Positions 1 to 64,000 of a stretch of DNA of 64,000 bases are shown piece after piece. The stretch is from Candidatus Pacearchaeota archaeon CG10_big_fil_rev_8_21_14_0_10_34_76 (lineage in GTDB: Archaea > Nanobdellota > Nanobdellia > Pacearchaeales > GW2011-AR1). The stretch spans positions 62,286-126,285 of the forward strand of contig PFDB01000002.1 in the NCBI GenBank assembly GCA_002763075.1, in the 5' to 3' direction. Position numbers and translations under genes: made by a program. How positions within the stretch are numbered: the first letter of the stretch is position 1; each line of letters starts with the position of its first letter. The notes under the pieces are model-generated. The model did not search any database and had not been told where the DNA came from. It saw only the letters and a list, made by a program, of their open reading frames with translations.

Positions 1-65
1 TCTAATCCAAAATCTGAAAACCAGACTCTATAATCTAAAAACCTCGTATCTTTGTAGGGCATGGT

Positions 66-446
66 TTAGTATAAACCAGCAGAATCTCTTTTTGGCAAAT
101 CATTCGATCCACGATACACCTCTGCAAAAGATGGTGTTGCAAGAATCGTGTTCTCTCCAAAACCTGCTATCGAACCTTCAAGAGCGTCTACAGTCTTTTT
201 TATTTTTGAAATAGCTCTCTTTAATTCAATTATGTCTTTAGTTTTTATTGGTTTTATGTCTATAACTGCAATTGTATAACCTTCTCTTAATGAATTAAGA
301 ATTTCATTCACATCTTCAAATGTTCGTAAGGTAAATGGTCTGACCATTATCTTTTCCTTGCTTTTACTTCCCTGGTCAAGGTCTATTTCCACATAATCCG
401 AGGAAATATTGTCTTTTTTGAACATCTCTTTGAAATTAAATCCCAT
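66..446 (-). CDS. SepF-like cell-division protein (DUF552-like); N-terminal amphipathic MGFNFKEMFKK
   Basis: 126 aa; matches SepF domain size and N-terminal membrane-targeting helix. From memory only. Confidence 0.4.
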   Translation of the reverse strand: MGFNFKEMFKKDNISSDYVEIDLDQGSKSKEKIMVRPFTLRTFEDVNEILNSLREGYTIAVIDIKPIKTKDIIELKRAISKIKKTVDALEGSIAGFGENTILATPSFAEVYRGSNDLPKRDSAGLY

Positions 447-498
447 GAAGTTTTTTAATTAAGTCAGTATATAAAGATTTGTGTGTTATTTTAGAAAA

Positions 499-834
499 TC
501 ACTCTTTTTTATCTAAAAGTTGTTTTCTTCCTTCTTCTCTTAATTCCTTGGCTTTTGATTCGAGAAGCGCTTCTTGTTTTTCCATAGACACTATTCTTAT
601 TTCAGCTATTTTCTTTTTTTCTTCTAATTCCTTGACTATAGAGTCTTTGTTTGATTTCAACATGACCTGACCAACTATCTTATATATATCTCCCTCAGAT
701 TTTGATGCCTCATTCATTGCGTTAATTACCTCATTGAGTTCAAGAGAAAAAGCTTGTTTTTGCATTAGAATGTTCTGAAGGTTCTGCTCTAAAACTTGCA
801 TTTCTTGAACCACTTCAGGAGATATGTTTTCCAT
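499..834 (-). CDS. pfdB: prefoldin beta subunit
   Basis: 111 aa coiled-coil/hairpin/coiled-coil protein. Sits directly downstream of rpoP, as in the conserved archaeal L37ae-rpoP-pfdB cluster. Confidence 0.6.
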   Translation of the reverse strand: MENISPEVVQEMQVLEQNLQNILMQKQAFSLELNEVINAMNEASKSEGDIYKIVGQVMLKSNKDSIVKELEEKKKIAEIRIVSMEKQEALLESKAKELREEGRKQLLDKKE

Positions 835-835
835 A

Positions 836-973
836 TTAAATAGCTTTTAGCTTCACTATATGTCTGCGAGGCTTATAGAAAATCTTAGAGTTACAACCCG
901 GACATACAAATCTTTTTTCAAGTTGCTTGTTAGTAATCATCTTGCTGCATTTAAAACATTTATACTGTGCCAT
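836..973 (-). CDS. rpoP: DNA-directed RNA polymerase subunit P (Rpo12/RpoP), C4 zinc ribbon
   Basis: Manual translation MAQYKCFKCSKMITNKQLEKRFVCPGCNSKIFYKPRRHIVKLKAI (45 aa): CxxC...CxxC followed by KAI. Not in the ORF track because it is under 60 aa. Confidence 0.6.
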   Translation of the reverse strand: MAQYKCFKCSKMITNKQLEKRFVCPGCNSKIFYKPRRHIVKLKAI

Positions 974-1018
974 ATCTAATTTGGGAATAAAGGGTTTTTA
1001 AAGATTTGTCTTAATGAT

Positions 1019-1315
1019 TTATTTACCTGGAAGAGTTGTCTGTGCAAGATATGCTTCCAATTCTTCCTGGGTTTCTTTTATCCAATGTTTATCTCCTTGT
1101 CTTAATCTATCTTCAAGTCTTCTTCCTGTAGCCAAAGCACGAATACCAAAGTGAGTTCTATTGAACTGGCCTAAATCGAGGGCTTCTGCAGGGACATTTA
1201 TTGCTTCCATTTCCAACCATGCGCCTTCGAAATTACATCCATCTATTAATGGGACTACTCTTGTTTTGTACAGTTCCTCATAATCTTCAACTTCTATAGG
1301 ACGTGAATGGTACAT
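1019..1315 (-). CDS. hypothetical protein (98 aa) embedded in the L37ae-rpoP cluster
   Basis: Intact ORF, co-directional and tightly spaced with its neighbours. No family recognised. GC looks higher than flanking DNA. Confidence 0.3.
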   Translation of the reverse strand: MYHSRPIEVEDYEELYKTRVVPLIDGCNFEGAWLEMEAINVPAEALDLGQFNRTHFGIRALATGRRLEDRLRQGDKHWIKETQEELEAYLAQTTLPGK

Positions 1316-1332
1316 GATTTACTATTAAGAAA

Positions 1333-1554
1333 TTAATGTTTTAAATAATATGCACCAGATGCAAATCTTTTTCCACACTTTTTGCAATTCCAGATGCCTG
1401 AAGACTCCCTCTTAACACCTAGTTTTGAACAGTGGGGACAAACTTGCTTTTTTCTCTGCAAGAGTTCAATCTTATTCAATTTTGAACGAACGTTTGTACC
1501 GTATCCACTACCAAATCTTCCTGATGCTTTTATTTTTTTCTTTTTTGCTGCCAT
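1333..1554 (-). CDS. rpl37ae: 50S ribosomal protein L37ae
   Basis: 73 aa; C4 zinc ribbon CPHC...CKKC; ...RFGSGYGTNVR... typical of L37ae. Confidence 0.8.
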   Translation of the reverse strand: MAAKKKKIKASGRFGSGYGTNVRSKLNKIELLQRKKQVCPHCSKLGVKRESSGIWNCKKCGKRFASGAYYLKH

Positions 1555-1842
1555 CTTAAGAACACTAAATTTTTTCTTTGTGTTAAAGCAAGATGAAATT
1601 AAAGGTTTTTAAATTATTCTGTTAGTTTTTCAAGAATGCTTTTGATTATTTTTTAAGGTATTTTTGTTATTAGTTCTAAATTATTTCTAGGCTCAATTTG
1701 ATAGTGTCCATTATCCCATTACTCATTTTATCTAATCTCTGCTGAGTCAGAATCCCGCCAGATTCTAATGAATAATTGTCTGAGATTGCAAGTCCATGAT
1801 TCATGAGGGTTGAGATATAATTTAGTTAATAAATGTTAAGAA

Positions 1843-1916
1843 TGGGGTTGCCCGGATTTGAACCGGGGTCGCCAGGTCCCAAACCTGGAATCTTAACCAA
1901 GCTGGACTACAACCCC
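1843..1916 (-). tRNA. tRNA-Pro (anticodon TGG)
   Basis: Reverse complement GGGGTTGTAGTCC...CCAGG-TTTGGGA-CCTGG...CCCGG-TTCAAAT-CCGGG-CAACCCC-A folds as a cloverleaf: 7-bp acceptor stem, 5-bp anticodon stem, T-arm. No encoded CCA. Confidence 0.8.
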
Positions 1917-1970
1917 TGAATTAAAATTGATTGTTGAGTTTTTAAGTTTGACGTTAAACAAAATAAAGGA

Positions 1971-2642
1971 TTATTTTTTCTTGGCTGGCTTCTCATCTTT
2001 CTTTGCTGTAGCTGGAGTTGCAGTTGCAGCAGGAGCTGCAGTCTCTGCTGGTTTTTCTTCTGCCTTAGCGGCTTCAGCAGCTTTGGCGGCTGCTTCCTGC
2101 TTAGCGACAGTTTCGGAGAATACACCTGCTAATTGTTGTTTCTTCTCTTGAGAAACTTCTGTCTTTTCTTCTTTTATTTCCTTGCTGTAAACTCCTTGAG
2201 AAATGTCTTTTTGAAATTCTACTGCATTCTTTCCTTCAATCAGAACTCCGAGGGAAACACAGCTTCCAACTACGAGGTTTACTGCGGCACTTAAATCTTT
2301 TGCAAGCATGTTGGAGTGCTTTGTTTTTGCTATTGAAATAACTTGTTCTATTCCGAGATTTCCAACATAGGTCTTTCCTGCCTGACCTGAAGCTTTTGCT
2401 ATGCCTAATTCTTTCTTTATCAATTCTGCAACAGGTGGAGAAGATATATAGATTGTGTAATTTTTTGTTTTAGCATCCACATCAAGTTCAACTGGAACTT
2501 TCATTCCATTGAAACCTGCAGTGGCAGAATTTACATCTTCAATTACCTTTCCAAGATTTACACCCATTGGGCCAAGCTGTTGTGCTACTGCTGGACCTGG
2601 CTTCATATTGCCTCCATCCACTATTAGTTTTATTTTTGGCAT
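1971..2642 (-). CDS. rpl11: 50S ribosomal protein L11 with an Ala/Lys/Glu/Thr/Pro-rich C-terminal tail of about 60 aa
   Basis: N-terminus MPKIKLIVDGGNMKPGPAVAQQLGPMGVNL...PVEL is the canonical L11 fold. The tail AAAKAAEAAKAEEKPAETAAPAATATPATAKKDEKPAKKK is low-complexity. Confidence 0.85.
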   Translation of the reverse strand: MPKIKLIVDGGNMKPGPAVAQQLGPMGVNLGKVIEDVNSATAGFNGMKVPVELDVDAKTKNYTIYISSPPVAELIKKELGIAKASGQAGKTYVGNLGIEQVISIAKTKHSNMLAKDLSAAVNLVVGSCVSLGVLIEGKNAVEFQKDISQGVYSKEIKEEKTEVSQEKKQQLAGVFSETVAKQEAAAKAAEAAKAEEKPAETAAPAATATPATAKKDEKPAKKK

Positions 2643-2643
2643 G

Positions 2644-3111
2644 TTATTGGTCTTCCTTTTCCTCTTCCTCGTTATCTTCTCTCCTTATAACTCTTATGTT
2701 GTCCATTTTTACTGTAACTGGAATAGGAACCGCAGCTCCAAGAAGTGAAACGACGACTTCTCCCTTTTGCTTATCTATACGCATTACCTTTCCTTTCTCT
2801 TTCTTGAAAAGTTCTGCTATCATTTCTACTATATCTCCTACCTGGATATTTAAGTCCTCAACTTCTGGCTCCACCATATTTTTCACCTCTTCATAATCAA
2901 CATTCTTACCTAGAATGCCCTTAACATAAGGTTGATTGAAAACTGCTTCTTCTGCTGAATCTCTGTCTTCTGCCTCGAGAATTATATACCCCCTCAGCCC
3001 GTGGGGTCTTACAATGGAGAAAACTCTTAGCTCTTTTTTTTGAGCCCTCTGGCTTATTAATTCTGCTGCTCTTTCTTCCTTGTTTGTTGTGACTTTGATA
3101 ATAAAAATCAT
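2644..3111 (-). CDS. spt5: transcription elongation factor Spt5 (NusG homolog)
   Basis: MIFIIKVTTNKEERAAE... NGN domain plus KOW (GDIVEMIAELFKKEKGKV). Start placed at Met13 of the 167-aa ORF. Sits between secE and rpl11. Confidence 0.8.
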   Translation of the reverse strand: MIFIIKVTTNKEERAAELISQRAQKKELRVFSIVRPHGLRGYIILEAEDRDSAEEAVFNQPYVKGILGKNVDYEEVKNMVEPEVEDLNIQVGDIVEMIAELFKKEKGKVMRIDKQKGEVVVSLLGAAVPIPVTVKMDNIRVIRREDNEEEEKEDQ

Positions 3112-3197
3112 TTTTCTTGCACTACTCCATGAATCAAGAATACTCAAGAAGTAGTAATTTTAAAGATTTGTCAAGGTTTTTAAATATTTCCCCTAGC

Positions 3198-3368
3198 TCA
3201 GAAAAACATCCTTACTACCACCGAGATGACAAATCCTAATAATCCCAAGACAAGAAGACCAATTGCAGAGACCTTGCTTATTGTGAAAAACTCCTGTTTG
3301 GTTGGTCTCTTTAAGATTTTCCATACCCTAAGAGATTGAAGTATGAATGATTTTAGTTTTCTATGCAT
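3198..3368 (-). CDS. secE: preprotein translocase subunit SecE/Sec61-gamma
   Basis: Manual translation MHRKLKSFILQSLRVWKILKRPTKQEFFTISKVSAIGLLVLGLLGFVISVVVRMFF: KRPTKQEF motif plus a single C-terminal TM helix. Conserved ftsZ-secE-spt5-rpl11 order. Confidence 0.65.
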   Translation of the reverse strand: MHRKLKSFILQSLRVWKILKRPTKQEFFTISKVSAIGLLVLGLLGFVISVVVRMFF

Positions 3369-3398
3369 GTGAGATAAAACATAAGCCTGTTTTTAAAA

Positions 3399-4493
3399 TT
3401 AACCTTGGTCTTGTAAAAAGCGAATTCCGAGCTCACTTTCTAATTGGTTATCTGAAAAGTCCTTATCCGAAGATGCTCCAAGAATTTGTGAGCTTTTAAC
3501 TCCAGTAACTATCAACAGTACCTTAATGGATTTCTCCATGTCTGCAGATATTTGTGCGCCAGAAATTATTTTTGCATCTGGAGATATTTTTCTTCCTAAC
3601 TCCTGCATGATTATTTTATACTCCTCCAAAGACATATCTGGCCCACCTATGATATTGACCAATGCTCCCTTTGCATCGCTAATATTTACATCCAGTAAAG
3701 GATTATTGATTGCCCTATTCACTGCTTCAATTGCTCTGCCTTGGGCTGAATCTGATTCTCCTATGCCTATCAATGAAACTCCTCCGTTTGACATAACTGT
3801 TTTTATATCTGCAAAATCGAGATTTACTAATCCAGAGGTCGTTATCAGTTCAGCTATACCCTTGACGGAGTTGGTTAGAATTTCATCTGCAACCTTAAAT
3901 GCAGTATGTAATGGAAGTTCTGGGGCTAACTCGAGAAGTTTATCATTGGGTATTACTATCAATGTGTCTGTAATTGCCTGCATCCTCTCAAGACCATATT
4001 GTGCATTCTCAATTCTCTTTTGTCCTTCAACTGTAAATGGAAGTGTTACTATCCCTATTGTTAGTGCTCCTTGTCTTTTTGCTATGTCTGCAACAACAGG
4101 TGCTGCTCCAGTCCCAGTTCCACCTCCAAGACCGCATGTAATGAATACCATGTCAGAATTGGATAATTTTTTCTTTAATTCTTGTTCCGATTCTTTTGCA
4201 GCCTCTTCACCAATTTTTGGGTTACTTCCTGCGCCTAGCCCGTGAGTTAATTCACGGCCAATCAATATTTTATGATCTGCATTAGCATAAAGAAGATCTT
4301 GTGCATCTGTATTCAATGCTATGACCTCACAGCCCTTTACACCGACTTCCTTCATTCTAGAGACTGAGTTTCCTCCTCCTCCACCGCATCCAACAACTTT
4401 TATACGAGCACTTTGTTTTTTTAGCAATGATTCTAGTTCTTGATCTATAGAATGAGAGTCAGGATAGTTTTTTTCAATATTTATATCAACCAT
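3399..4493 (-). CDS. ftsZ: cell division GTPase FtsZ
   Basis: Tubulin signature GGGTGTG(A)AP (VVGCGGGGGN...CGLGGGTGTGAAPVVADIAK); 364 aa. Confidence 0.9.
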   Translation of the reverse strand: MVDINIEKNYPDSHSIDQELESLLKKQSARIKVVGCGGGGGNSVSRMKEVGVKGCEVIALNTDAQDLLYANADHKILIGRELTHGLGAGSNPKIGEEAAKESEQELKKKLSNSDMVFITCGLGGGTGTGAAPVVADIAKRQGALTIGIVTLPFTVEGQKRIENAQYGLERMQAITDTLIVIPNDKLLELAPELPLHTAFKVADEILTNSVKGIAELITTSGLVNLDFADIKTVMSNGGVSLIGIGESDSAQGRAIEAVNRAINNPLLDVNISDAKGALVNIIGGPDMSLEEYKIIMQELGRKISPDAKIISGAQISADMEKSIKVLLIVTGVKSSQILGASSDKDFSDNQLESELGIRFLQDQG

Positions 4494-4557
4494 CTGGAAA
4501 AGAAATGAAATGTCTTTATAAGGATTTTTATACTACTGTTTTTTACGACGAAAAGAC

Positions 4558-5220
4558 TTATTCTGAAGTAGTTTGTTCATTTTTAGACGTCTTAACCTCT
4601 TCTATGAATTCGAGATTCTTTCCTATTAATTCCTTAAATGTTTCTGAAAAGTTGTTAACTAAATATTGAAGCATTTTGTGTCCTTTGACAATGATTTTAT
4701 CGTTATTTATATCAAAATCTGGGATGGTTCTAAAAAAGAAATCGAAAAGAGATTCAACTTTTTCTTTTTCATCATTTACCTTTCTTTTTATTATGAATGT
4801 GTATTCAAGATCTTTTCCTGCAAGAGGATTATTGAAGTCTGTTATAACTCTTGCTCCTGAAATTGTGATGACCTTCACAACCATATTATCTAAAAAGAGT
4901 GTTTCTCCAGGATGGGGCATCACCTTTTGCTCTGTAAAAACTCTTAGAGGGATTGTTTTTACCAAATCTTTTTTTCTTTCTCCAAATCCTTCTTTGTAGG
5001 GAATTGTTATTGAATATTCTTTTCCAATCTCTTTTCCTTCTAACTGCTTGTCTAGTCCGGATACCACCATGCCTTCACCTATGCAGACAATTGTCTTTTT
5101 AGGTTTTGCTTCAGGATTTATTTTAATTAAATCTGATAAAATATTTGTATCAAATATATCTCCATTTGCCTTTCCAGTAAACTCAAGTTCTATAAAATCT
5201 TTTTTTGAAACAATTTCCAT
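4558..5220 (-). CDS. FKBP-type peptidyl-prolyl cis-trans isomerase (long archaeal type)
   Basis: GEGMVVSGLDKQLEGKEIGKEY...IPYKEGFGERKKDLVKTIPLRVF FKBP core with an inserted flap. Start taken at the internal Met (MEIVSKK). Confidence 0.6.
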   Translation of the reverse strand: MEIVSKKDFIELEFTGKANGDIFDTNILSDLIKINPEAKPKKTIVCIGEGMVVSGLDKQLEGKEIGKEYSITIPYKEGFGERKKDLVKTIPLRVFTEQKVMPHPGETLFLDNMVVKVITISGARVITDFNNPLAGKDLEYTFIIKRKVNDEKEKVESLFDFFFRTIPDFDINNDKIIVKGHKMLQYLVNNFSETFKELIGKNLEFIEEVKTSKNEQTTSE

Positions 5221-5278
5221 TTTTGTGTAAAACCATGGGAATAACAAGTTTTATAAACGTTTCTTGTGAAATTCAATA

Positions 5279-5668
5279 ATGGTTTTAAAATTAATTGATG
5301 CTACACAGGCTCGATCAGGAGTAAATATTTTGATTGACGGGGAAGCATATACAGTCAAATCTAACGACATTAGTAAATCCGGAAAGCATGGGGCTAGCAA
5401 GTGTAGAATAGAGGCAGTTAGTCTTACTGGAGGTAAGAAAAAAGTATTGGCAGTTCCTGGACATTTAAGATTTGAAGTACCGATGATAGATAAAAGAAAA
5501 GGCCAGATTTTAAGTGTGGGAGATCATAACGCAAGTGTTATGGATCTCGAAAGCTTTGAGACATTAGATTTACCATATCCTGAAGAAGTAGCTGGAGATC
5601 TTGTTCCTGAGAAACAAGTTGAGTATTGGGATATTGAGGGATATAAGGTAATAAGGAGAGTATTATAA
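5279..5668 (+). CDS. eif5a: translation initiation factor 5A (aIF5A), hypusine loop SKSGKHGASKC
   Basis: 129 aa; an N-terminal SH3-like domain carrying the GKHG hypusine loop, plus an OB domain. Confidence 0.85.
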   Translation: MVLKLIDATQARSGVNILIDGEAYTVKSNDISKSGKHGASKCRIEAVSLTGGKKKVLAVPGHLRFEVPMIDKRKGQILSVGDHNASVMDLESFETLDLPYPEEVAGDLVPEKQVEYWDIEGYKVIRRVL

Positions 5669-5669
5669 T

Positions 5670-5840
5670 ATGGCAACCAAAATACCTGCCGCGCAGGCAA
5701 GACTTTTCAAGAATGTTTTTGTTTGCAAGAGCTGTGGACAGAAAATGAAAACTGATTCAATAAGAGTTATTGCTAAAAAAGTCAAGTGTAGAAAGTGCAG
5801 TAAAAAGAATTTTCGTGCTATAAAGGCGAAGAAAAAATAG
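5670..5840 (+). CDS. rpl40e: 50S ribosomal protein L40e
   Basis: Manual translation MATKIPAAQARLFKNVFVCKSCGQKMKTDSIRVIAKKVKCRKCSKKNFRAIKAKKK. ARLF...C-x2-C...CRKC matches the L40e zinc ribbon. Under 60 aa, so absent from the ORF track. Confidence 0.7.
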   Translation: MATKIPAAQARLFKNVFVCKSCGQKMKTDSIRVIAKKVKCRKCSKKNFRAIKAKKK

Positions 5841-5846
5841 GTGTAA

Positions 5847-7280
5847 ATGGTAAGCTTTTGGGTATATGATGTTGCATTTCTTGTATTGTTCACATTATTC
5901 ATAATAGTGTTTCTTCATAAAAAAAGGGCGAACTTAGAAAGACAAGGAATACTATTTCTTTACAAAACAAAGTTAGGAATTAAGTTAATGGATTGGACTG
6001 TTGATAAATTTAGAGGATTCTTGAAGCCATTACAATATATTGTTGTAGCATCCGGGTTTATCTTAATGATTTCTATGATTTGGCTTTTAATCAAGACTGT
6101 TTATTTGTATATGACCTCCCCAATCATAATCCAGTTGATAAGGGCTCCACCTATTGCACCATTGATACCTTACTTTCCTACTTTATTTAATATGGAGTCA
6201 TTTTTCCCCCAGCTTTACTTTACCTATTTCCTCATAGCACTAGTTATTGTGGCTGTGAGTCATGAATTTGCACATGGAATATTTGCAAGATTTTATAAAA
6301 TTAGAATAAAGACCACAGGATTTGCTTTTTTAGGACCTATTCTTGGAGCATTTGTAGAACCGGATGAAAAACAGATGCAAAAAGCAAAGAAATTCCCACA
6401 ACTTACAATTCTTGCTGCAGGAACGTTTGCTAATGTTGTTATGACTGTGATATTCGGATTAATACTTGGAGGATTTTTTGCATTGAGTTTTGCTCCTGCT
6501 GGAATCAATTTTAACACTTATGGGTCTGAACAGATTAATGTTGATTCTATAAATTCTATAAATGGGCAGCAAATAAATGATATATCTCAGATAGCTGGAA
6601 TGTTAAGCGATGAAAACTTACTAATAGATATCAGCGCATCTTCACTTGAAGGCACACAAAAAAACTATTTGATTAGAGAAAATAATCTTAAATTTGCTAT
6701 AGAAGCTAGTGCGGAACAGATAACTGTTTTTGATGATTCTCCTGCTGCAAGAAGTGGTCTTAGGGGGCCAATTACCCAGATAAATGGGGAGAAGATAACG
6801 AGCATAAAAAGTTTGCAAAATGAGTTGAACAATTACTCTCCGGGAGATGAGATAATTGTAACTACGAAGCAAGATGGGAATGTAGATAATCATGAATTAA
6901 TTCTTGGTGAGAGAAATGGTCAAGCTTATCTTGGGATTGGATTCCTTAATTCAGGGAGAGGAGGAGTTATCGGATGGTTTATGACAAATGTGGTTGAGAA
7001 TGTGAAAGATCCATTCATATATTACGAATCAAGGTGGGATGGAGATTTTGCGTGGTTTATCTATTATCTATTATGGTGGATTGTGATAATCAATATACTT
7101 GTTGCATTGTTTAATATGCTTCCTGTTTCAATATTGGATGGAGGAAGATTCTTTTATCTTTCTGTATGGGGAATCACTGGAAGTGAAAAAATAGGAAAGA
7201 AGGCGTTTGCGTTTGCAACATGGTTCATTGTTGCATTGCTTATATTGATGATGGTGAGATGGGCGATAAGCTTTTTCTAA
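5847..7280 (+). CDS. site-2 protease (M50 zinc metalloprotease) with PDZ domain
   Basis: HEFAHG zinc motif; a PDZ-like segment (DDSPAARSGLRGPITQINGEKI); NMLPVSILDGG (LDG motif); multiple TM segments. Confidence 0.75.
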   Translation: MVSFWVYDVAFLVLFTLFIIVFLHKKRANLERQGILFLYKTKLGIKLMDWTVDKFRGFLKPLQYIVVASGFILMISMIWLLIKTVYLYMTSPIIIQLIRAPPIAPLIPYFPTLFNMESFFPQLYFTYFLIALVIVAVSHEFAHGIFARFYKIRIKTTGFAFLGPILGAFVEPDEKQMQKAKKFPQLTILAAGTFANVVMTVIFGLILGGFFALSFAPAGINFNTYGSEQINVDSINSINGQQINDISQIAGMLSDENLLIDISASSLEGTQKNYLIRENNLKFAIEASAEQITVFDDSPAARSGLRGPITQINGEKITSIKSLQNELNNYSPGDEIIVTTKQDGNVDNHELILGERNGQAYLGIGFLNSGRGGVIGWFMTNVVENVKDPFIYYESRWDGDFAWFIYYLLWWIVIINILVALFNMLPVSILDGGRFFYLSVWGITGSEKIGKKAFAFATWFIVALLILMMVRWAISFF

Positions 7281-7309
7281 CTTATAGCTTCAAATAATTA
7301 TTTTTTGAA

Positions 7310-7675
7310 TCAATTAATCATCTCAACGCCGTTCTTTGTGAATGCTACAAGACGGATTCCAACAGGAAGAGAGAGTAGTGCTGAAATAAGAGCCATATGT
7401 TCTTTTCCATTTCCAGAAGCTATTGATAAATGTGCATCGAATTCAGAGAATTTTCCCTTGATTTTATCAGAGATTTCTTTTTTTAATTCTAAAAGCTTTT
7501 TTGACGAGTCTACAGAAATTAGTTCAGCTTTTGAGTGATATGGGAAAGTATTTGCATTTTGATTTTTGATCAAAAAGATTTTTCCCCATTCTCCCCTATT
7601 TATCAAACCTGTCACTTGCCCCCAATTTTCTTTATCATCACCAATGAATGCTACTAAGTCCATGTTAAACTTCAA
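7310..7675 (-). CDS. hypothetical protein (121 aa)
   Basis: Intact ORF; no family recognised. Confidence 0.3.
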   Translation of the reverse strand: MKFNMDLVAFIGDDKENWGQVTGLINRGEWGKIFLIKNQNANTFPYHSKAELISVDSSKKLLELKKEISDKIKGKFSEFDAHLSIASGNGKEHMALISALLSLPVGIRLVAFTKNGVEMIN

Positions 7676-7713
7676 ATAAGTAGATTTATAATTATTGCTA
7701 TACTGAAACCCAT

Positions 7714-8178
7714 ATGGTTAAAGATTTGCCGTTGAACGAGATCACACTTAGAAAATATGAAAGGCCATACAAGTCTTCTAGAAGAGAGCTTGTGAAAAAG
7801 ATATGCTTATCAATAGGATTGTTGCAGCCTGGTGACTCTAGAGACGTTATTGTTGATATCCTCCTTGTTTTAGACAATGCAAGAAAAAAAAGAGAAGAAA
7901 TGACTTCATTTACTATAATAGAACAAATAGAGAAAATAAGAAAATCTCATTCTCTTGAGATAAAGGGAATTGCAGAAAGCAATGTTAGAAGGCAATTGAA
8001 AAGATTGAGAGATATAATGATTGTTGACAAAAAGAATAATTTTTACAGACTTTCTGAGTTTGAACCATTGTCTGAAATATTTGAAAAAAAAATTGAGAAT
8101 TTTATAATACCTCAGACTGTCGATAGGGTGAAAGACTATTTGAAAATGTTTGATGAGCCTGAAGGACAACATTTATAA
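7714..8178 (+). CDS. hypothetical protein (154 aa), possible winged-helix regulator
   Basis: Divergent from the 7310-7675 ORF. Basic N-terminus. No confident family. Confidence 0.3.
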   Translation: MVKDLPLNEITLRKYERPYKSSRRELVKKICLSIGLLQPGDSRDVIVDILLVLDNARKKREEMTSFTIIEQIEKIRKSHSLEIKGIAESNVRRQLKRLRDIMIVDKKNNFYRLSEFEPLSEIFEKKIENFIIPQTVDRVKDYLKMFDEPEGQHL

Positions 8179-8263
8179 ATCCCAAATTTCTAGCTGAATT
8201 ACCGTATAACTACATCCAGGTATTATATGTTCTATGAATGTCTGGCGTAATGTAGGAGGATAA

Positions 8264-8890
8264 ATGCAAGCAGTAGAATTGAAACAAGCACTTGAAGAGT
8301 TAAGAAAAGAAAAGAAAAGAAAATTTTCGCAAACTGTAGAACTAATTGTGAATCTGCGAAGTGTTGACCTTAGAAAAGATAATATCGCAATCCTTGCCTC
8401 AATTCCAAATAAGGTAAAGGACAAGAAAGTTTGTGGTTTTTTTGAGAAAAAGAACCCTTTGATAAGTACAATTACAAAAGCTGAATTCCAAAAATATTCC
8501 GAGAAGAATGCATTAAGAAAAATTGTCGATGAATTTGATTTTTTTATTGCTAACGCTAAATTAATGCCTTCTGTTGCATCAACATTTGGTAAGGCCTTGG
8601 GTCCTGCAGGAAAAATGCCTTCTCCTCAATTAGGGATTATCCCTGAAGAAAGAGATGATTTAATCAAACCATTGCTAGAGAGAATATCTAAATCTGTGAA
8701 GATGAGAGCGAAGGAAGCAAGCATAAAGGTTCCTATAGGAAATGAGTCTATGAAGGATGAAGAAATAATTGCTAACATCAAGGCAGTTCATGCTGCAGTC
8801 ATTAGTTCTCTTCCAAAGAAAGAAGAAAATGTGAAGAATACCCTAATAAAGTTCACAATGAGCAAACCAATTGCTGTGGAGGTCAAATGA
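8264..8890 (+). CDS. rpl1: 50S ribosomal protein L1
   Basis: 208 aa; FSQTVELIVNL... L1 pattern. Followed by L10 and L12. Confidence 0.85.
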   Translation: MQAVELKQALEELRKEKKRKFSQTVELIVNLRSVDLRKDNIAILASIPNKVKDKKVCGFFEKKNPLISTITKAEFQKYSEKNALRKIVDEFDFFIANAKLMPSVASTFGKALGPAGKMPSPQLGIIPEERDDLIKPLLERISKSVKMRAKEASIKVPIGNESMKDEEIIANIKAVHAAVISSLPKKEENVKNTLIKFTMSKPIAVEVK

Positions 8891-9807
8891 GCAACGATAA
8901 TGTGAGGTTGAAGCCAATTCCTGATGAAAAAGTGGAGTTAGTAAGTGAAGTAGCTGACAAAATTAAAAATGTTAAAACTGTTTTGATTGCATCATGTAGA
9001 GGTCTTCCTAGTTCTCAGTTTCAGAATATTAAAAAGAAACTAAGAGGAAAGGCTGAAATAAAATTCATGAAAAAGAATGCATTTGAAAGAGCAATTGATG
9101 CTACTGAAAAAGGCGCATTAAAAAATTTAAAGAAGGAATTAGAGGCAGATTTTGCAATATTTTTTTCTGATATAGATACATTTGAGCTTTCCGCCTTGCT
9201 AACTGATAGTCAGGTTCCTACTAAGGCAAGGTCTGGAGATATTTCTCCTGAAAATATTGAGATAGAGCCTGGACCAACTGACCTACCCCCTGGACCTGCT
9301 ATTTCAGAACTTGGAAGTGTAGGACTCAAGGTTTCGGTTAAGGAAGGTAAATTAGAGATAATTAAGGGAGCTGTTGTTGCAAGGGAAGGAGAGCCAATAT
9401 CAGAAAAAGTTGCAGGGGTATTGGCAAAGCTAGGAATATTCCCAATGAAGTCTGGATTTATCCCATTAGCAGCATACGATTCTAAAGATGATAAGGTATA
9501 TGTTGGAATTAAGATTGATAAAGAAGGAACATTGAATGAATTTAGATCTTTGATTGGGAAAGCCCTTGGATTTGCAGTTGGAAGAAATTATCCTACAACC
9601 GAGACAATTAGTTTCTTAATAAGTAGGGCTGCAATGGAAGAGAAAGCAATTGGAAGAATTGTAAATGAACATTCATCTGCTGAAACTCCAAAATCAGAAG
9701 AAAAAGAAGAGATTAGTGGTGAGGCAAATGCTGAAGCCCAAAAAGAAGAAACTCCTCAAACTGATACAACTGAAATTCAACAAGACACAAAGGAGGAAAA
9801 TAATTAA
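8887..9807 (+). CDS. rpl10: 50S ribosomal protein L10 / P0 with acidic C-terminal tail
   Basis: 306 aa; position between L1 and L12. Acidic C-terminus EEKEEISGEANAEAQKEE... Confidence 0.85.
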   Translation: MSNDNVRLKPIPDEKVELVSEVADKIKNVKTVLIASCRGLPSSQFQNIKKKLRGKAEIKFMKKNAFERAIDATEKGALKNLKKELEADFAIFFSDIDTFELSALLTDSQVPTKARSGDISPENIEIEPGPTDLPPGPAISELGSVGLKVSVKEGKLEIIKGAVVAREGEPISEKVAGVLAKLGIFPMKSGFIPLAAYDSKDDKVYVGIKIDKEGTLNEFRSLIGKALGFAVGRNYPTTETISFLISRAAMEEKAIGRIVNEHSSAETPKSEEKEEISGEANAEAQKEETPQTDTTEIQQDTKEENN

Positions 9808-10091
9808 TGGAATACATATATGCAGCTCTTTTATTACATAAAGTAGGGCAACCTGTGAACGAAGATAACATAAGGAATGTTATTGCTGCCACTGGAGCAC
9901 AAGTAGATGACTCTAAGATAAAGACACTTGTAGCAAGCCTATCTGGCGTAGATATAGCAAAAGAGCTTGAAAATGCAAGCGTAGCTGTTGCTGCACCCGC
10001 TGCTGCTTCTGAAGCACCAAAGGCTGAAGAGCCTAAGGAAGAGAAGAAGGCAGAAGAATCCGCTGCAGGACTAGCATCTCTCTTTGGATAA
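9807..10091 (+). CDS. rpl12: 50S ribosomal stalk protein L12 / P1
   Basis: 94 aa; MEYIYAALLLHKVGQ...; Ala/Glu-rich hinge; C-terminal GLASLFG. Confidence 0.8.
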   Translation: MEYIYAALLLHKVGQPVNEDNIRNVIAATGAQVDDSKIKTLVASLSGVDIAKELENASVAVAAPAAASEAPKAEEPKEEKKAEESAAGLASLFG

Positions 10092-10212
10092 ACTTATTTT
10101 TTATTTTAATCCAAAGAGCCAATATTTTTTAGCTGTGCTGAGAAATAGAATAGAGATTTTTCTTGGGGCGAGTGTAGAAAAATATATATCTAGTTCTGAT
10201 ATCATATTTTGA

Positions 10213-10659
10213 ATGGATAAAATAAAAGTCAATTCTAATGCGGTTATAACAAATTCTGAAGGGAAATTTCTTCTTATAAAATTGAAGGTAGGTCATTTTA
10301 AGGGAGGGTTATGCATTCCGGGAGGGGGTGTGATTCCGGGAGAGTTATCACATGAGGCTGCTGCAAGAGAAGTGCTTGAAGAAACTGGAATAAAAGTTGA
10401 GAGCACATTCATCCCATTTGGATTTTGTGAACTTATGAATGACCAAATAAACCAACATAAAATTGTTATGCTTTTGCATGCTAATGCTGAAGGCATTCCT
10501 CAGGAAACAGAGGAAGGAGAAGCCGGATGGTATAGTTATGAAGAAGCAGAGGGGAATATGCTTGCCTTTGCAAAAGAGGCAATAAGAATATGGAGAAAAA
10601 ATCAGGTGCACTTCAAACTTAGTGGTAGTGAGGTTGATTTGAGAAGAGTTGAGCTCTGA
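10213..10659 (+). CDS. NUDIX hydrolase
   Basis: Complete Nudix box GGGVIPGELSHEAAAREVLEETGI (Gx5Ex7REUxEExGU). Confidence 0.7.
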   Translation: MDKIKVNSNAVITNSEGKFLLIKLKVGHFKGGLCIPGGGVIPGELSHEAAAREVLEETGIKVESTFIPFGFCELMNDQINQHKIVMLLHANAEGIPQETEEGEAGWYSYEEAEGNMLAFAKEAIRIWRKNQVHFKLSGSEVDLRRVEL

Positions 10660-10711
10660 GAGAATCAATTAACCTTAAAGCTTAAAAGCACTAAGATTCC
10701 TATAGAATTAA

Positions 10712-10793
10712 GCCGACGTGGGACAATGGTACTCCGCTGGTCTTGAGAACCAGTTTCCTTCGGGATTTCCCGGTTCGATTCCGGGCGTCGGCG
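10712..10793 (+). tRNA. tRNA-Ser (anticodon TGA), type II with long variable arm
   Basis: GCCGACG acceptor stem pairs with CGTCGGC. Anticodon stem CTGGT/ACCAG with loop CTTGAGA. Long variable arm TTTCCTTCGGGATTT. T-arm CCCGG-TTCGATT-CCGGG. No encoded CCA. Confidence 0.7.
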
Positions 10794-10857
10794 TTTAAGG
10801 AATCGAACGCACACGCAGATAAGAAATCCGCGGTGCCCTCACACTTGAGTGTTACGG

Positions 10858-10877
10858 GATTCCGGGCGTCGGCGTTT
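10858..10877 (+). repeat. perfect 20-nt direct repeat of the tRNA-Ser 3' end (GATTCCGGGCGTCGGCGTTT); att-like scar
   Basis: Identical to 10777-10796. The intervening 61 bp also hold an inverted partial T-loop copy (ggaatcgaacgc). Confidence 0.6.
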
Positions 10878-10927
10878 TGATCATGCGAAGCTTGGTCCGG
10901 GCGTAAAGCTAAAACGAAAAGTTTAAA

Positions 10928-10943
10928 TAAGTGATATCACTTA
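10928..10943. promoter_or_regulatory. 16-bp perfect palindrome TAAGTGATATCACTTA abutting the antitoxin start; candidate RHH operator
   Basis: Read directly from the sequence, 7 nt upstream of the ATG at 10951. Confidence 0.4.
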
Positions 10944-10950
10944 ATCTATC

Positions 10951-11181
10951 ATGACTAACATAACTCTTTCAATAGATGATGAAGTGTATAAAAAAATGCG
11001 TAGATATTCAGAAGTAAGATGGAGTGATTTTGTCAGAAGAATGATAAAAAAAAGAGTTAACGAATTGGAGTCTCTAGATAAAAACAAAGATAAAGAGAGT
11101 ATTCTCACAATGTTAGCTTCAGAAGAAGTTTTGAATAAAGATTGGGATAACCAAGAGGATGAGGCCTGGAACAATGTATGA
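10951..11181 (+). CDS. ribbon-helix-helix (CopG/MazE-like) antitoxin
   Basis: MTNITLSIDDEVYKKM... RHH N-terminus. Its 3' end overlaps the downstream MazF-like gene. Confidence 0.5.
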   Translation: MTNITLSIDDEVYKKMRRYSEVRWSDFVRRMIKKRVNELESLDKNKDKESILTMLASEEVLNKDWDNQEDEAWNNV

Positions 11182-11515
11182 TCAAGGAGAGGTTGTTCTA
11201 ATTCCATTTCCATATTCAGATTTAAGTGAGAATAAAAAAAGACCTGCTCTGATAATTTCTAACGGATTAATTAATCAATCGGAAGATAGAATTTGTTGCT
11301 TAATCACAAGAAATTTTAGGAAGGGAGATCTGCCCATTAAAACAAATAACTTCCAAACTGGCAAACTACCATTCAAGAGCTTTGTTAGACCTCAAAGAAT
11401 CTTCACCATACATAATGCAATAATCAAGAAGAAACTTTGTAAAATAAATGGAGAGTTTCATAGAGAAGTTATTAGCAAACTCAATGAATATATAGAACTA
11501 AATGAGAATAACTAA
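11159..11515 (+). CDS. MazF/PemK-family toxin (endoribonuclease fold)
   Basis: GEVVLIPFPYSDLSENKKRPALIIS is the PemK/MazF signature. The true start is probably Met6 (11174). Confidence 0.6.
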   Translation: MRPGTMYDQGEVVLIPFPYSDLSENKKRPALIISNGLINQSEDRICCLITRNFRKGDLPIKTNNFQTGKLPFKSFVRPQRIFTIHNAIIKKKLCKINGEFHREVISKLNEYIELNENN

Positions 11516-11654
11516 CAAAACCCATAAAAAATTGGCATACCAACTGAGACACTTTTTTTGAGCTTGGTCTGGAGGTAATCCAATAATATTTATCTTACTT
11601 TTTAGTAGTAACTAATCAGAAAGATTTAAAAATGAAAGATTTCTATTTTTTATT

Positions 11655-12182
11655 ATGGAAGAACCTGTAGAAAAACCTAAAGAGAAGAGAGGAAGAGAAA
11701 GTTTAGTTGATACTCTAGGCCTTGTTAGTTATTCACTGGTTGTTGGAGCTGGAATGGACTATTCCGCCGGTTTAAGAGGTTTTGGAATTTTAGCTTCGAG
11801 AGCCTATGGGACTGCAATTAACTTTCCAACCGGAGCCCCATATGGGAAGTGGAGAAACTTTGTTTATAAAAAAGGTAAGACTACTGATAAGAGTTCTAGG
11901 TTTAGAAAGGGTGTAACGGAGCTAGTAGCATTTAATACATTTCAAGTGCCTTTGTATGCTACGGTTATTGCGGTTGGAAGTTTAGCATCTAATTTGGCAT
12001 CTAATGGTGAACTTAAAGTAGACATGGAGAACGTTCTCTCTGGAGCGAAGCATTTAGCAATGGTCTCACCCCTCATTGGTCCAACATTGGGATGGTATAC
12101 GGAAGGTTTGAGAAAATTATTTGGATTGAAATCAGCACCGAGAAAGGCAAGAGAAAGTTTAGAGAGTACATTGCAAAATTAG
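11655..12182 (+). CDS. hypothetical protein (175 aa) between the two TA modules
   Basis: Intact ORF; Gly/Ala-rich hydrophobic stretches; no family recognised. Confidence 0.3.
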   Translation: MEEPVEKPKEKRGRESLVDTLGLVSYSLVVGAGMDYSAGLRGFGILASRAYGTAINFPTGAPYGKWRNFVYKKGKTTDKSSRFRKGVTELVAFNTFQVPLYATVIAVGSLASNLASNGELKVDMENVLSGAKHLAMVSPLIGPTLGWYTEGLRKLFGLKSAPRKARESLESTLQN

Positions 12183-12333
12183 GAGAATTAGATTTTGATT
12201 ATTCCTACGTTTTTTATTTACCTTTCCACATAGTAGTTGACGATGCTTAAAAATCCTTATTGTTTAGAAAATGTTGTATAAAACTTGTAGATAATCCTTC
12301 TCTGAAATACTGAAACAGAAATCTATATAAATA

Positions 12334-12353
12334 AGTAATACCTGCGTATTACT
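12334..12353. promoter_or_regulatory. inverted repeat AGTAATAC-CTGC-GTATTACT immediately 5' of the antitoxin ATG; candidate operator
   Basis: 8-bp arms with a 4-bp spacer; ends 1 nt before the ATG at 12354. Confidence 0.4.
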
Positions 12354-12581
12354 ATGAAAACAATAAGCATAAAGCTACCTGAAAATGAAGCAAAAGAACT
12401 GGATGATTTCCTGAAGAAGCGTAATTACTTGTCAAAATCTGAATTTATAAGACACCTGATTTTAGAAAAACTTGAAAGCCACAAAAAGGAAAAATATGGC
12501 TGGCTTGTTATAGCTGAAAAATCGATGAATAAACTTTGGGATAACAAAAAAGACAGTGAAGTTTGGAGCAAGTACTTATGA
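12354..12581 (+). CDS. ribbon-helix-helix antitoxin, paralog of 10951-11181
   Basis: MKTISIKLPENEAKELDDFL...SKSEFIRHLI RHH. Shares the C-terminal W-D-N...W motif with the first antitoxin. Confidence 0.5.
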   Translation: MKTISIKLPENEAKELDDFLKKRNYLSKSEFIRHLILEKLESHKKEKYGWLVIAEKSMNKLWDNKKDSEVWSKYL

Positions 12582-12913
12582 TTGAACAGAGAGACTTGCT
12601 ACTCGTGCCTTTCCCTTTCTCTGACCAATCTGGAAGAAAGGTGAGACCTGTTGTTGTAATAAGTAATAATTCATTTAACGGTCATTCGCAAGACGTCATT
12701 GTTTCTGGGGTAACTTCTAACGTGAAAAAAGAAAGATATTCTATAAATCTCACCAATAAAAATCTGGAACAGGGCAAACTTATGACTAATTGTATGATTA
12801 AAGTTGAGAATATTCTAAGACTCGAAAAAGAACTTGTAATAAAGAAGATAGGAAAAATAGACACTGAAAAGTTTATCGAAATGCAATCTGTGCTTGATAA
12901 AATTTTAAGATAA
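12563..12913 (+). CDS. MazF/PemK-family toxin, paralog of 11159-11515
   Basis: LLLVPFPFSDQSGRKVRPVVVIS. Overlaps the antitoxin gene by 19 nt. Confidence 0.6.
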   Translation: MEQVLMIEQRDLLLVPFPFSDQSGRKVRPVVVISNNSFNGHSQDVIVSGVTSNVKKERYSINLTNKNLEQGKLMTNCMIKVENILRLEKELVIKKIGKIDTEKFIEMQSVLDKILR

Positions 12914-12977
12914 CTATATTCTAAAAGATGCTAGTTATCTCGATAATCCTTAAATATTTCACATTTCTGAATAAGTC

Positions 12978-13484
12978 ATGCAGGATCCAGAGAAAGCACA
13001 TTATGTTGTTGCGACGGGAATAATTGTAAAAGATGGCAAGTTCTTAATTGCTAAAAGATCTGAGAAAGAGAAAAGATGGCCTGGGAGATGGACTGTTCCT
13101 GGAGGGAAGCTTGAAAAGAAAGATTATGTTAACAGGAAAACAGACACTCCTGGAGGACAATGGTATAATGTTTTTGAAGATTTACTAAGAAGAGAAGTAA
13201 TGGAAGAGGTTGGGATTGAAATAAAGAACATAAAATATTTGACTAGTTTAAGTTTCCTAAGGGAGGATGGAATTCCTACGATTGTCATAAGCTTGTTTGC
13301 AGATTATGATTCTGGAGAAATAACCCTGAATGATGAACTTACTGAATACTGCTGGGTGAGCTTAGATGAAGCAAGAGATTATGATTTAATAGATGGGATT
13401 TATGAAGAGCTGGAAATGCTTGATAAGCATTTGAAAGGAGAACATATTGGAGAATGGAAATCTGGGACAAAGGTTAAGTCTTGA
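12978..13484 (+). CDS. NUDIX-family hydrolase with an insertion in the Nudix box
   Basis: PGGKLEKKD...EDLLRREVMEEVGI (REx2EExGU present); 168 aa. Confidence 0.55.
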   Translation: MQDPEKAHYVVATGIIVKDGKFLIAKRSEKEKRWPGRWTVPGGKLEKKDYVNRKTDTPGGQWYNVFEDLLRREVMEEVGIEIKNIKYLTSLSFLREDGIPTIVISLFADYDSGEITLNDELTEYCWVSLDEARDYDLIDGIYEELEMLDKHLKGEHIGEWKSGTKVKS

Positions 13485-13764
13485 ATAATCTTTTCCAGAA
13501 AGTTTTTGTCCTTGTTTTTTCTAATTCTTCTGTTGTAGGAAATGAGCCTATTCTTTCGTATTTTATCTCAGGTTTTGTTTTAAGAACTGGCGCCTTGTGG
13601 GCCATTTCTTCTTCGAGCTTTTTCATAGCTTTTTCTATCTCAAATTTAGAATGACCTTGATTGATTAATGCCCACTTCAGTGATTCAGCTGTGTACCCCT
13701 TCCTTAGATTCTTACGGATATATTCAATTACTTGTCTATTGTAGTCTAAACCTCTGGGATTCAT
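13474..13764 (-). CDS. hypothetical protein (96 aa)
   Basis: Intact ORF; basic; no family recognised. Confidence 0.25.
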   Translation of the reverse strand: MNPRGLDYNRQVIEYIRKNLRKGYTAESLKWALINQGHSKFEIEKAMKKLEEEMAHKAPVLKTKPEIKYERIGSFPTTEELEKTRTKTFWKRLFKT

Positions 13765-13814
13765 GATTTCAAGAGAAATATAAAATATATAAAAATAATT
13801 GTTTTGTTATGATA

Positions 13815-14840
13815 CTAAGCAAACATGTCTGAAAGTGTTTTATTCTTATATGCTTCTATAAACAATATCACGTAGGATAGAATGAGCGGACCTAAGATGA
13901 GACCTAGTATTCCAAAGACAAATAGCCCTCCAATCATACCTATTAAGACTACAACAGAAGAAGATTTAGTCTTCCTTGCTACTATGTAAGGTCTTAAGAA
14001 ATTATCTATGGATGAGACAACAACTGCGCTGTATATTGCAAAGATGATTGCTGCAGTAGTATTTCCTATAGAAAGCAGATATATTGCTGCTGGAACCCAG
14101 ATAAGCCAAGGACCTATTATTGGGATGATGGATGCGCCTGTTGCAAAGAGTGTTAAGAGAAGCGCATTTGGAACCCCTGCGACAAGAAGTCCTATTCCAG
14201 TTGCAACTCCCTGAATTATGCCTATAATAATTTGTCCAAAAATTATTGAAGATGTTAAATCCTTAAACTGCTTTACAAGAATTTTTTCCTTGTCTTTTCT
14301 TAATGGAGATATTCCTGAAACAAATTCCTTTAATTTATCTTGATCACGAAGAGCAAAGAAAAATACAAAGATTACTACAGCGAGGTTTAAGAGAATTGTT
14401 GGTAGTTCTAGGAGAAAATCTGCGAGGGCTGATAACGAAGTATTTGTGATTCCTGCAATGAAATTAATTATTGCGTTTGTGATATCAACCTGGATTCTTG
14501 CCGAATCTATAGGGAAAAATCTTTGGACGAAATTTGCCACGTCTACCCCCTTGAGAGAAGTGAACGCGTCAAATACTTGCTGGATTAGAAGAGGAATCAG
14601 GAACCAAAGTGGGATGATTATAATTAATAATACTAAAAGCCCGACTATGAATGCAGATGTATTCTTTTCCCTCAATACTTTTTTTACCTTAATATATAAT
14701 GGATTGAATGCATATGCTAATATCAATCCTGTAATTATCGAGAGGAGAATGGGTCTTATTACCAAAAAGGCAAGTACTACTAAAGTTAGGATAAATGTAA
14801 TTGCTCCTATACGCCTTACTTCAAGTTGGGTAACACTCAT
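13815..14840 (-). CDS. AI-2E family (UPF0118/PerM-like) membrane transporter
   Basis: 341 aa, about 8 TM segments, with the DNFLRP motif characteristic of AI-2E permeases. Confidence 0.6.
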   Translation of the reverse strand: MSVTQLEVRRIGAITFILTLVVLAFLVIRPILLSIITGLILAYAFNPLYIKVKKVLREKNTSAFIVGLLVLLIIIIPLWFLIPLLIQQVFDAFTSLKGVDVANFVQRFFPIDSARIQVDITNAIINFIAGITNTSLSALADFLLELPTILLNLAVVIFVFFFALRDQDKLKEFVSGISPLRKDKEKILVKQFKDLTSSIIFGQIIIGIIQGVATGIGLLVAGVPNALLLTLFATGASIIPIIGPWLIWVPAAIYLLSIGNTTAAIIFAIYSAVVVSSIDNFLRPYIVARKTKSSSVVVLIGMIGGLFVFGILGLILGPLILSYVILFIEAYKNKTLSDMFA

Positions 14841-14931
14841 TTTTAGGAAAAGCCAAACTATTATATAAAGGTTGGGTGGATCTTGATTGGAACTAGTTAA
14901 AATTTATAAACACTTATTTACAAGATAAGGG

Positions 14932-15636
14932 ATGGACTTTTTTATAAAAAAGATTTTTGATGGAAAAACTGACGAACTTATACATCTTCAGTTTCAAAAG
15001 TTTAGTAGAGGAAATTTTAGGAATAGGGCAATGATTAGAGCTAAATTTTCTGCTAAAGGGTTTAATGTATCAACTACTGCAGAATTTGCAAATGAGATTG
15101 TAAGAGCTGTTGCTGAAAGATTAGGAGAGAAATCCACAAATGTTACGGGAATTATTGTTTCTACTAGTGATTTGACTGGCAAGCTTGAGTTTAATGGCAA
15201 GAAACAGTTCATGGGAATTAAACAATATATTATTGATGGGGAAATGAATGGAAATAAAATTATTGAGTTATGTGATAATTTTCCAGAATGCTTTATGGGG
15301 CTCTCTTTTAATGCTGGAGAGACAGAATTAAAAATAAAACCAAAAGCTCCTAAATCCGCGAAACCTTCTACAAAATCTGCAGATGAGCCACAGAAAATTG
15401 ATTTTTGCAAGCTAAAGACAACGGACAGAGACTTGATAATGGCACTTATTTTCGAGACAAGTGATTTCAAAAGTGCTGAGATTTTCCATGATTTTATAAT
15501 TGAAGATATTGACCTTCCAACTGATGCAAAAGATCCTAATGAATTGAGGAGATTAGCTAAACGCAAGGGAAGAATAGTTAGGAGATCTATTATAGACGGC
15601 AAACAGGAAATGAAGGAAATAAAGTTCGTAGCATGA
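14932..15636 (+). CDS. hypothetical protein (234 aa) upstream of the r-protein operon
   Basis: Intact ORF; no family recognised. Confidence 0.3.
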   Translation: MDFFIKKIFDGKTDELIHLQFQKFSRGNFRNRAMIRAKFSAKGFNVSTTAEFANEIVRAVAERLGEKSTNVTGIIVSTSDLTGKLEFNGKKQFMGIKQYIIDGEMNGNKIIELCDNFPECFMGLSFNAGETELKIKPKAPKSAKPSTKSADEPQKIDFCKLKTTDRDLIMALIFETSDFKSAEIFHDFIIEDIDLPTDAKDPNELRRLAKRKGRIVRRSIIDGKQEMKEIKFVA

Positions 15637-15721
15637 TTCTTTGATGATAGTGTTTCGGCAGCGTTACATTTAAAAACCTAAAAAATCTGTTTTTTGCACA
15701 CGGTTTGGTAGAAAGAATCTA

Positions 15722-15733
15722 AGATTTAAAAAC
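15722..15733 (+). promoter_or_regulatory. putative TATA box (GATTTAAAAACG) for the L3 operon; a second copy ATTTAAAAAC lies at about 15668
   Basis: AT-rich TATA-like hexamers about 40 nt upstream of the rpl3 ATG. Weak and unverified. Confidence 0.2.
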
Positions 15734-15772
15734 GGGAAAGTTGCGCCCAGTTGAAAATGGTAGAATTAAGAA

Positions 15773-16723
15773 ATGACAAAAAGAACGAGACCAAGATTTG
15801 GAAGTTTACAATACTGGCCAAGAAAGAGAGCGAGAAAAGCTCTTCCTAGAGTTAACTGGGATAATGTTAGAGGAGCGGGTTCTGCTAATGAAGGATTATT
15901 AGGATTTATAGGCTACAAGGTGGGTATGGCTTCTGCTGTTGTTAAGGATGAAACTGATAAGTCTATGACTAAGGGAAAAAAGATCGTTATACCTGTAACT
16001 ATTCTTGAGGTTCCTAAGATGAAAATATTTTCTGTAAGATTTTATAACAAGGGTAATATAAGCAAAGAAGTTGTTGTCTCCAATGAAAGGATACTCAAGA
16101 AGAAAGTAAAAGTACCGAAAGAAGCTAAAAAATTGGATGGAGATTACAATTATGATGAGATAAGGTTGATAATGTATAGTTCTATGGGAAAAGGAAGATT
16201 CAAGAAATCACCGGACCTTGCAGAGATTGCATTTAATGGGGAGAATGCCCTCGAAAAGGTAAAAACTCTTATTGGAAAAGAAATTTCTGTCTCAGATATC
16301 CTGAAGTGGCAGTTAGTTGATGTTAGAGGGCTAACAAGAGGGAAAGGTCTTCAAGGTCCTGTTAAGAGGTTTGGCATTACATTGAAGGCTCATAAATCTG
16401 AAAAGGGAGTCAGAAGACCTGGAAGTTTAGGTCCATGGCATCCTGCAAGAGTTACATTCCGCGTCCCTATGTCTGGACAGTTAGGGATGTTTTCAAGGAT
16501 AACTCATAATTCAAATGTAATAAAGTTAGGAAATGTTTCGGAAGAAGGCAAGGATATCAACAAAAAAGAAGGATTCAGCAATTATGGAATGGTTAGAGGA
16601 GATTATGTGATTCTTGCAGGAAGTATACAAGGCCCTGTTAAAAGACAAGTAATGTTAACCCCTGCTTCACGGCCGACAAAAAGTCAAGCTAAAAAGAAAC
16701 TGGAGTTGTTGGAGTTAAGATAA
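15773..16723 (+). CDS. rpl3: 50S ribosomal protein L3
   Basis: 316 aa; first gene of the operon; L3-like sequence. Confidence 0.85.
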   Translation: MTKRTRPRFGSLQYWPRKRARKALPRVNWDNVRGAGSANEGLLGFIGYKVGMASAVVKDETDKSMTKGKKIVIPVTILEVPKMKIFSVRFYNKGNISKEVVVSNERILKKKVKVPKEAKKLDGDYNYDEIRLIMYSSMGKGRFKKSPDLAEIAFNGENALEKVKTLIGKEISVSDILKWQLVDVRGLTRGKGLQGPVKRFGITLKAHKSEKGVRRPGSLGPWHPARVTFRVPMSGQLGMFSRITHNSNVIKLGNVSEEGKDINKKEGFSNYGMVRGDYVILAGSIQGPVKRQVMLTPASRPTKSQAKKKLELLELR

Positions 16724-16724
16724 A

Positions 16725-17501
16725 ATGAAAGCTACATTATATGACATAACTGGAAAGAAGAAGGGAGAAATAGAGATGCCTAAATTGTTTGATAATAGAG
16801 TTAGAGAGGATCTTGTAGGCAAATATTTTGAAGTTGATAAGTTTATCCAGCCTTATTCGCCGGATCCGAGGGGAGGTAGAAAACATTCTGCTTCTGGAAC
16901 AATTAGTCATAAGAGACATGATTGGAAAGGTCATTATGGGAAAGGAATTTCTAGAACACCTAGAAAAACTATGTGGAGAAGAGGGACTCAATTCTTCTGG
17001 GTTGGTGCTGAAGTTTCAAGTACGAGGGGAGGTAGAAGAGCTCATGGACCTAAGGGTATTGGTAAAGAAAAAAAGATTAATTTAAGAGAGATTCAGATAG
17101 CTATGAATTCGGGGTTCGCTGCTAGTGCAAATAAAAACTATATTTTGAGTCGTTATGATAGTTTGAAGGATCTATCTGTACAATTTCCAATTGTCATAGA
17201 ATCAAAATTAGAAAAAGTGAAAACAAAAGAAATCAAGAAGATGCTTAACTTGTTATTTGGAGAAATGGAAAATCTGGTTTTCAAAAATAAAAAAGTAAGG
17301 GCTGGAAAAGGAAAGATAAGAGGTAGAAAATACAAGAGTAATGCGGGATTGCTTCTTGTAACTGGAAATGATGAAGATGTAAAAGTTAATGGTATTGATG
17401 TGAAGAAGTTAGGAGAAGTTAAGATATCTGACCTTTATCCTCTAGGAAGGCTTGTAATTTATACTGAAAAATCATTATCTCAAATGGAGGCAATCAAATG
17501 A
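16725..17501 (+). CDS. rpl4: 50S ribosomal protein L4
   Basis: 258 aa; position and sequence fit L4 (L1e). Confidence 0.8.
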   Translation: MKATLYDITGKKKGEIEMPKLFDNRVREDLVGKYFEVDKFIQPYSPDPRGGRKHSASGTISHKRHDWKGHYGKGISRTPRKTMWRRGTQFFWVGAEVSSTRGGRRAHGPKGIGKEKKINLREIQIAMNSGFAASANKNYILSRYDSLKDLSVQFPIVIESKLEKVKTKEIKKMLNLLFGEMENLVFKNKKVRAGKGKIRGRKYKSNAGLLLVTGNDEDVKVNGIDVKKLGEVKISDLYPLGRLVIYTEKSLSQMEAIK

Positions 17502-17746
17502 GATTCATATTAAAACCTGTTACAACAGAAAAGGCAGTTAGAAGGATTGATGTGGAAAATACATTAACTTTTGAGACAGAAAGGCAAGCAAGAAAGGAAG
17601 ATATCCAAAAAGAAGTCGAAAAGTTATTTGATGTTAAAGTGGAAAAAATAAGAACAATGATTAGAGCTAATAAAAAAATTGCTCATGTGAGACTAAACAA
17701 AAAAAATCCTGCAATTGATATTGCAACTAAACTAGGAATGATATAA
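17498..17746 (+). CDS. rpl23: 50S ribosomal protein L23
   Basis: 82 aa; position between L4 and L2. Confidence 0.8.
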   Translation: MRFILKPVTTEKAVRRIDVENTLTFETERQARKEDIQKEVEKLFDVKVEKIRTMIRANKKIAHVRLNKKNPAIDIATKLGMI

Positions 17747-17747
17747 A

Positions 17748-18446
17748 ATGGGAAAAAGAATAATATCACAAGCTAGGGGAAAGGGAAGCCATACTTATAG
17801 AGTAAGAAAGAAGGCGTTTATCTACAAGGTAGGTTATCCAGTCATGGAGGGGGAAATTGAAGTTATCAAATTAATACAATCTGCTGCACATTCTGCCCCA
17901 TTGATGAAGCTAAAGGTGGGAAATAAGATATTTTACAATGTTGCGTTTGAAAGTGTATACGAGGGTCAAAGAGTCAAGATTGGAGGATCTGAACCTTCCG
18001 AGGGAAATATTTTATCTTTAAAAGACATTCCTGTTGGGACAAGAATATTTAATATTGAAAGAAATCCTGGAGACGGAGGAAAGATGATAAGAACCGCAGG
18101 AAGCAGTGCAATTGTTAATAAGATATATGAAAACAGCAAAGTTGGAGTCACTATGCCAAATAGAAAGGAAGTAATCTTTAATCAAGGATGCAGGGCAACT
18201 ATTGGGACCATTGCTGGAGAAGGCAGAAAACAAAAACCATTTATGAAGGCAGGAAGAATGTTCTATAAGATGAAATCAAAGGGAAAATTATATCCAAGAG
18301 TCTCTGCTGTGGCTGTTAACGCAATAGACCACCCATTTGGATCTGGAAGAGGAAAGAGAATTAAATCAAAGGTTGCAAAGAGAAATGCTCCTCCTGGAAG
18401 AAAGGTAGGACATATAAGGCCAAGAAAGACAGGAAAGAAGAGATAA
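17748..18446 (+). CDS. rpl2: 50S ribosomal protein L2
   Basis: 232 aa; C-terminal GRGKRIKSKVAKRNAPPGRKVG typical of L2. Confidence 0.85.
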   Translation: MGKRIISQARGKGSHTYRVRKKAFIYKVGYPVMEGEIEVIKLIQSAAHSAPLMKLKVGNKIFYNVAFESVYEGQRVKIGGSEPSEGNILSLKDIPVGTRIFNIERNPGDGGKMIRTAGSSAIVNKIYENSKVGVTMPNRKEVIFNQGCRATIGTIAGEGRKQKPFMKAGRMFYKMKSKGKLYPRVSAVAVNAIDHPFGSGRGKRIKSKVAKRNAPPGRKVGHIRPRKTGKKR

Positions 18447-18447
18447 A

Positions 18448-18852
18448 ATGACAGAAGAAGTAAAAATTAGGTCAAAAGAATTGAAGTATAGGGGAAAGAG
18501 CGTTGAAGAGCTACAAGCCCTAGATGTAAGAGAGGTTGCAAAATATCTTCCAGCTAGAAGTAGAAGATCTATACTCAGACATTTTGATGTTGTTGAAAAA
18601 TTCACTAAACGATGTGAGATGAAAGAAATGAAAAATAAAAAAATAAGAACTCATCTAAGAGATATCGTCATAGTTCCCAAACTTGTTGGAAAAACTATTG
18701 AAATATATGATGGCAAAAACTATCAGATTGTCCAAATAACAGTTGAAATGATTGGTCATAGACTTGGAGAATTTGCTCAAACTAGAAAGAGAGTTGCCCA
18801 TTCATCTGCTGGAGTCGGAGCAACAAAAGGATCAAGGGCGGCAAAGAAGTAA
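18448..18852 (+). CDS. rps19: 30S ribosomal protein S19
   Basis: 134 aa; GHRLGEFAQTRK... S19 motif. Confidence 0.85.
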   Translation: MTEEVKIRSKELKYRGKSVEELQALDVREVAKYLPARSRRSILRHFDVVEKFTKRCEMKEMKNKKIRTHLRDIVIVPKLVGKTIEIYDGKNYQIVQITVEMIGHRLGEFAQTRKRVAHSSAGVGATKGSRAAKK

Positions 18853-18853
18853 A

Positions 18854-19477
18854 ATGGTTGAAGAAATGAAAAATAAAAAAATTGAAGAGAAAAAAGAAGA
18901 TCCTATTAGCGAGAAGAAAGAAATTCAAACTGAAAAAACTAATGAGGCTAACGTTCAAGATTCTGCTAAGGATACTGTTGAGATTGGAAAAAGTAAGGAA
19001 GGAACAAAAGAAGATGTGAAGCAAAAAACTGCAAAAATAATCAAGGGTGATAAAAAAACTGTAATTAAGAAAGAAGAGGCAATTGCTAGAGGAGTAAGTA
19101 TGCACATGTCAAAAAAACAAGGAGTATATATTTCTAGATTCATAAAGAACAAAAAGATAGATCAGGCAATTGATGATTTGAACCAAGTTATAAAGATGAA
19201 AAAAGTTGTTCCATTTAAAGGAGAAATTCCACATAGGAAAGGGAAGGGAATGATGTCTGGAAGATATCCCGTTAAAGCATCTGGGTTTGTCATAAAGGTT
19301 CTTAAGGGGCTTAAGGGCAATGTAATTACAAATGGAATGGATCTTGAAAATAGCGTAATATATTATGCTTCTGCAAGTTGGGCTGCAAGACCACAGAGAA
19401 GAGGTGGAATGCTAGCTAAAAGAACTAATATGATAATCAAAGCAAAGGAGATAACGGAGAAAAAGAAAAATGGATGA
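18854..19477 (+). CDS. rpl22: 50S ribosomal protein L22 with Lys/Glu-rich N-terminal extension
   Basis: ATG at 18854 lies just after the S19 stop. The L22 core follows about 60 aa of KKIEEKKED... low-complexity sequence. The ORF-track start at 18752 overlaps S19 and is probably spurious. Confidence 0.75.
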   Translation: MVEEMKNKKIEEKKEDPISEKKEIQTEKTNEANVQDSAKDTVEIGKSKEGTKEDVKQKTAKIIKGDKKTVIKKEEAIARGVSMHMSKKQGVYISRFIKNKKIDQAIDDLNQVIKMKKVVPFKGEIPHRKGKGMMSGRYPVKASGFVIKVLKGLKGNVITNGMDLENSVIYYASASWAARPQRRGGMLAKRTNMIIKAKEITEKKKNG

Positions 19478-20156
19478 AAAGAAATTTGTAGGGTTTAAAG
19501 AAGAAGAATTAGGAGTCAGAGAATACATAAAGGGCGCTCTTGGAAAGGGAAGGATAAGCGAGGTCCTGATAGAATATACTCCAGTTGGTGAAAAAATTAT
19601 TGTTGAGACAAATCGTCCTGGATTAGTCATAGGTAGAAAGGGAGAGAGAATTGAAGAACTTACGACAACGCTCAAGAAAAGATTCAAATTGGATAACCCT
19701 CATATTGAGATAAGAGATATTACAAATGAAATGCTAGATGCTCAATTAGTCGCTGATAGTATTGCAATTAATCTTGAAAGAAAAGGTTCTTTAAAATTCA
19801 AGCTTATAGCTTATAGAACTCTTCAAGATATAGTGAAAGCAGGAGCAATAGGTGTCGAGATTGTGCTTTCTGGAAAGCTTCCAGGAGATAGAGCAAAGAC
19901 ATGGAGATTTAGTCATGGATATCTTAAGAAAACAGGAGATCCTGCTAAGGTTGTAAGAAGAGCTATGTCTCAGGCAAGGACTCAGCAAGGAGTTGTTGGA
20001 GTTAAGGTAAGCATTCTTCCTCCTGATGCCCATATCCATGATAGGATTGATGTGAATGAGGAATTATTATCTAGGATAAAAATAGATGAAGTTGAAGAGA
20101 TTGAAGAAGAAAAACCTAAACGCAAAAAGGCGAAAAAATTGGAGGCAAAGAAATAA
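19470..20156 (+). CDS. rps3: 30S ribosomal protein S3 (KH domain) with Lys-rich C-terminal tail
   Basis: 228 aa; KH domain VIGRKGERIEELT. Confidence 0.85.
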   Translation: MDEKKFVGFKEEELGVREYIKGALGKGRISEVLIEYTPVGEKIIVETNRPGLVIGRKGERIEELTTTLKKRFKLDNPHIEIRDITNEMLDAQLVADSIAINLERKGSLKFKLIAYRTLQDIVKAGAIGVEIVLSGKLPGDRAKTWRFSHGYLKKTGDPAKVVRRAMSQARTQQGVVGVKVSILPPDAHIHDRIDVNEELLSRIKIDEVEEIEEEKPKRKKAKKLEAKK

Positions 20157-20360
20157 ATGGCAATTTTAAGATCTAAGGATATAAGAAAAATGGATGAAAA
20201 AAACAGAAAAGAAAGATTAAAAGACTTGAGGATGGAACTTACTAAAGCGAATGTCACAGCTCATAAAACCAATGCTAAGACCAAAGAGATTAAAAGGGCT
20301 ATTGCTCGCATACTCACAATTACCAAAGCTGAAAAATCAGCAAAGGTAATAAGCAAATAG
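20157..20360 (+). CDS. rpl29: 50S ribosomal protein L29
   Basis: 67 aa helical protein at the canonical position. Confidence 0.8.
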   Translation: MAILRSKDIRKMDEKNRKERLKDLRMELTKANVTAHKTNAKTKEIKRAIARILTITKAEKSAKVISK

Positions 20361-20362
20361 CA

Positions 20363-20665
20363 ATGGAGATAGATCCAAAAACGGGTTTACCTGTTGAAGC
20401 TATCGCGTGGGAAGACCTCGCTAAAAGCGAGCAGAAGATAACTGTCCGAACAGAAAAACGAAGGTACGGGAAGGTAATCACCATCGTATCTGGCTTCGAC
20501 AAAGGAATCGACGTGAAAGGCACTGCAAAAGCCTTAAAAGCGGCGCTTGCTTGCGGAGGAACTGTAAAGGACGGGAACATTGAGCTCCAAGGGGAGCACA
20601 AAAGACAAGTAAGACCAGTATTGGTCAAGCTTGGGTTTTCCGACGACTCGATAGACGACAGTTAA
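20363..20665 (+). CDS. translation initiation factor SUI1 (aSUI1/eIF1 homolog); GC-rich relative to neighbours
   Basis: ITVRTEKRRYGKVITIVSGF...GTAKALKAALACGGTVKDGNIELQGEH is the SUI1 fold. Canonical archaeal slot after L29. Confidence 0.85.
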   Translation: MEIDPKTGLPVEAIAWEDLAKSEQKITVRTEKRRYGKVITIVSGFDKGIDVKGTAKALKAALACGGTVKDGNIELQGEHKRQVRPVLVKLGFSDDSIDDS

Positions 20666-20679
20666 AGAGGAGATAAACA

Positions 20680-20991
20680 ATGGAGAAAATGGAAAAGAAA
20701 AACACAGAGAGAAAAAGGCTAGTTGGAACTAGGGGAAGAACATTCAAGGGCAAGGTAGTTAAGAAATTTGAAAAAAGAATTGTTGTTGACTTAGAAAGAA
20801 CTGTAAAAATCAAAAAATATGAAAGATTTATGAAAAAGAAAACAAGAATTCATGCAAGAATCCTCGATGGAACAGACGTGCATGTGGGAGATGTTGTTAA
20901 GGTTAGAGAGTGTAGACCACTTAGCAAAATAACTCATTTCATGTTTGTTGAGAAATTGAGTTCTGAAAACAATACGGGAGATAAAAAATGA
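20680..20991 (+). CDS. rps17: 30S ribosomal protein S17
   Basis: RKRLVGT...VHVGDVVKVRECRPLSKITHF S17 OB fold. Confidence 0.8.
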   Translation: MEKMEKKNTERKRLVGTRGRTFKGKVVKKFEKRIVVDLERTVKIKKYERFMKKKTRIHARILDGTDVHVGDVVKVRECRPLSKITHFMFVEKLSSENNTGDKK

Positions 20992-21389
20992 AAGCAATAC
21001 CTGCAAGAGCCACAAGAGCATTGAACATTGGAAGCCATGTTTTAGCAAGTGACAATAGTGGAGCAAGAATTGTGAAGATTGTTGGTGTGAAGAGGGGAAA
21101 AACGAGAAAGGGAACACAACAATATGCTAAGTTAGCAGATCATGTTAAAGTTTCTGTGAGGGCTGGAAAACCTGAAATGAAAGGGCAAGTATTTGATGCT
21201 ATAATCATAAGGCAAAAGAAACCATTTAGGAGAAATACGGGTGAGAGAATCATGTTCGAAGACAATGCAGTAGTCTTATTAAAAGATGATAAAGGAAATC
21301 CAAAGGGGACTCAGATTAAAGGCCCCATAGCAAGAGAAGTAGCTGAAAGGTGGAAAGCAGTTTCTAAGATTGCGCAATTTGTATTATAA
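20988..21389 (+). CDS. rpl14: 50S ribosomal protein L14
   Basis: 133 aa; ...ASDNSGARIVKIVGV... L14 motif. Confidence 0.85.
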   Translation: MKAIPARATRALNIGSHVLASDNSGARIVKIVGVKRGKTRKGTQQYAKLADHVKVSVRAGKPEMKGQVFDAIIIRQKKPFRRNTGERIMFEDNAVVLLKDDKGNPKGTQIKGPIAREVAERWKAVSKIAQFVL

Positions 21390-21392
21390 AAA

Positions 21393-21845
21393 ATGAAAAA
21401 AGAATTTTCAACATCGTGGAATGGAAGCAAGCAGCCCAGGAAGCAAAGGAAATATACATACAATGCTCCGTTACATCTTAGGCATAAGTTTTTAAGCACT
21501 AATTTGTCAAAAGAATTGAGAAAGAAGTATGGCAAGAGGAACCTCCCTTTGCGAAAGGGTGACGAAGTGCTTGTCATGCGCGGAAACTTCGCAAAGAAGA
21601 AGGCCAAAGTAATTTCTATAGATATAAAGAGAACAAGAATTATCCTTGAAAATATAAATCGCGCCAAGAAAGATGGCACAAAGATAAGTGTTCAATTTAG
21701 TCCGAAGAACCTACAAATTCAGTCTCTTAATCTTGAGGATAAGAAAAGATTTAAGAGGTCTATTGTTAAGGAAATGCCTTCTAAACCACCAATTAAACAA
21801 CCAGAGGAGAGAAAAAATGTACCTGACAAGAGCGGAAACAAGTAG
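21393..21845 (+). CDS. rpl24: 50S ribosomal protein L24 (KOW)
   Basis: KGDEVLVMRGNFAKKKAKV KOW motif; 150 aa with a basic C-terminal extension. Confidence 0.8.
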   Translation: MKKEFSTSWNGSKQPRKQRKYTYNAPLHLRHKFLSTNLSKELRKKYGKRNLPLRKGDEVLVMRGNFAKKKAKVISIDIKRTRIILENINRAKKDGTKISVQFSPKNLQIQSLNLEDKKRFKRSIVKEMPSKPPIKQPEERKNVPDKSGNK

Positions 21846-22440
21846 TAAAATTCCAATTCCAAGAAAAGGAACAAGATATTTAGCTAGGGCCCTGAGTCAT
21901 GTTAGGGATGGGGTGCCTGCAGTAATAGCATTAAGAGATATGATAGGGTTGGCTGAAACTGCTAGAGAGGTTAAACTATTGATAAAATCAGAATCTTTAA
22001 AAATAAATGGGAAGATTGTGAGGGATTATAGAGAAAGTATAAGGCTGTTTAATATTTTTGAAGCTGGAGACAAGAAATACAAGTTGACAATTCTTCCTAC
22101 AGGAAGATGGAATTTTGAAGAGACTTCAAGTAGCGAGAGATTGTGCAAAATACTCAACAAGAAAATTCTTACTTCTGGAAAAATTCAAATCAACTTGCAT
22201 GACGGATCAAATCTGATTTCTAAAAAACAAATGAATATTGGAGATTCATTATTGATTGGCACTGATGGAAAAATTATAGATGAAATTCCGCTTAAGAAAG
22301 GTGGCAAAGCATTTGTTTATTCTGGAAAGAGTGTTGGGCTTACTGGGACAATAGAAAATATCAATGAAAAGAAAATTTTAATTAAACTGGGAGACAAGGT
22401 CACTGAGCTTTATCAGAGCCATGTGATAGCCATAAAATGA
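21827..22440 (+). CDS. rps4e: 30S ribosomal protein S4e
   Basis: Start taken at MYLTRAETSS (internal to the ORF-track entry). Sits between L24 and L5. Confidence 0.75.
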
Positions 22441-22943
22441 ATGTAATGATGAAACCGAGGCTTGTGAAAGTGATATTGAGTGCTGGAGCTACAGGACAGG
22501 AATTGGAAAAATCAGCAAAACTATTGGAAATTGTAACTCAGAAAAAAGCTCAGATTATAAAGGCTGGACCAAATACCAGAATTCCTGCGTTTAGTGTTAG
22601 GCCTGGGCTTGAATTAGGAACAAGAGTCACTCTGCGTGGAGAGGATGCAATAAAACTTCTAAGAAGACTTTTGGGAGCGATAGATAATACCCTGAGCAAG
22701 AAGCAAATAGAAAATAATCATTTTTCATTTGGAATAAAAGAATATATTGAAATTCCTGATATGGAATATATTAGGGAAATTGGTATTAAGGGATTTAATG
22801 TTACTGTTGTTTTTGAACGTGCTGGAACAAGAGTCAAGAAGAGGAAAATAAAGAGGGGGCGTATTCCTGGAAGACAACACGTTTCTAAAGAAGAGATAAT
22901 TAAATTTATGGAAGATAATTTCAAAACAGGGATGGAAAATTAA
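22437..22943 (+). CDS. rpl5: 50S ribosomal protein L5
   Basis: 168 aa at the canonical position. Confidence 0.85.
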   Translation: MNVMMKPRLVKVILSAGATGQELEKSAKLLEIVTQKKAQIIKAGPNTRIPAFSVRPGLELGTRVTLRGEDAIKLLRRLLGAIDNTLSKKQIENNHFSFGIKEYIEIPDMEYIREIGIKGFNVTVVFERAGTRVKKRKIKRGRIPGRQHVSKEEIIKFMEDNFKTGMEN

Positions 22944-22944
22944 G

Positions 22945-23175
22945 ATGACTGCAAGCGATTGGAACAAAATATTGAAACAGCTTAAAAGTAAGCCGGAAAT
23001 TGCAAAAAAGTTTACAAAACATAATAAACCAAAGGATAGAAATATGGGTGTCGCTGCACAAAAGTGTAAAAGATGTGGTAGATTTGGGGCACATTTAAAC
23101 CAATATAATATTCACTTGTGCAGACATTGTTTCAGAGAAATAGCGGAGGAAATAGGATTTAAAAAATATAGTTAA
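22945..23175 (+). CDS. rps14: 30S ribosomal protein S14 (zinc-ribbon type)
   Basis: CKRCGRFGAHLNQYNIHLCRHCFRE...GFKKY. The N-terminus is longer than usual, so the start is uncertain. Confidence 0.75.
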   Translation: MTASDWNKILKQLKSKPEIAKKFTKHNKPKDRNMGVAAQKCKRCGRFGAHLNQYNIHLCRHCFREIAEEIGFKKYS

Positions 23176-23176
23176 A

Positions 23177-23554
23177 ATGAGAAAAGACATAGTTGCAGAC
23201 GGATTGAATCAAATAATGAATGCGAAAAGGGCAAATAAAGAAATTGTTACTCTTAAATTTCATTCAAAGGTGTTACTCTCGATTCTCGCGGTTGGTAAAC
23301 TTAAGGGGTACATAAAAGATTATAGGGTAAAGGGTAAGGAAATTGAAATTGAAACTGGGGGAAAATTGAATGCTTGTAAAGCAGTTAAGCCAAGATACGT
23401 CGTTAAAGCAATGGATATTCAGAAATATGTAAGAAGATATCTTCCTGCAAGGGACATGGGAGTGTTGATCATATCCACTAATAAAGGATTGATGACTCAT
23501 CAAACTGCTATAGATCAAAATGTAGGAGGGAATGTTATAGCATATTTCTATTAA
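23177..23554 (+). CDS. rps8: 30S ribosomal protein S8
   Basis: 125 aa at the canonical position. Confidence 0.85.
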   Translation: MRKDIVADGLNQIMNAKRANKEIVTLKFHSKVLLSILAVGKLKGYIKDYRVKGKEIEIETGGKLNACKAVKPRYVVKAMDIQKYVRRYLPARDMGVLIISTNKGLMTHQTAIDQNVGGNVIAYFY

Positions 23555-23555
23555 A

Positions 23556-24098
23556 ATGAAAAATAAAATAATAGAACAAATAGAAATCCCTGAAGGAATT
23601 GAATGCAGTTATGAAAGCAAGATTTTTACTTGTAAGAAAGGCGGAGATGAAACAAGCAGATTAGTGGATATTCCAGGAAGTGTCTTAGAGATAAAGGATG
23701 GGAAAGTTACAATAACTTGTAATAAGGCGAATAGAAAAGAGCGCGCAGTTTTGGTGACGTTCATTAAGCATATTTCTAATATGTTCAAGGGATTAGAAGA
23801 GAAGTTTGTTTATGAACTTGAGATATGTAATGTTCATTTTCCAATGAATGTCAAAATAGAAAAATCAGAAGTCGTTATAGACAATTTTTTGGGAGAGAAA
23901 TATAAGAGAAGAGCAGATATCAGACAGGGAGTGGATGTTGATGTCAATGGCAATGTAATCAAAGTATCTGGAATAAACATAGAGTCAGTTGGGCAAACTG
24001 CTGCAAATATAGAAAAAGCTACAAAAGTTTCAAATAAAGACAGAAGAATTTTCCAAGATGGAATATTTATTACTTCTAAAAATGGGAGGAAAATCTAA
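23556..24098 (+). CDS. rpl6: 50S ribosomal protein L6
   Basis: 180 aa at the canonical position. Confidence 0.8.
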   Translation: MKNKIIEQIEIPEGIECSYESKIFTCKKGGDETSRLVDIPGSVLEIKDGKVTITCNKANRKERAVLVTFIKHISNMFKGLEEKFVYELEICNVHFPMNVKIEKSEVVIDNFLGEKYKRRADIRQGVDVDVNGNVIKVSGINIESVGQTAANIEKATKVSNKDRRIFQDGIFITSKNGRKI

Positions 24099-24451
24099 TG
24101 GCAAAAAAATTCATTAGAAGAGATAGCCATAGGTTCTCAAAATTAGGTAGGGGGAGAAAAAAATTACAGAAATGGAGAGGAGCAAAAGGAAGAGATAATA
24201 AGATCAGAGAGAAAAGGTTTAGCTATCCTTCTGCTCCGTCTGTGGGTTATAAGAATAGCAGAGCTCAGAAAGGCAAGATAAAGAACCTTATTCCAATTGT
24301 TGTCAGAAACTTGAAAGATCTTCAAAACGCAAATAAAGAGAATATAATTATAATTGGAAAAGTTGGGGCAAAGAAGAGAATAGATATCATGAAAAAAACA
24401 AATGAAATGAAATTAGAGATTGTTAATGTGCGGAAGGAGAAGAAAGAATGA
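24098..24451 (+). CDS. rpl32e: 50S ribosomal protein L32e
   Basis: 117 aa; basic; archaeal position between L6 and L19e. Confidence 0.75.
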   Translation: MAKKFIRRDSHRFSKLGRGRKKLQKWRGAKGRDNKIREKRFSYPSAPSVGYKNSRAQKGKIKNLIPIVVRNLKDLQNANKENIIIIGKVGAKKRIDIMKKTNEMKLEIVNVRKEKKE

Positions 24452-24858
24452 ATATAGGGAAAAAACGTGAACTTATTGCAAGAACATTGGGTGTTGGGAA
24501 AGCGAGAGTTAGGTTAAACAAAGAAAGATTGGACGAGCTAAAAGATGCAATAACTAGACAAGATGTACGTGACCTCTTGGATGCAAAGGCCATAATGATT
24601 AATGATCCAAAAGGTCGAAGAACACAAATAAAAAGGAAAACTAGAAGGAGAAAAGGAAGTATAAAGAAAAAAGTGAATAATCGAAAAGAAGAGTATATGA
24701 TAATTACAAGAAAGCTAAGAGCTTACATAAAAGAACTTAGAAGAAAGGATAAATTGAGTAGTGAAGATTATATCAAGCTTAGAAAGGAAATAAGAGCCAG
24801 AGACTTTAAAAGCAAGGCTCAAATTAAAGAAAGAATAGGGGGCATGAACAAGGAATAA
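24448..24858 (+). CDS. rpl19e: 50S ribosomal protein L19e
   Basis: 136 aa; strongly basic and helical. Confidence 0.75.
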   Translation: MNIGKKRELIARTLGVGKARVRLNKERLDELKDAITRQDVRDLLDAKAIMINDPKGRRTQIKRKTRRRKGSIKKKVNNRKEEYMIITRKLRAYIKELRRKDKLSSEDYIKLRKEIRARDFKSKAQIKERIGGMNKE

Positions 24859-25349
24859 TGGACAAAATAGGAAGAACTATAAGAAGAAGAAGAAGAGAAG
24901 GAAAAACAGATTACAAGGCAAGACTTGGAGTCATCAAATCCTCTCTTCCAAGAATTGTAATCCGAAAGACAAACAGATACATAATTGCTCAACTGGTTGA
25001 AACAGATATTGCACAAGATAAAATTATTGTGAGCGTAAGTTCAAAAGATTTGTTGGGCAAGGGATGGCCAAAGGAACTTGAGGGTAGTCTTAAAAATCTT
25101 AGTGCTGCTTATTTGACAGGAATTTTGTTAGCAAATAAAGCAAAAAAGAAAGAGAAATGTATTTTAGATATTGGGTTGCAGAGAAATATTCATAGGGGCA
25201 GATTATATGCAACATTAAAAGGGCTTATAGATGGAGGAATGGAAATACCCCATAATCAAGATTGTCTTCCTGATGAAGAAATGCTCTCTTCAAATAAGAA
25301 AACATCTGAAATATTAAAAACTGTAAGGGAGAAAATAAAACATGGCTGA
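24858..25349 (+). CDS. rpl18: 50S ribosomal protein L18
   Basis: 163 aa at the canonical position. Confidence 0.8.
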   Translation: MDKIGRTIRRRRREGKTDYKARLGVIKSSLPRIVIRKTNRYIIAQLVETDIAQDKIIVSVSSKDLLGKGWPKELEGSLKNLSAAYLTGILLANKAKKKEKCILDIGLQRNIHRGRLYATLKGLIDGGMEIPHNQDCLPDEEMLSSNKKTSEILKTVREKIKHG

Positions 25350-26157
25350 AAGAGAAAATAAAAACCAACCAAAAAATCTTATTGAACCTACTCCAGAGAA
25401 TTTAGATCTCAATGAAGAATTAATCATAGAGCCTGCGTTGAAAGAGGAAGAGGCTAAACGTGAGCCAACATTAGCTGAGAAGAGAGTTTCAAGAGAAAAA
25501 CAAGAAAAGGAAGATAGACTTGCATCTTGGGCTCCTATAACTCAATTAGGAAAAGATGTAAAATCTGGCAAGGAAAATAACATTGATAATATTCTTGAAA
25601 ACAGGAAGAAGATATTAGAACCTGAAATTGTAGACTATTTGTTAGGAAATCTTGAAAGCGATTTACTTTTAATAGGTCAGGCTAAAGGAAAATTTGGAGG
25701 AGGAAAGAGAAGAGCTTGGAGACAGACTCAGAAGAAAACAAAAGAAGGAAACGTATTGACCTTCTCTGCGATGGCTGTTGTCGGAGATAAAAAAGGACAT
25801 ATTGGATTAGGAACTGGAAAGGCTAAAGAAACATTACCTGCAAGAGAAAAAGCATTGAGAAAGGCAAAACTTAACTTGATAAAAATAAGAAGAGGGTGTG
25901 CTCATTTTGACTGCTCCTGTGGAGAGGATCATACAGTTCCATTTGTTGTTGAGGGAAAATCTGGAAGCGTGAGGGTGAAATTAATGCCTGCTCCTCAAGG
26001 AACTGGATTAGTCATTGGAGATGAACTAAAGAAGATGTTAAGACTAGTGGGAATAAAAGATATTTATGCATTCAGCATGGGACAGACCAGAACAACATTC
26101 AATCATGCCAAAGCATGTTTTGATGCTCTTGAAAAAACAACCAAACTTGTAAAATGA
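25342..26157 (+). CDS. rps5: 30S ribosomal protein S5 with acidic/Lys-rich N-terminal extension
   Basis: 271 aa; the S5 core (dsRBD plus C-terminal domain) follows about 70 aa of EEEAKREPT... sequence. Confidence 0.8.
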   Translation: MAERENKNQPKNLIEPTPENLDLNEELIIEPALKEEEAKREPTLAEKRVSREKQEKEDRLASWAPITQLGKDVKSGKENNIDNILENRKKILEPEIVDYLLGNLESDLLLIGQAKGKFGGGKRRAWRQTQKKTKEGNVLTFSAMAVVGDKKGHIGLGTGKAKETLPAREKALRKAKLNLIKIRRGCAHFDCSCGEDHTVPFVVEGKSGSVRVKLMPAPQGTGLVIGDELKKMLRLVGIKDIYAFSMGQTRTTFNHAKACFDALEKTTKLVK

Positions 26158-26570
26158 TACTAGTAATAAGAATATCCGGAATTGTGAAAGTCTCTGATAA
26201 GATAGAAGAATCTATGAACAGAATCAATCTTAGAAGGAAGTACTCTGCTACTTTGATAGAAGACACTCCTGAGAACAGAATGTTATTGACTAAGATAAGA
26301 AACTTTGTCGCATTTGGAGATGCAGATGATAAACTACTGGAAGAACTTATAGAAAAGAGAGGGGAAAGCACAGAAAGAAAAAAGATTGATGCTAAAGAAG
26401 TCGTGGGCAACCTTGCAAAGAAAGGCTTAAAATCTCAAGGAATGAAACCTTTCTTCAGGCTTCATCCTCCTAGAGGTGGAATTGATAGCAAGAAACATTT
26501 TGGGGTAGACAAAGGAGTTTTGGGAGACCATAAGGATAAGATAGGAAATCTTGTCAGGAGAATGTTATAA
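26154..26570 (+). CDS. rpl30: 50S ribosomal protein L30
   Basis: 138 aa between S5 and L15. Confidence 0.75.
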   Translation: MILVIRISGIVKVSDKIEESMNRINLRRKYSATLIEDTPENRMLLTKIRNFVAFGDADDKLLEELIEKRGESTERKKIDAKEVVGNLAKKGLKSQGMKPFFRLHPPRGGIDSKKHFGVDKGVLGDHKDKIGNLVRRML

Positions 26571-26571
26571 A

Positions 26572-27021
26572 ATGGTAATGAAAATAGTAAAGAAAAGAAA
26601 GAAATCTACAAGATTCAGAGGTACACATACACATGGAAGAGGTTTCAAGAAGAAGGCAAGAGGTAGTGGACACAGAGGAGGAGTTGGAATGGCTGGAACT
26701 GGAAAGAGGGGGGATCAGAAGAAAACACTCGTCACTAATCTTTATGGGGGAGATTATTTTGGAAAATCAAAAACAAGAAGAGCTGCTCCAAAGAAAATTG
26801 TGAAAATTGTTACATTACAATCAATCTTGAACAATCTTGAATCCTTAGAGAAAAAGGGAATTGCAAAAGAAGAAAGGGGAACCTATAGTGTTGATCTTAA
26901 GAAGTATAAGATTATAGGCAATACTGAGTTAGGAATCAAATTGAAAATCTTTGCAAATTCTGCCTCCAAAGGTGCTCAGGAATCCATAAAAAAATCAGGT
27001 GGAGAGATTGTTTTAGCTTAG
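26572..27021 (+). CDS. rpl15: 50S ribosomal protein L15
   Basis: MVMKIVKKRKKSTRFRGTHTHGRG... Start placed at Met8 of the ORF-track entry. Confidence 0.8.
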   Translation: MVMKIVKKRKKSTRFRGTHTHGRGFKKKARGSGHRGGVGMAGTGKRGDQKKTLVTNLYGGDYFGKSKTRRAAPKKIVKIVTLQSILNNLESLEKKGIAKEERGTYSVDLKKYKIIGNTELGIKLKIFANSASKGAQESIKKSGGEIVLA

Positions 27022-27062
27022 TAAAGCTGAAGTTTTAAAAACCTCTTGTTTGTATATTAAAT

Positions 27063-28448
27063 ATGGGATTGAAAGAAATTTTACAATTTATTCCAGAGGT
27101 CAAAAAGCCTGCTGAAAAAAAGGTTAGTTTTAATGTAAAGTTTAAATGGACCTTGATAATCCTTGGTTTTTATTTTATATTGTATAATGTTCCATTGTAC
27201 GGATTGAGCAATAATGCTCTTGCTAGGTTTGAATTCTTATCTACAATATTGGGAACATCATTTGGAAGTATTATCAGCCTTGGAGTTGGACCAATAGTGA
27301 CATCATCAATCATACTTCAGCTTTTAGTTGGGTCAGGAATCCTAAACATAGACACTAAGACTGAAGAGGGAAAAAGGTTTTTCCAAGGAATTCAGAAGCT
27401 TGGAGTCATTTTTTTCATAATATTTGAGGCAGCAGTGTTTGTTTTAATGCAAGGACTGCAAGCAGTTCCTGGATTCACAGGAATAGTAATATTTCAATTG
27501 GTGATCGGAGGATTTGCTATAATGTACATGGATGAAGTTGCAAATAAATGGGGATTCGGATCAGGAGTCTCAATGTTCATTCTTGGAGGAGTGGCGTTGC
27601 AATTGTTTACAGGGTTGTTTGGTATTCTTGATGCAAGCGGACAGAATTGTCTTGTTGATTTCGGACAAAACCAATGCACTGGAAGAATATTTGTCATAAT
27701 TCAGTCTTTGATAAATGGAGATATACAACAGCTGACTCTTGCTATCATAGTAATATTGATAACTGTATTGATTTTCTTGGGAGTTGTTTGGGCGCAAAGT
27801 TTGAAAGTTGAAGTTCCCTTGAGCTATGATAGATTGAGGGGGTATGGCGTAAAGTGGCCATTAGCATTCTTTTATGCTTCTGTTATTCCTGTGATTTTAG
27901 TCTCTGCATTGATAGCAAATCTTCAGTTGTTTGGTGGCCTTATGGAAAATTGGCTAGGGAGAGCTACATTCTTGGGAGGATTTTCAAATGGGGTTCCAAT
28001 TTCAGGGCTTGCGTATTGGTTAGGATCTTCCAATTTAGTAGAAGAGGTCATAAGGGGAAGTATAACCATCTTTAGTGTAATACAAGGGATAAGTCACTTA
28101 TTGTTTTATATGATATTTGCTACAATATTCTCTGTGTTTTGGGTCAAGACTTCAGGAATGGATGCTTCTAGCCAAGCAAAGAATATTATGGGGTCAGGGT
28201 TACAGATTCCAGGATTTAGAAAAGATCAGAGGATTTTAGAAAGCATCTTATCCAGGTATATAATGCCCTTGACAGTTATGGGTGGTCTTGCTGTTGGAGC
28301 TCTTGCAGCCATAGCAAATTCATTAGGAGCATTAACATCTGGGACAGCAATTCTTCTTGCTGTGATGATTAGTTATCAATTCTACCAGAACATTGCTCAA
28401 CAGCACGCTGTTGATATGCATCCTGCTATGCGTAAGTTTATGGGATAA
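27063..28448 (+). CDS. secY: preprotein translocase subunit SecY
   Basis: 461 aa; 10 TM segments; terminal gene of the operon. Confidence 0.9.
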   Translation: MGLKEILQFIPEVKKPAEKKVSFNVKFKWTLIILGFYFILYNVPLYGLSNNALARFEFLSTILGTSFGSIISLGVGPIVTSSIILQLLVGSGILNIDTKTEEGKRFFQGIQKLGVIFFIIFEAAVFVLMQGLQAVPGFTGIVIFQLVIGGFAIMYMDEVANKWGFGSGVSMFILGGVALQLFTGLFGILDASGQNCLVDFGQNQCTGRIFVIIQSLINGDIQQLTLAIIVILITVLIFLGVVWAQSLKVEVPLSYDRLRGYGVKWPLAFFYASVIPVILVSALIANLQLFGGLMENWLGRATFLGGFSNGVPISGLAYWLGSSNLVEEVIRGSITIFSVIQGISHLLFYMIFATIFSVFWVKTSGMDASSQAKNIMGSGLQIPGFRKDQRILESILSRYIMPLTVMGGLAVGALAAIANSLGALTSGTAILLAVMISYQFYQNIAQQHAVDMHPAMRKFMG

Positions 28449-28494
28449 CTTTTGGATGACCAAACTTTAAAAACACCACATTCTTAAGGATTGC

Positions 28495-28896
28495 ATGGTG
28501 ATAGAATTAATTCAAACATATCCTAGATCGAGTATCGTACTAATTTCATTAATTGTATCTTTTTTTATCAGTCTTGTCAATTATTTAATTCTTGATAAAG
28601 ATAGGTTGAGAGAAATTAAGCGCAAGCAAAAAGAATTGCAAATAAGAATGAAAGAGCATAAGAATAATCCTACTAAACAGATGGAGCTCTCTAAAGAGAT
28701 GATGAGTCACACTGGAGAACAATTAAGACATTCATTCAAACCTATGTTGATAACATTTGTTCCTGTAATAGTAGCATTTTGGTGGATTAAGGATGTTTTT
28801 GCCGAAACAACTATTGAAGGGACATGGTTCTGGTGGTATATAATTAGTGCTATAGTGTTCAGCCTTCTGCTTAGGAAGCTTTTTAAACTTCCTTAA
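28495..28896 (+). CDS. DUF106-family membrane protein (archaeal YidC/Oxa1/EMC3-like insertase)
   Basis: 133 aa: TM1, a basic coiled coil (KDRLREIKRKQKELQIRMKEHKNN), then two C-terminal TM segments. This is the DUF106 architecture. Sits beside secY. Confidence 0.55.
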   Translation: MVIELIQTYPRSSIVLISLIVSFFISLVNYLILDKDRLREIKRKQKELQIRMKEHKNNPTKQMELSKEMMSHTGEQLRHSFKPMLITFVPVIVAFWWIKDVFAETTIEGTWFWWYIISAIVFSLLLRKLFKLP

Positions 28897-28908
28897 AGAA
28901 CAATTTTT

Positions 28909-29298
28909 ATGGAACAAGATTTATTGATGCAACTCAACCAAAGATATCAAGAGTCAAGACAACTTGAAGAACAACTTGAATTTATTGAACAACAGATGTC
29001 AGAGCTTCAGATGTTCAGCAAGAGTGTGGAAGAGATTGGAAAAAGTTCTGAGAAAGAGATTCTTTCATCAATTGGGAAGGGCCTGTTTGTAAAATGTGAG
29101 ATGAAAGAGAAAGAATTTTTTGTTGATGTTGGAGCAGGAGTTGTTGTGAAAAAATCTCCTGACGATGCAATAGGTATAATTGAGCAACAAATATCTCGGC
29201 TTGGAGAAATAAGATATCAAATTAACGACAATTTAAATGGCCTATCCAGTGAATTTCAAGAATTGATAAAAAAACTTGAACAAGTTAAAAAAGAGTAG
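28909..29298 (+). CDS. pfdA: prefoldin alpha subunit
   Basis: Coiled coil, beta hairpins (GKGLFVKCEMKEKEFFVDVGAGVVVK), coiled coil; 129 aa. Confidence 0.55.
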   Translation: MEQDLLMQLNQRYQESRQLEEQLEFIEQQMSELQMFSKSVEEIGKSSEKEILSSIGKGLFVKCEMKEKEFFVDVGAGVVVKKSPDDAIGIIEQQISRLGEIRYQINDNLNGLSSEFQELIKKLEQVKKE

Positions 29299-29350
29299 CT
29301 TAATTATTGAAATCGCAAAACTATTTAAGCAGGTATGCAAATAAATAAAG

Positions 29351-30208
29351 ATGTTAGAGATGTTAATAAGTCCACAAAAGGCTGAGAGAAGACCTTGGGA
29401 ACTATTTTTTATAGGGGCATTCTATGCTAGCGTTTCGATTATACTTGTAAACTGGATATTCTCTCAAGATGTTGTACTTCAAAGTTATTCTGGAATTTTA
29501 GTTGTGACATTTACAGTGATGTTTTCAATTCCATTTATGTATTATATGATAAAGCTGGAAGAAGAAAAAGCAACACAACATATGGGAATGTTCAAACTTT
29601 TGAAGGAACATAGGAAAGCTCTTTGGGCGTTTTTGTGGTTGTTTGTAGGATTTGTTGTGGCATTTTCATTTTGGTATATTATGTTGCCAACTACACAAGC
29701 ATTTGAAGCTCAAATAAACACTTATTGTGTCATAAATCAACCTGCTAATTTTGAAGCATGTGTTGCGCAATACGGCGTGAAGGGATCTTCATCTACTGTA
29801 TTTGCAACAAACAAAGAAAGGCTTTTCCTTATATTTGCTAACAATATCTATGTACTGATATTCACATTGGTATTTTCACTAATCTTTGGAGCTGGTGTGA
29901 TTTTCATCCTTGCGTGGAACGCAAGCGTGATTGCGGCAGCAGTGGGAATTTTTACCCAATCTAATCTAAGTTCTCTTCCGATAGGACTATTTAGATATCT
30001 CGTGCATGGAATTCCAGAGATTGCATCTTATTTTATAGCCGCATTGGCGGGGGGAATTATATCTATTTCTGTAATCCGGCATGAAGTTGGCTCAGAGAAA
30101 TTCTGGGAGGTGTTGCAAGATTCATTGAATTTGATAATCTTGGCAGTGATTGTATTGTTTATTTCTGCGCTGATGGAAGTCTTTCTAACTCCCTTATTCT
30201 TTAGTTGA
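29351..30208 (+). CDS. SpoIIM-like membrane protein (DUF95)
   Basis: 285 aa polytopic protein; ...ANNIYVLIFTLVFSLIFGAGVIFILAWNASVIAAAVG...HGIPEIASYF resembles the DUF95/SpoIIM core. Confidence 0.45.
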   Translation: MLEMLISPQKAERRPWELFFIGAFYASVSIILVNWIFSQDVVLQSYSGILVVTFTVMFSIPFMYYMIKLEEEKATQHMGMFKLLKEHRKALWAFLWLFVGFVVAFSFWYIMLPTTQAFEAQINTYCVINQPANFEACVAQYGVKGSSSTVFATNKERLFLIFANNIYVLIFTLVFSLIFGAGVIFILAWNASVIAAAVGIFTQSNLSSLPIGLFRYLVHGIPEIASYFIAALAGGIISISVIRHEVGSEKFWEVLQDSLNLIILAVIVLFISALMEVFLTPLFFS

Positions 30209-30255
30209 TTTACGAGGGTGGCAATATTTAAATAAGCAAATATAATTATCTGTAA

Positions 30256-32955
30256 ATGAATGAAGAGAACCTGATAAATGAAAGAAAAGAGAAGGCTCTA
30301 AATGCTTTAAAGAAGAATTATAATTTAGTGGTTTATGCAATTTTAGCAATAATTTTGTTTATATCTGTGAGGATTAGAACGAGAAATCTCTCTGGATTAA
30401 GAGATGTCACCACAGGCGGATGGACTCTTGGTCCTGACTTGGATCCATTTCTGTTTTTGAGATGGGCAAAATATATTGTTGAGAATGGAAGTTTGATGGC
30501 AATAGATTCATTTAGGTACGTGCCTCTGGGATTTAGGACAAAGGGAGAACTGATATTACATCCATATATGATTGCATGGTTCCATAAGGTGGCAAGCGTT
30601 TTTGGAAGTGTGTCTGTTGAACAATCTGCCGCATTATATCCAGTTTTCTTTTTTGCGATAACAGTCATAGCGTTTTTCTTTCTCACTAGAGAAATATTCA
30701 AAGATAATTTGAACAAAATGAATTCTAATTTTGCGGCGTTGGTTGCATCATTCTTTTTATCTGTGCTCCCAGTTATTTTGCCGAGAACGATAGCTGGAAT
30801 ACCTGAAAAAGAGTCTCCTGGATTTTTCTTTCTTTTTGCGACATTCTATTTCTTTCTTCTAGCATGGAAATTTGAAAATGTTAAGATAAAATATACCTGT
30901 GCCATTTTAGCAGGAATTTTAACAGCAGGAATGGCATTAGTCTGGGGAGGATATATCTATTTGTTTGTGACTATCGGGGCTTCTGTGCTTATTGCATTTA
31001 TGTTAGGCAAGGTAGACAAAAAAAGGATTTATATGTATACTATCTGGCTAGCTTCTGCTTTGATTATCATGAACATGTTCTCATTGAGATATAATTTGTC
31101 TGGAATGATAAATTCTGCAACTACTGGAATTGTATTCTTTACACTGGCAGTGATATGGGGAGATTGGATTATTTATAAAACAAGGATAAAATATTATTTT
31201 GTTAAGGGAAAATTAAAAAATATTCCAAGACAAATAAAATCCTTAGTGGTAGTTAGCATCATAGCAATCCTATTAGCAAGCATATTTTTTGGATTTGGTT
31301 TTGTGCCTTCTAAGATAAGTAATGTAGTGGGGTTACTTGTTAAACCTTCTACAGATAGACTCGGAGTTACAGTTGCTGAGAATAGACAGCCCTATTTTTC
31401 TGAATGGGCAAGTAGTTTTGGACCAGAGTTAGGAGGATTTCCAATATTATTCTGGGTAATGTTTATTGGTTCCATATATTTATTCGGAAGTATTATCAAT
31501 GAAAAACGCAATAAACATAAGTGGATCCTAATTGGAAGTTATACTTTATTCTTGACTGCCATCATATTTAGCAGATATAAGCCAAATAGCATTTTTGATG
31601 GAGAAGGCTTTGCTAGTCTTGCATTCTATATGCTTGGGGCGTTGGTTTTCCTTGGAGCATTGATTTATTATTATCTGTTCCTTGAGAATAGAAATGAATT
31701 TGGAAAACTTAGGGGAATTAAGTTTTCGTCAATTCTCTTGTTTTCATTCTTCGCTATCAGTTTGATATCTGTAAGGGGAGCTGTAAGACTTATTATGATG
31801 CTTGTGCCTTCTGTTGCAATAATTAGCAGTTATTTTGTATTTAGCCTATGGGAAAAAAGCAACTTTGGGGGGAAAGATAAAAACATTGCTCCTCTTGTGT
31901 TTGCAGGACTGATTGCATTAACATTGATATTTGCAGGTTATTACTATTATCAGGCAAGTAATAATATAGCTCAGGGATATGCCCCTTCTTCTTATACACA
32001 ACAATGGCAGAAAGCAATGAGCTGGGTTAGAGAGAGTACTCCCGAAAATGCTGTTTTTGCACATTGGTGGGATTATGGATACTGGGTGCAATCTATTGGG
32101 GAAAGAGCGACAGTTTTAGATGGAGGAAATGCAATACCTTATTGGAATCATTTTATGGGTAGATATGTTTTGACTGGAGATGATAATACTAAAGCACTAG
32201 AGTTTTTGTTCGCCCATAATGCAACTCACTTTTTAATTGATTCAAGCGATATTGGAAAGTATACTGCATTCTCAAGTATTGGATCTGATGAACAATATGA
32301 CAGAAGGAGTTGGTTGCAGACATTCTTGATTGATGACTCTCAAACGAGTAATCTGAAGAATAGCACTCTTTTATTGTATAGGGGAGGATTTAGTCTTGAT
32401 GGAGATATAATTTATGAAGAAAATGGAAGTAAAATATTCCTCCCAGGTGTTGAGGATGCAGATATTAACCAGAACCTAAATGTTGCAGGACTTGGAGCAA
32501 TTATAATTGAAAGATCTGACAATAAAGAGATTAAGAATGTTGAAGGAATATTTGTTTATAATGGACAGCAGTATAGAATTCCAATAAGGTATGTTTTTGA
32601 TGAGAGGTTGATAGATCTTGGAAGAGGAATAGATGCTGGAATATACTTGATGCCTGCTATAAAACAGGGAGCAAGCGGATTAAATGTTCAAGAGAGTGGA
32701 GCATTGATATATTTGAGCGACAGGACAGTTCATTCACAACTTGCAAGATTATACCTATTTAATGAGAAAAATCCATCTTTTGAAATTGTAAAAGTTGAAG
32801 ATGATATAGTCGTAGAAAGTTTGAAAGCTCAAGGAATTTCTGTAGGAGATACAGTCTATTATAATGGATTTAGAGGACCTATTAAGATATGGGAAATAAA
32901 TTATCCGTCTGAAATTGAGTTTAAAGAGGAATATTTAAACAGAAGGGTTCCATAA
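30256..32955 (+). CDS. aglB: oligosaccharyltransferase AglB (STT3 homolog)
   Basis: 899 aa; polytopic N-terminal half; WWDYGYW signature (AHWWDYGYWVQSIGE); large C-terminal soluble domain. Confidence 0.85.
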   Translation: MNEENLINERKEKALNALKKNYNLVVYAILAIILFISVRIRTRNLSGLRDVTTGGWTLGPDLDPFLFLRWAKYIVENGSLMAIDSFRYVPLGFRTKGELILHPYMIAWFHKVASVFGSVSVEQSAALYPVFFFAITVIAFFFLTREIFKDNLNKMNSNFAALVASFFLSVLPVILPRTIAGIPEKESPGFFFLFATFYFFLLAWKFENVKIKYTCAILAGILTAGMALVWGGYIYLFVTIGASVLIAFMLGKVDKKRIYMYTIWLASALIIMNMFSLRYNLSGMINSATTGIVFFTLAVIWGDWIIYKTRIKYYFVKGKLKNIPRQIKSLVVVSIIAILLASIFFGFGFVPSKISNVVGLLVKPSTDRLGVTVAENRQPYFSEWASSFGPELGGFPILFWVMFIGSIYLFGSIINEKRNKHKWILIGSYTLFLTAIIFSRYKPNSIFDGEGFASLAFYMLGALVFLGALIYYYLFLENRNEFGKLRGIKFSSILLFSFFAISLISVRGAVRLIMMLVPSVAIISSYFVFSLWEKSNFGGKDKNIAPLVFAGLIALTLIFAGYYYYQASNNIAQGYAPSSYTQQWQKAMSWVRESTPENAVFAHWWDYGYWVQSIGERATVLDGGNAIPYWNHFMGRYVLTGDDNTKALEFLFAHNATHFLIDSSDIGKYTAFSSIGSDEQYDRRSWLQTFLIDDSQTSNLKNSTLLLYRGGFSLDGDIIYEENGSKIFLPGVEDADINQNLNVAGLGAIIIERSDNKEIKNVEGIFVYNGQQYRIPIRYVFDERLIDLGRGIDAGIYLMPAIKQGASGLNVQESGALIYLSDRTVHSQLARLYLFNEKNPSFEIVKVEDDIVVESLKAQGISVGDTVYYNGFRGPIKIWEINYPSEIEFKEEYLNRRVP

Positions 32956-32962
32956 GAATAAT

Positions 32963-33976
32963 ATGAATTCGCTAATAATCGTTATACCGATCGCTATAAG
33001 TTTTTTAGCAAGTCTTTTCTTTTTACCTTTTTGGATTAGAAAGGCTAAGGAAATAGGATTATTATGGGAAGATATGAATAAATTTTCTTCTGAGAGTGTT
33101 GCAGGATCTGGAGGGATAATAGCTATATTTGCATTCACTCTGGGAGTTTTAGTCTTTGTCGCATATAGGGTTTTTATATTGGAGAGTAGTCAGTTTTTAA
33201 TAGAAATACTTGCAGTTCTTACAGTTATCCTCATCCTCGCAGGGGTTGGATTAATAGATGATTTATTAGGATGGAGGAAGGGGGGTCTTTCTAGGAGATA
33301 TAGGCTACTTCTTATTGCCATTGCCACTGTGCCATTAGTGGTGATAAATGCAGGAAAGTCTGTTGTGTCAATACCTTTTTTGGGCGCTATTGAATTGGGA
33401 TTGATTTATCCTGCTGTAGTCATTCCATTAGGAATAGTAGGATCTGTAGCAACTTATAATTTTTTAGCTGGATTTAATGGACTGGAAGCGGGCCAAGGAA
33501 TATTGATTCTCTCTGGACTTTCAATTGTTTCATATTTGACTGGGAGCTCGTGGCTCTCTGTAATTTGTTTGGTCATGGTGGGCGCACTTTTAGGATTCTT
33601 GGTCTACAACCTTCCCCCTGCAAGAGTGTTTCCAGGAGATTCCTTAACCTATTGTGTTGGAGGGCTTATTGCCATGGTTTCAATACTCGGTAATTTTGAA
33701 AAAATTGCAGTATTTTTCTTTATCCCGTATATTCTGGAAACTGTTTTAAAATCCAGAGGCAAGCTTAAAAAATATTCATTTGGAAAACCAAACGAAGATG
33801 GAAGCTTAGAACTTAGATATCCTAAAATTTATAGTTTGAATCACTTCTCAATATATATCATGAAGAAGGCTAACATCAAACCAACTGAGAAAAAAGTGGT
33901 ATTGTCTATATGGGCGTTTCAGATAGTGACGATGATAATCGGATTTATAGTATTCAGACAGGGAATAATAGGATGA
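32963..33976 (+). CDS. UDP-GlcNAc:dolichyl-phosphate GlcNAc-1-phosphate transferase (Alg7/WecA/MraY family; AglH-like)
   Basis: 337 aa, about 10 TM segments; GLIDDLLGW D-D-x-x-D motif and other polyprenyl-phosphate hexose-1-P transferase motifs. Confidence 0.75.
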   Translation: MNSLIIVIPIAISFLASLFFLPFWIRKAKEIGLLWEDMNKFSSESVAGSGGIIAIFAFTLGVLVFVAYRVFILESSQFLIEILAVLTVILILAGVGLIDDLLGWRKGGLSRRYRLLLIAIATVPLVVINAGKSVVSIPFLGAIELGLIYPAVVIPLGIVGSVATYNFLAGFNGLEAGQGILILSGLSIVSYLTGSSWLSVICLVMVGALLGFLVYNLPPARVFPGDSLTYCVGGLIAMVSILGNFEKIAVFFFIPYILETVLKSRGKLKKYSFGKPNEDGSLELRYPKIYSLNHFSIYIMKKANIKPTEKKVVLSIWAFQIVTMIIGFIVFRQGIIG

Positions 33977-35178
33977 AAATTAATAGGGTTTTATTGAAAG
34001 GAAGTATTGTATTACTTATTACATTTGGATTATTTAACCTTTTCAATTTTTTATTTCAATGGTCGATGGTAAGACTTTTAAGTCCGTCAGATTTTGGAAG
34101 CTTAGCTACATTGTTTGCAATAATATCTATTCTAGGAGTATTTACTGATTCTATACAAACAGTCATAACTAAATATGTCTCAAATGAAAAGGAAAACAGT
34201 AAAATTAAAGGAATAATTTTTGCATCTTTTAAAAATGCAAATAAACTTGCTTTTGCTCTTTTGATAATTTACTTAATAATAATGGTCTTTCTATTCAATC
34301 TGCTAAAGATTGATTATCTTCTCCTAGCATTTAATGGTTTAATTATCTTCACTGCTTTTTTTATTCCAATAACAAGAGGGGTTATGCAGGGGAAAAAGAA
34401 ATTTGCTCACCTTGGGATTAATATGGTGCTAGAAAGCGCCACCAAGTTTATTTTAGCATTAGGCTTTGTATTTTTGGGCTGGAAAGTTTATGGTGCAATT
34501 TTTGCTACATTTCTAAGCGTGATAATAGCATTTGTTTTTTCCTTTATTCCGCTTAAGAGCATTAATAAATCTAGAGCGGTAAAAAAAGCAAATATAGACA
34601 ATATTCTTTCATATACTGGGCCAACTTTTGCAATTACCTTGGCAATCACTCTTTTTTACAGCCTTGATATAATCATGGCAAAGGTATTCTTTTCTGAAGA
34701 GATTGCAGGATTTTATGCCATTTCCTCAACATTGGCAAAAATAATCTTTTTAGGAACGTTGCCAATAAGCAAGGCTATGTTCCCATTATCTGCAGAAGAT
34801 AAATCTCCGGTTTATGAAAAGACCAATGTATTTTTGAACGCATTGGGAATACTTGGTGGAATGCTCATTGTGGGATTATCCATATTTTATGCTTTTCCCG
34901 ATTTAATTATATTGACTTTTAAGGGAGAAGCCATTGTTCCTGCTGCAAGAATTCTATTTTATCTTGCTATTGCAGCTAGTCTATTATCTCTTGCTAATCT
35001 AACCCTTCTTTACAAGCTTTCAACAAATAAAACCTCCGGATATTTCTCATTGCTCTTTTTTGTGATGATTGAAGTCATCCTACTTAGTTATTTTTCCTCG
35101 AATTTGATTGAATTCTCGTTTGCATTCATATTCTCTTCTGCAGCCTTTTTATGGGCATCCATAGTACTAATAAAATGA
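33973..35178 (+). CDS. oligosaccharide flippase (MOP/Wzx-like, AglR-like)
   Basis: About 400 aa, 12 or more TM segments, polysaccharide-biosynthesis-protein type. ATGA overlap with the upstream stop. Confidence 0.55.
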   Translation: MKINRVLLKGSIVLLITFGLFNLFNFLFQWSMVRLLSPSDFGSLATLFAIISILGVFTDSIQTVITKYVSNEKENSKIKGIIFASFKNANKLAFALLIIYLIIMVFLFNLLKIDYLLLAFNGLIIFTAFFIPITRGVMQGKKKFAHLGINMVLESATKFILALGFVFLGWKVYGAIFATFLSVIIAFVFSFIPLKSINKSRAVKKANIDNILSYTGPTFAITLAITLFYSLDIIMAKVFFSEEIAGFYAISSTLAKIIFLGTLPISKAMFPLSAEDKSPVYEKTNVFLNALGILGGMLIVGLSIFYAFPDLIILTFKGEAIVPAARILFYLAIAASLLSLANLTLLYKLSTNKTSGYFSLLFFVMIEVILLSYFSSNLIEFSFAFIFSSAAFLWASIVLIK

Positions 35179-35960
35179 AAATCTCAATAATCATTCCCGC
35201 ATATAATGAAGAAAAGAGAATAGGTGACACTCTCGAAAATTATTCAGAATATTTTTCTAAGGCCTTAAAGATAAAAAAATTAGGGGACTATGAAATTTTA
35301 GTAGTTATAAACAATACAAAAGATAAAACTGAAGAAATTGTAAAAACATTTCAAAAAAGAAATAGTAGAATAAATTATTTAAATTTAAAACAAGGTGGCA
35401 AAGGTAATGCTGTTCTTAGAGGATTTGAAGAAATCTTAAAAAAAGATTTTGATTTAATTGGTTTTGTTGATGCAGATATGGCCACACCGGCTAAAGAGTT
35501 TTTTAAATTGGCTGAAAATATTGGCAATTCTGATGGAATAATAGCTAACAGGTATCTCTCAGGATCTAAGATTCACCCTCCCTTGTCATTCAGAAGGTTA
35601 CTTGTTGGAAAGATTTTCAATTATTTAGTTAGAATGTTGTTTTTGTTGCCCTATACAGACACCCAATGTGGTGCTAAGATTTTTAGTGTTGCAGCAAGTA
35701 ATGAAATTGTTAAAACATCTATTATTTCTAATTGGGCTTTTGATGTAGATTTATTGTATAACCTTTATAAAAAAGGATATATGATTAAACAGCTTTCTAC
35801 CGAGTGGTATGAAAGAGATCAAGGCAAGCTTAGAGTGATTAATGCTACTTTAGAAATGGTCTTGGCTGTTGTGCAGTTGAGAATTGTTAACTCCCGGCTA
35901 AAAAACCTTTTAAGGCCATTATCTCCTTTAATTAAAAGAATATGGAGAAAACTAAAATGA
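35175..35960 (+). CDS. GT2 dolichyl-phosphate hexosyltransferase (Dpm1/AglD-like)
   Basis: ISIIIPAYNEEKRIGDTLE..., VDADMATP and DTQCGAK motifs of Dol-P sugar synthases. Confidence 0.7.
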   Translation: MKISIIIPAYNEEKRIGDTLENYSEYFSKALKIKKLGDYEILVVINNTKDKTEEIVKTFQKRNSRINYLNLKQGGKGNAVLRGFEEILKKDFDLIGFVDADMATPAKEFFKLAENIGNSDGIIANRYLSGSKIHPPLSFRRLLVGKIFNYLVRMLFLLPYTDTQCGAKIFSVAASNEIVKTSIISNWAFDVDLLYNLYKKGYMIKQLSTEWYERDQGKLRVINATLEMVLAVVQLRIVNSRLKNLLRPLSPLIKRIWRKLK

Positions 35961-36403
35961 AAATAGTCCTTGCATCATCTGCAGGAGGACATCTAACAGA
36001 ACTTTTTGAGCTATTGCCTCAGGACCTAAATAAAGACAAATTTGTCATATTCACTGAAAAAAATGATAGGACTTCCAAACTCAAGAATAAAACTTATTTT
36101 TTCAAGCCGTTGCTCTATAATCCATTTCCATATTTCCCAGCATTGTTGAGATGTATTAAAATCCTAAGAAAAGAAAATGTAAATGTGTTGGTAACTAATG
36201 GTGCTGAGATCGGCTTGCCTGCTATTATTGCTGCTAAATTTCTTGGGATAAAGACTATTTACATAGATATCTCAGCAGCTGCGACTATTAGAACTCTTGC
36301 TGGAAAGTTTTCATATCCATTTTCAGACATTTTTTTAGTCCAGTACCCTGAAATGGCAAGACACTACGGAAAAAGAGCGAAATATGTTGGAGGCATTGTA
36401 TGA
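35957..36403 (+). CDS. Alg14-like subunit of a bipartite UDP-GlcNAc transferase
   Basis: MKIVLASSAGGHLTELFELL matches the Alg14 GGH(T/L)xE motif; about 150 aa. Confidence 0.65.
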   Translation: MKIVLASSAGGHLTELFELLPQDLNKDKFVIFTEKNDRTSKLKNKTYFFKPLLYNPFPYFPALLRCIKILRKENVNVLVTNGAEIGLPAIIAAKFLGIKTIYIDISAAATIRTLAGKFSYPFSDIFLVQYPEMARHYGKRAKYVGGIV

Positions 36404-36882
36404 TATTTGTAAGTGTCGGAACGCATAATCAAGAGTTTGAAAGATTGATAAGGAAGATTGATAATCTTGCAAAAGAGATTAATGAAGAAATTATTATTCA
36501 GAGAGGACATACTAAATACATTCCTAAAAACTGCAAGAGCTTTAAATTTGATTCCGATCTTAAGCCTTACATGAAAAAAGCTAGGTTGATTATAGCACAT
36601 GCAGGTATCGGAACGACGATTGAGGTTTTGCGGAAATTAAAAAAACCATTAATATTGATTCCAAGACAGCATAAATATGGGGAGCACATTAACGACCATC
36701 AAGTAGGGATGGCAAGGCACTTTGAAAAAAAATGGGGTGTCAAGATAATCTACAATATAAAAGATTTGACTTCTGAATTAATTAAAAGATATGATCGAAT
36801 AACGCCCATGAATGATAAAAAACTAATCATGATAAGAAATTATCTTAAGGGGGCCATTCTAGGAGAGGAGGATGAAAGATAA
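36400..36882 (+). CDS. Alg13-like (GT28 C-terminal domain) catalytic subunit
   Basis: MIFVSVGTHNQEFERLI...IIAHAGIGTTIE matches the Alg13/MurG C-terminal-domain pattern. Translationally coupled to the Alg14-like gene. Confidence 0.65.
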   Translation: MIFVSVGTHNQEFERLIRKIDNLAKEINEEIIIQRGHTKYIPKNCKSFKFDSDLKPYMKKARLIIAHAGIGTTIEVLRKLKKPLILIPRQHKYGEHINDHQVGMARHFEKKWGVKIIYNIKDLTSELIKRYDRITPMNDKKLIMIRNYLKGAILGEEDER

Positions 36883-37822
36883 AATGAAACATTTATCTAA
36901 TTGTCCTTGTTGTGGAAGCAAAGATATTAAAGAGGAATTTAGGAACTTATGGGATAAGAGCTATTTTGTCGAGGGTAAATTTTCTATAGTTATTTGTAGT
37001 AATTGTAGGCTTGAGTTTTTAAACCCAAGTTTGACAGAAAAAGAATTAGGAAAATATTATCCTGTAGAAGAGTATTATTCTTTTTATGATTATAATAAAT
37101 TGGCTTTAAAGTATCATAAAATTTCTGCTAAGTTTCATTCTAAAAGAAATAAAATTTTAAGTTTTTTAATGAAACCCTTGAGTCCTCTTATGTATACTTA
37201 TCATTTAAGGAAGGGGAAAAATATTTTAGAAATAGGTTGCGGAAATGGAATGCAATTAGAGATTTATAGAAGATATGGGATGAAAACGTGCGGGCTTGAG
37301 CCTTATGGTCCTGAACTTACGGAAAAAGAAATAAAATTAGGAATAAAAAGAGAAAGCACTGACAAGGCCAAATTTCAAAATGAAACCTTTGATTATATTA
37401 TTTTGAAAGAAGTTTTAGAACATGTTCCGGATCAAGATAAGATACTTAAGAAGTGTCGCGACTGGATTAAAAAAGATGGAAAGATAGTAGTAACTGTTCC
37501 TAATACGAAGAGTATATGGAGAAATATTTTCAAAGATTGTTGGTTTGGGTATGATGTTCCAAGACATCTTTATAATTATAATCCTAAGAATATTTCTATG
37601 ATGTTAAAAAAGAATGGCTTGAAAGTGGATAAAATCCGGACTTATGATACCCCCTACATGCTTGATGGGTCTTTAAAGTTCTGGCTTGTTAAAAAAACAG
37701 GTAAAAAAGACCATAATTTTGTTTTTTCAAATTTTTCAAAAATATTACTTACTCCAGTTAGTCTTGTAGTTAGTTATCTGGGTGTAGGATCTCTTATGGA
37801 ATTAGAATGTTCTAGGATTTAA
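36872..37822 (+). CDS. class I SAM-dependent methyltransferase with N-terminal Cys4 zinc ribbon
   Basis: CPCCGS...CSNCRL zinc ribbon; LEIGCGNG SAM-binding motif I. Confidence 0.6.
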   Translation: MKDKMKHLSNCPCCGSKDIKEEFRNLWDKSYFVEGKFSIVICSNCRLEFLNPSLTEKELGKYYPVEEYYSFYDYNKLALKYHKISAKFHSKRNKILSFLMKPLSPLMYTYHLRKGKNILEIGCGNGMQLEIYRRYGMKTCGLEPYGPELTEKEIKLGIKRESTDKAKFQNETFDYIILKEVLEHVPDQDKILKKCRDWIKKDGKIVVTVPNTKSIWRNIFKDCWFGYDVPRHLYNYNPKNISMMLKKNGLKVDKIRTYDTPYMLDGSLKFWLVKKTGKKDHNFVFSNFSKILLTPVSLVVSYLGVGSLMELECSRI

Positions 37823-37872
37823 TAGTCAGTGAAATAACGATTAGTTTAAATAAGAAAAAAAGATGTCATTTC

Positions 37873-38907
37873 ATGGCTAAAAAATTGCCTAAAGTCAGTA
37901 TCGTTACTTGTACATATAACGGCGATCGTATAATAGAAGAATATTTCCAAGGAATATTTAGTCAAGATTATCCCTTAGAAAATATTGAGATAATTCTTGG
38001 AGATGGAGGAAGTACAGATAGAACTCTTAAAATAATAGAAGGATATATAAAAAAGTATCCTGAGATAATAAAAAAATTTCATAATAAGATGCAGTTTTCT
38101 ATAGGAAAGGGATACGGTATGGATCAAGCTACAAGAAAAGCTAATGGGGAGATTATAATACAACTAGACCAAGACAATATATTGACTCAAAAAAACTGGA
38201 TTAGTAGAATGGTCCAAATTCTTGAAGAAAATAAAGAAATCTCTGGTGTTCAGTCAAGATATTATGTTCCTAATGGGGCTTCGATTGTTGACAAATATGT
38301 TAATGCCTTAGGCATAGAAGATCCATTTGCTTCATCTTACTCATTAAATGCTCAGATTGTTCTAAATCCCTATAAATTCAAATATAACAAAAAAGGCGAT
38401 TTTTATGTTTATCCTGTGAACAAACATCGTTTCTATTATGCAGGGGATAATGGATTTGTTATAAGAAAAAAAGATTTTGTTGAGTCTGGAGGATATACTC
38501 AGGATATTGATAATTTCTACAGAATGACCAACTCTAAAAGAAAATATCTGATTGCTGTTCCGAAAGAAGTTAGATTATATCATAAAAGTAGTACAGAGTT
38601 AAAGCATATGCTTGAAAAAAGAGCATATTATGTTGGACATTACTTATTGAAGAATTTTGATTCTAGAGAGTTTTATTGGTTTAATATGAAAGCTAATACT
38701 TTTTCAGAAAATATGAGATTTGTTTTAACTGTTTGGTACAATTTGAGTTTTTTCCCAGCATTTTTTAAAAGTCTAAGTTTATATGCCAAGGAAAAGAAAT
38801 TGTATTGGTTGATACATGCACCCATCTTGTGGATTATGACAGTTAACTACATTAAGGCTTTCTTTTATTCTAAGTTATTCAAGAAACAGAGGGATGCTAA
38901 TATTTAA
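37873..38907 (+). CDS. GT2 family glycosyltransferase
   Basis: VSIVTCTYNGDRIIEEY..., LGDGGSTDRT and DQDN GT-A motifs. Confidence 0.6.
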   Translation: MAKKLPKVSIVTCTYNGDRIIEEYFQGIFSQDYPLENIEIILGDGGSTDRTLKIIEGYIKKYPEIIKKFHNKMQFSIGKGYGMDQATRKANGEIIIQLDQDNILTQKNWISRMVQILEENKEISGVQSRYYVPNGASIVDKYVNALGIEDPFASSYSLNAQIVLNPYKFKYNKKGDFYVYPVNKHRFYYAGDNGFVIRKKDFVESGGYTQDIDNFYRMTNSKRKYLIAVPKEVRLYHKSSTELKHMLEKRAYYVGHYLLKNFDSREFYWFNMKANTFSENMRFVLTVWYNLSFFPAFFKSLSLYAKEKKLYWLIHAPILWIMTVNYIKAFFYSKLFKKQRDANI

Positions 38908-40712
38908 CTTGGTTTAACTGTCCAAATATCTCCGAAGTGGAAAGGGTCTAACCTTTCAGTATCATCATCGTTTGGATCGTACATTTCATCCATGAGGTGT
39001 AAGACTGTTGCTTCTTTATTTCCTATAGGCATGTAACCATGCCAATATCCTGGAGGTGTTTTTACAAGGATGTGATTATTTTCTCCTATAACTTTAGTTA
39101 TAATCTCTGGTTCACCATTAGGATTTTCTTTTATAGCAATGTATTTTATGTTACCATTTATACATGTTGTGTAATCTGTTTGTTTTTTGTGTTTATGTAA
39201 TCCCTTGATTACCTCTGGATAAAGATTTGAGACAACAACTTGTCCAAATTTACCTTCGAAAATTTCATCATCTGCTCGAAGAGTTTCATATAGGTAGCCT
39301 TGATCATTAGCAAATGTTCTAAGTTGTTTTATCTTGAATTCTTTTGTTTCATTCTTGGGATTGTCTGAGTGGCTCGGATTATTCGGATTGGAAGTTAAAT
39401 CAAGAGAGTTGCTTGTAATCCTAGTGAATTGTGATTTGGTTGGAGAAAGGTTTTCTGGCTCTAAGATTCTAGCTTCTGGATAATGAACAATAAATCTTCC
39501 TCCCCTGTTTACAAAATCCTGCTCCTTTTGCATAATCTCGTCTGCATGATTCCAAGCAGAAAGAAGGGCATAATCAACAGTTTTGTCTTCATGAAATACC
39601 TCTGGAGAAACAATTGGAATATGTTTTCCTGGACTGTATGTCCCTTGTTTGAAAGGTGTTGAATCAGAAATATAATCAATTGTTTCTGTCCCGATATTGC
39701 AATAGTTTAGAACGATTGTTCCTTTTGATGCTGCAGCATAACCTACGATTTTCTTTCCTTGAGATTTTAGAGATTTAACAAGATTTTGTAATTCTAATTT
39801 TGATTTTTCTACATTTCTTGCAAAATCTAGATATGTTTGTAGGCTTTCGATTCCCCTGTTTCTTTCTTCCTCTAAGTAAGAAAATAAGCGCTCTGTCTTT
39901 CTGTATTTTCCGACCCTTGAGATAAACACGCGCATTGATCCTCCATGTGTCCATTGTTTTTCAGCGTCAAAAATTTCTAAGTTGTGCTTTCTTAGAATGT
40001 TTGAAAGAGAAGTTAGAGAAAAATACCAAATGTGTTCATCATATATTTGGTCGTAAGAAGTCTTTTCCAAAATATCCATGAGATAAGGATCTTCAGTTAT
40101 AAAAACACCGTCTTCTTCCAGAATTTCTGTTATACCCTCTAAAAAATCATTTATATCAATTATGTTTAGGAATACATTTGTTGTGAGCGCTACCTTGAAT
40201 TTGCCTTTTTGTCCTGCGACTCTGCTCGCTAGCTGCCTTGTGAAAAAATCTACTATTGTGTCTATTCCCTGCTTTTGGGCTACTTCTGCTACATTTGCTG
40301 AGGGTTCTATCCCTAAGACTTTATTGTTCTTAAAAGACTTAAGCATAATACCATCATTGCTCCCTATTTCGACAACTTTTGAACTGTCTGTTAAAAATTT
40401 AATTTCAACCTCTCTTGCAAGCTCTGCAAAATGATCTTCCATGAATTTAGAAGTTGATGAAAAAAATGCATAATTTGTCTTTCCAGTTTCATCTGGGACT
40501 ATGTATTTATCATAAGGAGGTGTTTCAACCAATTGCACCATTTTGCAGTTCTCACAGAAACCTACTTCCATATTGTATTTGAACTCGTTCTTGTTTAAAT
40601 CAGATTTCTTCAAGAATGCGTTCGCTATAGGCATTTCTCCGAAGGATATGAACTTGATAATGCTATGCTCACTGCACGCTTTACATGTAAGTCTTTCTGT
40701 GCTAAAACTCAT
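38904..40712 (-). CDS. fusion protein: NDP-hexose C-methyltransferase (TylCIII-like) + RmlC/FdtA-like cupin, about 602 aa
   Basis: N-terminus: CKAC...CENC zinc ribbon, MPIANAF, SAM motif (VVEIGSNDG) and the C-MTase C-terminal domain (KIVGYAAASKGTIVLNYCNIG). A Ser/Asn/Pro-rich linker follows. C-terminal 150 aa are cupin: KGLHKHKK...PGYWHGYMP... Confidence 0.55.
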   Translation of the reverse strand: MSFSTERLTCKACSEHSIIKFISFGEMPIANAFLKKSDLNKNEFKYNMEVGFCENCKMVQLVETPPYDKYIVPDETGKTNYAFFSSTSKFMEDHFAELAREVEIKFLTDSSKVVEIGSNDGIMLKSFKNNKVLGIEPSANVAEVAQKQGIDTIVDFFTRQLASRVAGQKGKFKVALTTNVFLNIIDINDFLEGITEILEEDGVFITEDPYLMDILEKTSYDQIYDEHIWYFSLTSLSNILRKHNLEIFDAEKQWTHGGSMRVFISRVGKYRKTERLFSYLEEERNRGIESLQTYLDFARNVEKSKLELQNLVKSLKSQGKKIVGYAAASKGTIVLNYCNIGTETIDYISDSTPFKQGTYSPGKHIPIVSPEVFHEDKTVDYALLSAWNHADEIMQKEQDFVNRGGRFIVHYPEARILEPENLSPTKSQFTRITSNSLDLTSNPNNPSHSDNPKNETKEFKIKQLRTFANDQGYLYETLRADDEIFEGKFGQVVVSNLYPEVIKGLHKHKKQTDYTTCINGNIKYIAIKENPNGEPEIITKVIGENNHILVKTPPGYWHGYMPIGNKEATVLHLMDEMYDPNDDDTERLDPFHFGDIWTVKPS

Positions 40713-40804
40713 AAAAAGAAGCTTGATAGACGGTTTAAATAGTTTTCTTAAATAGAGTATATAGAAGTGGAAAAGCTTATTAATTTGACTTCCTGGGCAA
40801 AATT

Positions 40805-41734
40805 ATGACAATAGACAAATCAAATGTAGGGCTCATAGGACTTGGGAATGTATCCCGGTTCATTTTAAATGGGATAGACAGAGTTCCTGGATTGAACCTT
40901 GCTTCTGTTATGGACAAGGATGAAGGTAAAAGGAAGGGTGTCCCTGAAGAAAGAATTAATTTTTATTCTGAAGGAGAGATGAATTCATTTTTAAATAGTG
41001 TAGATTTGGTTGTGATAGCAACACCTCCTCATCTTCATAAAAGTCAGGCAATTGAAGCCTTGAATGCTGGGAAACACGTATTGTGTGAGAAACCAATATC
41101 TATTAGGTTTGAGGATGCCCAAGAGATGATAAGCACGGCAAGGAAAAATAATAGAGTTCTTATGGTTCCATGTCATCAAAGATACAACCCTCAAATTGAA
41201 GAATTAATCAAAGATAAAAGGTATATCGATTCGATAAGTTCTGTAGAGCTTAAGTTTTTAGAGGATATTGCTGAATTTACGCAAAATTCTTGGATTTTTG
41301 AAAGAGAAAAGTCAGGAGGTGGATGCATAATGGATAGCGGGATAAATGCTGTGGATTGCCTAGAGACTATTTTAGGACCAATTCAAATAGAAGGGGGCGA
41401 AATATCTTATAAAGATAAGATGAATAATTCTCTTAATGTTGAAACCTCTGCTGAAATTTATTTTCAATTTCGAAATGGAACAGGAAGGATGAAAATTAGC
41501 TGGGTTGCTGATACGAATGAATTTGGAATAGTCCTAAAATCCCCAGAGGGAGAAAGAAGGATTGATTTTAATTATGATCTTGGAATAAATTCCCAAATGT
41601 ATATTGAATATCAAAGAATTTTTTCTGAGTTTTTATCTTTAATACATTCTGAAGGGAGATATGAGGAAACAAGAGCGATTAGAAATCTTAAGATGGTAGA
41701 AACTATATATAAATTAGCTAAAGATGAAAGATGA
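40805..41734 (+). CDS. Gfo/Idh/MocA-family NAD(P)-dependent sugar oxidoreductase
   Basis: VGLIGLGNVSRF Rossmann fold; LCEKPI motif. Confidence 0.7.
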   Translation: MTIDKSNVGLIGLGNVSRFILNGIDRVPGLNLASVMDKDEGKRKGVPEERINFYSEGEMNSFLNSVDLVVIATPPHLHKSQAIEALNAGKHVLCEKPISIRFEDAQEMISTARKNNRVLMVPCHQRYNPQIEELIKDKRYIDSISSVELKFLEDIAEFTQNSWIFEREKSGGGCIMDSGINAVDCLETILGPIQIEGGEISYKDKMNNSLNVETSAEIYFQFRNGTGRMKISWVADTNEFGIVLKSPEGERRIDFNYDLGINSQMYIEYQRIFSEFLSLIHSEGRYEETRAIRNLKMVETIYKLAKDER

Positions 41735-42708
41735 AAGGAAAAAAAGTTCTTATAACTGGAGGACTTGGATTCATTGGAAGTAATCTTGCGATAAAATGTT
41801 TGGAATTAGGAGCAGAGGTGTGCATTCTGGATAACCTAATGCCTGATACTGGAGCAAATTATCATAATATTGCCGGTTTTGAAGAGAAATTGGAAATCGT
41901 GGAGGGAGATATCCGTAATAGTGTGTTAATGAATGAGATAGTTAAAGAAAAAGATATTATCTTCAATCTCGCAGCTCAAGTGAGCCATGTTTTATCCATG
42001 GAAAATCCATTGCTTGATGTAGATATTAACTGCAAGGGACAGATAATTCTTCTTGAGGCATGCAGAATGAATAATCCAAGTGTGAAAATAGTTTATACTG
42101 GAACAAGAACTCAAACAGGATCTGTTGAAGGTGGTGTCATAAAAGAGATTATGAGGGATAATCCCAGTGATATATATGGGGCTGGAAAACTAGCTTCTGA
42201 AATATATCATCTGATATACTATAAGGCCTACGGGTTAAAGACAACTTCCTTAAGATTGACTAATATATATGGTCCAAGAGCGCAAATTAAAAATCCAAAA
42301 TACGGAGTTGTTAATTGGCTTATAGGAAAAGCAATAAGGGGGGAGGATTTGACCATATTTGAACCAGGAACTCAATTAAGAGATATTCTTCATGTTGATG
42401 ATGTTGTTGATGCTATGATTTTAGCTTCTGAGAAAGATGAGGCGAATGGAGAGGTTTTTCTATTGGGCTCTGGAAAAGGTATTTCATTAATAGAGATAGC
42501 TAACGATATTGTGAAATCTGTCGGAAATGGAAAGGTTAGATTAGTGCCTTGGCCTCCTGAGAGGAAGAATATTGAGGTGGGGGATGCGGTGTTGGATTGT
42601 GGTAAAATAAAAGAGAAATTGGGTTGGGAAGCTAAAATAAGTTTTGAAGAAGGTATGAAGAGAACGATTGAATTCTTTGAGAAAAATTTGAATAGATATT
42701 TAGGTTAA
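41731..42708 (+). CDS. NAD-dependent NDP-sugar epimerase/dehydratase (extended SDR)
   Basis: VLITGGLGFIGSNL; YGAGK (YxxxK). Confidence 0.75.
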   Translation: MKGKKVLITGGLGFIGSNLAIKCLELGAEVCILDNLMPDTGANYHNIAGFEEKLEIVEGDIRNSVLMNEIVKEKDIIFNLAAQVSHVLSMENPLLDVDINCKGQIILLEACRMNNPSVKIVYTGTRTQTGSVEGGVIKEIMRDNPSDIYGAGKLASEIYHLIYYKAYGLKTTSLRLTNIYGPRAQIKNPKYGVVNWLIGKAIRGEDLTIFEPGTQLRDILHVDDVVDAMILASEKDEANGEVFLLGSGKGISLIEIANDIVKSVGNGKVRLVPWPPERKNIEVGDAVLDCGKIKEKLGWEAKISFEEGMKRTIEFFEKNLNRYLG

Positions 42709-43676
42709 ATCAGAGAATCTAATTTTATGTTTCCAGAAGGAACCTCGTTAACTTTGTATCCTCTTTGTTCTAAAACTACTTTAGCAGATTTGTAAGCCTT
42801 CTCTCCAAAAAAATGTTTGGAATTGCTTAGAAGAGTTCCTAAACAATCATCTACTATTACAAACCCACCCGTTTGGGGAGAAGGTTTAGGAGTGTTTCCA
42901 AAGATGTCTGGTTTAACTCTCATTCCCCTAGAATTATCATTACCTATAGTACTCAAGACTTCATCTATCTCATTTAGAGAATAGACTAAAATATCTCTGC
43001 TTTTTTCTCCCATTCTACTCAGTAGCTCTTTTGCAGAAATTCCTAATTGAGTATAACCATTGAATTGAGAATCTAAGCTTACTTCAAATCCTCTTGAAAA
43101 TCCAGTATAAATCATATTTCCTATTTCATCTGGATTAATTCCTAAATGTCTGACGAGGTTCCATCTTGGAAATCCATCCATGTCGAACATTCCCTTGACT
43201 AGATTTGGATGTGCCTCTTGTGCCTTGACCAACCACATATTGGCATTCTGCCCGGCTGTAGGAATATCGTAAAATCCTGCTCCGTGTTGTGTTGCTCCTT
43301 CATCTCTTCTTGAGAACAATATCATTTCATCAGAAGTGATTGGCATTATCTCTGTGCTCAAACCATGAATAATAGTTGGAGAAGCGTTGCTTTTTCCAGT
43401 TTCTGAAGCTAGTTTGACCATTCCTAGTAAGTACTTGTAGCTTGTTGTGCTACAGTGTAAGAGAAACTTTCCTGGAGAAGATTCTACTTCTAATGTTGTT
43501 GGAATTGGTGAGCTTGTCCAACCTTTATTATCTTTGTCCCACTTTCTTTCTGCATATTCTCTGAATTCATTATCTATAACAAAATCCCTATCATTTAGGG
43601 CACCTACCATTGTTGAGTCTATAGGATTATCAGTTGTGTGAACGTAAAATTCTTGCCTGGGGAATGTTTTTTCCAT
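42705..43676 (-). CDS. hypothetical protein (323 aa)
   Basis: Intact ORF. The C-terminal GGFVIVDDCLGTLLS weakly resembles a PRTase-like nucleotide-binding motif. No confident family. Confidence 0.3.
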   Translation of the reverse strand: MEKTFPRQEFYVHTTDNPIDSTMVGALNDRDFVIDNEFREYAERKWDKDNKGWTSSPIPTTLEVESSPGKFLLHCSTTSYKYLLGMVKLASETGKSNASPTIIHGLSTEIMPITSDEMILFSRRDEGATQHGAGFYDIPTAGQNANMWLVKAQEAHPNLVKGMFDMDGFPRWNLVRHLGINPDEIGNMIYTGFSRGFEVSLDSQFNGYTQLGISAKELLSRMGEKSRDILVYSLNEIDEVLSTIGNDNSRGMRVKPDIFGNTPKPSPQTGGFVIVDDCLGTLLSNSKHFFGEKAYKSAKVVLEQRGYKVNEVPSGNIKLDSLI

Positions 43677-43900
43677 GTTTATCTGTTAAGAAAAGTGTTT
43701 AAAAATGTATGTGTAATCCGGATTTTTCAAAATTTACATTAGAATTATGCAAAAACAATATCAGTTTGTTAGATGGTTTGAAGAAGAAATTTCTAACTTT
43801 GAAATATGGTCCTAAAAAGCTAAAAAAATAATACTAGCCATTTTAAGGAAAGTTACGTTAATACATAGAATATAACTTATGTACAAAGTCTTAAAGAACA

Positions 43901-43934
43901 GCCTTGCACATAAATGATTAGTGTTTATGTGCAA
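43901..43934. repeat. perfect inverted repeat TTGCACATAAA-N12-TTTATGTGCAA enclosing the transposase stop codon
   Basis: Read directly. The arms carry the TATGTGCAA motif that is also reiterated at 49487-49553. Confidence 0.55.
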
Positions 43935-44925
43935 TATAGTTGTCTGCACATTTTTTAAAATTAATATCTATCTTATTTAAGAAAATCTCCTGAACCAAAC
44001 AGCAGAGGTTATGACACAGACACTTCAATAAAATCTCATTATCTTGGCTTATTTGCTTCTTACAGCGAACATTATTACCAAATCGTGCCTTAATCATGGA
44101 GAACACGCTTTCTACATTAGAACGCTTATGATAATGCTGTAAAAACTCATCTTTGTGTTCATTAAAATAGCGATACATTGTTCCCCAAATCCCCAATGTA
44201 TGATTTCTTACTCTCTTTCCAGAAGTGCTTTTTTTGAAAGGGATGTAGGGAACGGCTCCGAGTTCAGAAATTAGATTTAAATTTTTCCTTGAAGAATAAC
44301 CTTTGTCTGCTGAGACTTCTTGAACATTCCAGTTAGAGAATGTCCTTTTGACAACACCTTCAAATTGTGTAGAATCATGAGTATAACCTTCGGTAACCTC
44401 AACAGATGTTATTATGTTAGTCTTAACTCCACACATTGCATGGCATTTTCTGAACTCTCTCCTTTTCGCATTCTTGTCTCCATGTTTCACGTCAAACCAC
44501 CTCACAAATTTAGAGGTTCCGAATCCTGTCGCATCAACTGCAAAATCAAGTTCAATCTGTTTCAAAGGCAATGCAGATATTTCTATAAGCTCTTTTAGAA
44601 TTAATTTTAATGATGGTTCTTCAAGATATTTCAATAAAGTATTGAAATGAAATTCTTTATGAATAAGGTCAAGTTCTTTAGCAAGTTTTAGGTCGCTATG
44701 AACTCTACGTGAAGAGAAGGTTAAATAGTTCTTCAAGGCAAGAGCATAAATCATATCTGAATAGTTTACTGGCTTCCTTCCTTTGCTATGTGGTGGTTGT
44801 TCTATTAGATTACAGATTTCCCTTAGTAATTGCATGAAAATGGTTTTCTCTTTCATCTGGCTTTCATTATACTTGCTCCAGCTAAAGTTATCGGTCCAAT
44901 CCCAGAGGTTTCTTTGTTGTTCCAT
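43918..44925 (-). CDS. DDE transposase, IS4/IS5 superfamily (DDE_Tnp_1-like)
   Basis: 335 aa; Y-R-E-K signature YHKRSNVESVFSMIKARFG; DATGF... acidic residues. Confidence 0.7.
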   Translation of the reverse strand: MEQQRNLWDWTDNFSWSKYNESQMKEKTIFMQLLREICNLIEQPPHSKGRKPVNYSDMIYALALKNYLTFSSRRVHSDLKLAKELDLIHKEFHFNTLLKYLEEPSLKLILKELIEISALPLKQIELDFAVDATGFGTSKFVRWFDVKHGDKNAKRREFRKCHAMCGVKTNIITSVEVTEGYTHDSTQFEGVVKRTFSNWNVQEVSADKGYSSRKNLNLISELGAVPYIPFKKSTSGKRVRNHTLGIWGTMYRYFNEHKDEFLQHYHKRSNVESVFSMIKARFGNNVRCKKQISQDNEILLKCLCHNLCCLVQEIFLNKIDINFKKCADNYIAHKH

Positions 44926-45011
44926 TATATAAGCTATCTACTTATTATATAAGTATATAGGATATATAAACATTTCTATATACAAAACTACTACAAATAT
45001 AGAGAAACTAA

Positions 45012-46172
45012 TTAATTCTCAAAACCAAAGTTGTTTGCTCTTTTTACAAGTTCTTGAATAGTTATTTGTTCTTCTCTCTGAACTAAGTTATCTAAAAATT
45101 GTATTAATTTGAAAACACTTAGCGGATTATACTTTCTCCTTATTGCCCCTTCCAACAATTTGAGCCCAGACTTATCAAATTTGCCAAATACTGGATTTTC
45201 CTTAAATAACTCTAGGATTAGCTTTTCCTTATAGGAAAAAATTAATGGAACTGTGTATTGTTCATAAAATTTACCATAAATGTAATCCTCATAAGTCAAG
45301 GGAGTTAGGTTAGATATTTCATTTAAAACACCATCTGTTAAATATTTTTCAAATTCTCCTCTGAGAATTTTACTTTCCTTTCTAAATAAATCTGCAACTG
45401 TCCTATTTGTTAAATTTAATATTGTTTCAGGCTTATATCCAGATTCCAACCAAGAAGTATAATCTTTTGACTTTAAGTCTTGAGGGTCAACAACTTTAAT
45501 GACTTGTTTTTTCCCACCACCTTTCCAGTTTTTTGCCCAACCTTCAGCAACCAAACTAAAACAAGGCATAAATCTACAATCTTTATTATGCTCTCCTGAA
45601 AACTTAAATGGAACTGCAATAGTAAACACTCTTTTACCAGTAAGTGCCTTAAAAGTAACTACCCTCTTGACAACTTTTGAGAATGAAGGATAGCCTCCGA
45701 ATGGAGCACCATAGAAAACTGAAAGATAATCAAAATTATGACTCAAATCTGAAAGCTCCTGTGGAGGCATCTCAGATTTGTAAGACATTTCTAATACTAT
45801 TTCTTTGCTGAAGTTCCTATTAAGCTTTAGCTCTTCACATAAGTCAACCTTAGATTTCACGTCAAAATCATTTTCTTTTTTAAAATAAGGAAAAACTATA
45901 AAGTCAGAGTTTAGCTCAATTTGTTTATCTACTACTTTCTTTAACACTTCTTCCGAAAACACAGTTGCTGAACAATCAGGATAATTCAGAACTATCATAT
46001 TTTTCCTAACAAATTCTGAAATCTCTGGAAAGCTTTGGTCTGGCTTAGCACGATTGAAGTATATTGCTCCTTCAACGTAATCAACTCCCATCTCTTCTAG
46101 GTCTTTCTTAGTGTACATTCTAGCTGGTGAATGTAACTTCTTTCCGTTGTTAATTTTTATTATCTTCTTCAT
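45012..46172 (-). CDS. hypothetical protein (386 aa), cargo of the island
   Basis: Intact ORF overlapping the upstream HTH gene. No family recognised. TGT/DpdA-like motifs were looked for and not found. Confidence 0.3.
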   Translation of the reverse strand: MKKIIKINNGKKLHSPARMYTKKDLEEMGVDYVEGAIYFNRAKPDQSFPEISEFVRKNMIVLNYPDCSATVFSEEVLKKVVDKQIELNSDFIVFPYFKKENDFDVKSKVDLCEELKLNRNFSKEIVLEMSYKSEMPPQELSDLSHNFDYLSVFYGAPFGGYPSFSKVVKRVVTFKALTGKRVFTIAVPFKFSGEHNKDCRFMPCFSLVAEGWAKNWKGGGKKQVIKVVDPQDLKSKDYTSWLESGYKPETILNLTNRTVADLFRKESKILRGEFEKYLTDGVLNEISNLTPLTYEDYIYGKFYEQYTVPLIFSYKEKLILELFKENPVFGKFDKSGLKLLEGAIRRKYNPLSVFKLIQFLDNLVQREEQITIQELVKRANNFGFEN

Positions 46173-46569
46173 TTTCTATATTTAGTACGTAGTTTTTTAT
46201 TTTCTCAAATTCAGACTCCTTAAGTTTTTTTAAGGCATGAGTATATCTCTGGATTGTAACTCTATGTACTCCTAATTTTTGAGCCACCTCTTTGTTATTA
46301 TAGCCCCTCATCATAGTTAGAAGCACAGGTCTAAGCAAGTCTATATTGAAAGCATTAGCTTTACATATTTCTTCTACCTCTTTTTCAAGTTGTAAATTCT
46401 GTATTAATTTACCCATGTTACTAAGTGTAACATTGGACTTAATAAACCTTTCTATTGCACTATCCATGAACCTTTTCCTCCATGATAATAACATAAGCCC
46501 TATGTCCTGCAAAATCTTGAGAAGTAGATATATAGGCTCCAGAAGAATTTTTACTAACCTTTGTCTCAA
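46150..46569 (-). CDS. sigma-70 region-4-like HTH DNA-binding protein
   Basis: LLRPVLLTMMRGYNNKEVAQKLGVHRVTIQRYTHALKKLKE is a bacterial-type HTH. The true start may be the internal MDSAIERF. Confidence 0.45.
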   Translation of the reverse strand: MRQRLVKILLEPIYLLLKILQDIGLMLLSWRKRFMDSAIERFIKSNVTLSNMGKLIQNLQLEKEVEEICKANAFNIDLLRPVLLTMMRGYNNKEVAQKLGVHRVTIQRYTHALKKLKESEFEKIKNYVLNIENEEDNKN

Positions 46570-46783
46570 AAATTCTAATCGCTTTGTCTTTTGAAACTTT
46601 TATCTTGGAGTTTTTCTTGATAGATATGTTCTGAGCAAGCTCAAGTTTTTGTAACTCTTTATACTTTGGTGGTCTTGACATTACTTAGGTAATACTTAAG
46701 TAACTATTTAAGCATTTCTATCAAAAAGTTTATATACAAGCAGTTATTAGATAAGTTAATGACTTATAAAAAGTAGTGATAAA

Positions 46784-47044
46784 ATGGTTCAACATTTACC
46801 TGAATGGATAATGAAGCGTTATTCTAAACTGTGGAACAAATTCAAAGATAAAGAGTTTACAAAGGTAGATGCAGAAAAAGTTCTTACAGGTGATACCTCT
46901 CTTCCAGTTTTATTATCTGAATTGAGAAAAGCTGGATGGTTGGAGATGAAGATGTCTGAAGAAGATGCAAGAAAAACAATCTATAAGTTGAAAGACCCAA
47001 CAAAAGCAATCTTAGAAGAGATAAAGGAGTTGAGCAAAAAATGA
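46784..47044 (+). CDS. small hypothetical protein (86 aa), translationally coupled to the methyltransferase
   Basis: ATGA overlap with the MTase start; helical and basic. Possible specificity or regulator subunit. Confidence 0.3.
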   Translation: MVQHLPEWIMKRYSKLWNKFKDKEFTKVDAEKVLTGDTSLPVLLSELRKAGWLEMKMSEEDARKTIYKLKDPTKAILEEIKELSKK

Positions 47045-48030
47045 AACAGAAATCGTTAAATAAAAGATTACATGAGGCAAGAGGGAATAAGAATGATGAT
47101 TTTTATACACAACTAACTGATATTGAAAAAGAGTTGAAGCACTATAAAAAACATTTTAAAAACAAAGTAGTTTTTTGTAATTGTGATGACCCTCGCGTCA
47201 GTAATTTCTTTCACTATTTCTCATATAACTTTGAACAGTTAGGTTTGAAGAAACTAATTACTACTTGTTATAAAAATCAACAAATGAATTTGTTTAGTCA
47301 AAACAAATCTGAAAAAGCGATTTACTTAGAATATACTGGCGACAAAAATAAAAATAATGTCCCAGACCCTAAAGAAATCGGAATTAAACATTTAAAGGGT
47401 GATGGAGATTTTCGTAGCAAGGAATGTATTGAGTTGCTAAAACAATCAGATATTGTTGTTACCAATCCCCCATTTTCGTTATTTAGAGAATATGTCGCAC
47501 AGTTAATAGAATATAATAAAAAATTCATAATACTTGCACAACAAAATGCAATAACTTACAAGGAGACTTTTAACTTAATAAAAGAAAATAAGATTTGGTT
47601 AGGCGTTGATAATGGCGGGACAAAATGGTTTCAGGTTCCAAACAATTATGACATAACAACAGAATCAAGAAAGAAAGTAGAGGATGGTAAAAAGTTTTTT
47701 AGTATGGGTAGTGTTGTTTGGTTCACAAACTTAGATATTGAGAAAAGACATGAAGATTTAATCCTTTACAAAACATACAAAGGGCATGAAAAAGAATATC
47801 CAAAATATGATAAATACGATATTATTAATGTTGATAAAGTAAGCGATATTCCTATTGATTATAAGGGAGTAATGGGTGTGCCTATCACTTTCTTAGATAA
47901 ACATAATCCTGAACAATTTGAAGTTCTAGGAATTGCCAATAGTGCCAGATGGATTGGTTTTGAGTGCTATACTTTGATTAAGGGCAAGAAGATATATAAT
48001 AGAATTCTTATAAAGAATAAGAGAATTTAA
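47041..48030 (+). CDS. N6-adenine DNA methyltransferase (NPPF motif; EcoRI-methylase-like family)
   Basis: IVVTNPPFSLF motif IV of N6A/N4C MTases; 329 aa. Confidence 0.6.
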   Translation: MKQKSLNKRLHEARGNKNDDFYTQLTDIEKELKHYKKHFKNKVVFCNCDDPRVSNFFHYFSYNFEQLGLKKLITTCYKNQQMNLFSQNKSEKAIYLEYTGDKNKNNVPDPKEIGIKHLKGDGDFRSKECIELLKQSDIVVTNPPFSLFREYVAQLIEYNKKFIILAQQNAITYKETFNLIKENKIWLGVDNGGTKWFQVPNNYDITTESRKKVEDGKKFFSMGSVVWFTNLDIEKRHEDLILYKTYKGHEKEYPKYDKYDIINVDKVSDIPIDYKGVMGVPITFLDKHNPEQFEVLGIANSARWIGFECYTLIKGKKIYNRILIKNKRI

Positions 48031-48054
48031 ATAAATAGTTTCTAATATTATTCT

Positions 48055-49131
48055 ATGAAGATAGAACTCAAAAAAATTACAGTTGCCGAATTATCAAAAG
48101 GTTATCAAGACAATGCAGAAGCTGGTGTAGTTGGGTTCGGTGGCAAACTTGATATTCGTCCACCATTTCAAAGAGAATTTGTTTACAAAGACAAACAGCG
48201 TGATGCTGTTATTCACACTGTTACAAAGGATTTTCCTCTTAATGTAATGTACTGGGCTGTGCGTGATGATGGAACATTTGAGATAATAGATGGACAGCAA
48301 AGAACAATCTCACTTTGCCAGTATGTCGCAGGTGACTTCTCAATTAAAGGATTGGCGTTTCACAATCTTCCAAAAGATAAAAGAGAGCAAATCCTAAAAT
48401 ATCCTTTGATGATATATTTGTGTTCAGGAAAAGATAGCGAAAAATTAGAATGGTTCAGAACAATTAATATTGCTGGAGAACAGCTTACAGACCAAGAATT
48501 ACGAAACGCCGTTTATTCTGGTTCATGGGTTTCTGATGCCAAACGTTATTTTTCTAAAAATAGCAGACCAAAAATAGGTGATGATTATTTAAGCGGTAGT
48601 GCAATCCGACAAGAGTATTTGGAAACGGCTATTGACTGGATTTCAAAGGGGAAAATAGAGGATTACATGTCAAGGCATCAACATGACCCTAATGCAAATG
48701 AACTATGGCTATACTTTCAGGCAGTTATAAATTGGGTAAAAGTAACGTTCCCCAAATATCGTAAAGAAATGAAATCTGTCCCTTGGGGAGTTTTATTTAA
48801 TGAATTTAAAGATAAAAAACTTGATTCAAAGAAGCTGGAAAAAGAGATAACTGAGTTAATGCAAGATGATGATGTTACTAAAAAATCTGGGATTTATCCT
48901 TATGTCTTAACGAGAAACGAGAGATACCTAAACATTCGTTCTTTCACAGATAATATGAAAAGAGAAGCATACGAAAGACAGAAAGGTATTTGTCCTAAAT
49001 GTAAAAAACACTTTGAGATAGAAGGAATGGAAGCAGACCATATAAAACCTTGGCATGAGGGAGGGCAAACTATAGCAAAGAACTGCCAGATGCTCTGTAA
49101 ACAAGATAATAGGCTTAAATCGGGGATATAA
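48055..49131 (+). CDS. DUF262 (ParB/Srx-like, DGQQR) + C-terminal HNH nuclease protein; GmrSD-like defense nuclease
   Basis: IIDGQQRTISL DUF262 signature. C-terminal CPKCKKHFE...EADHIKPWHEGGQTIAKNCQMLCKQDNRLK HNH motif. Confidence 0.65.
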   Translation: MKIELKKITVAELSKGYQDNAEAGVVGFGGKLDIRPPFQREFVYKDKQRDAVIHTVTKDFPLNVMYWAVRDDGTFEIIDGQQRTISLCQYVAGDFSIKGLAFHNLPKDKREQILKYPLMIYLCSGKDSEKLEWFRTINIAGEQLTDQELRNAVYSGSWVSDAKRYFSKNSRPKIGDDYLSGSAIRQEYLETAIDWISKGKIEDYMSRHQHDPNANELWLYFQAVINWVKVTFPKYRKEMKSVPWGVLFNEFKDKKLDSKKLEKEITELMQDDDVTKKSGIYPYVLTRNERYLNIRSFTDNMKREAYERQKGICPKCKKHFEIEGMEADHIKPWHEGGQTIAKNCQMLCKQDNRLKSGI

Positions 49132-49132
49132 A

Positions 49133-49465
49133 ATGCTAGAACCACCAACAGATACAACAGGCAGTCCAATAAAAGAATTTATAGAGCAAACGAAGAATCA
49201 GGCTCTTGCTGGATTAGGAGACTGGGAGTTTAAAGCACCTATTGAATTAGAACTCAATACCATTGTTTCTGGCAAGGCTGGTGGAGGGATTGATATTAAG
49301 GTTATCAATTTTGGAGCCAAAGTTGAGGCTGAACAGCAGCAAAAAATCAAGATTTCTATAGGTCCAAAAGATGAAGCAGAACAAGAAGAAAAGAAGGCAA
49401 AAATAGAAACTGCGAAATACCTTCAAAAAAGACCCCATTTAAGTGTACCTAATGTAAATAAGTAA
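49133..49465 (+). CDS. small hypothetical protein (110 aa), possibly Trypco2-like beta-rich domain
   Basis: Start 2 nt after the DUF262-HNH stop. IELELNTIVSGKAGGGIDIKVINFGAKVE...KIKISIGP resembles the trypsin-co-occurring domain 2. From memory only. Confidence 0.3.
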   Translation: MLEPPTDTTGSPIKEFIEQTKNQALAGLGDWEFKAPIELELNTIVSGKAGGGIDIKVINFGAKVEAEQQQKIKISIGPKDEAEQEEKKAKIETAKYLQKRPHLSVPNVNK

Positions 49466-49486
49466 GCTATTTTAACCTATAAATTA

Positions 49487-49553
49487 TTTATGTGCAAAAA
49501 GAGTTTGTTAATGTGCAGTATTTAGATTATGTGCAAAGCCTTAAAGAACGTAA
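49487..49553. repeat. three direct TATGTGCA(A) motifs plus a 24-bp near-copy of 43878-43900 (ttatgtGcaaagCcttaaagaac); right island boundary
   Basis: Read directly. Motif spacing is 22 and 17 nt. Confidence 0.5.
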
Positions 49554-49848
49554 ATTATTTAAACCCCATGATTTGTTTAAAAATATGGGAATGTTGACAA
49601 GAAAAATTGAAGGAAGAGTATTAGATGTAAGTTATGGTTTTGACCCTGGAACCATGGGTAGCGATTATACCCGCATTAGTGTTGAAACGAATGATGGGCA
49701 AGAGTCTTTTGTATTTCGAGATCACACTCATCGTCCAATAGATAAGGGGGATCTTGTAAAAATTAGATCTCCTAGGATGGTTATTCATAATCTTTCTAAC
49801 TATTTATTAGGTGAGTCTTTTGCATTATCATATGAGGTTATTGAATGA
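49492..49848 (+). CDS. hypothetical protein (118 aa, GTG start)
   Basis: ORF overlapping the repeat cluster. Immediately upstream of, and overlapping, the epimerase gene. Confidence 0.3.
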   Translation: MQKEFVNVQYLDYVQSLKERKLFKPHDLFKNMGMLTRKIEGRVLDVSYGFDPGTMGSDYTRISVETNDGQESFVFRDHTHRPIDKGDLVKIRSPRMVIHNLSNYLLGESFALSYEVIE

Positions 49849-50792
49849 AGGTTCTTGTTACTGGAGGACTTGGGCATATAGGATCTAAACTTATCAGAGA
49901 GTATGCTAAAAGAGATGATGTTGAACTTGTGAGAGTTTTAGACAACTTTTTTGTGCAGAGATATTGTTCTTTATTTGACCTTCCTCTAAATAAAAAATAT
50001 GAGTTTATAGGGGGAGACATTAAGAACAAGGAAGATGTTGAAAAGGCCGTGAAGGATATTGACCTTGTCGTGCATTTGGCTGCAATCACTGATGCACCTT
50101 CCACTATAAATAATGAGGAGGAAACGTTTAGGGTGAATTTAGAAGGCACAAAAAATGTTTTAGAAGCGTCTGCTAAGGCAGGGGTTAAGAGATTCTTGTT
50201 CCCTTCAACTACCTCTGTTTATGGTGAAGCTGAAGGCGTTGTTGATGAAAAAACAATTGATTTGAAACCTGCCAGCCCCTATGCAAAAGCAAAGTTAGAG
50301 GCGGAATCTTTTGTTAAAAATGCTTACAAAGAACTTGGAATTGAAACTATTGTTTTAAGAAAGGGGACCATATTTGGAACCAGTATCGGTATGAGGTTCC
50401 ATACTGCCGTAAATAAATTCTGCTATTTGGCTGCAATGAATAAGCCATTGACTGTCTGGGATAGCGCTTTAGAAAGCAAGAGGCCTTATTTGAGTTTGGA
50501 TGATGATATTAAAGCACTTCAATTCTTTGAGAAAAATGGAAGTCCTGGAGAATTATATAATGTTTTGACTAAGAATTACACTATGCATGAAATAATAGAT
50601 GCAATTAAAAAACATGCTCCTGAAACTAATATAACTATAACTAAATCACCCATTTTGAACCAAAAGCCTTATCATGTTGATGACAGGAAAATTAAAGAAT
50701 TAGGATTTGTTCCTGAAGGGAACCTTGATGAAGATATAGGAAAAACTCTAAGATTGTTTAAGGCTATACAAAATTCTAATCTAGGCATTTAA
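49845..50792 (+). CDS. NAD-dependent NDP-sugar epimerase/dehydratase (SDR)
   Basis: VLVTGGLGHIGSKL; YAKAK (YxxxK). Confidence 0.7.
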   Translation: MKVLVTGGLGHIGSKLIREYAKRDDVELVRVLDNFFVQRYCSLFDLPLNKKYEFIGGDIKNKEDVEKAVKDIDLVVHLAAITDAPSTINNEEETFRVNLEGTKNVLEASAKAGVKRFLFPSTTSVYGEAEGVVDEKTIDLKPASPYAKAKLEAESFVKNAYKELGIETIVLRKGTIFGTSIGMRFHTAVNKFCYLAAMNKPLTVWDSALESKRPYLSLDDDIKALQFFEKNGSPGELYNVLTKNYTMHEIIDAIKKHAPETNITITKSPILNQKPYHVDDRKIKELGFVPEGNLDEDIGKTLRLFKAIQNSNLGI

Positions 50793-51776
50793 ATGGATCA
50801 AAAACTAAAGGATAAAAAAATTTTGATTACAGGAGGTCTGGGGTTTATAGGGAGTAATCTTGCCAGAAGAGCTGTTGAGGAGGGTGCTGAAGTCACTCTT
50901 TTTGTAAGGTCTGGGAAAAGTTTAGAAAACATTCAAGACATAAAAGAAAAGGTTTCTGTAATTGAAGGAGAGATATCTAAAAATGAAGATTTAGAAAAAG
51001 CTGTAAAAGATAAGAACTACATTTTTCATTTTGCTTGGCAAACAGATTTGAAAAAATCAATGGCTAATCCAGAAGAAGATATATCTGAAGATTTAGTAGG
51101 TGTAATAAAATTACTTGAGGTTTGTAAAAATCATAATAAGGATGCTAAAATAATTTTTGCAAGTAGTGTGACGGTTATTGGAGAGACTGATAAACTTAGC
51201 CCTAATGAATTAGATAAAGAAAATCCCTTATCCATATATGAAGCTAATAAGTTAATAGCTGAAAAATATCTTAAGATTTATTACGACGTTCATGGAATAA
51301 AGTCTACAGTTTTGAGAATTTCCAATGTTTTTGGAGAGCGCCAGAGGATTGATAATCCTAACAGGGGAATATTGAATTTCATGATCGGAAGGGCATTAAG
51401 GGGGGAAGATCTAACTGTTTACGGAGATGGTGAATTTGTAAGAGATTATTGCTATATACAAAATTATATGGATGCTTTTATCCTCTCTGCTATTTCAGAC
51501 AAAACAAATGGAGAGGTATTCACGTTAGGTTCTGGTGAGGGGAGGACATTTAATGAGGTTGTGAGAAAAATTAAAGAAATCGTGGAAGAAATGTCTGGAA
51601 AGAATGTTAAAATTACCCATGTACCTTTCCCTGAAGGAGAAAATAAAATTAACAAGAGAAACTTTATTGCTGATTTCTCTAAATTCACTAAATCAACTGG
51701 GTGGAAACCTGAAATTTCTTTTGAGAATGGCCTGAGAAGAACAATTGAATTCTATTATAACAAAGGTTATAAATGA
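50793..51776 (+). CDS. NAD-dependent NDP-sugar epimerase/dehydratase (SDR), second paralog
   Basis: ILITGGLGFIGSNLARR; YEANK (YxxxK). Confidence 0.7.
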   Translation: MDQKLKDKKILITGGLGFIGSNLARRAVEEGAEVTLFVRSGKSLENIQDIKEKVSVIEGEISKNEDLEKAVKDKNYIFHFAWQTDLKKSMANPEEDISEDLVGVIKLLEVCKNHNKDAKIIFASSVTVIGETDKLSPNELDKENPLSIYEANKLIAEKYLKIYYDVHGIKSTVLRISNVFGERQRIDNPNRGILNFMIGRALRGEDLTVYGDGEFVRDYCYIQNYMDAFILSAISDKTNGEVFTLGSGEGRTFNEVVRKIKEIVEEMSGKNVKITHVPFPEGENKINKRNFIADFSKFTKSTGWKPEISFENGLRRTIEFYYNKGYK

Positions 51777-53034
51777 AAATCAGAGTCCTATTTTGTCTAT
51801 GGATGAAGAAAAAATTAAAAAAAGCTTCTTTAATCTGAAAAAAGATATTGAAAAATTGAAGGATGGGCTTGAAAGTGTATTTAGAAGAATCATTGATATG
51901 GAAAATGCTGTTCCTGTTGAAAAAATAGATGAGAAGAGTCCAATTTTCACCTCTAAAGTCTTTGTAAACAATGACATGCTTCAGGCTGTAAAAGAAGTAT
52001 TTGAATCAGGCATTTTTGTATTGGGAGAGAAGACAATAGAATTTGAAAGAAAATTTGCTGATTTCTCTGGAGCAAAGCATGCTATTGCGATGGCAAATGG
52101 AACTGTTGCTATAGAAATCGCACTGAAAGCATTGGGCATTGAAGAAGGTGATGAGGTGATTGTGCCTTCATTTACTACAATGCCAACCATAGAACCAATT
52201 TTACACCTGAAAGCAAAGCCTGTTTTCGCAGACATTGATGAAAAAACCTATACTCTTGATCATACGAAAATAGAAAAATTGATCACAAATAAAACAAAAG
52301 CTATTATGCCCGTACATATCTATGGAAATCCTGCAAATATGAAGGAAATGCAAAAAATATGCAAAAAACATAAACTCTTTTTGATTGAAGATTGTGCCCA
52401 GGCGCATAATGCGCGCTATGATGGAAAGCATGTAGGAACATTTGGAGACATTGGATGCTTTAGCTTTTATCCAACAAAAAACCTTACTGTATGTGGAGAG
52501 GGAGGCATGGCCGTAACTGACTCAGATGAGATTGCAAGAAAAATGAGGATGCTCATAAGCCATGGAGAAAATGGAAGATACAATCATGTTATCTTGGGAC
52601 ACAATTACAGGCTTAGTGAGATACATGCTGCGATTGGGATAAAACAACTAGAATTATTAAATGATTTCAGTGAGAGAAGAAGATATATAGCTAAACTATA
52701 TCGTGAATTGCTCTATGATACTGGGCTGGTCCTTCCAGAAGATCAAGAAAATGGAAGACATTCTTATCATCTTTATGTAATCCGCACTGATAGCAAAAAA
52801 AGAGATGAAATCATAAAAAGATTGAAAGAAGATAATATCCATTGCGGAATCCATTATCCTGTGCCGTGTCATAAGCAAAAGATAGTGAAAGATATGAAAT
52901 TAAGTAAAATCTCTCTTCCAGTCACTGAAAAATATGTTGAAGAAATAATTTCATTGCCAATATACCCTGAATTAAAGGATAATGAAATAAAGTTCATATC
53001 TGAAAGAATGAAGAATGTTCTTCAAGAATTATAG
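51745..53034 (+). CDS. DegT/DnrJ/EryC1/StrS-family PLP-dependent sugar aminotransferase
   Basis: GDEVIVPSFTTMPT... and the DegT core. About 70 aa of coiled-coil-like N-terminal sequence make the start ambiguous (alternative Met at 51799 or 51901). Confidence 0.75.
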   Translation: MNSIITKVINENQSPILSMDEEKIKKSFFNLKKDIEKLKDGLESVFRRIIDMENAVPVEKIDEKSPIFTSKVFVNNDMLQAVKEVFESGIFVLGEKTIEFERKFADFSGAKHAIAMANGTVAIEIALKALGIEEGDEVIVPSFTTMPTIEPILHLKAKPVFADIDEKTYTLDHTKIEKLITNKTKAIMPVHIYGNPANMKEMQKICKKHKLFLIEDCAQAHNARYDGKHVGTFGDIGCFSFYPTKNLTVCGEGGMAVTDSDEIARKMRMLISHGENGRYNHVILGHNYRLSEIHAAIGIKQLELLNDFSERRRYIAKLYRELLYDTGLVLPEDQENGRHSYHLYVIRTDSKKRDEIIKRLKEDNIHCGIHYPVPCHKQKIVKDMKLSKISLPVTEKYVEEIISLPIYPELKDNEIKFISERMKNVLQEL

Positions 53035-53844
53035 AAAAGCATCTGTTAATTTTTTCTTTAGTGAGTCAAGCTCTTCTTGAAATCTTTTTATTTCATCTAC
53101 AATTTCGTTGCCCCCATTTGAGCCATTTGATTTCTGGCTTAGATAATTGCTTGATTTCTGAAGGCTTTCGAAAGTACCTGCATCTGACCAGAACCCATTC
53201 AAAACCTCATATGTGCATTGTCCATTCTTGACATAATTGTCTATTGCATCAGTTATCTCAAACTCTCCTCTTGCAGAAGGTGAGAGTCTATCTATTATCC
53301 TAAATATCTCTGAGTCAAAAAAATACAATCCAGTCATAGCAAGATTGCTTTTTGGGTCCTTTGGCTTTTCTTCTACATATACTACTTTATCTCCTTCGAT
53401 GACCGCACATCCGAATCTTTGAGCACTTTCAATTGGAACTTCCTTGAGGAATATTTTTGCCCCTTGTTCTTGTCTTGTAAACTTTTCAACTGAATCTTTT
53501 ATATTATCTTCAAATATATTATCGCCGAGTATGACGACGCATTTATCATTTCCCACGAACTTTCTTCCGACATTCAGTGCCTGAGCTATTCCACCAGCTT
53601 CCTCTTGAATGTCATAACTTAAATCAACTCCAAATTCTTTCCCAGAACCTAACAAATTAAGAAAATGACCTGCATGTCCTGGACCTGATACTATCAATAT
53701 GTCTTTTATTCCTGCCTCAGCCAAAGTTTTTATGGGATAGTATATCATTGGTTTGTCATAGACAGGTAAGAGATGTTTATTTGTGACTTTTGTGCATGGA
53801 TAAAGTCTTGAGCCAGTTCCTCCGGCAAGAATTACTCCTTTCAT
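53029..53844 (-). CDS. rmlA: glucose-1-phosphate thymidylyltransferase (RmlA-like)
   Basis: MKGVILAGGTGSRLYPCTKVTNKHLLPVYDKPMIYYPI. Start placed at the internal Met, directly abutting the rmlB stop. Confidence 0.75.
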   Translation of the reverse strand: MKGVILAGGTGSRLYPCTKVTNKHLLPVYDKPMIYYPIKTLAEAGIKDILIVSGPGHAGHFLNLLGSGKEFGVDLSYDIQEEAGGIAQALNVGRKFVGNDKCVVILGDNIFEDNIKDSVEKFTRQEQGAKIFLKEVPIESAQRFGCAVIEGDKVVYVEEKPKDPKSNLAMTGLYFFDSEIFRIIDRLSPSARGEFEITDAIDNYVKNGQCTYEVLNGFWSDAGTFESLQKSSNYLSQKSNGSNGGNEIVDEIKRFQEELDSLKKKLTDAFL

Positions 53845-54851
53845 GATGTTCTCCTGTCTGAGATATTTTTTAAAGGTTCCCACCAGACATTGTTATCCCT
53901 ATACCAGTTTAGAGTAAAATTCATTGCTTCTTCAAATGATGACTTTGGAGACCAGCCTAAGGACATTATCTTATCAGAGTTTAGCGAATAGCGTAAATCG
54001 TGGCCTTTCCTGTCTTCTACATATTCTATAAAATCATCATTCTTTTCCATGACAGAGATTATTTTCTTTGTCAGAGCCAAGTTTGTTATTTCATTCCCTC
54101 CCCCTATGTTATATATTTCTCCTGGTTTTCCATTATGGATTAGAAAATCCAGAGCTTCGCAATTATCTTGGACAAAGATCCAATCTCTGATATTGTTTCC
54201 TGTGCCATATACAGGTACTTTTTTTCCTTCTACTAAATTTGTAGTGAAGAGAGGGATTAATTTTTCTGGGAATTGATATGGTCCAAAGTTATTAGAAGAA
54301 CGCGTGATTATTATTGGCTGATTAAATGTCTTAAGATTCCCAAGACATATCATCTCTGCGGCAGCTTTTGATGCGCTATATGGGGAAGATGGCTTCAATG
54401 TATCTGATTCTGTACTTGAATTGTCTTCAAATCCAAGAGAGCCATATACCTCATCTGTAGATATTTGGATAAAGAGCCTTGCATTATTTTTGCGGGCTGC
54501 TTCTAAAATTGAATGGGTTCCGAGGACATTAGTGCTTATGAATATCTCTGGGTCTTTAATGGAATTATCTACGTGGGATTCTGCAGCAAAATTAACGATT
54601 ATGTCTCCTTCCTGGACTATACTTGACATTGCCTTATGGTCCCTTATATCTGCCTTTATGAACTCATAATTTTCTTTATTTTCAATGTCCTTAAGGTTGT
54701 TTGGATTTCCTGAATAGCTCAAGTTATCTATGTTCACAAAATGATAGTTTGGATATTTTTCAATCATTAATCTAAGAAAATTGCTTCCTATGAAGCCACA
54801 TCCTCCTGTGACAATTACCCTTTGTGTGTCTTGTTGGATTTGAGAACCCAT
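53841..54851 (-). CDS. rmlB: dTDP-glucose 4,6-dehydratase (RmlB)
   Basis: VIVTGGCGFIGSNF...YSASKAA (YxxxK); 336 aa. Confidence 0.8.
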   Translation of the reverse strand: MGSQIQQDTQRVIVTGGCGFIGSNFLRLMIEKYPNYHFVNIDNLSYSGNPNNLKDIENKENYEFIKADIRDHKAMSSIVQEGDIIVNFAAESHVDNSIKDPEIFISTNVLGTHSILEAARKNNARLFIQISTDEVYGSLGFEDNSSTESDTLKPSSPYSASKAAAEMICLGNLKTFNQPIIITRSSNNFGPYQFPEKLIPLFTTNLVEGKKVPVYGTGNNIRDWIFVQDNCEALDFLIHNGKPGEIYNIGGGNEITNLALTKKIISVMEKNDDFIEYVEDRKGHDLRYSLNSDKIMSLGWSPKSSFEEAMNFTLNWYRDNNVWWEPLKNISDRRTS

Positions 54852-54920
54852 GAAAATCCTAAAGACAGGAGTATTTTAAATTTAACGATAATAGAGAATA
54901 TATGTAAAATTCCGTGGGAG

Positions 54921-55406
54921 TCAGGGGCTAGGTTCTAGAGTGTCTAAACTCCAGCCAAGTCTTTTCAGAATGAGCTGTATCTGATGCTTTACCTTTTCTA
55001 TACATGAAGAGTCTTCAACATACTTCTTGATTTTATCCAATCCTCCATGGTCACTTACCTTGTCGATATGACATCCATCGCTCCAAAATTCTCCTCCCCA
55101 TAATTCTCGCTTGATCTCGCGGAATCGCTTGAAGATCATCCACGCAATGATGCTCTTGATGATTTGCATCACTTCACTCGGCGCATAACGGGGAGCTGTG
55201 CCCACGACAATATGCAAATGATCTTCTTCCATACCTATCGCATCAAACTTGAACCAGTATCTCTCACCAATACCCTTGAGAGGCTCCTTCCCGTATTCAA
55301 CAGGAACTTTTTTCAGAAAGAGCTTCTTGCGATACTTTAAAACAAATACCCTGTGATATCGAATGCGGTAGGTACCATGACATGCTCGCTCAAGCTCAAT
55401 AGCCAT
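54921..55406 (-). CDS. tnpA: IS200/IS605-family TnpA (HUH/Y1 transposase)
   Basis: YHRVFVLKYRKK, DHLHIVV HuH motif, LWGGEFWSDG...KKYVE. GC-rich relative to flanks. No tnpB nearby. Confidence 0.7.
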   Translation of the reverse strand: MAIELERACHGTYRIRYHRVFVLKYRKKLFLKKVPVEYGKEPLKGIGERYWFKFDAIGMEEDHLHIVVGTAPRYAPSEVMQIIKSIIAWMIFKRFREIKRELWGGEFWSDGCHIDKVSDHGGLDKIKKYVEDSSCIEKVKHQIQLILKRLGWSLDTLEPSP

Positions 55407-55441
55407 ATAAGGGCGATGGTTTAGAACTACTTATGGTTTTG

Positions 55442-55463
55442 CCCCAGCCACAGCAAGCTGGGG
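55442..55463. repeat. hairpin CCCCAGC-cacagcaa-GCTGGGG upstream of tnpA; IS200/IS605 left-end-like
   Basis: 7-bp perfect stem with an 8-nt loop, 36 nt upstream of the tnpA ATG. Confidence 0.4.
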
Positions 55464-55538
55464 GGTAAAATTATTTAATTTATTTTCAAAATCTTCTTAG
55501 TTCTAAATATAGTTTTTATAAAGTGTTTGCTTATCTGA

Positions 55539-56702
55539 TTAATTTAATGAGAGAGTCAGGTATCCTGACCAAGTATCTGCGTCTGTGTCATTCATCTCTT
55601 TTGAATGTACATAAAAATAATCTGTCTTGTTGATCTTTACAAATGAGGGATAGCCACAACAGTTTCTTGGATGATAATCTAAAATGGTTGGAGTGCTCCA
55701 TGCAAAAGAGTCATAGAATATTCTTTGAGCATCTCCATGAGAGAATTTGAGAGTTGAAGATTCTTGCCTGTCTCCGTATAGTGTGATAAATTTATTTGTT
55801 TCTTTGTCAAAATCTATCCAAGGTATTTTTGTGCCTGTTTCAAGTCCGAGATTTGTCTCCCTTGGCTTAGCCCAGGTCAACCCTCCATTGATGCTTGTTG
55901 TTTGTAAAACGTATCCTTTATTTTGATCATCATCTCTCAAAAGAGCTATTAGGTTGGTGTCTCCTATTTTAGTGACTGTTGGCTCTACAAATCCTTTCAT
56001 CCCTTTATAGATGATTGGGCCTTCTTTCCATTCTAGACCATTTGAAGAAACAAACATCCTTACAAAATGTTCTTTTCCGTTCCAGCCATAATAAGGCAGA
56101 TAATAAATCTTTTTATAATTCTTGTTTATTTCTACAATACCTCCATATGGGGATGAAAAATCAACAGTTTCATTAGAGAGGATCTTTTTATACTCGCTCC
56201 AAGATTGGCCGTTATCTTCAGAAAAGATATATCCCATGTCTTGAAATGTCGCGTCCCATGAAGACTCTAACCTAGTAAAAAATAAAAATGTCTTGTCTCC
56301 TATTTGTCCACCCCCTACATTCCTAGAGTCATATTCATCATCATAAACAATAGAATAATTAGTCCATGATCTACTTGGAAGATCATACTGCCAGCGTACA
56401 ATTCGGCCTTCGCCATTATAGACATGCCCTTTTCCTTCTCTTACATAATAAGAGAGTGAATCATTAGTTTCTCTGATTAGTAATCCGAATGCGTCATAGC
56501 TATCTGTATCTATCAATGGAGAGCTTTCTGGAGGAATAATCATTGATTTCTTGTCATCGCTAATTGATTCAAATGGATTATCTGCAATATCTGAAGATGA
56601 TTTGTTGTTGAACGTGAAAAAAAATCCTGAATTGAAAAGAATTGATATCAATAAAATCAATGTTATTGCTGAGATTACTAAGTTTTTTTTTAACTTATTC
56701 AT
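55539..56702 (-). CDS. secreted or anchored BNR/Asp-box repeat protein (sialidase-like glycoside hydrolase fold)
   Basis: N-terminal signal/TM; Asp-boxes SEDNGQSW and SINGGLTW. Confidence 0.55.
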   Translation of the reverse strand: MNKLKKNLVISAITLILLISILFNSGFFFTFNNKSSSDIADNPFESISDDKKSMIIPPESSPLIDTDSYDAFGLLIRETNDSLSYYVREGKGHVYNGEGRIVRWQYDLPSRSWTNYSIVYDDEYDSRNVGGGQIGDKTFLFFTRLESSWDATFQDMGYIFSEDNGQSWSEYKKILSNETVDFSSPYGGIVEINKNYKKIYYLPYYGWNGKEHFVRMFVSSNGLEWKEGPIIYKGMKGFVEPTVTKIGDTNLIALLRDDDQNKGYVLQTTSINGGLTWAKPRETNLGLETGTKIPWIDFDKETNKFITLYGDRQESSTLKFSHGDAQRIFYDSFAWSTPTILDYHPRNCCGYPSFVKINKTDYFYVHSKEMNDTDADTWSGYLTLSLN

Positions 56703-56704
56703 AG

Positions 56705-58378
56705 TTATTGTCTAATGATCTCGTATGCAAATGTGTCTTGGGATGCAGTTTTGAACTGGAATGCAATATCTCCGTAAGATATTCCTGGTTTAATGTCTTG
56801 GACATTGTTAACGAAGTCAATTGAACTGTTAGTAAGTGGAAGCTGCCAGCTTACCATCACTGGCTGGCCAGTTTGAGGGTGTCTTGCGTAATTAACTTTT
56901 GCCATCCATGGGGGATATGCTGGATCAAACATACTAATTATCAGGTATTTTATATCTGGATTGTCCTTGAGCATCTGGATGAACTCTTCGGGTGTTAACT
57001 CCGAAAGTGGCTTGTCAGCTCTCCAATCTGCTTCTATAGCTGTCCTTTCAGTATAATATGCTATTTGGGGTGTGGGGTATCCTAGGATAACATCGCTTTC
57101 AACAGATAATGAATTTACAGATAAGGAAACATCCTTGATTCCTTGGAAGGATGAGGCGCGATACTTAATTGATGAGTCTGCTTGCATCACTTGGGCATAT
57201 CCTCCATAACCTATTAACGCCAATATGAAAACAATGGCTAAGATCTTGCTATATTTTTTAATATGGTCTGAGATAAATAGTGTACTTCTTGAAATGCAAA
57301 CAATTGCTCCAAAGAGGAGGGGGAAATACCATCTTGCTTCTCCAAAGTCTCCTTGAGCTTGTTGATAAAATAAAAAATAAGAGAGAGTTACTAAGATAGT
57401 TATCAAGAAGAAAATGTCTGCCTTTAGATTTGGATTTTTGCTTTTCTTTATATATCCAAAAGATAAGACGATGCCTGCAATTATCAGAATGAGTCCTATC
57501 CAGAATAAATAAAGAAGGGGGCTTAGAACCGCATTAGAATTATTCATGAAAAATGCCTTGAAAACATTCAGAGGAAGGAGATTGAATGAAGATTCTGGAT
57601 TGCTATATTTTCCTGCTACTTGTGTTATAGGTGTTAAAAACACAAGAGATTCTATTACGAGAATCATGATGATCGCTAGGACAAGACCAATCCAATTATA
57701 TCTATCTTTTAGAAGATCATTCCATTTTCTTGTTGCAAGCATATAAACCAAGAAAAAGAATCCGAATACAAAATATCCTCTTCTTGTGCTATATGTCAGA
57801 ATTGTGAAAAATACTGTAAGAGGTATGGCCCACCTATAATTTATTTTTCCAAAAAGAGGTTTTTGTTTTTCATATCCTTGCCAGAAAACATAGATTGCTA
57901 TAAATCCAAGCAAGAGAGCCGGAATATCTACATGAAATCGCATTGAATTGAAGAGCACTTCCCAAATAATAGCCATGAGGAATGTATTTATCAATGCAAG
58001 CCTTTTATCTGTGTACATCGATCTAGAAATTATGTAGACTAATATCACCACTATGAAAGAGGGGATTATCCCGAGAAGGAATTTCATTATCTCCTCACTT
58101 AATCCTAGTTTGATAAGGATGGCTGCAAAAAAGGGATATATTGAATTATGCTGGGATGAAACTATCCAGGTTGTAGGAAGGCCTGCAAGATTCTTGGCAT
58201 AAGCCATATAATCTGCTTCATCCCACCAAAGTGGCTGGGAGTTTGTGATATCAAAATAGTAAAGACGAAGAACTAATGCAAGAAGGATAATCCCAATAAG
58301 AATGAGATTATTTCGATTTTTTAGCCATTTGACTAACCTCTCTTTTCTTTTTTCTGATATATCTGAAGATGAATTCAT
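56705..58378 (-). CDS. GT-C fold glycosyltransferase (ArnT/PMT_2-like, GT83/GT39-like)
   Basis: 557 aa, 11 or more TM segments; LWWDEADYMAYAKNL matches the ArnT/PMT loop motif. Confidence 0.55.
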   Translation of the reverse strand: MNSSSDISEKRKERLVKWLKNRNNLILIGIILLALVLRLYYFDITNSQPLWWDEADYMAYAKNLAGLPTTWIVSSQHNSIYPFFAAILIKLGLSEEIMKFLLGIIPSFIVVILVYIISRSMYTDKRLALINTFLMAIIWEVLFNSMRFHVDIPALLLGFIAIYVFWQGYEKQKPLFGKINYRWAIPLTVFFTILTYSTRRGYFVFGFFFLVYMLATRKWNDLLKDRYNWIGLVLAIIMILVIESLVFLTPITQVAGKYSNPESSFNLLPLNVFKAFFMNNSNAVLSPLLYLFWIGLILIIAGIVLSFGYIKKSKNPNLKADIFFLITILVTLSYFLFYQQAQGDFGEARWYFPLLFGAIVCISRSTLFISDHIKKYSKILAIVFILALIGYGGYAQVMQADSSIKYRASSFQGIKDVSLSVNSLSVESDVILGYPTPQIAYYTERTAIEADWRADKPLSELTPEEFIQMLKDNPDIKYLIISMFDPAYPPWMAKVNYARHPQTGQPVMVSWQLPLTNSSIDFVNNVQDIKPGISYGDIAFQFKTASQDTFAYEIIRQ

Positions 58379-58416
58379 TGTTTTTAATAGGTTTTTTGGG
58401 TTTTTATTTATGCCTA

Positions 58417-59394
58417 TTAAAGCTTGTTTATGACTTCATCTGCTGAAATACTATTTACTAGGCCCTCATCATATTGGTCCATCTTCTCTGGAAAAAAACT
58501 ATATAGCACAGGAGATATTATTTTATCTAGATAGCTATATCCTTCTACCTCATATGGAGAAGTGCAAAAGAATAATCCTATAGTCGGTTTCTTGAGGGCA
58601 ATAGAAACATGTAGGGAGAAACTATCTGAACATACCATCTTTTTACAGATGTTAACCAATGCTGCAAATTCCTTGTCTGTGTTATTTGGATTATTTTGAA
58701 AAATGGAAACATTTTCTTTTTTTAGTTCCGAGGTAAGTTTTTCATGCCTGTCTTTCTCATCAGGCCCTCCAAAAAGTAAGATGTCATAACCCCTTTGCTT
58801 AGCTTTGATTATAAACTCTTTAACCTTGTTCTCTGCCCAAGTTTTAGAAGGCCATCTTGAAGAAGCTCCAAGGTGTATTCCGATTAGGTTGTCTAAATTG
58901 ATATTGTTAGATTTTATGAACTCATTTGAGTATCCCAAATCTTTTTCTGACAGAAATATATCTGGCTCTTCCTTGTGATATGGTAGCTCTGCTGCTTCAA
59001 AAATCATCTCCTGATAAGTTTTTTTATTTTCTTTTTTAAGAGAATCGTCAAATAATGTGTTGAGATAATACTCTGCTCCGATATTTAAGGCTGCAGGATA
59101 TCCTCCTGATGAATAAAATCCATATTTTTTTGAGGATTGTATTTTTGAAACAATTGAGGTTGCTTCTTCATCCATATCAAAATTATACATTATGTCTGTT
59201 TGAAAGTTAGTTATTTCATGAGGTGAAATTAAATTATCTATATCTTTGTTTCCAATTAATATGGGTATAGAATTTTCTTTAGTTATCCAAGTTATGGTGG
59301 ATTCAGGATATTTATTTTTTATTGCTTTTAGCACTGGCAGAGTCCTCACTACATCTCCTTTCGCCCCCAGTTTGATTATTGTGATATTAACCAT
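58417..59394 (-). CDS. GT9-family glycosyltransferase (heptosyltransferase-like)
   Basis: IIKLGAKGDVVRTLPVLKAIKNKYPESTITWIT matches the GT9 N-terminal motif; 325 aa. Confidence 0.6.
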   Translation of the reverse strand: MVNITIIKLGAKGDVVRTLPVLKAIKNKYPESTITWITKENSIPILIGNKDIDNLISPHEITNFQTDIMYNFDMDEEATSIVSKIQSSKKYGFYSSGGYPAALNIGAEYYLNTLFDDSLKKENKKTYQEMIFEAAELPYHKEEPDIFLSEKDLGYSNEFIKSNNINLDNLIGIHLGASSRWPSKTWAENKVKEFIIKAKQRGYDILLFGGPDEKDRHEKLTSELKKENVSIFQNNPNNTDKEFAALVNICKKMVCSDSFSLHVSIALKKPTIGLFFCTSPYEVEGYSYLDKIISPVLYSFFPEKMDQYDEGLVNSISADEVINKL

Positions 59395-59444
59395 ATCTAA
59401 GCAAAAAAGAATGATTTTTTAAACTTATTTAATGCAATAATTAT

Positions 59445-59861
59445 ATGAAAATATATCTTGCAGGGAAACTTGGTACTGAGAGCGAAAAAGAAAGATTATT
59501 GAAGATTGATTTATTGTGTAAATCCATTGGATTGGATACATTCCTGCCCCATAGGGATGTTGGAATATGCAGGGGGATAGATGATGTTGAACGTGTATTT
59601 CATGGAGACATAATTGAGGGCTTTAACGAGTGCGATTTAGTTATTGCTTCGTTAGATGGGTTAAATGTCGGATCTGGAACAGCTTGGGAACTAGGATATG
59701 CGTATGCAAAGGGAATACCTTCAATTGGACTTAAGATTGATGAACCTGTTGAAGAAGCCATAGAATACCTAAGTGCGATAGTGATTGGGTCTATGCCGAT
59801 TGTTAGATCCTTAGAAGAACTGAAAAATAAAATAATTGAGATTCTCAATCTAAAGGTTTAG
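59445..59861 (+). CDS. nucleoside 2-deoxyribosyltransferase-like protein
   Basis: MKIYLAGK...GTAWELGYAYAKGIP signature. Confidence 0.5.
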   Translation: MKIYLAGKLGTESEKERLLKIDLLCKSIGLDTFLPHRDVGICRGIDDVERVFHGDIIEGFNECDLVIASLDGLNVGSGTAWELGYAYAKGIPSIGLKIDEPVEEAIEYLSAIVIGSMPIVRSLEELKNKIIEILNLKV

Positions 59862-60750
59862 TTGATGAGATTTCAGTCTCTCTCCAACCATCTCTATAAA
59901 CTGTTTTCATTTTTATTTCCTTAAATGCTTTAAAATAGAGATAAATTCTTGCAAAATAAGACTCTATAGTCCATATGACCTCGTTGAAACTTCTTGGATA
60001 AGTTAGTGCAAATAAAGCCCCCCATTTTATCTCATTGAATAATGATTTGGTTCTAGGCAGGTCTGGAGCTATTCTTTCTAAAGTTTCATGACCCTTTATG
60101 TTTCTAATTTTTTGGGAAAGCCAATCTTTCCAGTTATCTGGATTCTTAACATATACCTCTGCCTTTGGGATATATTTGATTTTATATCCCTTTTTCCAGA
60201 ATAAAAATGGAATTATGGAATCTTCTGAAGCCCCTAATGGAAAATCTAGAATAACTCCTTTTCTGATAGCAAATAAATATCCTGAACATTCGAAGAATTT
60301 TTCTTTATTTGATAGGTCTTTCCTTACTCTGTCTATGCCTGCAAAAAAAAGATGAGACCAGTATCCGTATTTTAATTTTCTTGAATCTATTGATACTGGC
60401 TTCCCAGTTACGCAGCCCACTTTTTTGTCATTGAATGCATTAAGTGTTTCTTTAATTGTGTTAGATGAAACGTAAACATCTCCATCGCTTAGAATGAAAA
60501 GATCATTTTGATCATTTGAAGCATATTCCTGAAAAAGAAGGTTTAATGCATAACTCTTTCCTTCTCCAGGGTCAAGAAAAAAGTTGAATCTTTTGTCTTT
60601 TATATTTTTTTTTAAAAATTTTTCCACATCTGGAAAGGGGTCTACTACTGTAACTCTAAAACTTTCATTAGATTTCTGGGAAAGAAAAGAATTTGCTGCC
60701 CTCAGTGTGGCTTTTGGCTCATTGTAAGAGGTTATTATGACATCTATCAT
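59845..60750 (-). CDS. GT2-like glycosyltransferase
   Basis: IDVIITSYNEP...SDGDVYV (DxD). Confidence 0.5.
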   Translation of the reverse strand: MIDVIITSYNEPKATLRAANSFLSQKSNESFRVTVVDPFPDVEKFLKKNIKDKRFNFFLDPGEGKSYALNLLFQEYASNDQNDLFILSDGDVYVSSNTIKETLNAFNDKKVGCVTGKPVSIDSRKLKYGYWSHLFFAGIDRVRKDLSNKEKFFECSGYLFAIRKGVILDFPLGASEDSIIPFLFWKKGYKIKYIPKAEVYVKNPDNWKDWLSQKIRNIKGHETLERIAPDLPRTKSLFNEIKWGALFALTYPRSFNEVIWTIESYFARIYLYFKAFKEIKMKTVYRDGWRETEISSTKPLD

Positions 60751-60753
60751 TTT

Positions 60754-60951
60754 TTAAGTGCAGTTAAATGGGTAATCTGCGGGTCTAACTAATATTATTT
60801 TCTCCCCTGAAGATTTTTTTGTCTCAATCCTACATTTTTGAGTGCCTTGTTTGCCTATTTCAGAAAGTTCTATAGACTCTACAACTAATTCTTCTCCACC
60901 TATAAGTATTTTATCTCCTTTTTGAAGGTCTTTTGCTAGTTTTCCTTTCAT
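60754..60951 (-). CDS. small IF5A N-terminal-domain-like protein (65 aa)
   Basis: MKGKLAKDLQKGDKILIGGEELVVESIELSEIGKQGTQKCRIETKKSSGEKIIL aligns with aIF5A 5279-5668, residues ATQARSGVNILIDGEAYTVKSNDISKSGKHGASKCRIEAVSLTGGKKKVL. Confidence 0.35.
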   Translation of the reverse strand: MKGKLAKDLQKGDKILIGGEELVVESIELSEIGKQGTQKCRIETKKSSGEKIILVRPADYPFNCT

Positions 60952-61002
60952 ATTAAAGGAGGGTAAATACAAGCTTATAAAGTTTATTAGCAATAAATTT
61001 AG

Positions 61003-61695
61003 ATGAAATGGGGGATAATACTCTGTTCAGGTGGCTTGGATAGTGTTGTAACCGCACATTATATTAAAAAAACTAAAAAATACGATAAGATTATAGTGCT
61101 TTTTTTTGATTATGGTCAGAAGTCTGTTCAGGCCGAAAGGAAATTTTCTAAACATTGTGCCTTAGATCTCTCTGCTGATTTTTATGAGATTGGGCTAAAA
61201 GAATTAGGCAAAATCTCTACCTCACTAATAAACAAGCCAGGGGATGTGAAAAAAATTAACAAAGAGGATCTTAAGAATACTCAAAGTGAAAGCGAGAAAT
61301 GGTATGTTCCTGCAAGAAACTTGATTTTTATTACATATGCCATTGCACTTGCTGAAAAGATTTTAATTGAAAAGAGAATTCAGTGCGATATCTTTTTGGG
61401 ATTTAAATCTGAAGGGAAGGAAGGATACCCTGATACCAGCAAAGATTTTGTTAAGGCTGTTAACAAGATTGGAGAAGTTGGATTTTCAGGAAAATTTAAG
61501 GTATTTGCTCCAATGATAAAAAAGGACAAGGAAGATATTGTTCTTCTTGGAAAGAAACTTGATGTTGATTTTAAAAAAACATTCAGTTGCTATATCGGGA
61601 GTAAGGAACATTGCGGAACTTGTTTAGCTTGCAGACTTAGGAAAGAAGGATTTTATTGGGCAAATATTGTAGATACTACAAAATATCTAGAATAG
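61003..61695 (+). CDS. queC: 7-cyano-7-deazaguanine synthase QueC-like PP-loop ATPase
   Basis: ILCSGGLDS PP-loop; C-terminal C-x9-C-x2-C-x2-C zinc motif (CYIGSKEHCGTCLAC). Confidence 0.6.
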   Translation: MKWGIILCSGGLDSVVTAHYIKKTKKYDKIIVLFFDYGQKSVQAERKFSKHCALDLSADFYEIGLKELGKISTSLINKPGDVKKINKEDLKNTQSESEKWYVPARNLIFITYAIALAEKILIEKRIQCDIFLGFKSEGKEGYPDTSKDFVKAVNKIGEVGFSGKFKVFAPMIKKDKEDIVLLGKKLDVDFKKTFSCYIGSKEHCGTCLACRLRKEGFYWANIVDTTKYLE

Positions 61696-62817
61696 ACTCT
61701 CAAGTTTGTCTATTAGTTCGCCCCACTTATATTTTTCGGCAGTCTTTATAGCCTCTTTTTGAATTTTCTGAAGTTTTGATTTTGGAAGAGATATAATATT
61801 TGTTAGTTTGATTATCAAATCTTCTTTATCCCTATTCTTGAAAAGAAATCCATTTTTTCCGTCTGAAATTATATCTGAATTTCCCTTGTTATTACTAGCT
61901 ATGACTATTTTTCCCCTTGCCATTGCTTCAATAAGGGATTGGGGCATTCCCTCACTTAAAGATGGAAGAATAAAGAATGTGGAATTATCTAGCTCTTTTA
62001 TTTGTTCACTATGACTATATGTCCTATTCTTTAATATTACGTTATTAGCTATACCACTTAGTTCAATAATCTTTTTTAATTTTGCAAGATAAAGAGAATC
62101 TGCCGGTCCAAATATTGTAAACTTAAATGGAGTATCTAATTCAGAAAGAGACCTCAATGCAATCTCTAAGTTTTTTATTGGAGAGACTCTTCCTGTGTAG
62201 ATAATATGATTATTAAATTTCTTAGATTGTTTTGAAAAAAAAGAATCCTCTATTCCGTTAGGAATGTAAAAGATATTTTCTTTATCCACTCCTAGTTTTT
62301 TAAGGTATGGCATTTCCCAATTTGAAATAATTATAACCTTATCGAATTTTTTTAAAGACGGCTTTCCGATTAGTCTATCATAGATTTTTACAATGAAGTT
62401 CTCTCCTACATTTCTTGAGCTTGCGCGATCAAAAGGAGCATGAGTAACCAAAAAGCATTTTGCATTCAATCTTTTGGCTATTTTCAATGCACGAGTGGTA
62501 TGTAAATGCCTGTATGCGTGGGCGATTATCACATCTGGAGAGAATTTAATCGCTTCCTTCTCAAACTGCCACGACATAAAACTTTCTCCTCCGAGATTTT
62601 TTGCTGGAAATCTTTTTATTTTTACCCCTGAAATTTTATCCTCTAGGGGGCAGGTTTCATTTTTTCCCTTTATGAAGTTTGAAGAGAAGACCTGAACATT
62701 GTGCCCTCTTTTTGAAAGAATCTCTGACTCTCTAAGAACGCGTTTTCCAACTCCGCAACCTCCTGCAGTGAAGTTTGTTAATTCTAGTATCTTTAGGTTT
62801 TTTTTTGACTTCGCCAT
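61687..62817 (-). CDS. GT4-family glycosyltransferase
   Basis: 376 aa; EGMPQSLIEAMARGKIVIAS (E-x7-E). Confidence 0.7.
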   Translation of the reverse strand: MAKSKKNLKILELTNFTAGGCGVGKRVLRESEILSKRGHNVQVFSSNFIKGKNETCPLEDKISGVKIKRFPAKNLGGESFMSWQFEKEAIKFSPDVIIAHAYRHLHTTRALKIAKRLNAKCFLVTHAPFDRASSRNVGENFIVKIYDRLIGKPSLKKFDKVIIISNWEMPYLKKLGVDKENIFYIPNGIEDSFFSKQSKKFNNHIIYTGRVSPIKNLEIALRSLSELDTPFKFTIFGPADSLYLAKLKKIIELSGIANNVILKNRTYSHSEQIKELDNSTFFILPSLSEGMPQSLIEAMARGKIVIASNNKGNSDIISDGKNGFLFKNRDKEDLIIKLTNIISLPKSKLQKIQKEAIKTAEKYKWGELIDKLESLF

Positions 62818-62846
62818 AGGAAGATGAAGTGAGGATGTATTAAAAA

Positions 62847-63740
62847 TTATCTGTAATTAATACCAAATAGATTATTTTTCAAAACTCCGATTAATATTCC
62901 TAGAACCCTTGTAAATGAAAATATTGCAAGATATCCAACGTCAATGGGATTTTTTGGAGAAAATCTTTTTTTTACTATTTTTTTTAAAAATAGATAAAAT
63001 GAAGCAGGAATGATTCCCAATATTCCTCCAACTAAAATTGGAATGAAAAGATGCTTTTTACTCAAAATAGGGTGGTGGACAAATAATGATGCTCCAATCC
63101 ATTTACTTTGGTGAAATACTTCCTTCAAGCTCTCAGGATTTTTGTGATAACAAATGGCCTTATCTGCTATATCTGGCTTTGCTCCAAATTTTATAAGAAA
63201 TGTTTGATCATCTGCATAGCCGTATTTTGGGTCAAATCCGCCCATTTTAAGAAATTCTTCTTTTATTATGGAACGGAATACAATGCCTTTCTTGTCCTTT
63301 CCAAACCTATCTTCTTTCACATATTGCCCCCAGCATCTGCTCCATATATTGTGCAAATTAGAAGATTTTTGGAATCTTTCTTCTGTGCCTATGCACTCTC
63401 CTTTTCTTACCGGAAGCGTGAGAAACTTTATATAATCCTTATCAAAAGTCATATCTGCATCTACAAAGACAAGGATATCTCCTTTTGCCTTGCTTGCTCC
63501 AAGATTTCTTGAAATTCCAGGACCCTTATGTAAACCATTAATTAATTTCACCGAACTAAATCTTTTCACAATATCTTTTGTTTTGTCCTTGGAACCGTCA
63601 TCCACAATTATAATTTCAATATTTTCATAAGTCTGATTGAGAAGTGTCTTTATACAATCCCCTATAACTTTTTCCTCATTGTACGCTGGAATAACTATGG
63701 AAATAAGGGGATTTGATTTTTGTTTTTTTATGGTCTTCAT
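62847..63740 (-). CDS. GT2-family glycosyltransferase with C-terminal TM segments
   Basis: ISIVIPAYNEEKVIGDCIKTLLNQTYENIEIIIVDDGSKD; DADM. Confidence 0.7.
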   Translation of the reverse strand: MKTIKKQKSNPLISIVIPAYNEEKVIGDCIKTLLNQTYENIEIIIVDDGSKDKTKDIVKRFSSVKLINGLHKGPGISRNLGASKAKGDILVFVDADMTFDKDYIKFLTLPVRKGECIGTEERFQKSSNLHNIWSRCWGQYVKEDRFGKDKKGIVFRSIIKEEFLKMGGFDPKYGYADDQTFLIKFGAKPDIADKAICYHKNPESLKEVFHQSKWIGASLFVHHPILSKKHLFIPILVGGILGIIPASFYLFLKKIVKKRFSPKNPIDVGYLAIFSFTRVLGILIGVLKNNLFGINYR

Positions 63741-64000
63741 TTTTGTAAGGACATTAAGTAATCTAAGTTCTTAATAAATCTCTTGTGAGAAAATGCACTG
63801 TCTACCTTACTTTCATTTAATTTTATAAAGTCCCAAGAGTGTGCATAAAAGACCGGTTCCTTGTAAAACCACCTTAGTTTGTATAGATAAATTCTAATTA
63901 GTGACTTAGGGAAGATTCTTACTGTTAAAGAAACAAATGGGATTATTAATGATGATGTCGGAATCTCAATTAGATTTTTTCTTATTTTATAAGGATTTAG

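What the first reader, a model, noticed from the sequence alone, without database searches (positions are those of the whole stretch)
43876..49560. 5.7-kb mobile/defense island inserted in the glycan-biosynthesis locus, bounded by TATGTGCAA-type repeats
Between the NDP-sugar genes at 40.8-43.7 kb and the epimerase genes at 49.8 kb lies a block unrelated to glycan synthesis. It holds an IS4/IS5-type DDE transposase, an unknown 386-aa protein with a bacterial sigma-70-region-4-like HTH partner, an N6-adenine DNA MTase, a DUF262+HNH nuclease and two small proteins. Its two edges share a 24-bp near-identical direct repeat: ttatgtAcaaagTcttaaagaac at 43878 and ttatgtGcaaagCcttaaagaac at 49527. Both edges carry reiterated TATGTGCAA motifs. 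This is the signature of an integrated or transposed element, or of a one-ended IS-mobilised cargo, disrupting an otherwise coherent operon set. The HTH protein hints at bacterial or viral provenance.
Basis: partly seen in the sequence, partly recalled or inferred. Interest (0 to 1): 0.7.

Follow-up and report, generated by a model that had tools for sequence, protein, structure and literature searches.

The report
Transposon carrying restriction-modification genes in Pacearchaeota
The 5.6-kb block is a complete jumping-gene element that carries a DNA restriction-modification system into a tiny archaeon's sugar-coat gene cluster, and it belongs to a so-far undescribed family of elements that ferry different restriction systems around.

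Summary
The block is one unit transposon at window 43900-49540 (5,641 bp). It ends in inverted repeats (AGCCTTGCACATAA ... TTATGTGCAAAGCC). Each end holds three TGTGCA-type sites. A perfect 9-bp target-site duplication, TTAAAGAAC, flanks it (43891-43899 and 49541-49549).

It matches a degenerate extra end copy (43877-43890) plus the duplication on the left.

Five relatives have the two flanking genes directly adjacent, with no island. Nine further loci carry transposases of the same family (39-89% identical). All nine hold cargo upstream of the transposase. Seven of them show matching ends with their own perfect 9-bp duplications in unrelated flanks. In one more the contig stops at the terminus, and in one the far end lies off the contig.

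The transposase is IS5-family. Its end sequence (GGCTTTG...) and 9-bp duplication resemble IS903. Cargo here is an EcoRI-family methylase plus a DUF262-HNH type II nuclease, 57-67% identical to pairs on bacterial plasmids. It also includes a conserved 86-aa winged-helix gene and a three-gene module with a TGT-like TIM-barrel protein.

Sister elements carry other restriction-modification systems. I rate this a new variant of a known kind (cargo-carrying insertion sequence), and unusual for archaea.

The parts
43857..43890 (.). Degenerate extra copy of the element's distal end. It lies outside the element, directly left of the left target duplication. The core is 43877-43890, TTATGTACAAAGTC.
   Evidence: 12 of 14 identical to 49527-49540; 77% over 43 nt. 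No such copy lies next to 8 other elements.
43891..43899 (.). Left copy of the 9-bp target-site duplication, TTAAAGAAC.
   Evidence: Identical to 49541-49549. An automated scan for inverted termini plus a duplication returned this single solution.
43900..43955 (+). Transposase-proximal end. Terminal inverted repeat AGCCTTGCACATAA (43900-43913), an inverted second site (about 43925-43936) and a third site (about 43943-43953). It overlaps the 3' end of the transposase gene.
   Evidence: Aligns with the transposase-side ends of L029, L030, L032, L033 and L034. ATGTGCA copies at 43905(-), 43927(+) and 43945(-).
43918..44925 (-). IS5-family DDE transposase, 335 aa.
   Evidence: Pfam DDE_Tnp_1 E 4e-25. 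NCBIfam transpos_IS5_2 scored 141.1 bits against a cut-off of 140. D131, D207, E272 and Y265/R268/K279 are invariant in 21 homologues.
45012..46172 (-). 386-aa TIM-barrel protein with a C-terminal helical domain. The fold is closest to tRNA-guanine transglycosylases. Function unknown.
46150..46494 (-). HTH protein of about 105 aa. The conserved start, MDSAIERF, is at 46467. It overlaps the start of the 386-aa gene by 23 nt.
   Evidence: Weak GerE / sigma-70 ECF / HTH_3 hits. 78-82% identical partners precede the 386-aa homologues in L058 and L060.
46460..46681 (-). 73-aa protein, first gene of the three-gene module.
   Evidence: Conserved at 82% and 48% in L058 and L060, in the same order.
46682..46703 (.). 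Tandem palindromic pair TACTTAGGTAA / TACTTAAGTAA in the divergent intergenic region. Candidate operator.
   Evidence: The function is inferred only.
46784..47044 (+). 86-aa winged-helix-like protein. It is the first gene of the methylase operon, with a 4-nt overlap. It is a conserved backbone gene of the transposon family.
   Evidence: 70-74% identical in L060 and L034, 47% in L030, 38% in L181. Each time it sits directly upstream of a different methylase family.
47041..48030 (+). EcoRI-family N6-adenine DNA methyltransferase, 329 aa, with an NPPF motif.
   Evidence: Pfam PF13651 E 3e-131 over the full length. PADLOC MTase_II E 1.6e-128. The sequence reads TNPPFS.
48055..49131 (+). DUF262 (GmrSD_N) plus HNH nuclease, 358 aa. 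It matches a type II restriction-enzyme model over its full length.
   Evidence: PADLOC REase_II PDLC03418 E 9.4e-144, residues 1-356 on model positions 1-370 of 372. Pfam GmrSD_N and HNH. 57-67% identical to plasmid genes paired with EcoRI-family methylases.
49133..49465 (+). 110-aa protein of unknown function. Last cargo gene.
   Evidence: Weak Trypco2 hit, below cut-off. Also present in L029.
49486..49540 (-). Distal end with three same-orientation sites. The terminal inverted repeat, read inward, is GGCTTTGCACATAA (49527-49540).
   Evidence: About 90% identical to the L029 distal end. Aligns with L030, L032, L034 and L053. ATGTGCA copies at 49490, 49511 and 49529.
49541..49549 (.). Right copy of the 9-bp target-site duplication, TTAAAGAAC.

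Best explanation
Window 43900-49540 is a single 5,641-bp cargo-carrying insertion sequence (a 'transporter IS' or unit transposon) built on an IS5-family DDE transposase. It inserted into the short divergent intergenic region between the 323-aa gene and the epimerase operon of a Pacearchaeota (DPANN) genome.

Shown:
- Two inverted termini.
- Three TGTGCA-type sites at each end.
- A perfect 9-bp target duplication.
- Empty sites in relatives.
- The same end architecture with different 9-bp duplications in other genomes.
- A modular cargo.

Inferred mechanism: the transposase binds the terminal repeat and the subterminal sites at both ends. It pairs the ends, moves the whole segment, and joins it to staggered cuts 9 bp apart, which repair turns into the duplication.

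Inferred cargo function: the cargo is a type II restriction-modification pair. The EcoRI-family m6A methylase protects the host. The DUF262-HNH nuclease attacks unmethylated incoming DNA and penalises loss of the element. The conserved 86-aa winged-helix gene at the head of the methylase operon probably acts as its regulator. The divergent three-gene module (73 aa, HTH, TGT-like TIM barrel) is a separable accessory cassette of unknown role.

State of this copy: its transposase-side terminus carries two substitutions at otherwise conserved positions, so it may no longer move efficiently.
For: 1. Ends and duplication. An automated search for a 9-bp duplication plus at least 12 of 16 inverted-terminus matches gave one solution in the window: 5,641 bp with TTAAAGAAC.

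2. Same design elsewhere, each with its own perfect duplication:
- L029: 5,017 bp, GAAGAAACC.
- L030: 5,819 bp, TATATTTTA.
- L034: 4,753 bp, GATTAATCA.
- L181: 6,666 bp, TATCCATGA.
- L182: 4,800 bp, CGAGGTTTG.
- L048: 3,704 bp, ATGGAAGGG.
- L053: 5,425 bp, TCGAGGAGG.

3. An alignment of 13 ends shows the conserved terminus GGCTTTGCA and the site layout.

4. Empty site. In L017/L028, L019, L020, L024 and L026 the orthologues of the two flanking genes are adjacent and divergent, and no island gene is present.

5. Transposase. IS5-family HMM above cut-off. DDE and Y(2)R(3)E(6)K residues are invariant. IS903B has the repeat GGCTTTGTTGAATAAATC and a 9-bp duplication (PMC10569121).

6. Restriction-modification pair. 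Full-length matches to MTase_II and REase_II models. The same overlapping gene pair occurs on bacterial plasmids at 57-67% identity.

7. Modularity. Nucleotide similarity to L029 covers only 43901-44980 and 47037-49540. Sister elements carry an EcoRV-like nuclease with a Dam-like methylase (L032), MvaI/BcnI with an N4/N6 methylase (L034), GmrSD with an Eco57I-type methylase (L181), or AAA_14/DUF4143 ATPases (L033, L182).

8. The 86-aa gene is conserved upstream of four methylase families.
Against: - No transposition was observed. Every contig of this population that reaches the junctions has the element at this site, so no recent gain or loss is documented.
- Only one copy is seen in the 64-kb window.
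- The transposase-side terminus differs at positions 1 and 4 from the consensus.
- Similarity to named IS5-family transposases is low, 21-30%. No IS903 hit appeared at E 1e-5, so assignment to the IS903 group rests on the end sequence and the duplication length only.
- The NCBIfam score passes its cut-off by about 1 bit.
- Nuclease and methylase activities, the recognition site, and the regulator role of the 86-aa protein are all inferred. GAATTC is not depleted in the host DNA.
- The extra end copy at 43877-43890 is unexplained.
Confidence: 0.88

Rival explanations
1. An integrase-type genomic island or provirus remnant, whose 23-bp direct repeats are attL and attR.
For: A 21-of-23 direct repeat brackets the block.
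Against: No integrase or recombinase other than the DDE transposase is present, and no tRNA gene is nearby. The repeat breaks down into a terminal inverted repeat plus a 9-bp duplication. Sister elements have the same termini but unrelated 9-bp duplications and no long direct repeat.
Confidence: 0.02
2. A small ordinary IS lies next to restriction-modification genes that arrived separately. The TGTGCA motifs would be host regulatory sites of the glycan operons.
For: Glycan loci are variable and collect insertions. The motifs sit in promoter-like intergenic DNA.
Against: No second terminus lies upstream of the transposase gene. The partner terminus is 5.6 kb away and the duplication brackets the whole block. 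The motifs are absent from the relatives' intergenic DNA. They accompany the transposase into non-glycan contexts. All nine further loci with family transposases hold cargo upstream of the transposase, and where both ends were found (eight of them, seven with their own duplication) the cargo lies inside the ends.
Confidence: 0.03
3. One-ended or surrogate-end mobilisation (ISCR/TMo-like). A single IS end would have dragged adjacent DNA along.
For: The transposase sits at one extreme of the block, and the gene content next to it varies between copies.
Against: The distal end is not a surrogate. It is a conserved three-site end with the same 14-bp terminus in independent elements, 80-90% identical between the window, L029 and L032 despite different cargo. 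Regular 9-bp duplications indicate two-ended transposition.
Confidence: 0.04
4. A sub-hypothesis compatible with the main one: the element arrived by transposition but is now a fixed, immobile relic. It would be kept because the restriction-modification pair is useful or addictive.
For: The transposase-side terminus has substitutions at two positions that are at least 90% conserved. The same insertion is present in every sample that holds this population. A degenerate extra end lies 9 bp away.
Against: The transposase reading frame is intact with all catalytic residues. The duplication is perfect. The distal end matches the consensus exactly.
Confidence: 0.4

Closest known systems
IS903 / IS903B (IS5 family, IS903 group)
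   Same: A DDE transposase of the IS4/IS5 type with the Y(2)R(3)E(6)K signature. The terminal inverted repeats start with GGCTTTG. The target duplication is 9 bp (IS903B: repeat GGCTTTGTTGAATAAATC, duplication of 9 bp; PMC10569121).
   Different: IS903 is about 1.06 kb and carries only its transposase (my own knowledge). This element is 5.6 kb with seven passenger genes. Its ends carry three repeated sites rather than one 18-bp repeat. No IS903 hit appeared in a tblastn search of PLSDB plasmids at E 1e-5, and the nearest named IS5 transposases are 21-30% identical.
Transporter IS (tIS) and unit transposons with passenger genes
   Same: One transposase gene plus unrelated passenger genes inside a single pair of inverted repeats, flanked by one target duplication (definition in PMC9330008).
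   Different: Here the cargo-bearing state appears to be the rule for the whole clade: 10 of 10 loci examined, counting the window (six archaeal-type and three bacterial/viral-contig relatives at 39-89% transposase identity). The cargo is mainly interchangeable restriction-modification systems behind a conserved small winged-helix gene. The host is a DPANN archaeon. A 2019 survey stated that passenger-carrying DNA transposons had not been detected in archaea (PMC6563490). Since then only the Asgard 'aloposons' have been cited as such (PMC11529989).
EcoRI-family methylase plus DUF262-domain gene pairs on bacterial plasmids (e.g. Sulfitobacter indolifex pDSM14862_g, Aeromonas caviae p1)
   Same: Same gene order and tight coupling. 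The nuclease is 57-67% identical. Both genes match PADLOC type II models over their full length.
   Different: On the two plasmids inspected, the pair is not inside an IS5-type transposon and has no 86-aa winged-helix gene annotated in front of it.
Tn7-like transposons carrying defence cargo
   Same: Multi-site transposon ends and a variable cargo rich in defence genes (my own knowledge, not tested here).
   Different: This element has a single DDE transposase of the IS5 type, no TnsABC-type machinery, a 9-bp rather than 5-bp duplication, and no evident attachment-site targeting. The eight duplications share no consensus.
tRNA-guanine transglycosylase / DpdA superfamily (for the 386-aa cargo protein only)
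   Different: There is no sequence-profile match to any TGT family. The margin over generic TIM barrels is small (11.7). Zinc-site and catalytic aspartates were not verified.

Membership tests
IS5 family (ISfinder sense) | DDE transposase of the DDE_Tnp_1 type with conserved D, D, E and the Y(2)R(3)E(6)K signature. | tested here: met
   Pfam E 4e-25. D131, D207, E272, Y265, R268 and K279 are invariant in 21 homologues.
IS5 family (ISfinder sense) | Curated family HMM above its cut-off. | tested here: met
   NCBIfam NF033579 transpos_IS5_2, 141.1 bits against a cut-off of 140. This is a borderline pass.
IS5 family, IS903 group | 9-bp target-site duplication. | tested here: met
   Perfect 9-bp duplications in the window and in 7 related elements. 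IS903B also has a 9-bp duplication.
IS5 family, IS903 group | Terminal inverted repeats beginning GGCTTTG. | tested here: met
   Consensus GGCTTTGCA in 13 ends. IS903B repeats begin GGCTTTGTTGAATAAATC. The window's transposase-side end deviates (AGCCTTG).
IS5 family, IS903 group | Recognisable sequence similarity of the transposase to IS903-group transposases. | tested here: inconclusive
   tblastn against PLSDB at E 1e-5 returned only 47 records of other IS5-family elements at 21-30% identity. None was labelled IS903. No direct comparison with the IS903 protein was possible.
Simple insertion sequence | 0.7-2.5 kb, encoding only transposition functions. | tested here: not met
   5,641 bp with seven non-transposase genes between the termini.
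Transporter IS / unit transposon | A single transposase plus passenger genes inside one pair of inverted repeats, with one target duplication around the whole. | tested here: met
   Definition from PMC9330008.
Transporter IS / unit transposon | The same element type occurs at different genomic sites. | tested here: met
   L029, L030, L034, L181, L182, L048 and L053 have unrelated flanks and different duplications.
Transporter IS / unit transposon | Demonstrated mobility. | not testable with these tools
   Needs read-level population data or a mating-out or papillation assay.
Composite transposon | Two IS copies flanking the cargo. | tested here: not met
   One transposase gene only. The distal end is a bare 55-bp end.
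Integrase-mediated genomic island | Tyrosine or serine recombinase and att direct repeats, often at a tRNA gene. | tested here: not met
   No integrase. The nearest tRNA genes are more than 33 kb away. The direct repeat is explained as terminus plus duplication.
Type II restriction-modification system | A DNA methyltransferase with catalytic motifs, adjacent to a nuclease gene of a restriction-enzyme family. | tested here: met
   MTase_II E 1.6e-128 and REase_II E 9.4e-144, both full length. NPPF motif. HNH E 1.5e-10. 24-nt spacing between the genes. The pair is conserved on plasmids.
Type II restriction-modification system | A defined recognition sequence, with cleavage blocked by the cognate methylation. 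| not testable with these tools
   Palindrome statistics gave no clear candidate. GAATTC is seen 23 times against 28 expected.
tRNA-guanine transglycosylase / DpdA superfamily (386-aa protein) | A TGT-type TIM barrel with catalytic aspartates and a zinc site, and a family HMM match. | tested here: inconclusive

The most novel reading that the evidence does not exclude
The window holds one member of an undescribed clade of IS5-like transposons. The clade is shared by DPANN archaea and by bacteria or their phages. Its members appear never to exist as bare ISs. They use three-site ends with a near-invariant GGCTTTGCA terminus. In the archaeal branch they act as a plug-in platform: a conserved 86-aa winged-helix gene sits in front of at least four unrelated methylase families, each with its own nuclease. 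If so, this would be a dedicated vehicle that moves restriction-modification systems between genome-reduced archaea, with at least one cargo pair recently shared with bacterial plasmids. A further, less likely layer is that the TGT-like TIM-barrel module is a new nucleic-acid base-exchange or modification cassette.
Probability: 0.45. Interest if true: 0.7.

Novelty: new variant of a known kind. Interest (0 to 1): 0.58.

Why it matters
Passenger-carrying DNA transposons are a main route of gene spread in bacteria, but they have rarely been reported in archaea. PMC6563490 stated in 2019 that none had been detected, and later work cites only the Asgard 'aloposons'. DPANN archaea have tiny genomes and are reported to be poor in restriction-modification systems (PMC12988326).

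A transposon family whose usual load is a swappable restriction-modification cassette gives a concrete mechanism for how such systems enter and shuffle among these organisms. It also shows how bacterial plasmid-type systems could cross the domain boundary.

The element is small and well delimited, with known ends, a known duplication length and a single transposase. That makes it a candidate for a genetic tool in archaea that currently have none. It also shows that the sugar-coat gene cluster of this organism was interrupted in its divergent promoter region.

Tried and rejected
- Inverted repeats immediately around the transposase gene. None were found, which led to pairing the transposase-side end with the far end.
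- Extension of the left-hand remnant into the cargo. Local alignment supports only 23 nt firmly.
- Exact-protein look-ups of both flanking genes and the transposase, to find an empty site in the same population. All contigs carry the element or break inside it.
They gave relatives at 46-53% identity only and no close strain.
- A scan of viral contigs for the 14-mer terminus gave 120+ single hits that look like chance matches and was not used. The pair of hits in L053 had already been found among fetched loci.
- Palindrome depletion as a guide to the recognition site. Only GATC stands out, and it is unrelated to an EcoRI-family enzyme.
- Rfam search of 43000-50500 found nothing.
- 'Insertion with long target duplication', a mechanism proposed in the literature for restriction-modification gene units (my own recollection), was considered for the 23-43-nt repeat. 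It was rejected because the termini and the 9-bp duplication explain the structure.
- L060 has the three-gene module, an 88-aa homologue and a type III-like system next to a transposase only 31% identical. No TGTGCA ends were found there, so it was not counted as a family member.

Full report
**1. What is in the sequence**

The window is archaeal. It encodes STT3/AglB and Alg13/14-type genes and ribosomal protein operons. The transposase protein is identical to COU60_00755 of [quoted passage not shown]. The same contig occurs in several ENA and JGI metagenome assemblies.

Between the 323-aa gene (42705-43676, minus strand) and the epimerase operon (from 49845) lie eight genes:
- a DDE transposase;
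- a 386-aa protein with no family hit;
- a small HTH protein;
- a 73-aa protein;
- an 86-aa winged-helix-like protein;
- an EcoRI-family methylase;
- a DUF262+HNH nuclease;
- a 110-aa protein.

The motif clustering is far beyond chance. All four exact TATGTGCAA copies, and six of twelve ATGTGCA copies in 64 kb, sit at the two edges.

**2. Empty site**

One scan of species-representative genomes and one of JGI metagenomes with the 323-aa flank protein found twelve loci, eleven of them distinct (L017 and L028 are the same contig), at 46-53% identity. In five independent ones (L017/L028, L019, L020, L024, L026) the orthologue of the 315-aa epimerase (62-72% identical) lies divergently next to the 323-aa orthologue. 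The gap is 60-145 nt in four of them and about 580 nt in L024. The 327-aa orthologue follows in L017/L028 and L026; in L019, L020 and L024 it lies on the other side of the 323-aa orthologue. None of the island proteins has a match there. The intergenic DNA of L017 has no TGTGCA motif. The block is therefore an insertion into a conserved divergent gene pair.

**3. The real boundaries**

Homologues of the transposase at 89% (L029) and 66% (L030, L031) identity sit in the same arrangement: transposase, variable genes, EcoRI-family methylase, DUF262-HNH nuclease. Their flanks are unrelated to the window's.

In all of them the TGTGCA sites recur at two places: overlapping the 3' end of the transposase gene, and as a cluster of three beyond the last cargo gene.

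Read outward, both termini end in ...TTATGTGCAAAGCC. The sequence diverges immediately outside, and the 9 bp outside are identical on the two sides:
- TTAAAGAAC in the window;
- GAAGAAACC in L029;
- TATATTTTA in L030.

An automated scan required a 9-bp duplication and inverted termini. It returned exactly one solution per locus:
- window: 5,641 bp;
- L029: 5,017 bp;
- L030: 5,819 bp;
- L034: 4,753 bp, GATTAATCA;
- L048: 3,704 bp;
- later L181: 6,666 bp, TATCCATGA;
- later L182: 4,800 bp, CGAGGTTTG.

L053 was found through an exact match of the 14-bp terminus. It is 5,425 bp with the duplication TCGAGGAGG. L032 has both ends, but its contig stops at the terminus.

The element in the window is therefore 43900-49540, with duplications at 43891-43899 and 49541-49549.

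The 13-end alignment shows a near-invariant GGCTTTGCA terminus and two classes of end. The distal end has three sites in one orientation. The transposase end has its middle site inverted.

**4.

On the right, the 23 nt are the last 14 nt of the element plus the duplication. On the left, they are 14 nt of flanking DNA (43877-43890, TTATGTACAAAGTC, 12 of 14 identical to the distal terminus) plus the other duplication copy. Weaker similarity runs back to 43857.

So a degenerate extra end lies 9 bp from the transposase-side terminus, in tandem orientation. This local "end, 9 bp, end" layout resembles a dimer or circle junction. None of eight other elements has such a copy within 120 nt.

I cannot decide between three origins:
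- a relic of an earlier copy at the same target;
- a relic of a tandem dimer that was later mostly deleted;
- insertion attracted to an end-like sequence.

IS903-type elements are reported to use both replicative and conservative pathways and to cause adjacent deletions (PMC11708052). That makes such relics plausible but does not explain this one.

**5. Family of the transposase**

It matches DDE_Tnp_1 and the NCBIfam IS5-family model just above its cut-off (141.1 against 140). D131, D207 and E272, and the Y265-(2)-R268-(3)-E272-(6)-K279 signature, are invariant among 21 homologues.

The terminus GGCTTTG... and the 9-bp duplication are those of IS903B (repeat GGCTTTGTTGAATAAATC, duplication of 9 bp; PMC10569121).

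Protein similarity to named IS5-family elements on plasmids is only 21-30%, and no IS903 hit appeared. I therefore call it IS5-family and IS903-like in its ends. I do not call it a member of the IS903 group.

**6. A cargo-carrying clade**

I examined nine further loci holding transposases 39-89% identical to the window's. Six are archaeal-type: L029, L030, L032, L033, L034, L181 and L182 less none — that is, L029, L030, L032, L033, L034, L181, L182 count as seven archaeal-type loci at 52-89%. The bacterial/viral-contig relatives L048 and L053 (39-40%) complete the nine. All nine hold 2.6-5.5 kb of other genes upstream of the transposase. In eight of them both termini were located, so the cargo lies between the distal end and the transposase; in L033 the distal end lies off the contig. 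No bare IS was seen.

Cargo by locus:
- Window, L029, L030: EcoRI-family methylase plus DUF262-HNH.
- L032: EcoRV-like nuclease, Dam-like methylase, a PD-(D/E)XK protein and Fic.
- L034-L039: MvaI/BcnI-type nuclease (split), an N4/N6 methylase and a DprA-like gene.
- L181: GmrSD plus an Eco57I-type N6 methylase.
- L033 and L182: AAA_14/DUF4143 ATPases.
- L053: an XRE-ImmA/IrrE-like protein and small ORFs.
- L048: an HTH protein and unknown ORFs.

More distant relatives in IMG/VR contigs of 47-68% GC (39-45% identical) carry an extra N-terminal CxC...CxH segment. At least L043, L048, L053 and L055 among them show GGCTTTGC termini with three subterminal repeats. L043 and L055 carry methylase-type cargo, and L055 also shows a matching duplication at a one-base offset. 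L053 has exactly the same 14-bp terminus as the Pacearchaeota element.

Nucleotide comparison shows the modules. The window and L029 share 43901-44980 (83%) and 47037-49540 (89%) but not the middle. Contigs from other samples break within a few bases of 44980 (L008, L009). That fits co-resident variants sharing the transposase module, but this is an inference.

**7. Cargo of the window's element**

Methylase and nuclease. They match PADLOC's type II models over their full length (E 1.6e-128 and 9.4e-144). The methylase has the NPPF motif. The nuclease has an HNH domain. The same tightly coupled pair occurs on plasmids of four bacterial phyla at 57-67% identity. This points to exchange of this cassette between bacteria and DPANN archaea.

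The 86-aa gene. It overlaps the methylase start. It is 70-74% identical in L060 and L034, 47% in L030 and 38% in L181. Each time it is the first gene before a different methylase family. It behaves as a backbone gene of the cargo slot. I infer a regulatory role, with the palindromic pair at 46682-46703 as a candidate operator.

**8. Mechanism, with status**

Shown:
- structure of the ends;
- the duplication;
- empty sites in relatives;
- multiple insertion sites;
- modular cargo.

Inferred from established IS4/IS5 biology:
- the transposase binds the terminal and subterminal sites, pairs the ends and inserts with 9-bp staggered cuts;
- the restriction-modification pair defends the host and stabilises the element.

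Open questions:
- whether this copy is still mobile, given that its transposase-side terminus (AGCCTTG) deviates at two conserved positions;
- the recognition site, since GAATTC is not depleted while GATC is;
- the role of the three-gene module;
- the origin of the extra end copy.

**9. Novelty**

Transporter ISs and unit transposons with passengers are well known in bacteria (PMC9330008). For archaea, a 2019 survey stated that passenger-carrying DNA transposons had not been detected (PMC6563490). A 2024 paper cites only the Asgard "aloposons" as transposons with cargo (PMC11529989). A 2026 census reports restriction-modification systems as under-represented in DPANN (PMC12988326).

My literature searches for this end sequence, and for Pacearchaeota transposons with restriction genes, found nothing relevant. 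Those searches cover open-access text only.

I therefore rate the element a new variant of a known kind. It has moderate to good interest, mainly because the family looks like a dedicated shuttle for interchangeable restriction-modification cassettes.

Noticed in passing
window 54921-55406 (-): A 161-aa ORF labelled PF01797 Y1_Tnp (IS200/IS605-type TnpA) in the precomputed annotation of the identical contig. It is a second, unrelated mobile element 5 kb downstream in the same glycan locus.
   Followed up: no
window 49585-49848 (+) (alternative GTG start at 49492): An 87-118-aa ORF between the element and the epimerase gene, overlapping the epimerase start by 4 nt. It has no Pfam, NCBIfam or PADLOC hit. 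It is absent from all five relatives in which the two flanking genes abut. It is either an orphan gene or a leftover of older insertions.
   Followed up: partly
window, all DNA outside 43900-49540: GATC is strongly under-represented (111 observed, 204 expected, z -6.5). GAATTC is not (23 against 28) and AATT only mildly. This suggests past or present GATC-directed restriction unrelated to this element.
   Followed up: no
L008 and L009 (starting at about window 44978-44986); L011-L016 and the end of L002 (window about 48937-49056): Contigs from other samples of the same population break about 55 nt upstream of the transposase start. That is exactly the module junction seen against L029. They also break at scattered points in the last 200 nt of the nuclease gene. 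This may reflect co-existing element variants.
   Followed up: partly
L058 6489-8161: The 73-aa / HTH / 386-aa (TGT-like TIM barrel) module occurs alone, without a transposase, between SbcCD-like genes and a proteasome subunit gene. It is 75% identical in DNA to window 45011-46736.
   Followed up: partly
L034-L036 1-3258: Directly beside that locus's transposon lies a second cluster with a C5 cytosine methylase, an IS240-type transposase and an RE_Bsp6I nuclease fragment. The site is a small restriction-modification hot spot.
   Followed up: no
window 46682-46703: Two adjacent 11-nt near-palindromes (TACTTAGGTAA, TACTTAAGTAA) sit right at the start of the 73-aa gene, in the divergent intergenic region. 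GTAATAC-type repeats also occur upstream of the transposase in L029.
   Followed up: no
L043, L044, L048, L053, L055 (IMG/VR contigs, 49-65% GC): Distant transposase relatives (39-45% identical) carry an extra N-terminal CxC...CxH segment, which looks like a SWIM zinc finger. It is missing from the archaeal proteins. Their ends keep the three-site design, with TTGCCCA sites in place of TTGCACA in L043, L048 and L055.
   Followed up: partly
window 43900-43913: The transposase-side terminus reads AGCCTTGCACATAA. Positions 1 and 4 differ from the G and T found in at least 90% of the 13 aligned ends, so this copy may be impaired for transposition.
   Followed up: partly
L060 1045-9197: A transposase only 31% identical is preceded by the same three-gene module, an 88-aa homologue of the 86-aa gene, and a type III-like set (N6/N4 methylase, ResIII helicase, PD-(D/E)XK protein). 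No TGTGCA ends were found there. It may be a sister transposon family with different ends.
   Followed up: partly

Follow-up and report, generated by a model that had tools for sequence, protein, structure and literature searches.

Do the four co-directional genes at positions 46784-49465 of this DNA, which overlap or abut one another, form a single restriction system of a new kind? The original prediction described them as a candidate defence module, in a stretch of 64 kb that we refer to as the window, meaning the whole of the DNA analysed. Its reading of the individual genes was largely confirmed. The four open reading frames were recovered on the + strand at 46784-47044 (86 aa), 47041-48030 (329 aa), 48055-49131 (358 aa), and 49133-49465 (110 aa), with an ATGA overlap between the first and the start of the methyltransferase (MTase) gene at 47041-47044 and one base separating the stop of the nuclease gene from the ATG of the 110-aa gene. 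The MTase carries the expected NPPF motif at residues 142-145, and the nuclease combines DUF262 (IIDGQQR, residues 77-83) with an HNH domain and gave no DUF1524 match in Pfam. The proposed kinship of the 110-aa protein with Trypco2 stood in part: the match exists (E 4.1e-4), but its 21.0 bits fall under the gathering score of 24.2 bits.

What did not survive was the quartet as a unit. Among 86 loci retrieved with the nuclease, the MTase gene is adjacent in 84 and the 86-aa and 110-aa genes in none, and DNA homology detected by blastn breaks at the gene junctions, with breakpoints at 47042, 47036, and 49132/49400. The region is part of a mosaic island of ~5.6 kb (~43.9-49.5 kb) within a cluster of surface-glycan (glycosylation) genes in a Candidatus Pacearchaeota (DPANN) genome, and the island consists of three separately moving modules: a transposon-like backbone, the MTase-nuclease pair, and the 110-aa gene. 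The four genes are probably best explained as a two-gene restriction-modification (R-M) pair on a backbone that brings a separate regulator, followed by a passenger. The island contains the following features:

43857-43934, no strand: provisional left island edge, with the left copy of a 43-nt direct repeat and two TTATGTGCAA copies
43918-44925, - strand: DDE transposase of the island backbone, 335 aa (Pfam DDE_Tnp_1, E 4.1e-25)
45012-46172, - strand: 386-aa backbone protein without a recognisable domain, 78% identical in L136-139, which bear another cargo
46150-46494, - strand: backbone HTH protein, 114 aa as called, with weak HTH and sigma-70 region 4 matches
46460-46681, - strand: 73-aa backbone ORF, divergent from the 86-aa gene, 54% identical in L136-139, with a faint DUF2080 match
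46682-46783, no strand: divergent promoter region with two TACTTARGTAA repeats, a TATA-like box, and a palindrome
46784-47044, + strand: predicted winged-helix (MarR-like) protein of 86 aa at the head of the cargo operon (weak SarA/Rot, HTH_27, and MarR matches)
47041-48030, + strand: predicted N6-adenine DNA MTase of the M.EcoRI family, 329 aa (Pfam EcoRI_methylase, PF13651, E 3.3e-131)
48055-49131, + strand: predicted DUF262 (ParB/Srx-like, DGQQR) and HNH nuclease, 358 aa (Pfam GmrSD_N and HNH)
49133-49465, + strand: 110-aa Trypco2/Pepco-like small protein, its Trypco2 (PF19631) match below threshold
49482-49549, no strand: provisional right island edge, with two exact TTATGTGCAA copies and the right copy of the 43-nt direct repeat

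The MTase and nuclease genes clearly belong together. The MTase gene precedes the nuclease gene in 87 of 90 loci, the gap being at most 30 nt in 75 of the 87, and 39 show an ATGA overlap. Close homologues number more than 8000, with 535 clusters at 50% identity (E <= 1e-30), and homologues occur in at least 15 phyla, Micrarchaeota and Pacearchaeota included. They were found on 121 plasmid records, and protein identity remains at 66-94% across DPANN archaea, Bacteroidota, Proteobacteria, Actinomycetota, and a large number of plasmids. The PADLOC models MTase_II (PDLC03297; E 1.6e-128, residues 2-328 of 329) and REase_II (PDLC03418; E 9.4e-144, residues 1-356 of 358) match the two proteins over essentially their full length, and many RefSeq plasmids have the pair annotated. 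The statement that the genes fit no standard R-M layout thus has to be withdrawn: judged by these matches, the pair appears to be an already catalogued, very widespread two-gene R-M family. The impression that it is unusual retains some basis, since the comparative pattern described below is unlike that of ordinary Type II systems and since the only paper that we found discussing a homologue termed it a possibly novel R-M system (PMC9025767). Apart from that paper, our literature search returned no characterised Type II enzyme with DUF262/ParB and HNH domains, no motif assignment for this MTase family, and no R-M cassette from DPANN archaea. One natural fusion of MTase and nuclease (P0339) was observed, though it may stem from a frameshift error where the ATGA overlap lies. 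Accessory genes (Fic, ORF6N, Bro-N, OLD-like) sometimes sit between the MTase and nuclease genes, a trait in common with Type III and Type I systems.

The nuclease matched GmrSD_N (DUF262, PF03235) at E 4.1e-19 and HNH (PF01844) at E 1.5e-10. Both the DGQQR motif and the D-H..N..N residues of the HNH domain are invariant across 79 nuclease sequences, and the catalytic motifs of the window protein are intact. Its HNH domain can be aligned with 4H9D and 6GHC. Among the sequences of solved structures, only HNH matches were obtained for the nuclease and none for the MTase, and NCBIfam gave no informative match. In the AF2 model of the nuclease, which was built from a shallow alignment with all sequences at least 76% identical, only residues ~220-358 are confident and the ParB-like half has a pLDDT below 50; assignment of a ParB-like fold is therefore based on the Pfam match. 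Foldseek with this model returned HNH domains only. PADLOC also suggested Menshen, PD-T4-2, and SspE identities, which we rejected as these matches span the DUF262 domain only (residues 30-165 in the case of the Menshen NsnA model); no genes for the NsnB ATPase or NsnC were found nearby.

A restriction function of the pair is well supported. The M.EcoRI-family MTase, whose profile match places it in the gamma-class m6A type, would mark host DNA with N6-methyladenine, and the co-translated protein, with its predicted ParB-like NTP-binding domain and HNH domain, would cut DNA without the mark. Methylation would protect and the nuclease would restrict, and ordinary methylation-protected restriction is the most likely function that can be predicted for the pair.

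Which of the two proteins sets the specificity is less clear. Across its whole length, the window MTase shares 54% identity with true M.EcoRI, the MTase encoded beside R.EcoRI on pU90-3, and its type of variable segment is common to L001, L010, L016, L019, L022, L065, and L080. The segments of true M.EcoRI match those of L039 (80% identical), whereas that of the window is only 38% identical to M.EcoRI, so specificity for GAATTC is not implied. Palindrome avoidance, calculated as observed/expected ratios of 4-mers and 6-mers over the window and 88 host loci, gave no signal on the recognition site; GAATTC ranked 22-24 of 64 palindromes, and AATT was barely depleted. Overall, 14 discrete types of variable segment can be distinguished among the MTases, and they are exchanged independently of the nuclease. 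Identity among nucleases is 0.69 within MTase types and 0.68 between them, nucleases that are 93% identical are paired with unrelated MTase segments, and no nuclease segment was found to co-vary with MTase type. In 78 of 80 loci, conservation is higher in the nuclease than in its MTase. In Type II systems, the nuclease is usually the less conserved partner. According to a published methylome, a Sulfitobacter homologue does not methylate GAATTC, and GGCATC is the putative motif of this MTase (PMC9025767).

Because the segments swap independently and one homologue leaves GAATTC unmethylated, the nuclease may take its specificity from the MTase. We tentatively propose that it lacks any intrinsic sequence specificity and is guided by the MTase, like the Res subunit of Type III and the HsdR subunit of Type I systems; the ParB-like domain could then act as a nucleotide-dependent switch. 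It is also conceivable, with a shade less confidence, that MTase and DUF262-HNH pairs have been mislabelled as Type II and represent a separate, widespread R-M class with an MTase-targeted nuclease and exchangeable recognition segments. The sites on which such a pair acts may be asymmetric, with GGCATC as a candidate example. Conversely, specificity might not reside in the variable segments of the MTase.

The alternative that fares best is an ordinary Type II system, in which the nuclease reads one fixed short site with Mg2+ alone and every partner MTase methylates the same or a broader site. The full-length PADLOC matches, the simple two-gene layout, and the identity to M.EcoRI all speak for it, and nucleases that are ~70% identical would normally have a common specificity. 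It does not sit easily with 14 unrelated types of MTase segment that shuffle independently of the nuclease, one of them matching M.EcoRI and another demonstrably leaving GAATTC unmethylated. Moreover, the conservation of nuclease over MTase is the reverse of the usual pattern, and the invariant NTP-binding-type DGQQR motif would be without a role in an Mg2+-only enzyme. We regard this alternative as a possible but somewhat unlikely one.

The gene in front of the pair has a different history. The 86-aa family counts 128 DPANN homologues, nearly all 84-86 aa long, several of which are named MarR family by JGI; in view of their number and nearly constant length, the ORF is a real gene. Its comparative distribution places the protein in the mobile backbone, not with the R-M pair. 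Homologues stand at the head of other R-M cargoes in L127-132, L136-139, and L140, and the gene was found heading five different cargoes, among them an N6_N4 MTase with MvaI-BcnI, PDDEXK with MmeI-like, Eco57I-like, and Type IIG genes. In its promoter region, two TACTTARGTAA repeats (46682-46703) are followed by a TATA-like TTTATATA (46729-46736) and by the palindrome ATAAGT-N5-ACTTAT (46751-46767), a candidate operator. L127, L131, and L140, which bear other cargoes, have kept both the TATA-like box and the palindrome in front of the 86-aa gene; L136, again with another cargo, retains them imperfectly. The palindrome lies across the expected transcription start, and through this putative operator the 86-aa protein probably controls transcription of whichever cargo follows.

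The backbone module as a whole consists of the DDE transposase, the 386-aa protein, the HTH protein, the 73-aa ORF, and the 86-aa winged-helix protein. The same backbone carries quite different R-M genes in other DPANN contigs: its proteins are common to L136-139 at 46-85% identity (85% for the HTH protein), the cargo there differs, and the backbone DNA homology stops at 47042. Homologues of the transposase (39-55% identical) adjoin related elements in L001, L007, L127-132, and L136-139. No match for the 386-aa protein was obtained in Pfam, PADLOC, NCBIfam, or PHROGs. For the HTH protein, the length of 114 aa is that given by the gene caller (from L141), the longest ORF being 139 aa and reaching 46569.

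The edges of the island were placed by repeats. An imperfect direct repeat of 43 nt (43857-43899 and 49507-49549, 77% identical) was found along with a 16-nt inverted repeat, its right copy overlapping the start of a flanking gene of 118 aa. The window contains four exact copies of TTATGTGCAA, all at the two island edges (43904-43913 on the - strand and 43925-43934 on the + strand on the left; 49488-49497 and 49527-49536 on the right). We considered this motif as an end of the backbone and rejected the idea, as it is missing in L136-139 and instead trails the 110-aa gene, 9 nt past the stop in L094-096 and 12 nt past the end of the match in L110. A search for an island-free allele found none, every long contig with the flanking 118-aa gene bearing the same island. 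Because they were drawn from short repeats and the search yielded no empty site, the edges are provisional.

The 110-aa gene, which is real judging by its 59 homologues, one of them 100% identical and from a Candidatus Pacearchaeota MAG, is the third module. It stands behind the pair in three of 35 loci (L092, L093, and L113), 1-7 nt past the nuclease, and has no R-M neighbour in the other 32, standing alone. Residues I76-G77 are nearly invariant in the family, and a charged C-terminal tail comes after them. The AF2 model of the protein is of low confidence (mean pLDDT 51). The downstream 118-aa ORF was considered as a partner and rejected, as the two never co-occur elsewhere. Judged by this distribution, the 110-aa gene is a passenger that accompanies the pair occasionally, within a DPANN sub-lineage. 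The pair in L113 is a diverged copy with the 110-aa gene again behind it, and with this recurrence a functional link in that lineage is conceivable. In a stronger version, MTase, nuclease, and 110-aa protein would be a trio of this sub-lineage, the last being a Pepco-like second, membrane-directed effector or a modulator. The close spacing in three contexts, including the diverged copy, and the DNA homology with L092, which runs continuously across the pair and the 110-aa gene, would fit such a trio. Nevertheless, we find it improbable: the gene lacks an R-M neighbour in most of its loci, close relatives of the nuclease in L001 and L007 come without it, the Trypco2 score is under threshold, and characterised Pepco proteins require an adjacent protease, whereas no peptidase genes were seen among the called neighbours in L092-L099 or in the window.

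The preferred reading, an R-M pair between a regulator and a passenger, also leaves little room for modification sensing, which had been suggested from the presence of DUF262. DUF262 nucleases such as GmrSD, BrxU, and SspE do sense modifications (PMC12065111; PMC12707154), and a Type IV nuclease directed against foreign modified DNA, with the MTase serving another purpose such as self-marking against a different enzyme, would naturally show no co-variation with MTase type. However, translational coupling of the nuclease to its own MTase makes this role unlikely, and the near-obligate linkage, together with the one fusion, argues for a common function. In addition, the nuclease lacks DUF1524, the nuclease domain of GmrSD, and a Type IV role offers no reason for the diversification of the MTase segments; we give it very little weight. 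That all four genes make up one novel modification-sensing restriction system, as their co-directional, overlapping or abutting arrangement and the sensing of modifications by other DUF262 nucleases might suggest, is hardly credible, since the quartet was found in this population only, the 86-aa gene heads unrelated R-M cargoes and the 110-aa gene usually stands alone, both are missing from all 86 loci retrieved with the nuclease, DNA homology breaks at each junction, and a nuclease cutting the product of its own MTase would kill the host.

The analysis is in the first place corrective, as what looked like a novel system of four genes turns out to be a catalogued R-M pair with two unrelated mobile neighbours. 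The pair is also among the most widely transferred R-M families seen here. If the ParB-like/HNH nuclease were indeed directed by the MTase, it would constitute a new mechanistic class of restriction enzyme, and swaps of MTase segments would provide a compact source of programmable specificity. From an evolutionary perspective, the DPANN backbone with its predicted winged-helix regulator and interchangeable R-M cargo illustrates how archaea with tiny genomes gain and trade defence genes.

The 86-aa protein resembles the Controller (C) proteins in being a small predicted DNA-binding protein that heads R-M operons, in the translational coupling of its gene to the next one, and in the palindrome, a putative operator, in its own promoter. 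It differs in being winged-helix/MarR-like (by weak matches) rather than of the Xre-type HTH_3, in preceding the MTase rather than the nuclease, and in travelling with a transposon backbone that serves many unrelated cargoes. With the protease-activated, pore-forming Pepco effectors (Trypco1/Trypco2), the 110-aa protein shares its size, the sub-threshold Trypco2 match, and the nearly invariant Ile-Gly followed by a charged C-terminal tail; unlike them, it has no adjoining protease gene at any locus examined, and its family is essentially confined to DPANN archaea.

The nuclease, like GmrSD, BrxU, and SspE, joins an N-terminal DUF262 domain with DGQQR to a His-Me finger nuclease within a single polypeptide. 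Its C-terminal domain is a classical zinc-binding HNH (PF01844) in place of their DUF1524, the protein is half their size, and its nearly constant coupling to an MTase implies the opposite logic, in which methylation protects. With the EcoRI R-M system, the pair shares an MTase of the same family, with the NPPF motif and 54% identity over the full length; its DUF262-HNH nuclease is unrelated to the PD-(D/E)XK fold of EcoRI, and the MTase gene comes first, whereas the nuclease gene does so in EcoRI. The likeness to Type III and Type I systems is one of logic only, namely a constant, predicted nucleotide-dependent nuclease and an MTase with exchanged recognition segments; the pair has no SF2 helicase motor, PD-(D/E)XK nuclease, HsdS subunit, or beta-class Mod. 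Finally, both proteins match the Type II models of PADLOC-DB (PDLC03297 and PDLC03418) end to end, and the pair agrees with Type II R-M systems in being a mobile two-gene MTase-nuclease operon that is found on plasmids and beside insertion sequences. For such a system, it is atypical in the predicted ParB/Srx-type NTP-binding domain of its nuclease, in the conservation of the nuclease over the MTase, and in the free swapping of the MTase variable segments.

The four genes of the quartet lie exactly at the positions and on the strand originally predicted, and the overlap and abutment between them are seen in the sequence: the 86-aa ORF and the methyltransferase (MTase) overlap in an ATGA where the first ends and the second starts, and one base separates the nuclease stop from the ATG of the 110-aa ORF.

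46784-47044, + strand, 86-aa ORF heading the quartet
47041-48030, + strand, MTase (329 aa), NPPF at residues 142-145
48055-49131, + strand, nuclease (358 aa), IIDGQQR at residues 77-83
49133-49465, + strand, 110-aa ORF at the downstream end

Pfam searches bear out the EcoRI-family MTase with its NPPF motif (EcoRI_methylase, E 3.3e-131), as well as the DUF262 domain with IIDGQQR (GmrSD_N, E 4.1e-19) and the HNH domain (E 1.5e-10) of the nuclease. The proposed Trypco2 likeness of the 110-aa protein held only in part: a match is present (E 4.1e-4), but its 21.0 bits fall under the gathering score of 24.2. Because the 86-aa and 110-aa proteins have 128 and 59 homologues, respectively, both ORFs are genuine genes; one 110-aa homologue, from a Candidatus Pacearchaeota MAG, is 100% identical, which places the origin of the window in a DPANN archaeon.

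The unit under conservation is the MTase-nuclease pair, not the quartet as first proposed. When every window protein was compared by tblastn with 86 nuclease loci, the MTase adjoined the nuclease in 84 of them, whereas the 86-aa and 110-aa proteins were found in 0/86. The MTase comes first in 87/90 loci, with a spacing of ≤30 nt or an overlap in 75 of these 87 and a 4-nt ATGA overlap in 39. The nuclease has >8000 close homologues, the best 120 at 76-94% identity, and an exhaustive search (E<=1e-30) gave 535 clusters at 50% identity. Hosts among the best 80 nuclease loci (66-90% identity; contigs, one genome per species) include Micrarchaeota and Pacearchaeota among archaea, and Bacteroidota, Ignavibacteria/Chlorobi, Acidobacteriota, Gemmatimonadota, Patescibacteria, Alpha- and Gammaproteobacteria, Campylobacterota, Actinomycetota, Cyanobacteria, Spirochaetota, Planctomycetota, Chloroflexota, Bacillota, and others. 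The pair is also present on many RefSeq plasmids, labelled “adenine-specific methyltransferase EcoRI family protein” and “DUF262 domain-containing protein”. Three ERZ26869290 contigs (L003, L004, L005) each hold several direct and inverted copies of the pair interleaved with IS240-type transposases, which could be a true amplification or an assembly artefact; contigs L142 and L143 end within the nuclease gene.

Sharp breakpoints, mapped by blastn between the quartet region and related loci, resolve the quartet into a mosaic with three modules: a backbone that includes the 86-aa gene; the R-M pair; and the 110-aa gene. Window 44911-47042 matches contigs L136-139 at 76%, ending at the 86-aa stop codon; 47036/47056 to 49112/49132 finds its match in L007 and L001, both with the pair alone; 47036-49400 matches L092, where the pair is followed by the 110-aa gene; and ~49145-49417 matches L094 and L097, which have only the 110-aa gene. 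The first module (44911-47044) is a DPANN transposon-like backbone whose R-M cargo differs between contigs (L127-L140), with the 86-aa stop codon as the junction.

Backbone proteins (protein identity, window versus L136-139) and cargo genes of related contigs
DDE transposase, 46%
386-aa protein, 78%
HTH protein, 85%
73-aa ORF, 54%
86-aa protein, 80%
Cargo of L136-139: Eco57I/TaqI_C-type MTase and N6_N4 MTase
Cargo behind the 86-aa homologue, L127-130: N6_N4 MTase (again with an ATGA overlap) and MvaI/BcnI nuclease
Cargo behind the 86-aa homologue, L131-132: PD-(D/E)XK protein and MmeI-like enzyme
Cargo behind the 86-aa homologue, L140: PD-(D/E)XK protein and Type IIG enzyme

Upstream of the 86-aa homologues there is usually a divergent DDE transposase or TnpB. 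The 86-aa protein gives weak winged-helix/MarR profile matches, and several homologues are labelled MarR family by JGI. A TATA-like box (46729-36) precedes its gene, and a palindrome, ATAAGT-N5-ACTTAT (46751-67), lies between this box and the start codon; both are kept across elements with differing cargo. Two TACTTARGTAA repeats are found further upstream (46682-46703), and these repeats and the palindrome are candidate operators. Given the various cargoes, the profile matches, and the kept promoter and palindrome, we read the 86-aa protein as a predicted regulator of the mobile backbone, which would make it an analogue of the controller proteins of R-M systems, and not as a dedicated partner of this MTase.

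Homologues of the 110-aa gene form a small family nearly restricted to DPANN archaea, whose proteins have a charged tail and an Ile76-Gly77 that hardly varies. A lineage-specific tie between the gene and the pair is improbable, as the pair directly precedes the gene in just 3/35 loci: L092 and L093, whose nucleases are 93% identical to that of the window, and L113 (nuclease 69%, 110-aa protein 72%). Elsewhere the gene stands alone, for instance after aspartyl-tRNA synthetase, after IF-2, or beside a MazE-like gene. Trypco2 is now named Pepco, and the 110-aa protein fails the membership tests run, with its sub-threshold Pfam score and no protease gene near it in any neighbourhood examined. The gene is best viewed as a passenger that only occasionally accompanies the pair.

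The island, which runs from the transposase to the 110-aa gene, interrupts a long surface-glycan/N-glycosylation cluster (~30256-58378) that comprises STT3/AglB (30256-32955), GT4, a flippase, GT2, a C-methyltransferase, several epimerases, a DegT aminotransferase, and GDP-mannose dehydratase. The equivalent contig L141 has a Y1 (IS200-type) transposase call at about 54921-55406. The island lies between the two copies of a 43-nt imperfect direct repeat (43857-43899 and 49507-49549), and the 64-kb window has four exact copies of TTATGTGCAA, all at the edges of the island (43904, 43925, 49488, 49527). The same 10-mer occurs 9 nt past the 110-aa stop in L094-096 (at 5339/1656), and in L110 (at 4321) it is 12 nt beyond the point where the 110-aa match ends; it is absent in the backbone relatives L136-139. 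The island edges are provisional because a search for an island-free allele found none. Of the 4-mer palindromes, GATC is the scarcest relative to expectation across the window (observed/expected 0.51; next CTAG, 0.74), which hints at another, GATC-directed system in the host.

The interpretation first attached to these genes was only partly supported. The claim that they match no standard R-M layout fails at the database level, since PADLOC-DB matches both proteins end to end (MTase_II PDLC03297, E 1.6e-128; REase_II PDLC03418, E 9.4e-144). The locus falls within a catalogued R-M family, Type II by its PADLOC label. Our literature search found no paper characterising any member; the one relevant paper studied the homologues carried as a pair by plasmid pDSM14862_g of Sulfitobacter indolifex (PMC9025767). 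The MTase of that pair shares 52% identity with M.EcoRI; despite this, PacBio data show GAATTC to be unmethylated, and the sole strain-specific m6A motif is the asymmetric GGCATC, without a match in REBASE (PMC9025767).

Gme HNH (4H9D) and McrA (6GHC) both align with the HNH domain of the nuclease. All 79 unique nucleases have D328-H329, N343, N352, and DGQQR without exception, and these are nearly invariant in 117 diverse representatives; therefore, both domains are under purifying selection. The proposed modification sensing is unlikely for this pair, as a nuclease needing the mark of its own translationally coupled MTase would kill the host. The simplest logic is the classical one, in which methylation by the MTase would protect host DNA and the nuclease would cut unmethylated DNA.

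The nuclease is better conserved than its partner MTase in 78/80 loci (mean identity to the window proteins, 72% vs 62%). MTase divergence is focused in two segments, residues ~186-228, which fall into 14 discrete types, and ~296-322. Nuclease similarity ignores these types (identity 0.69 inside vs 0.68 across), and the closest nuclease relative has an equal MTase type in only 27/74 cases. Unrelated segments occur in MTase cores 82-93% identical whose partner nucleases are 90-93% identical, and co-variation with MTase type is seen in none of the nuclease segments (mean z 0.75 vs 2.31 for the MTase's own core). The MTases of L092 (2912-3898) and the window (47041-48030), beside nucleases 93% identical, have nearly identical N-terminal halves and unrelated variable segments, a clear recombination mosaic inside one gene. 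The types seem to differ in specificity, as the L039 MTase has segments matching those of the true M.EcoRI (the first at 80%, the second near identity), and the Sulfitobacter type leaves GAATTC unmethylated.

If the nuclease had a fixed target of its own, swapping of MTase segments would leave its sites unprotected. In Type I and III systems, a variable subunit, either the methylase or the specificity subunit, aims a constant NTP-dependent nuclease subunit, and the pair shows a like pattern. By this analogy, the nuclease may be directed by the MTase, a tentative proposal to which we give less than even confidence. One 688-aa representative (P0339) joins EcoRI_methylase, GmrSD_N, and HNH in one polypeptide, either a natural fusion or an artefact of a frameshift where the two genes overlap in ATGA. 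Ten loci (L031, L035, L039, L045, L055, L059, L073, L076, L077, L084) have one or two extra genes between MTase and nuclease, encoding Bro-N, ORF6N/Rha, DUF6602, Fic+HTH, DUF6261, or OLD-like AAA_15-TOPRIM proteins. Accessory genes of such kinds are frequent inside Type I operons, and both the fusion and these insertions fit an MTase-directed nuclease. What remains of interest is the mechanism of the pair family and a DPANN backbone that swaps its cargo. Among known systems, the window nuclease differs from GmrSD-type enzymes in having no DUF1524 and in not standing alone; the locus is not a Menshen system, as NsnB and NsnC are absent, and the pair is not an EcoRI system, because its nuclease is different.
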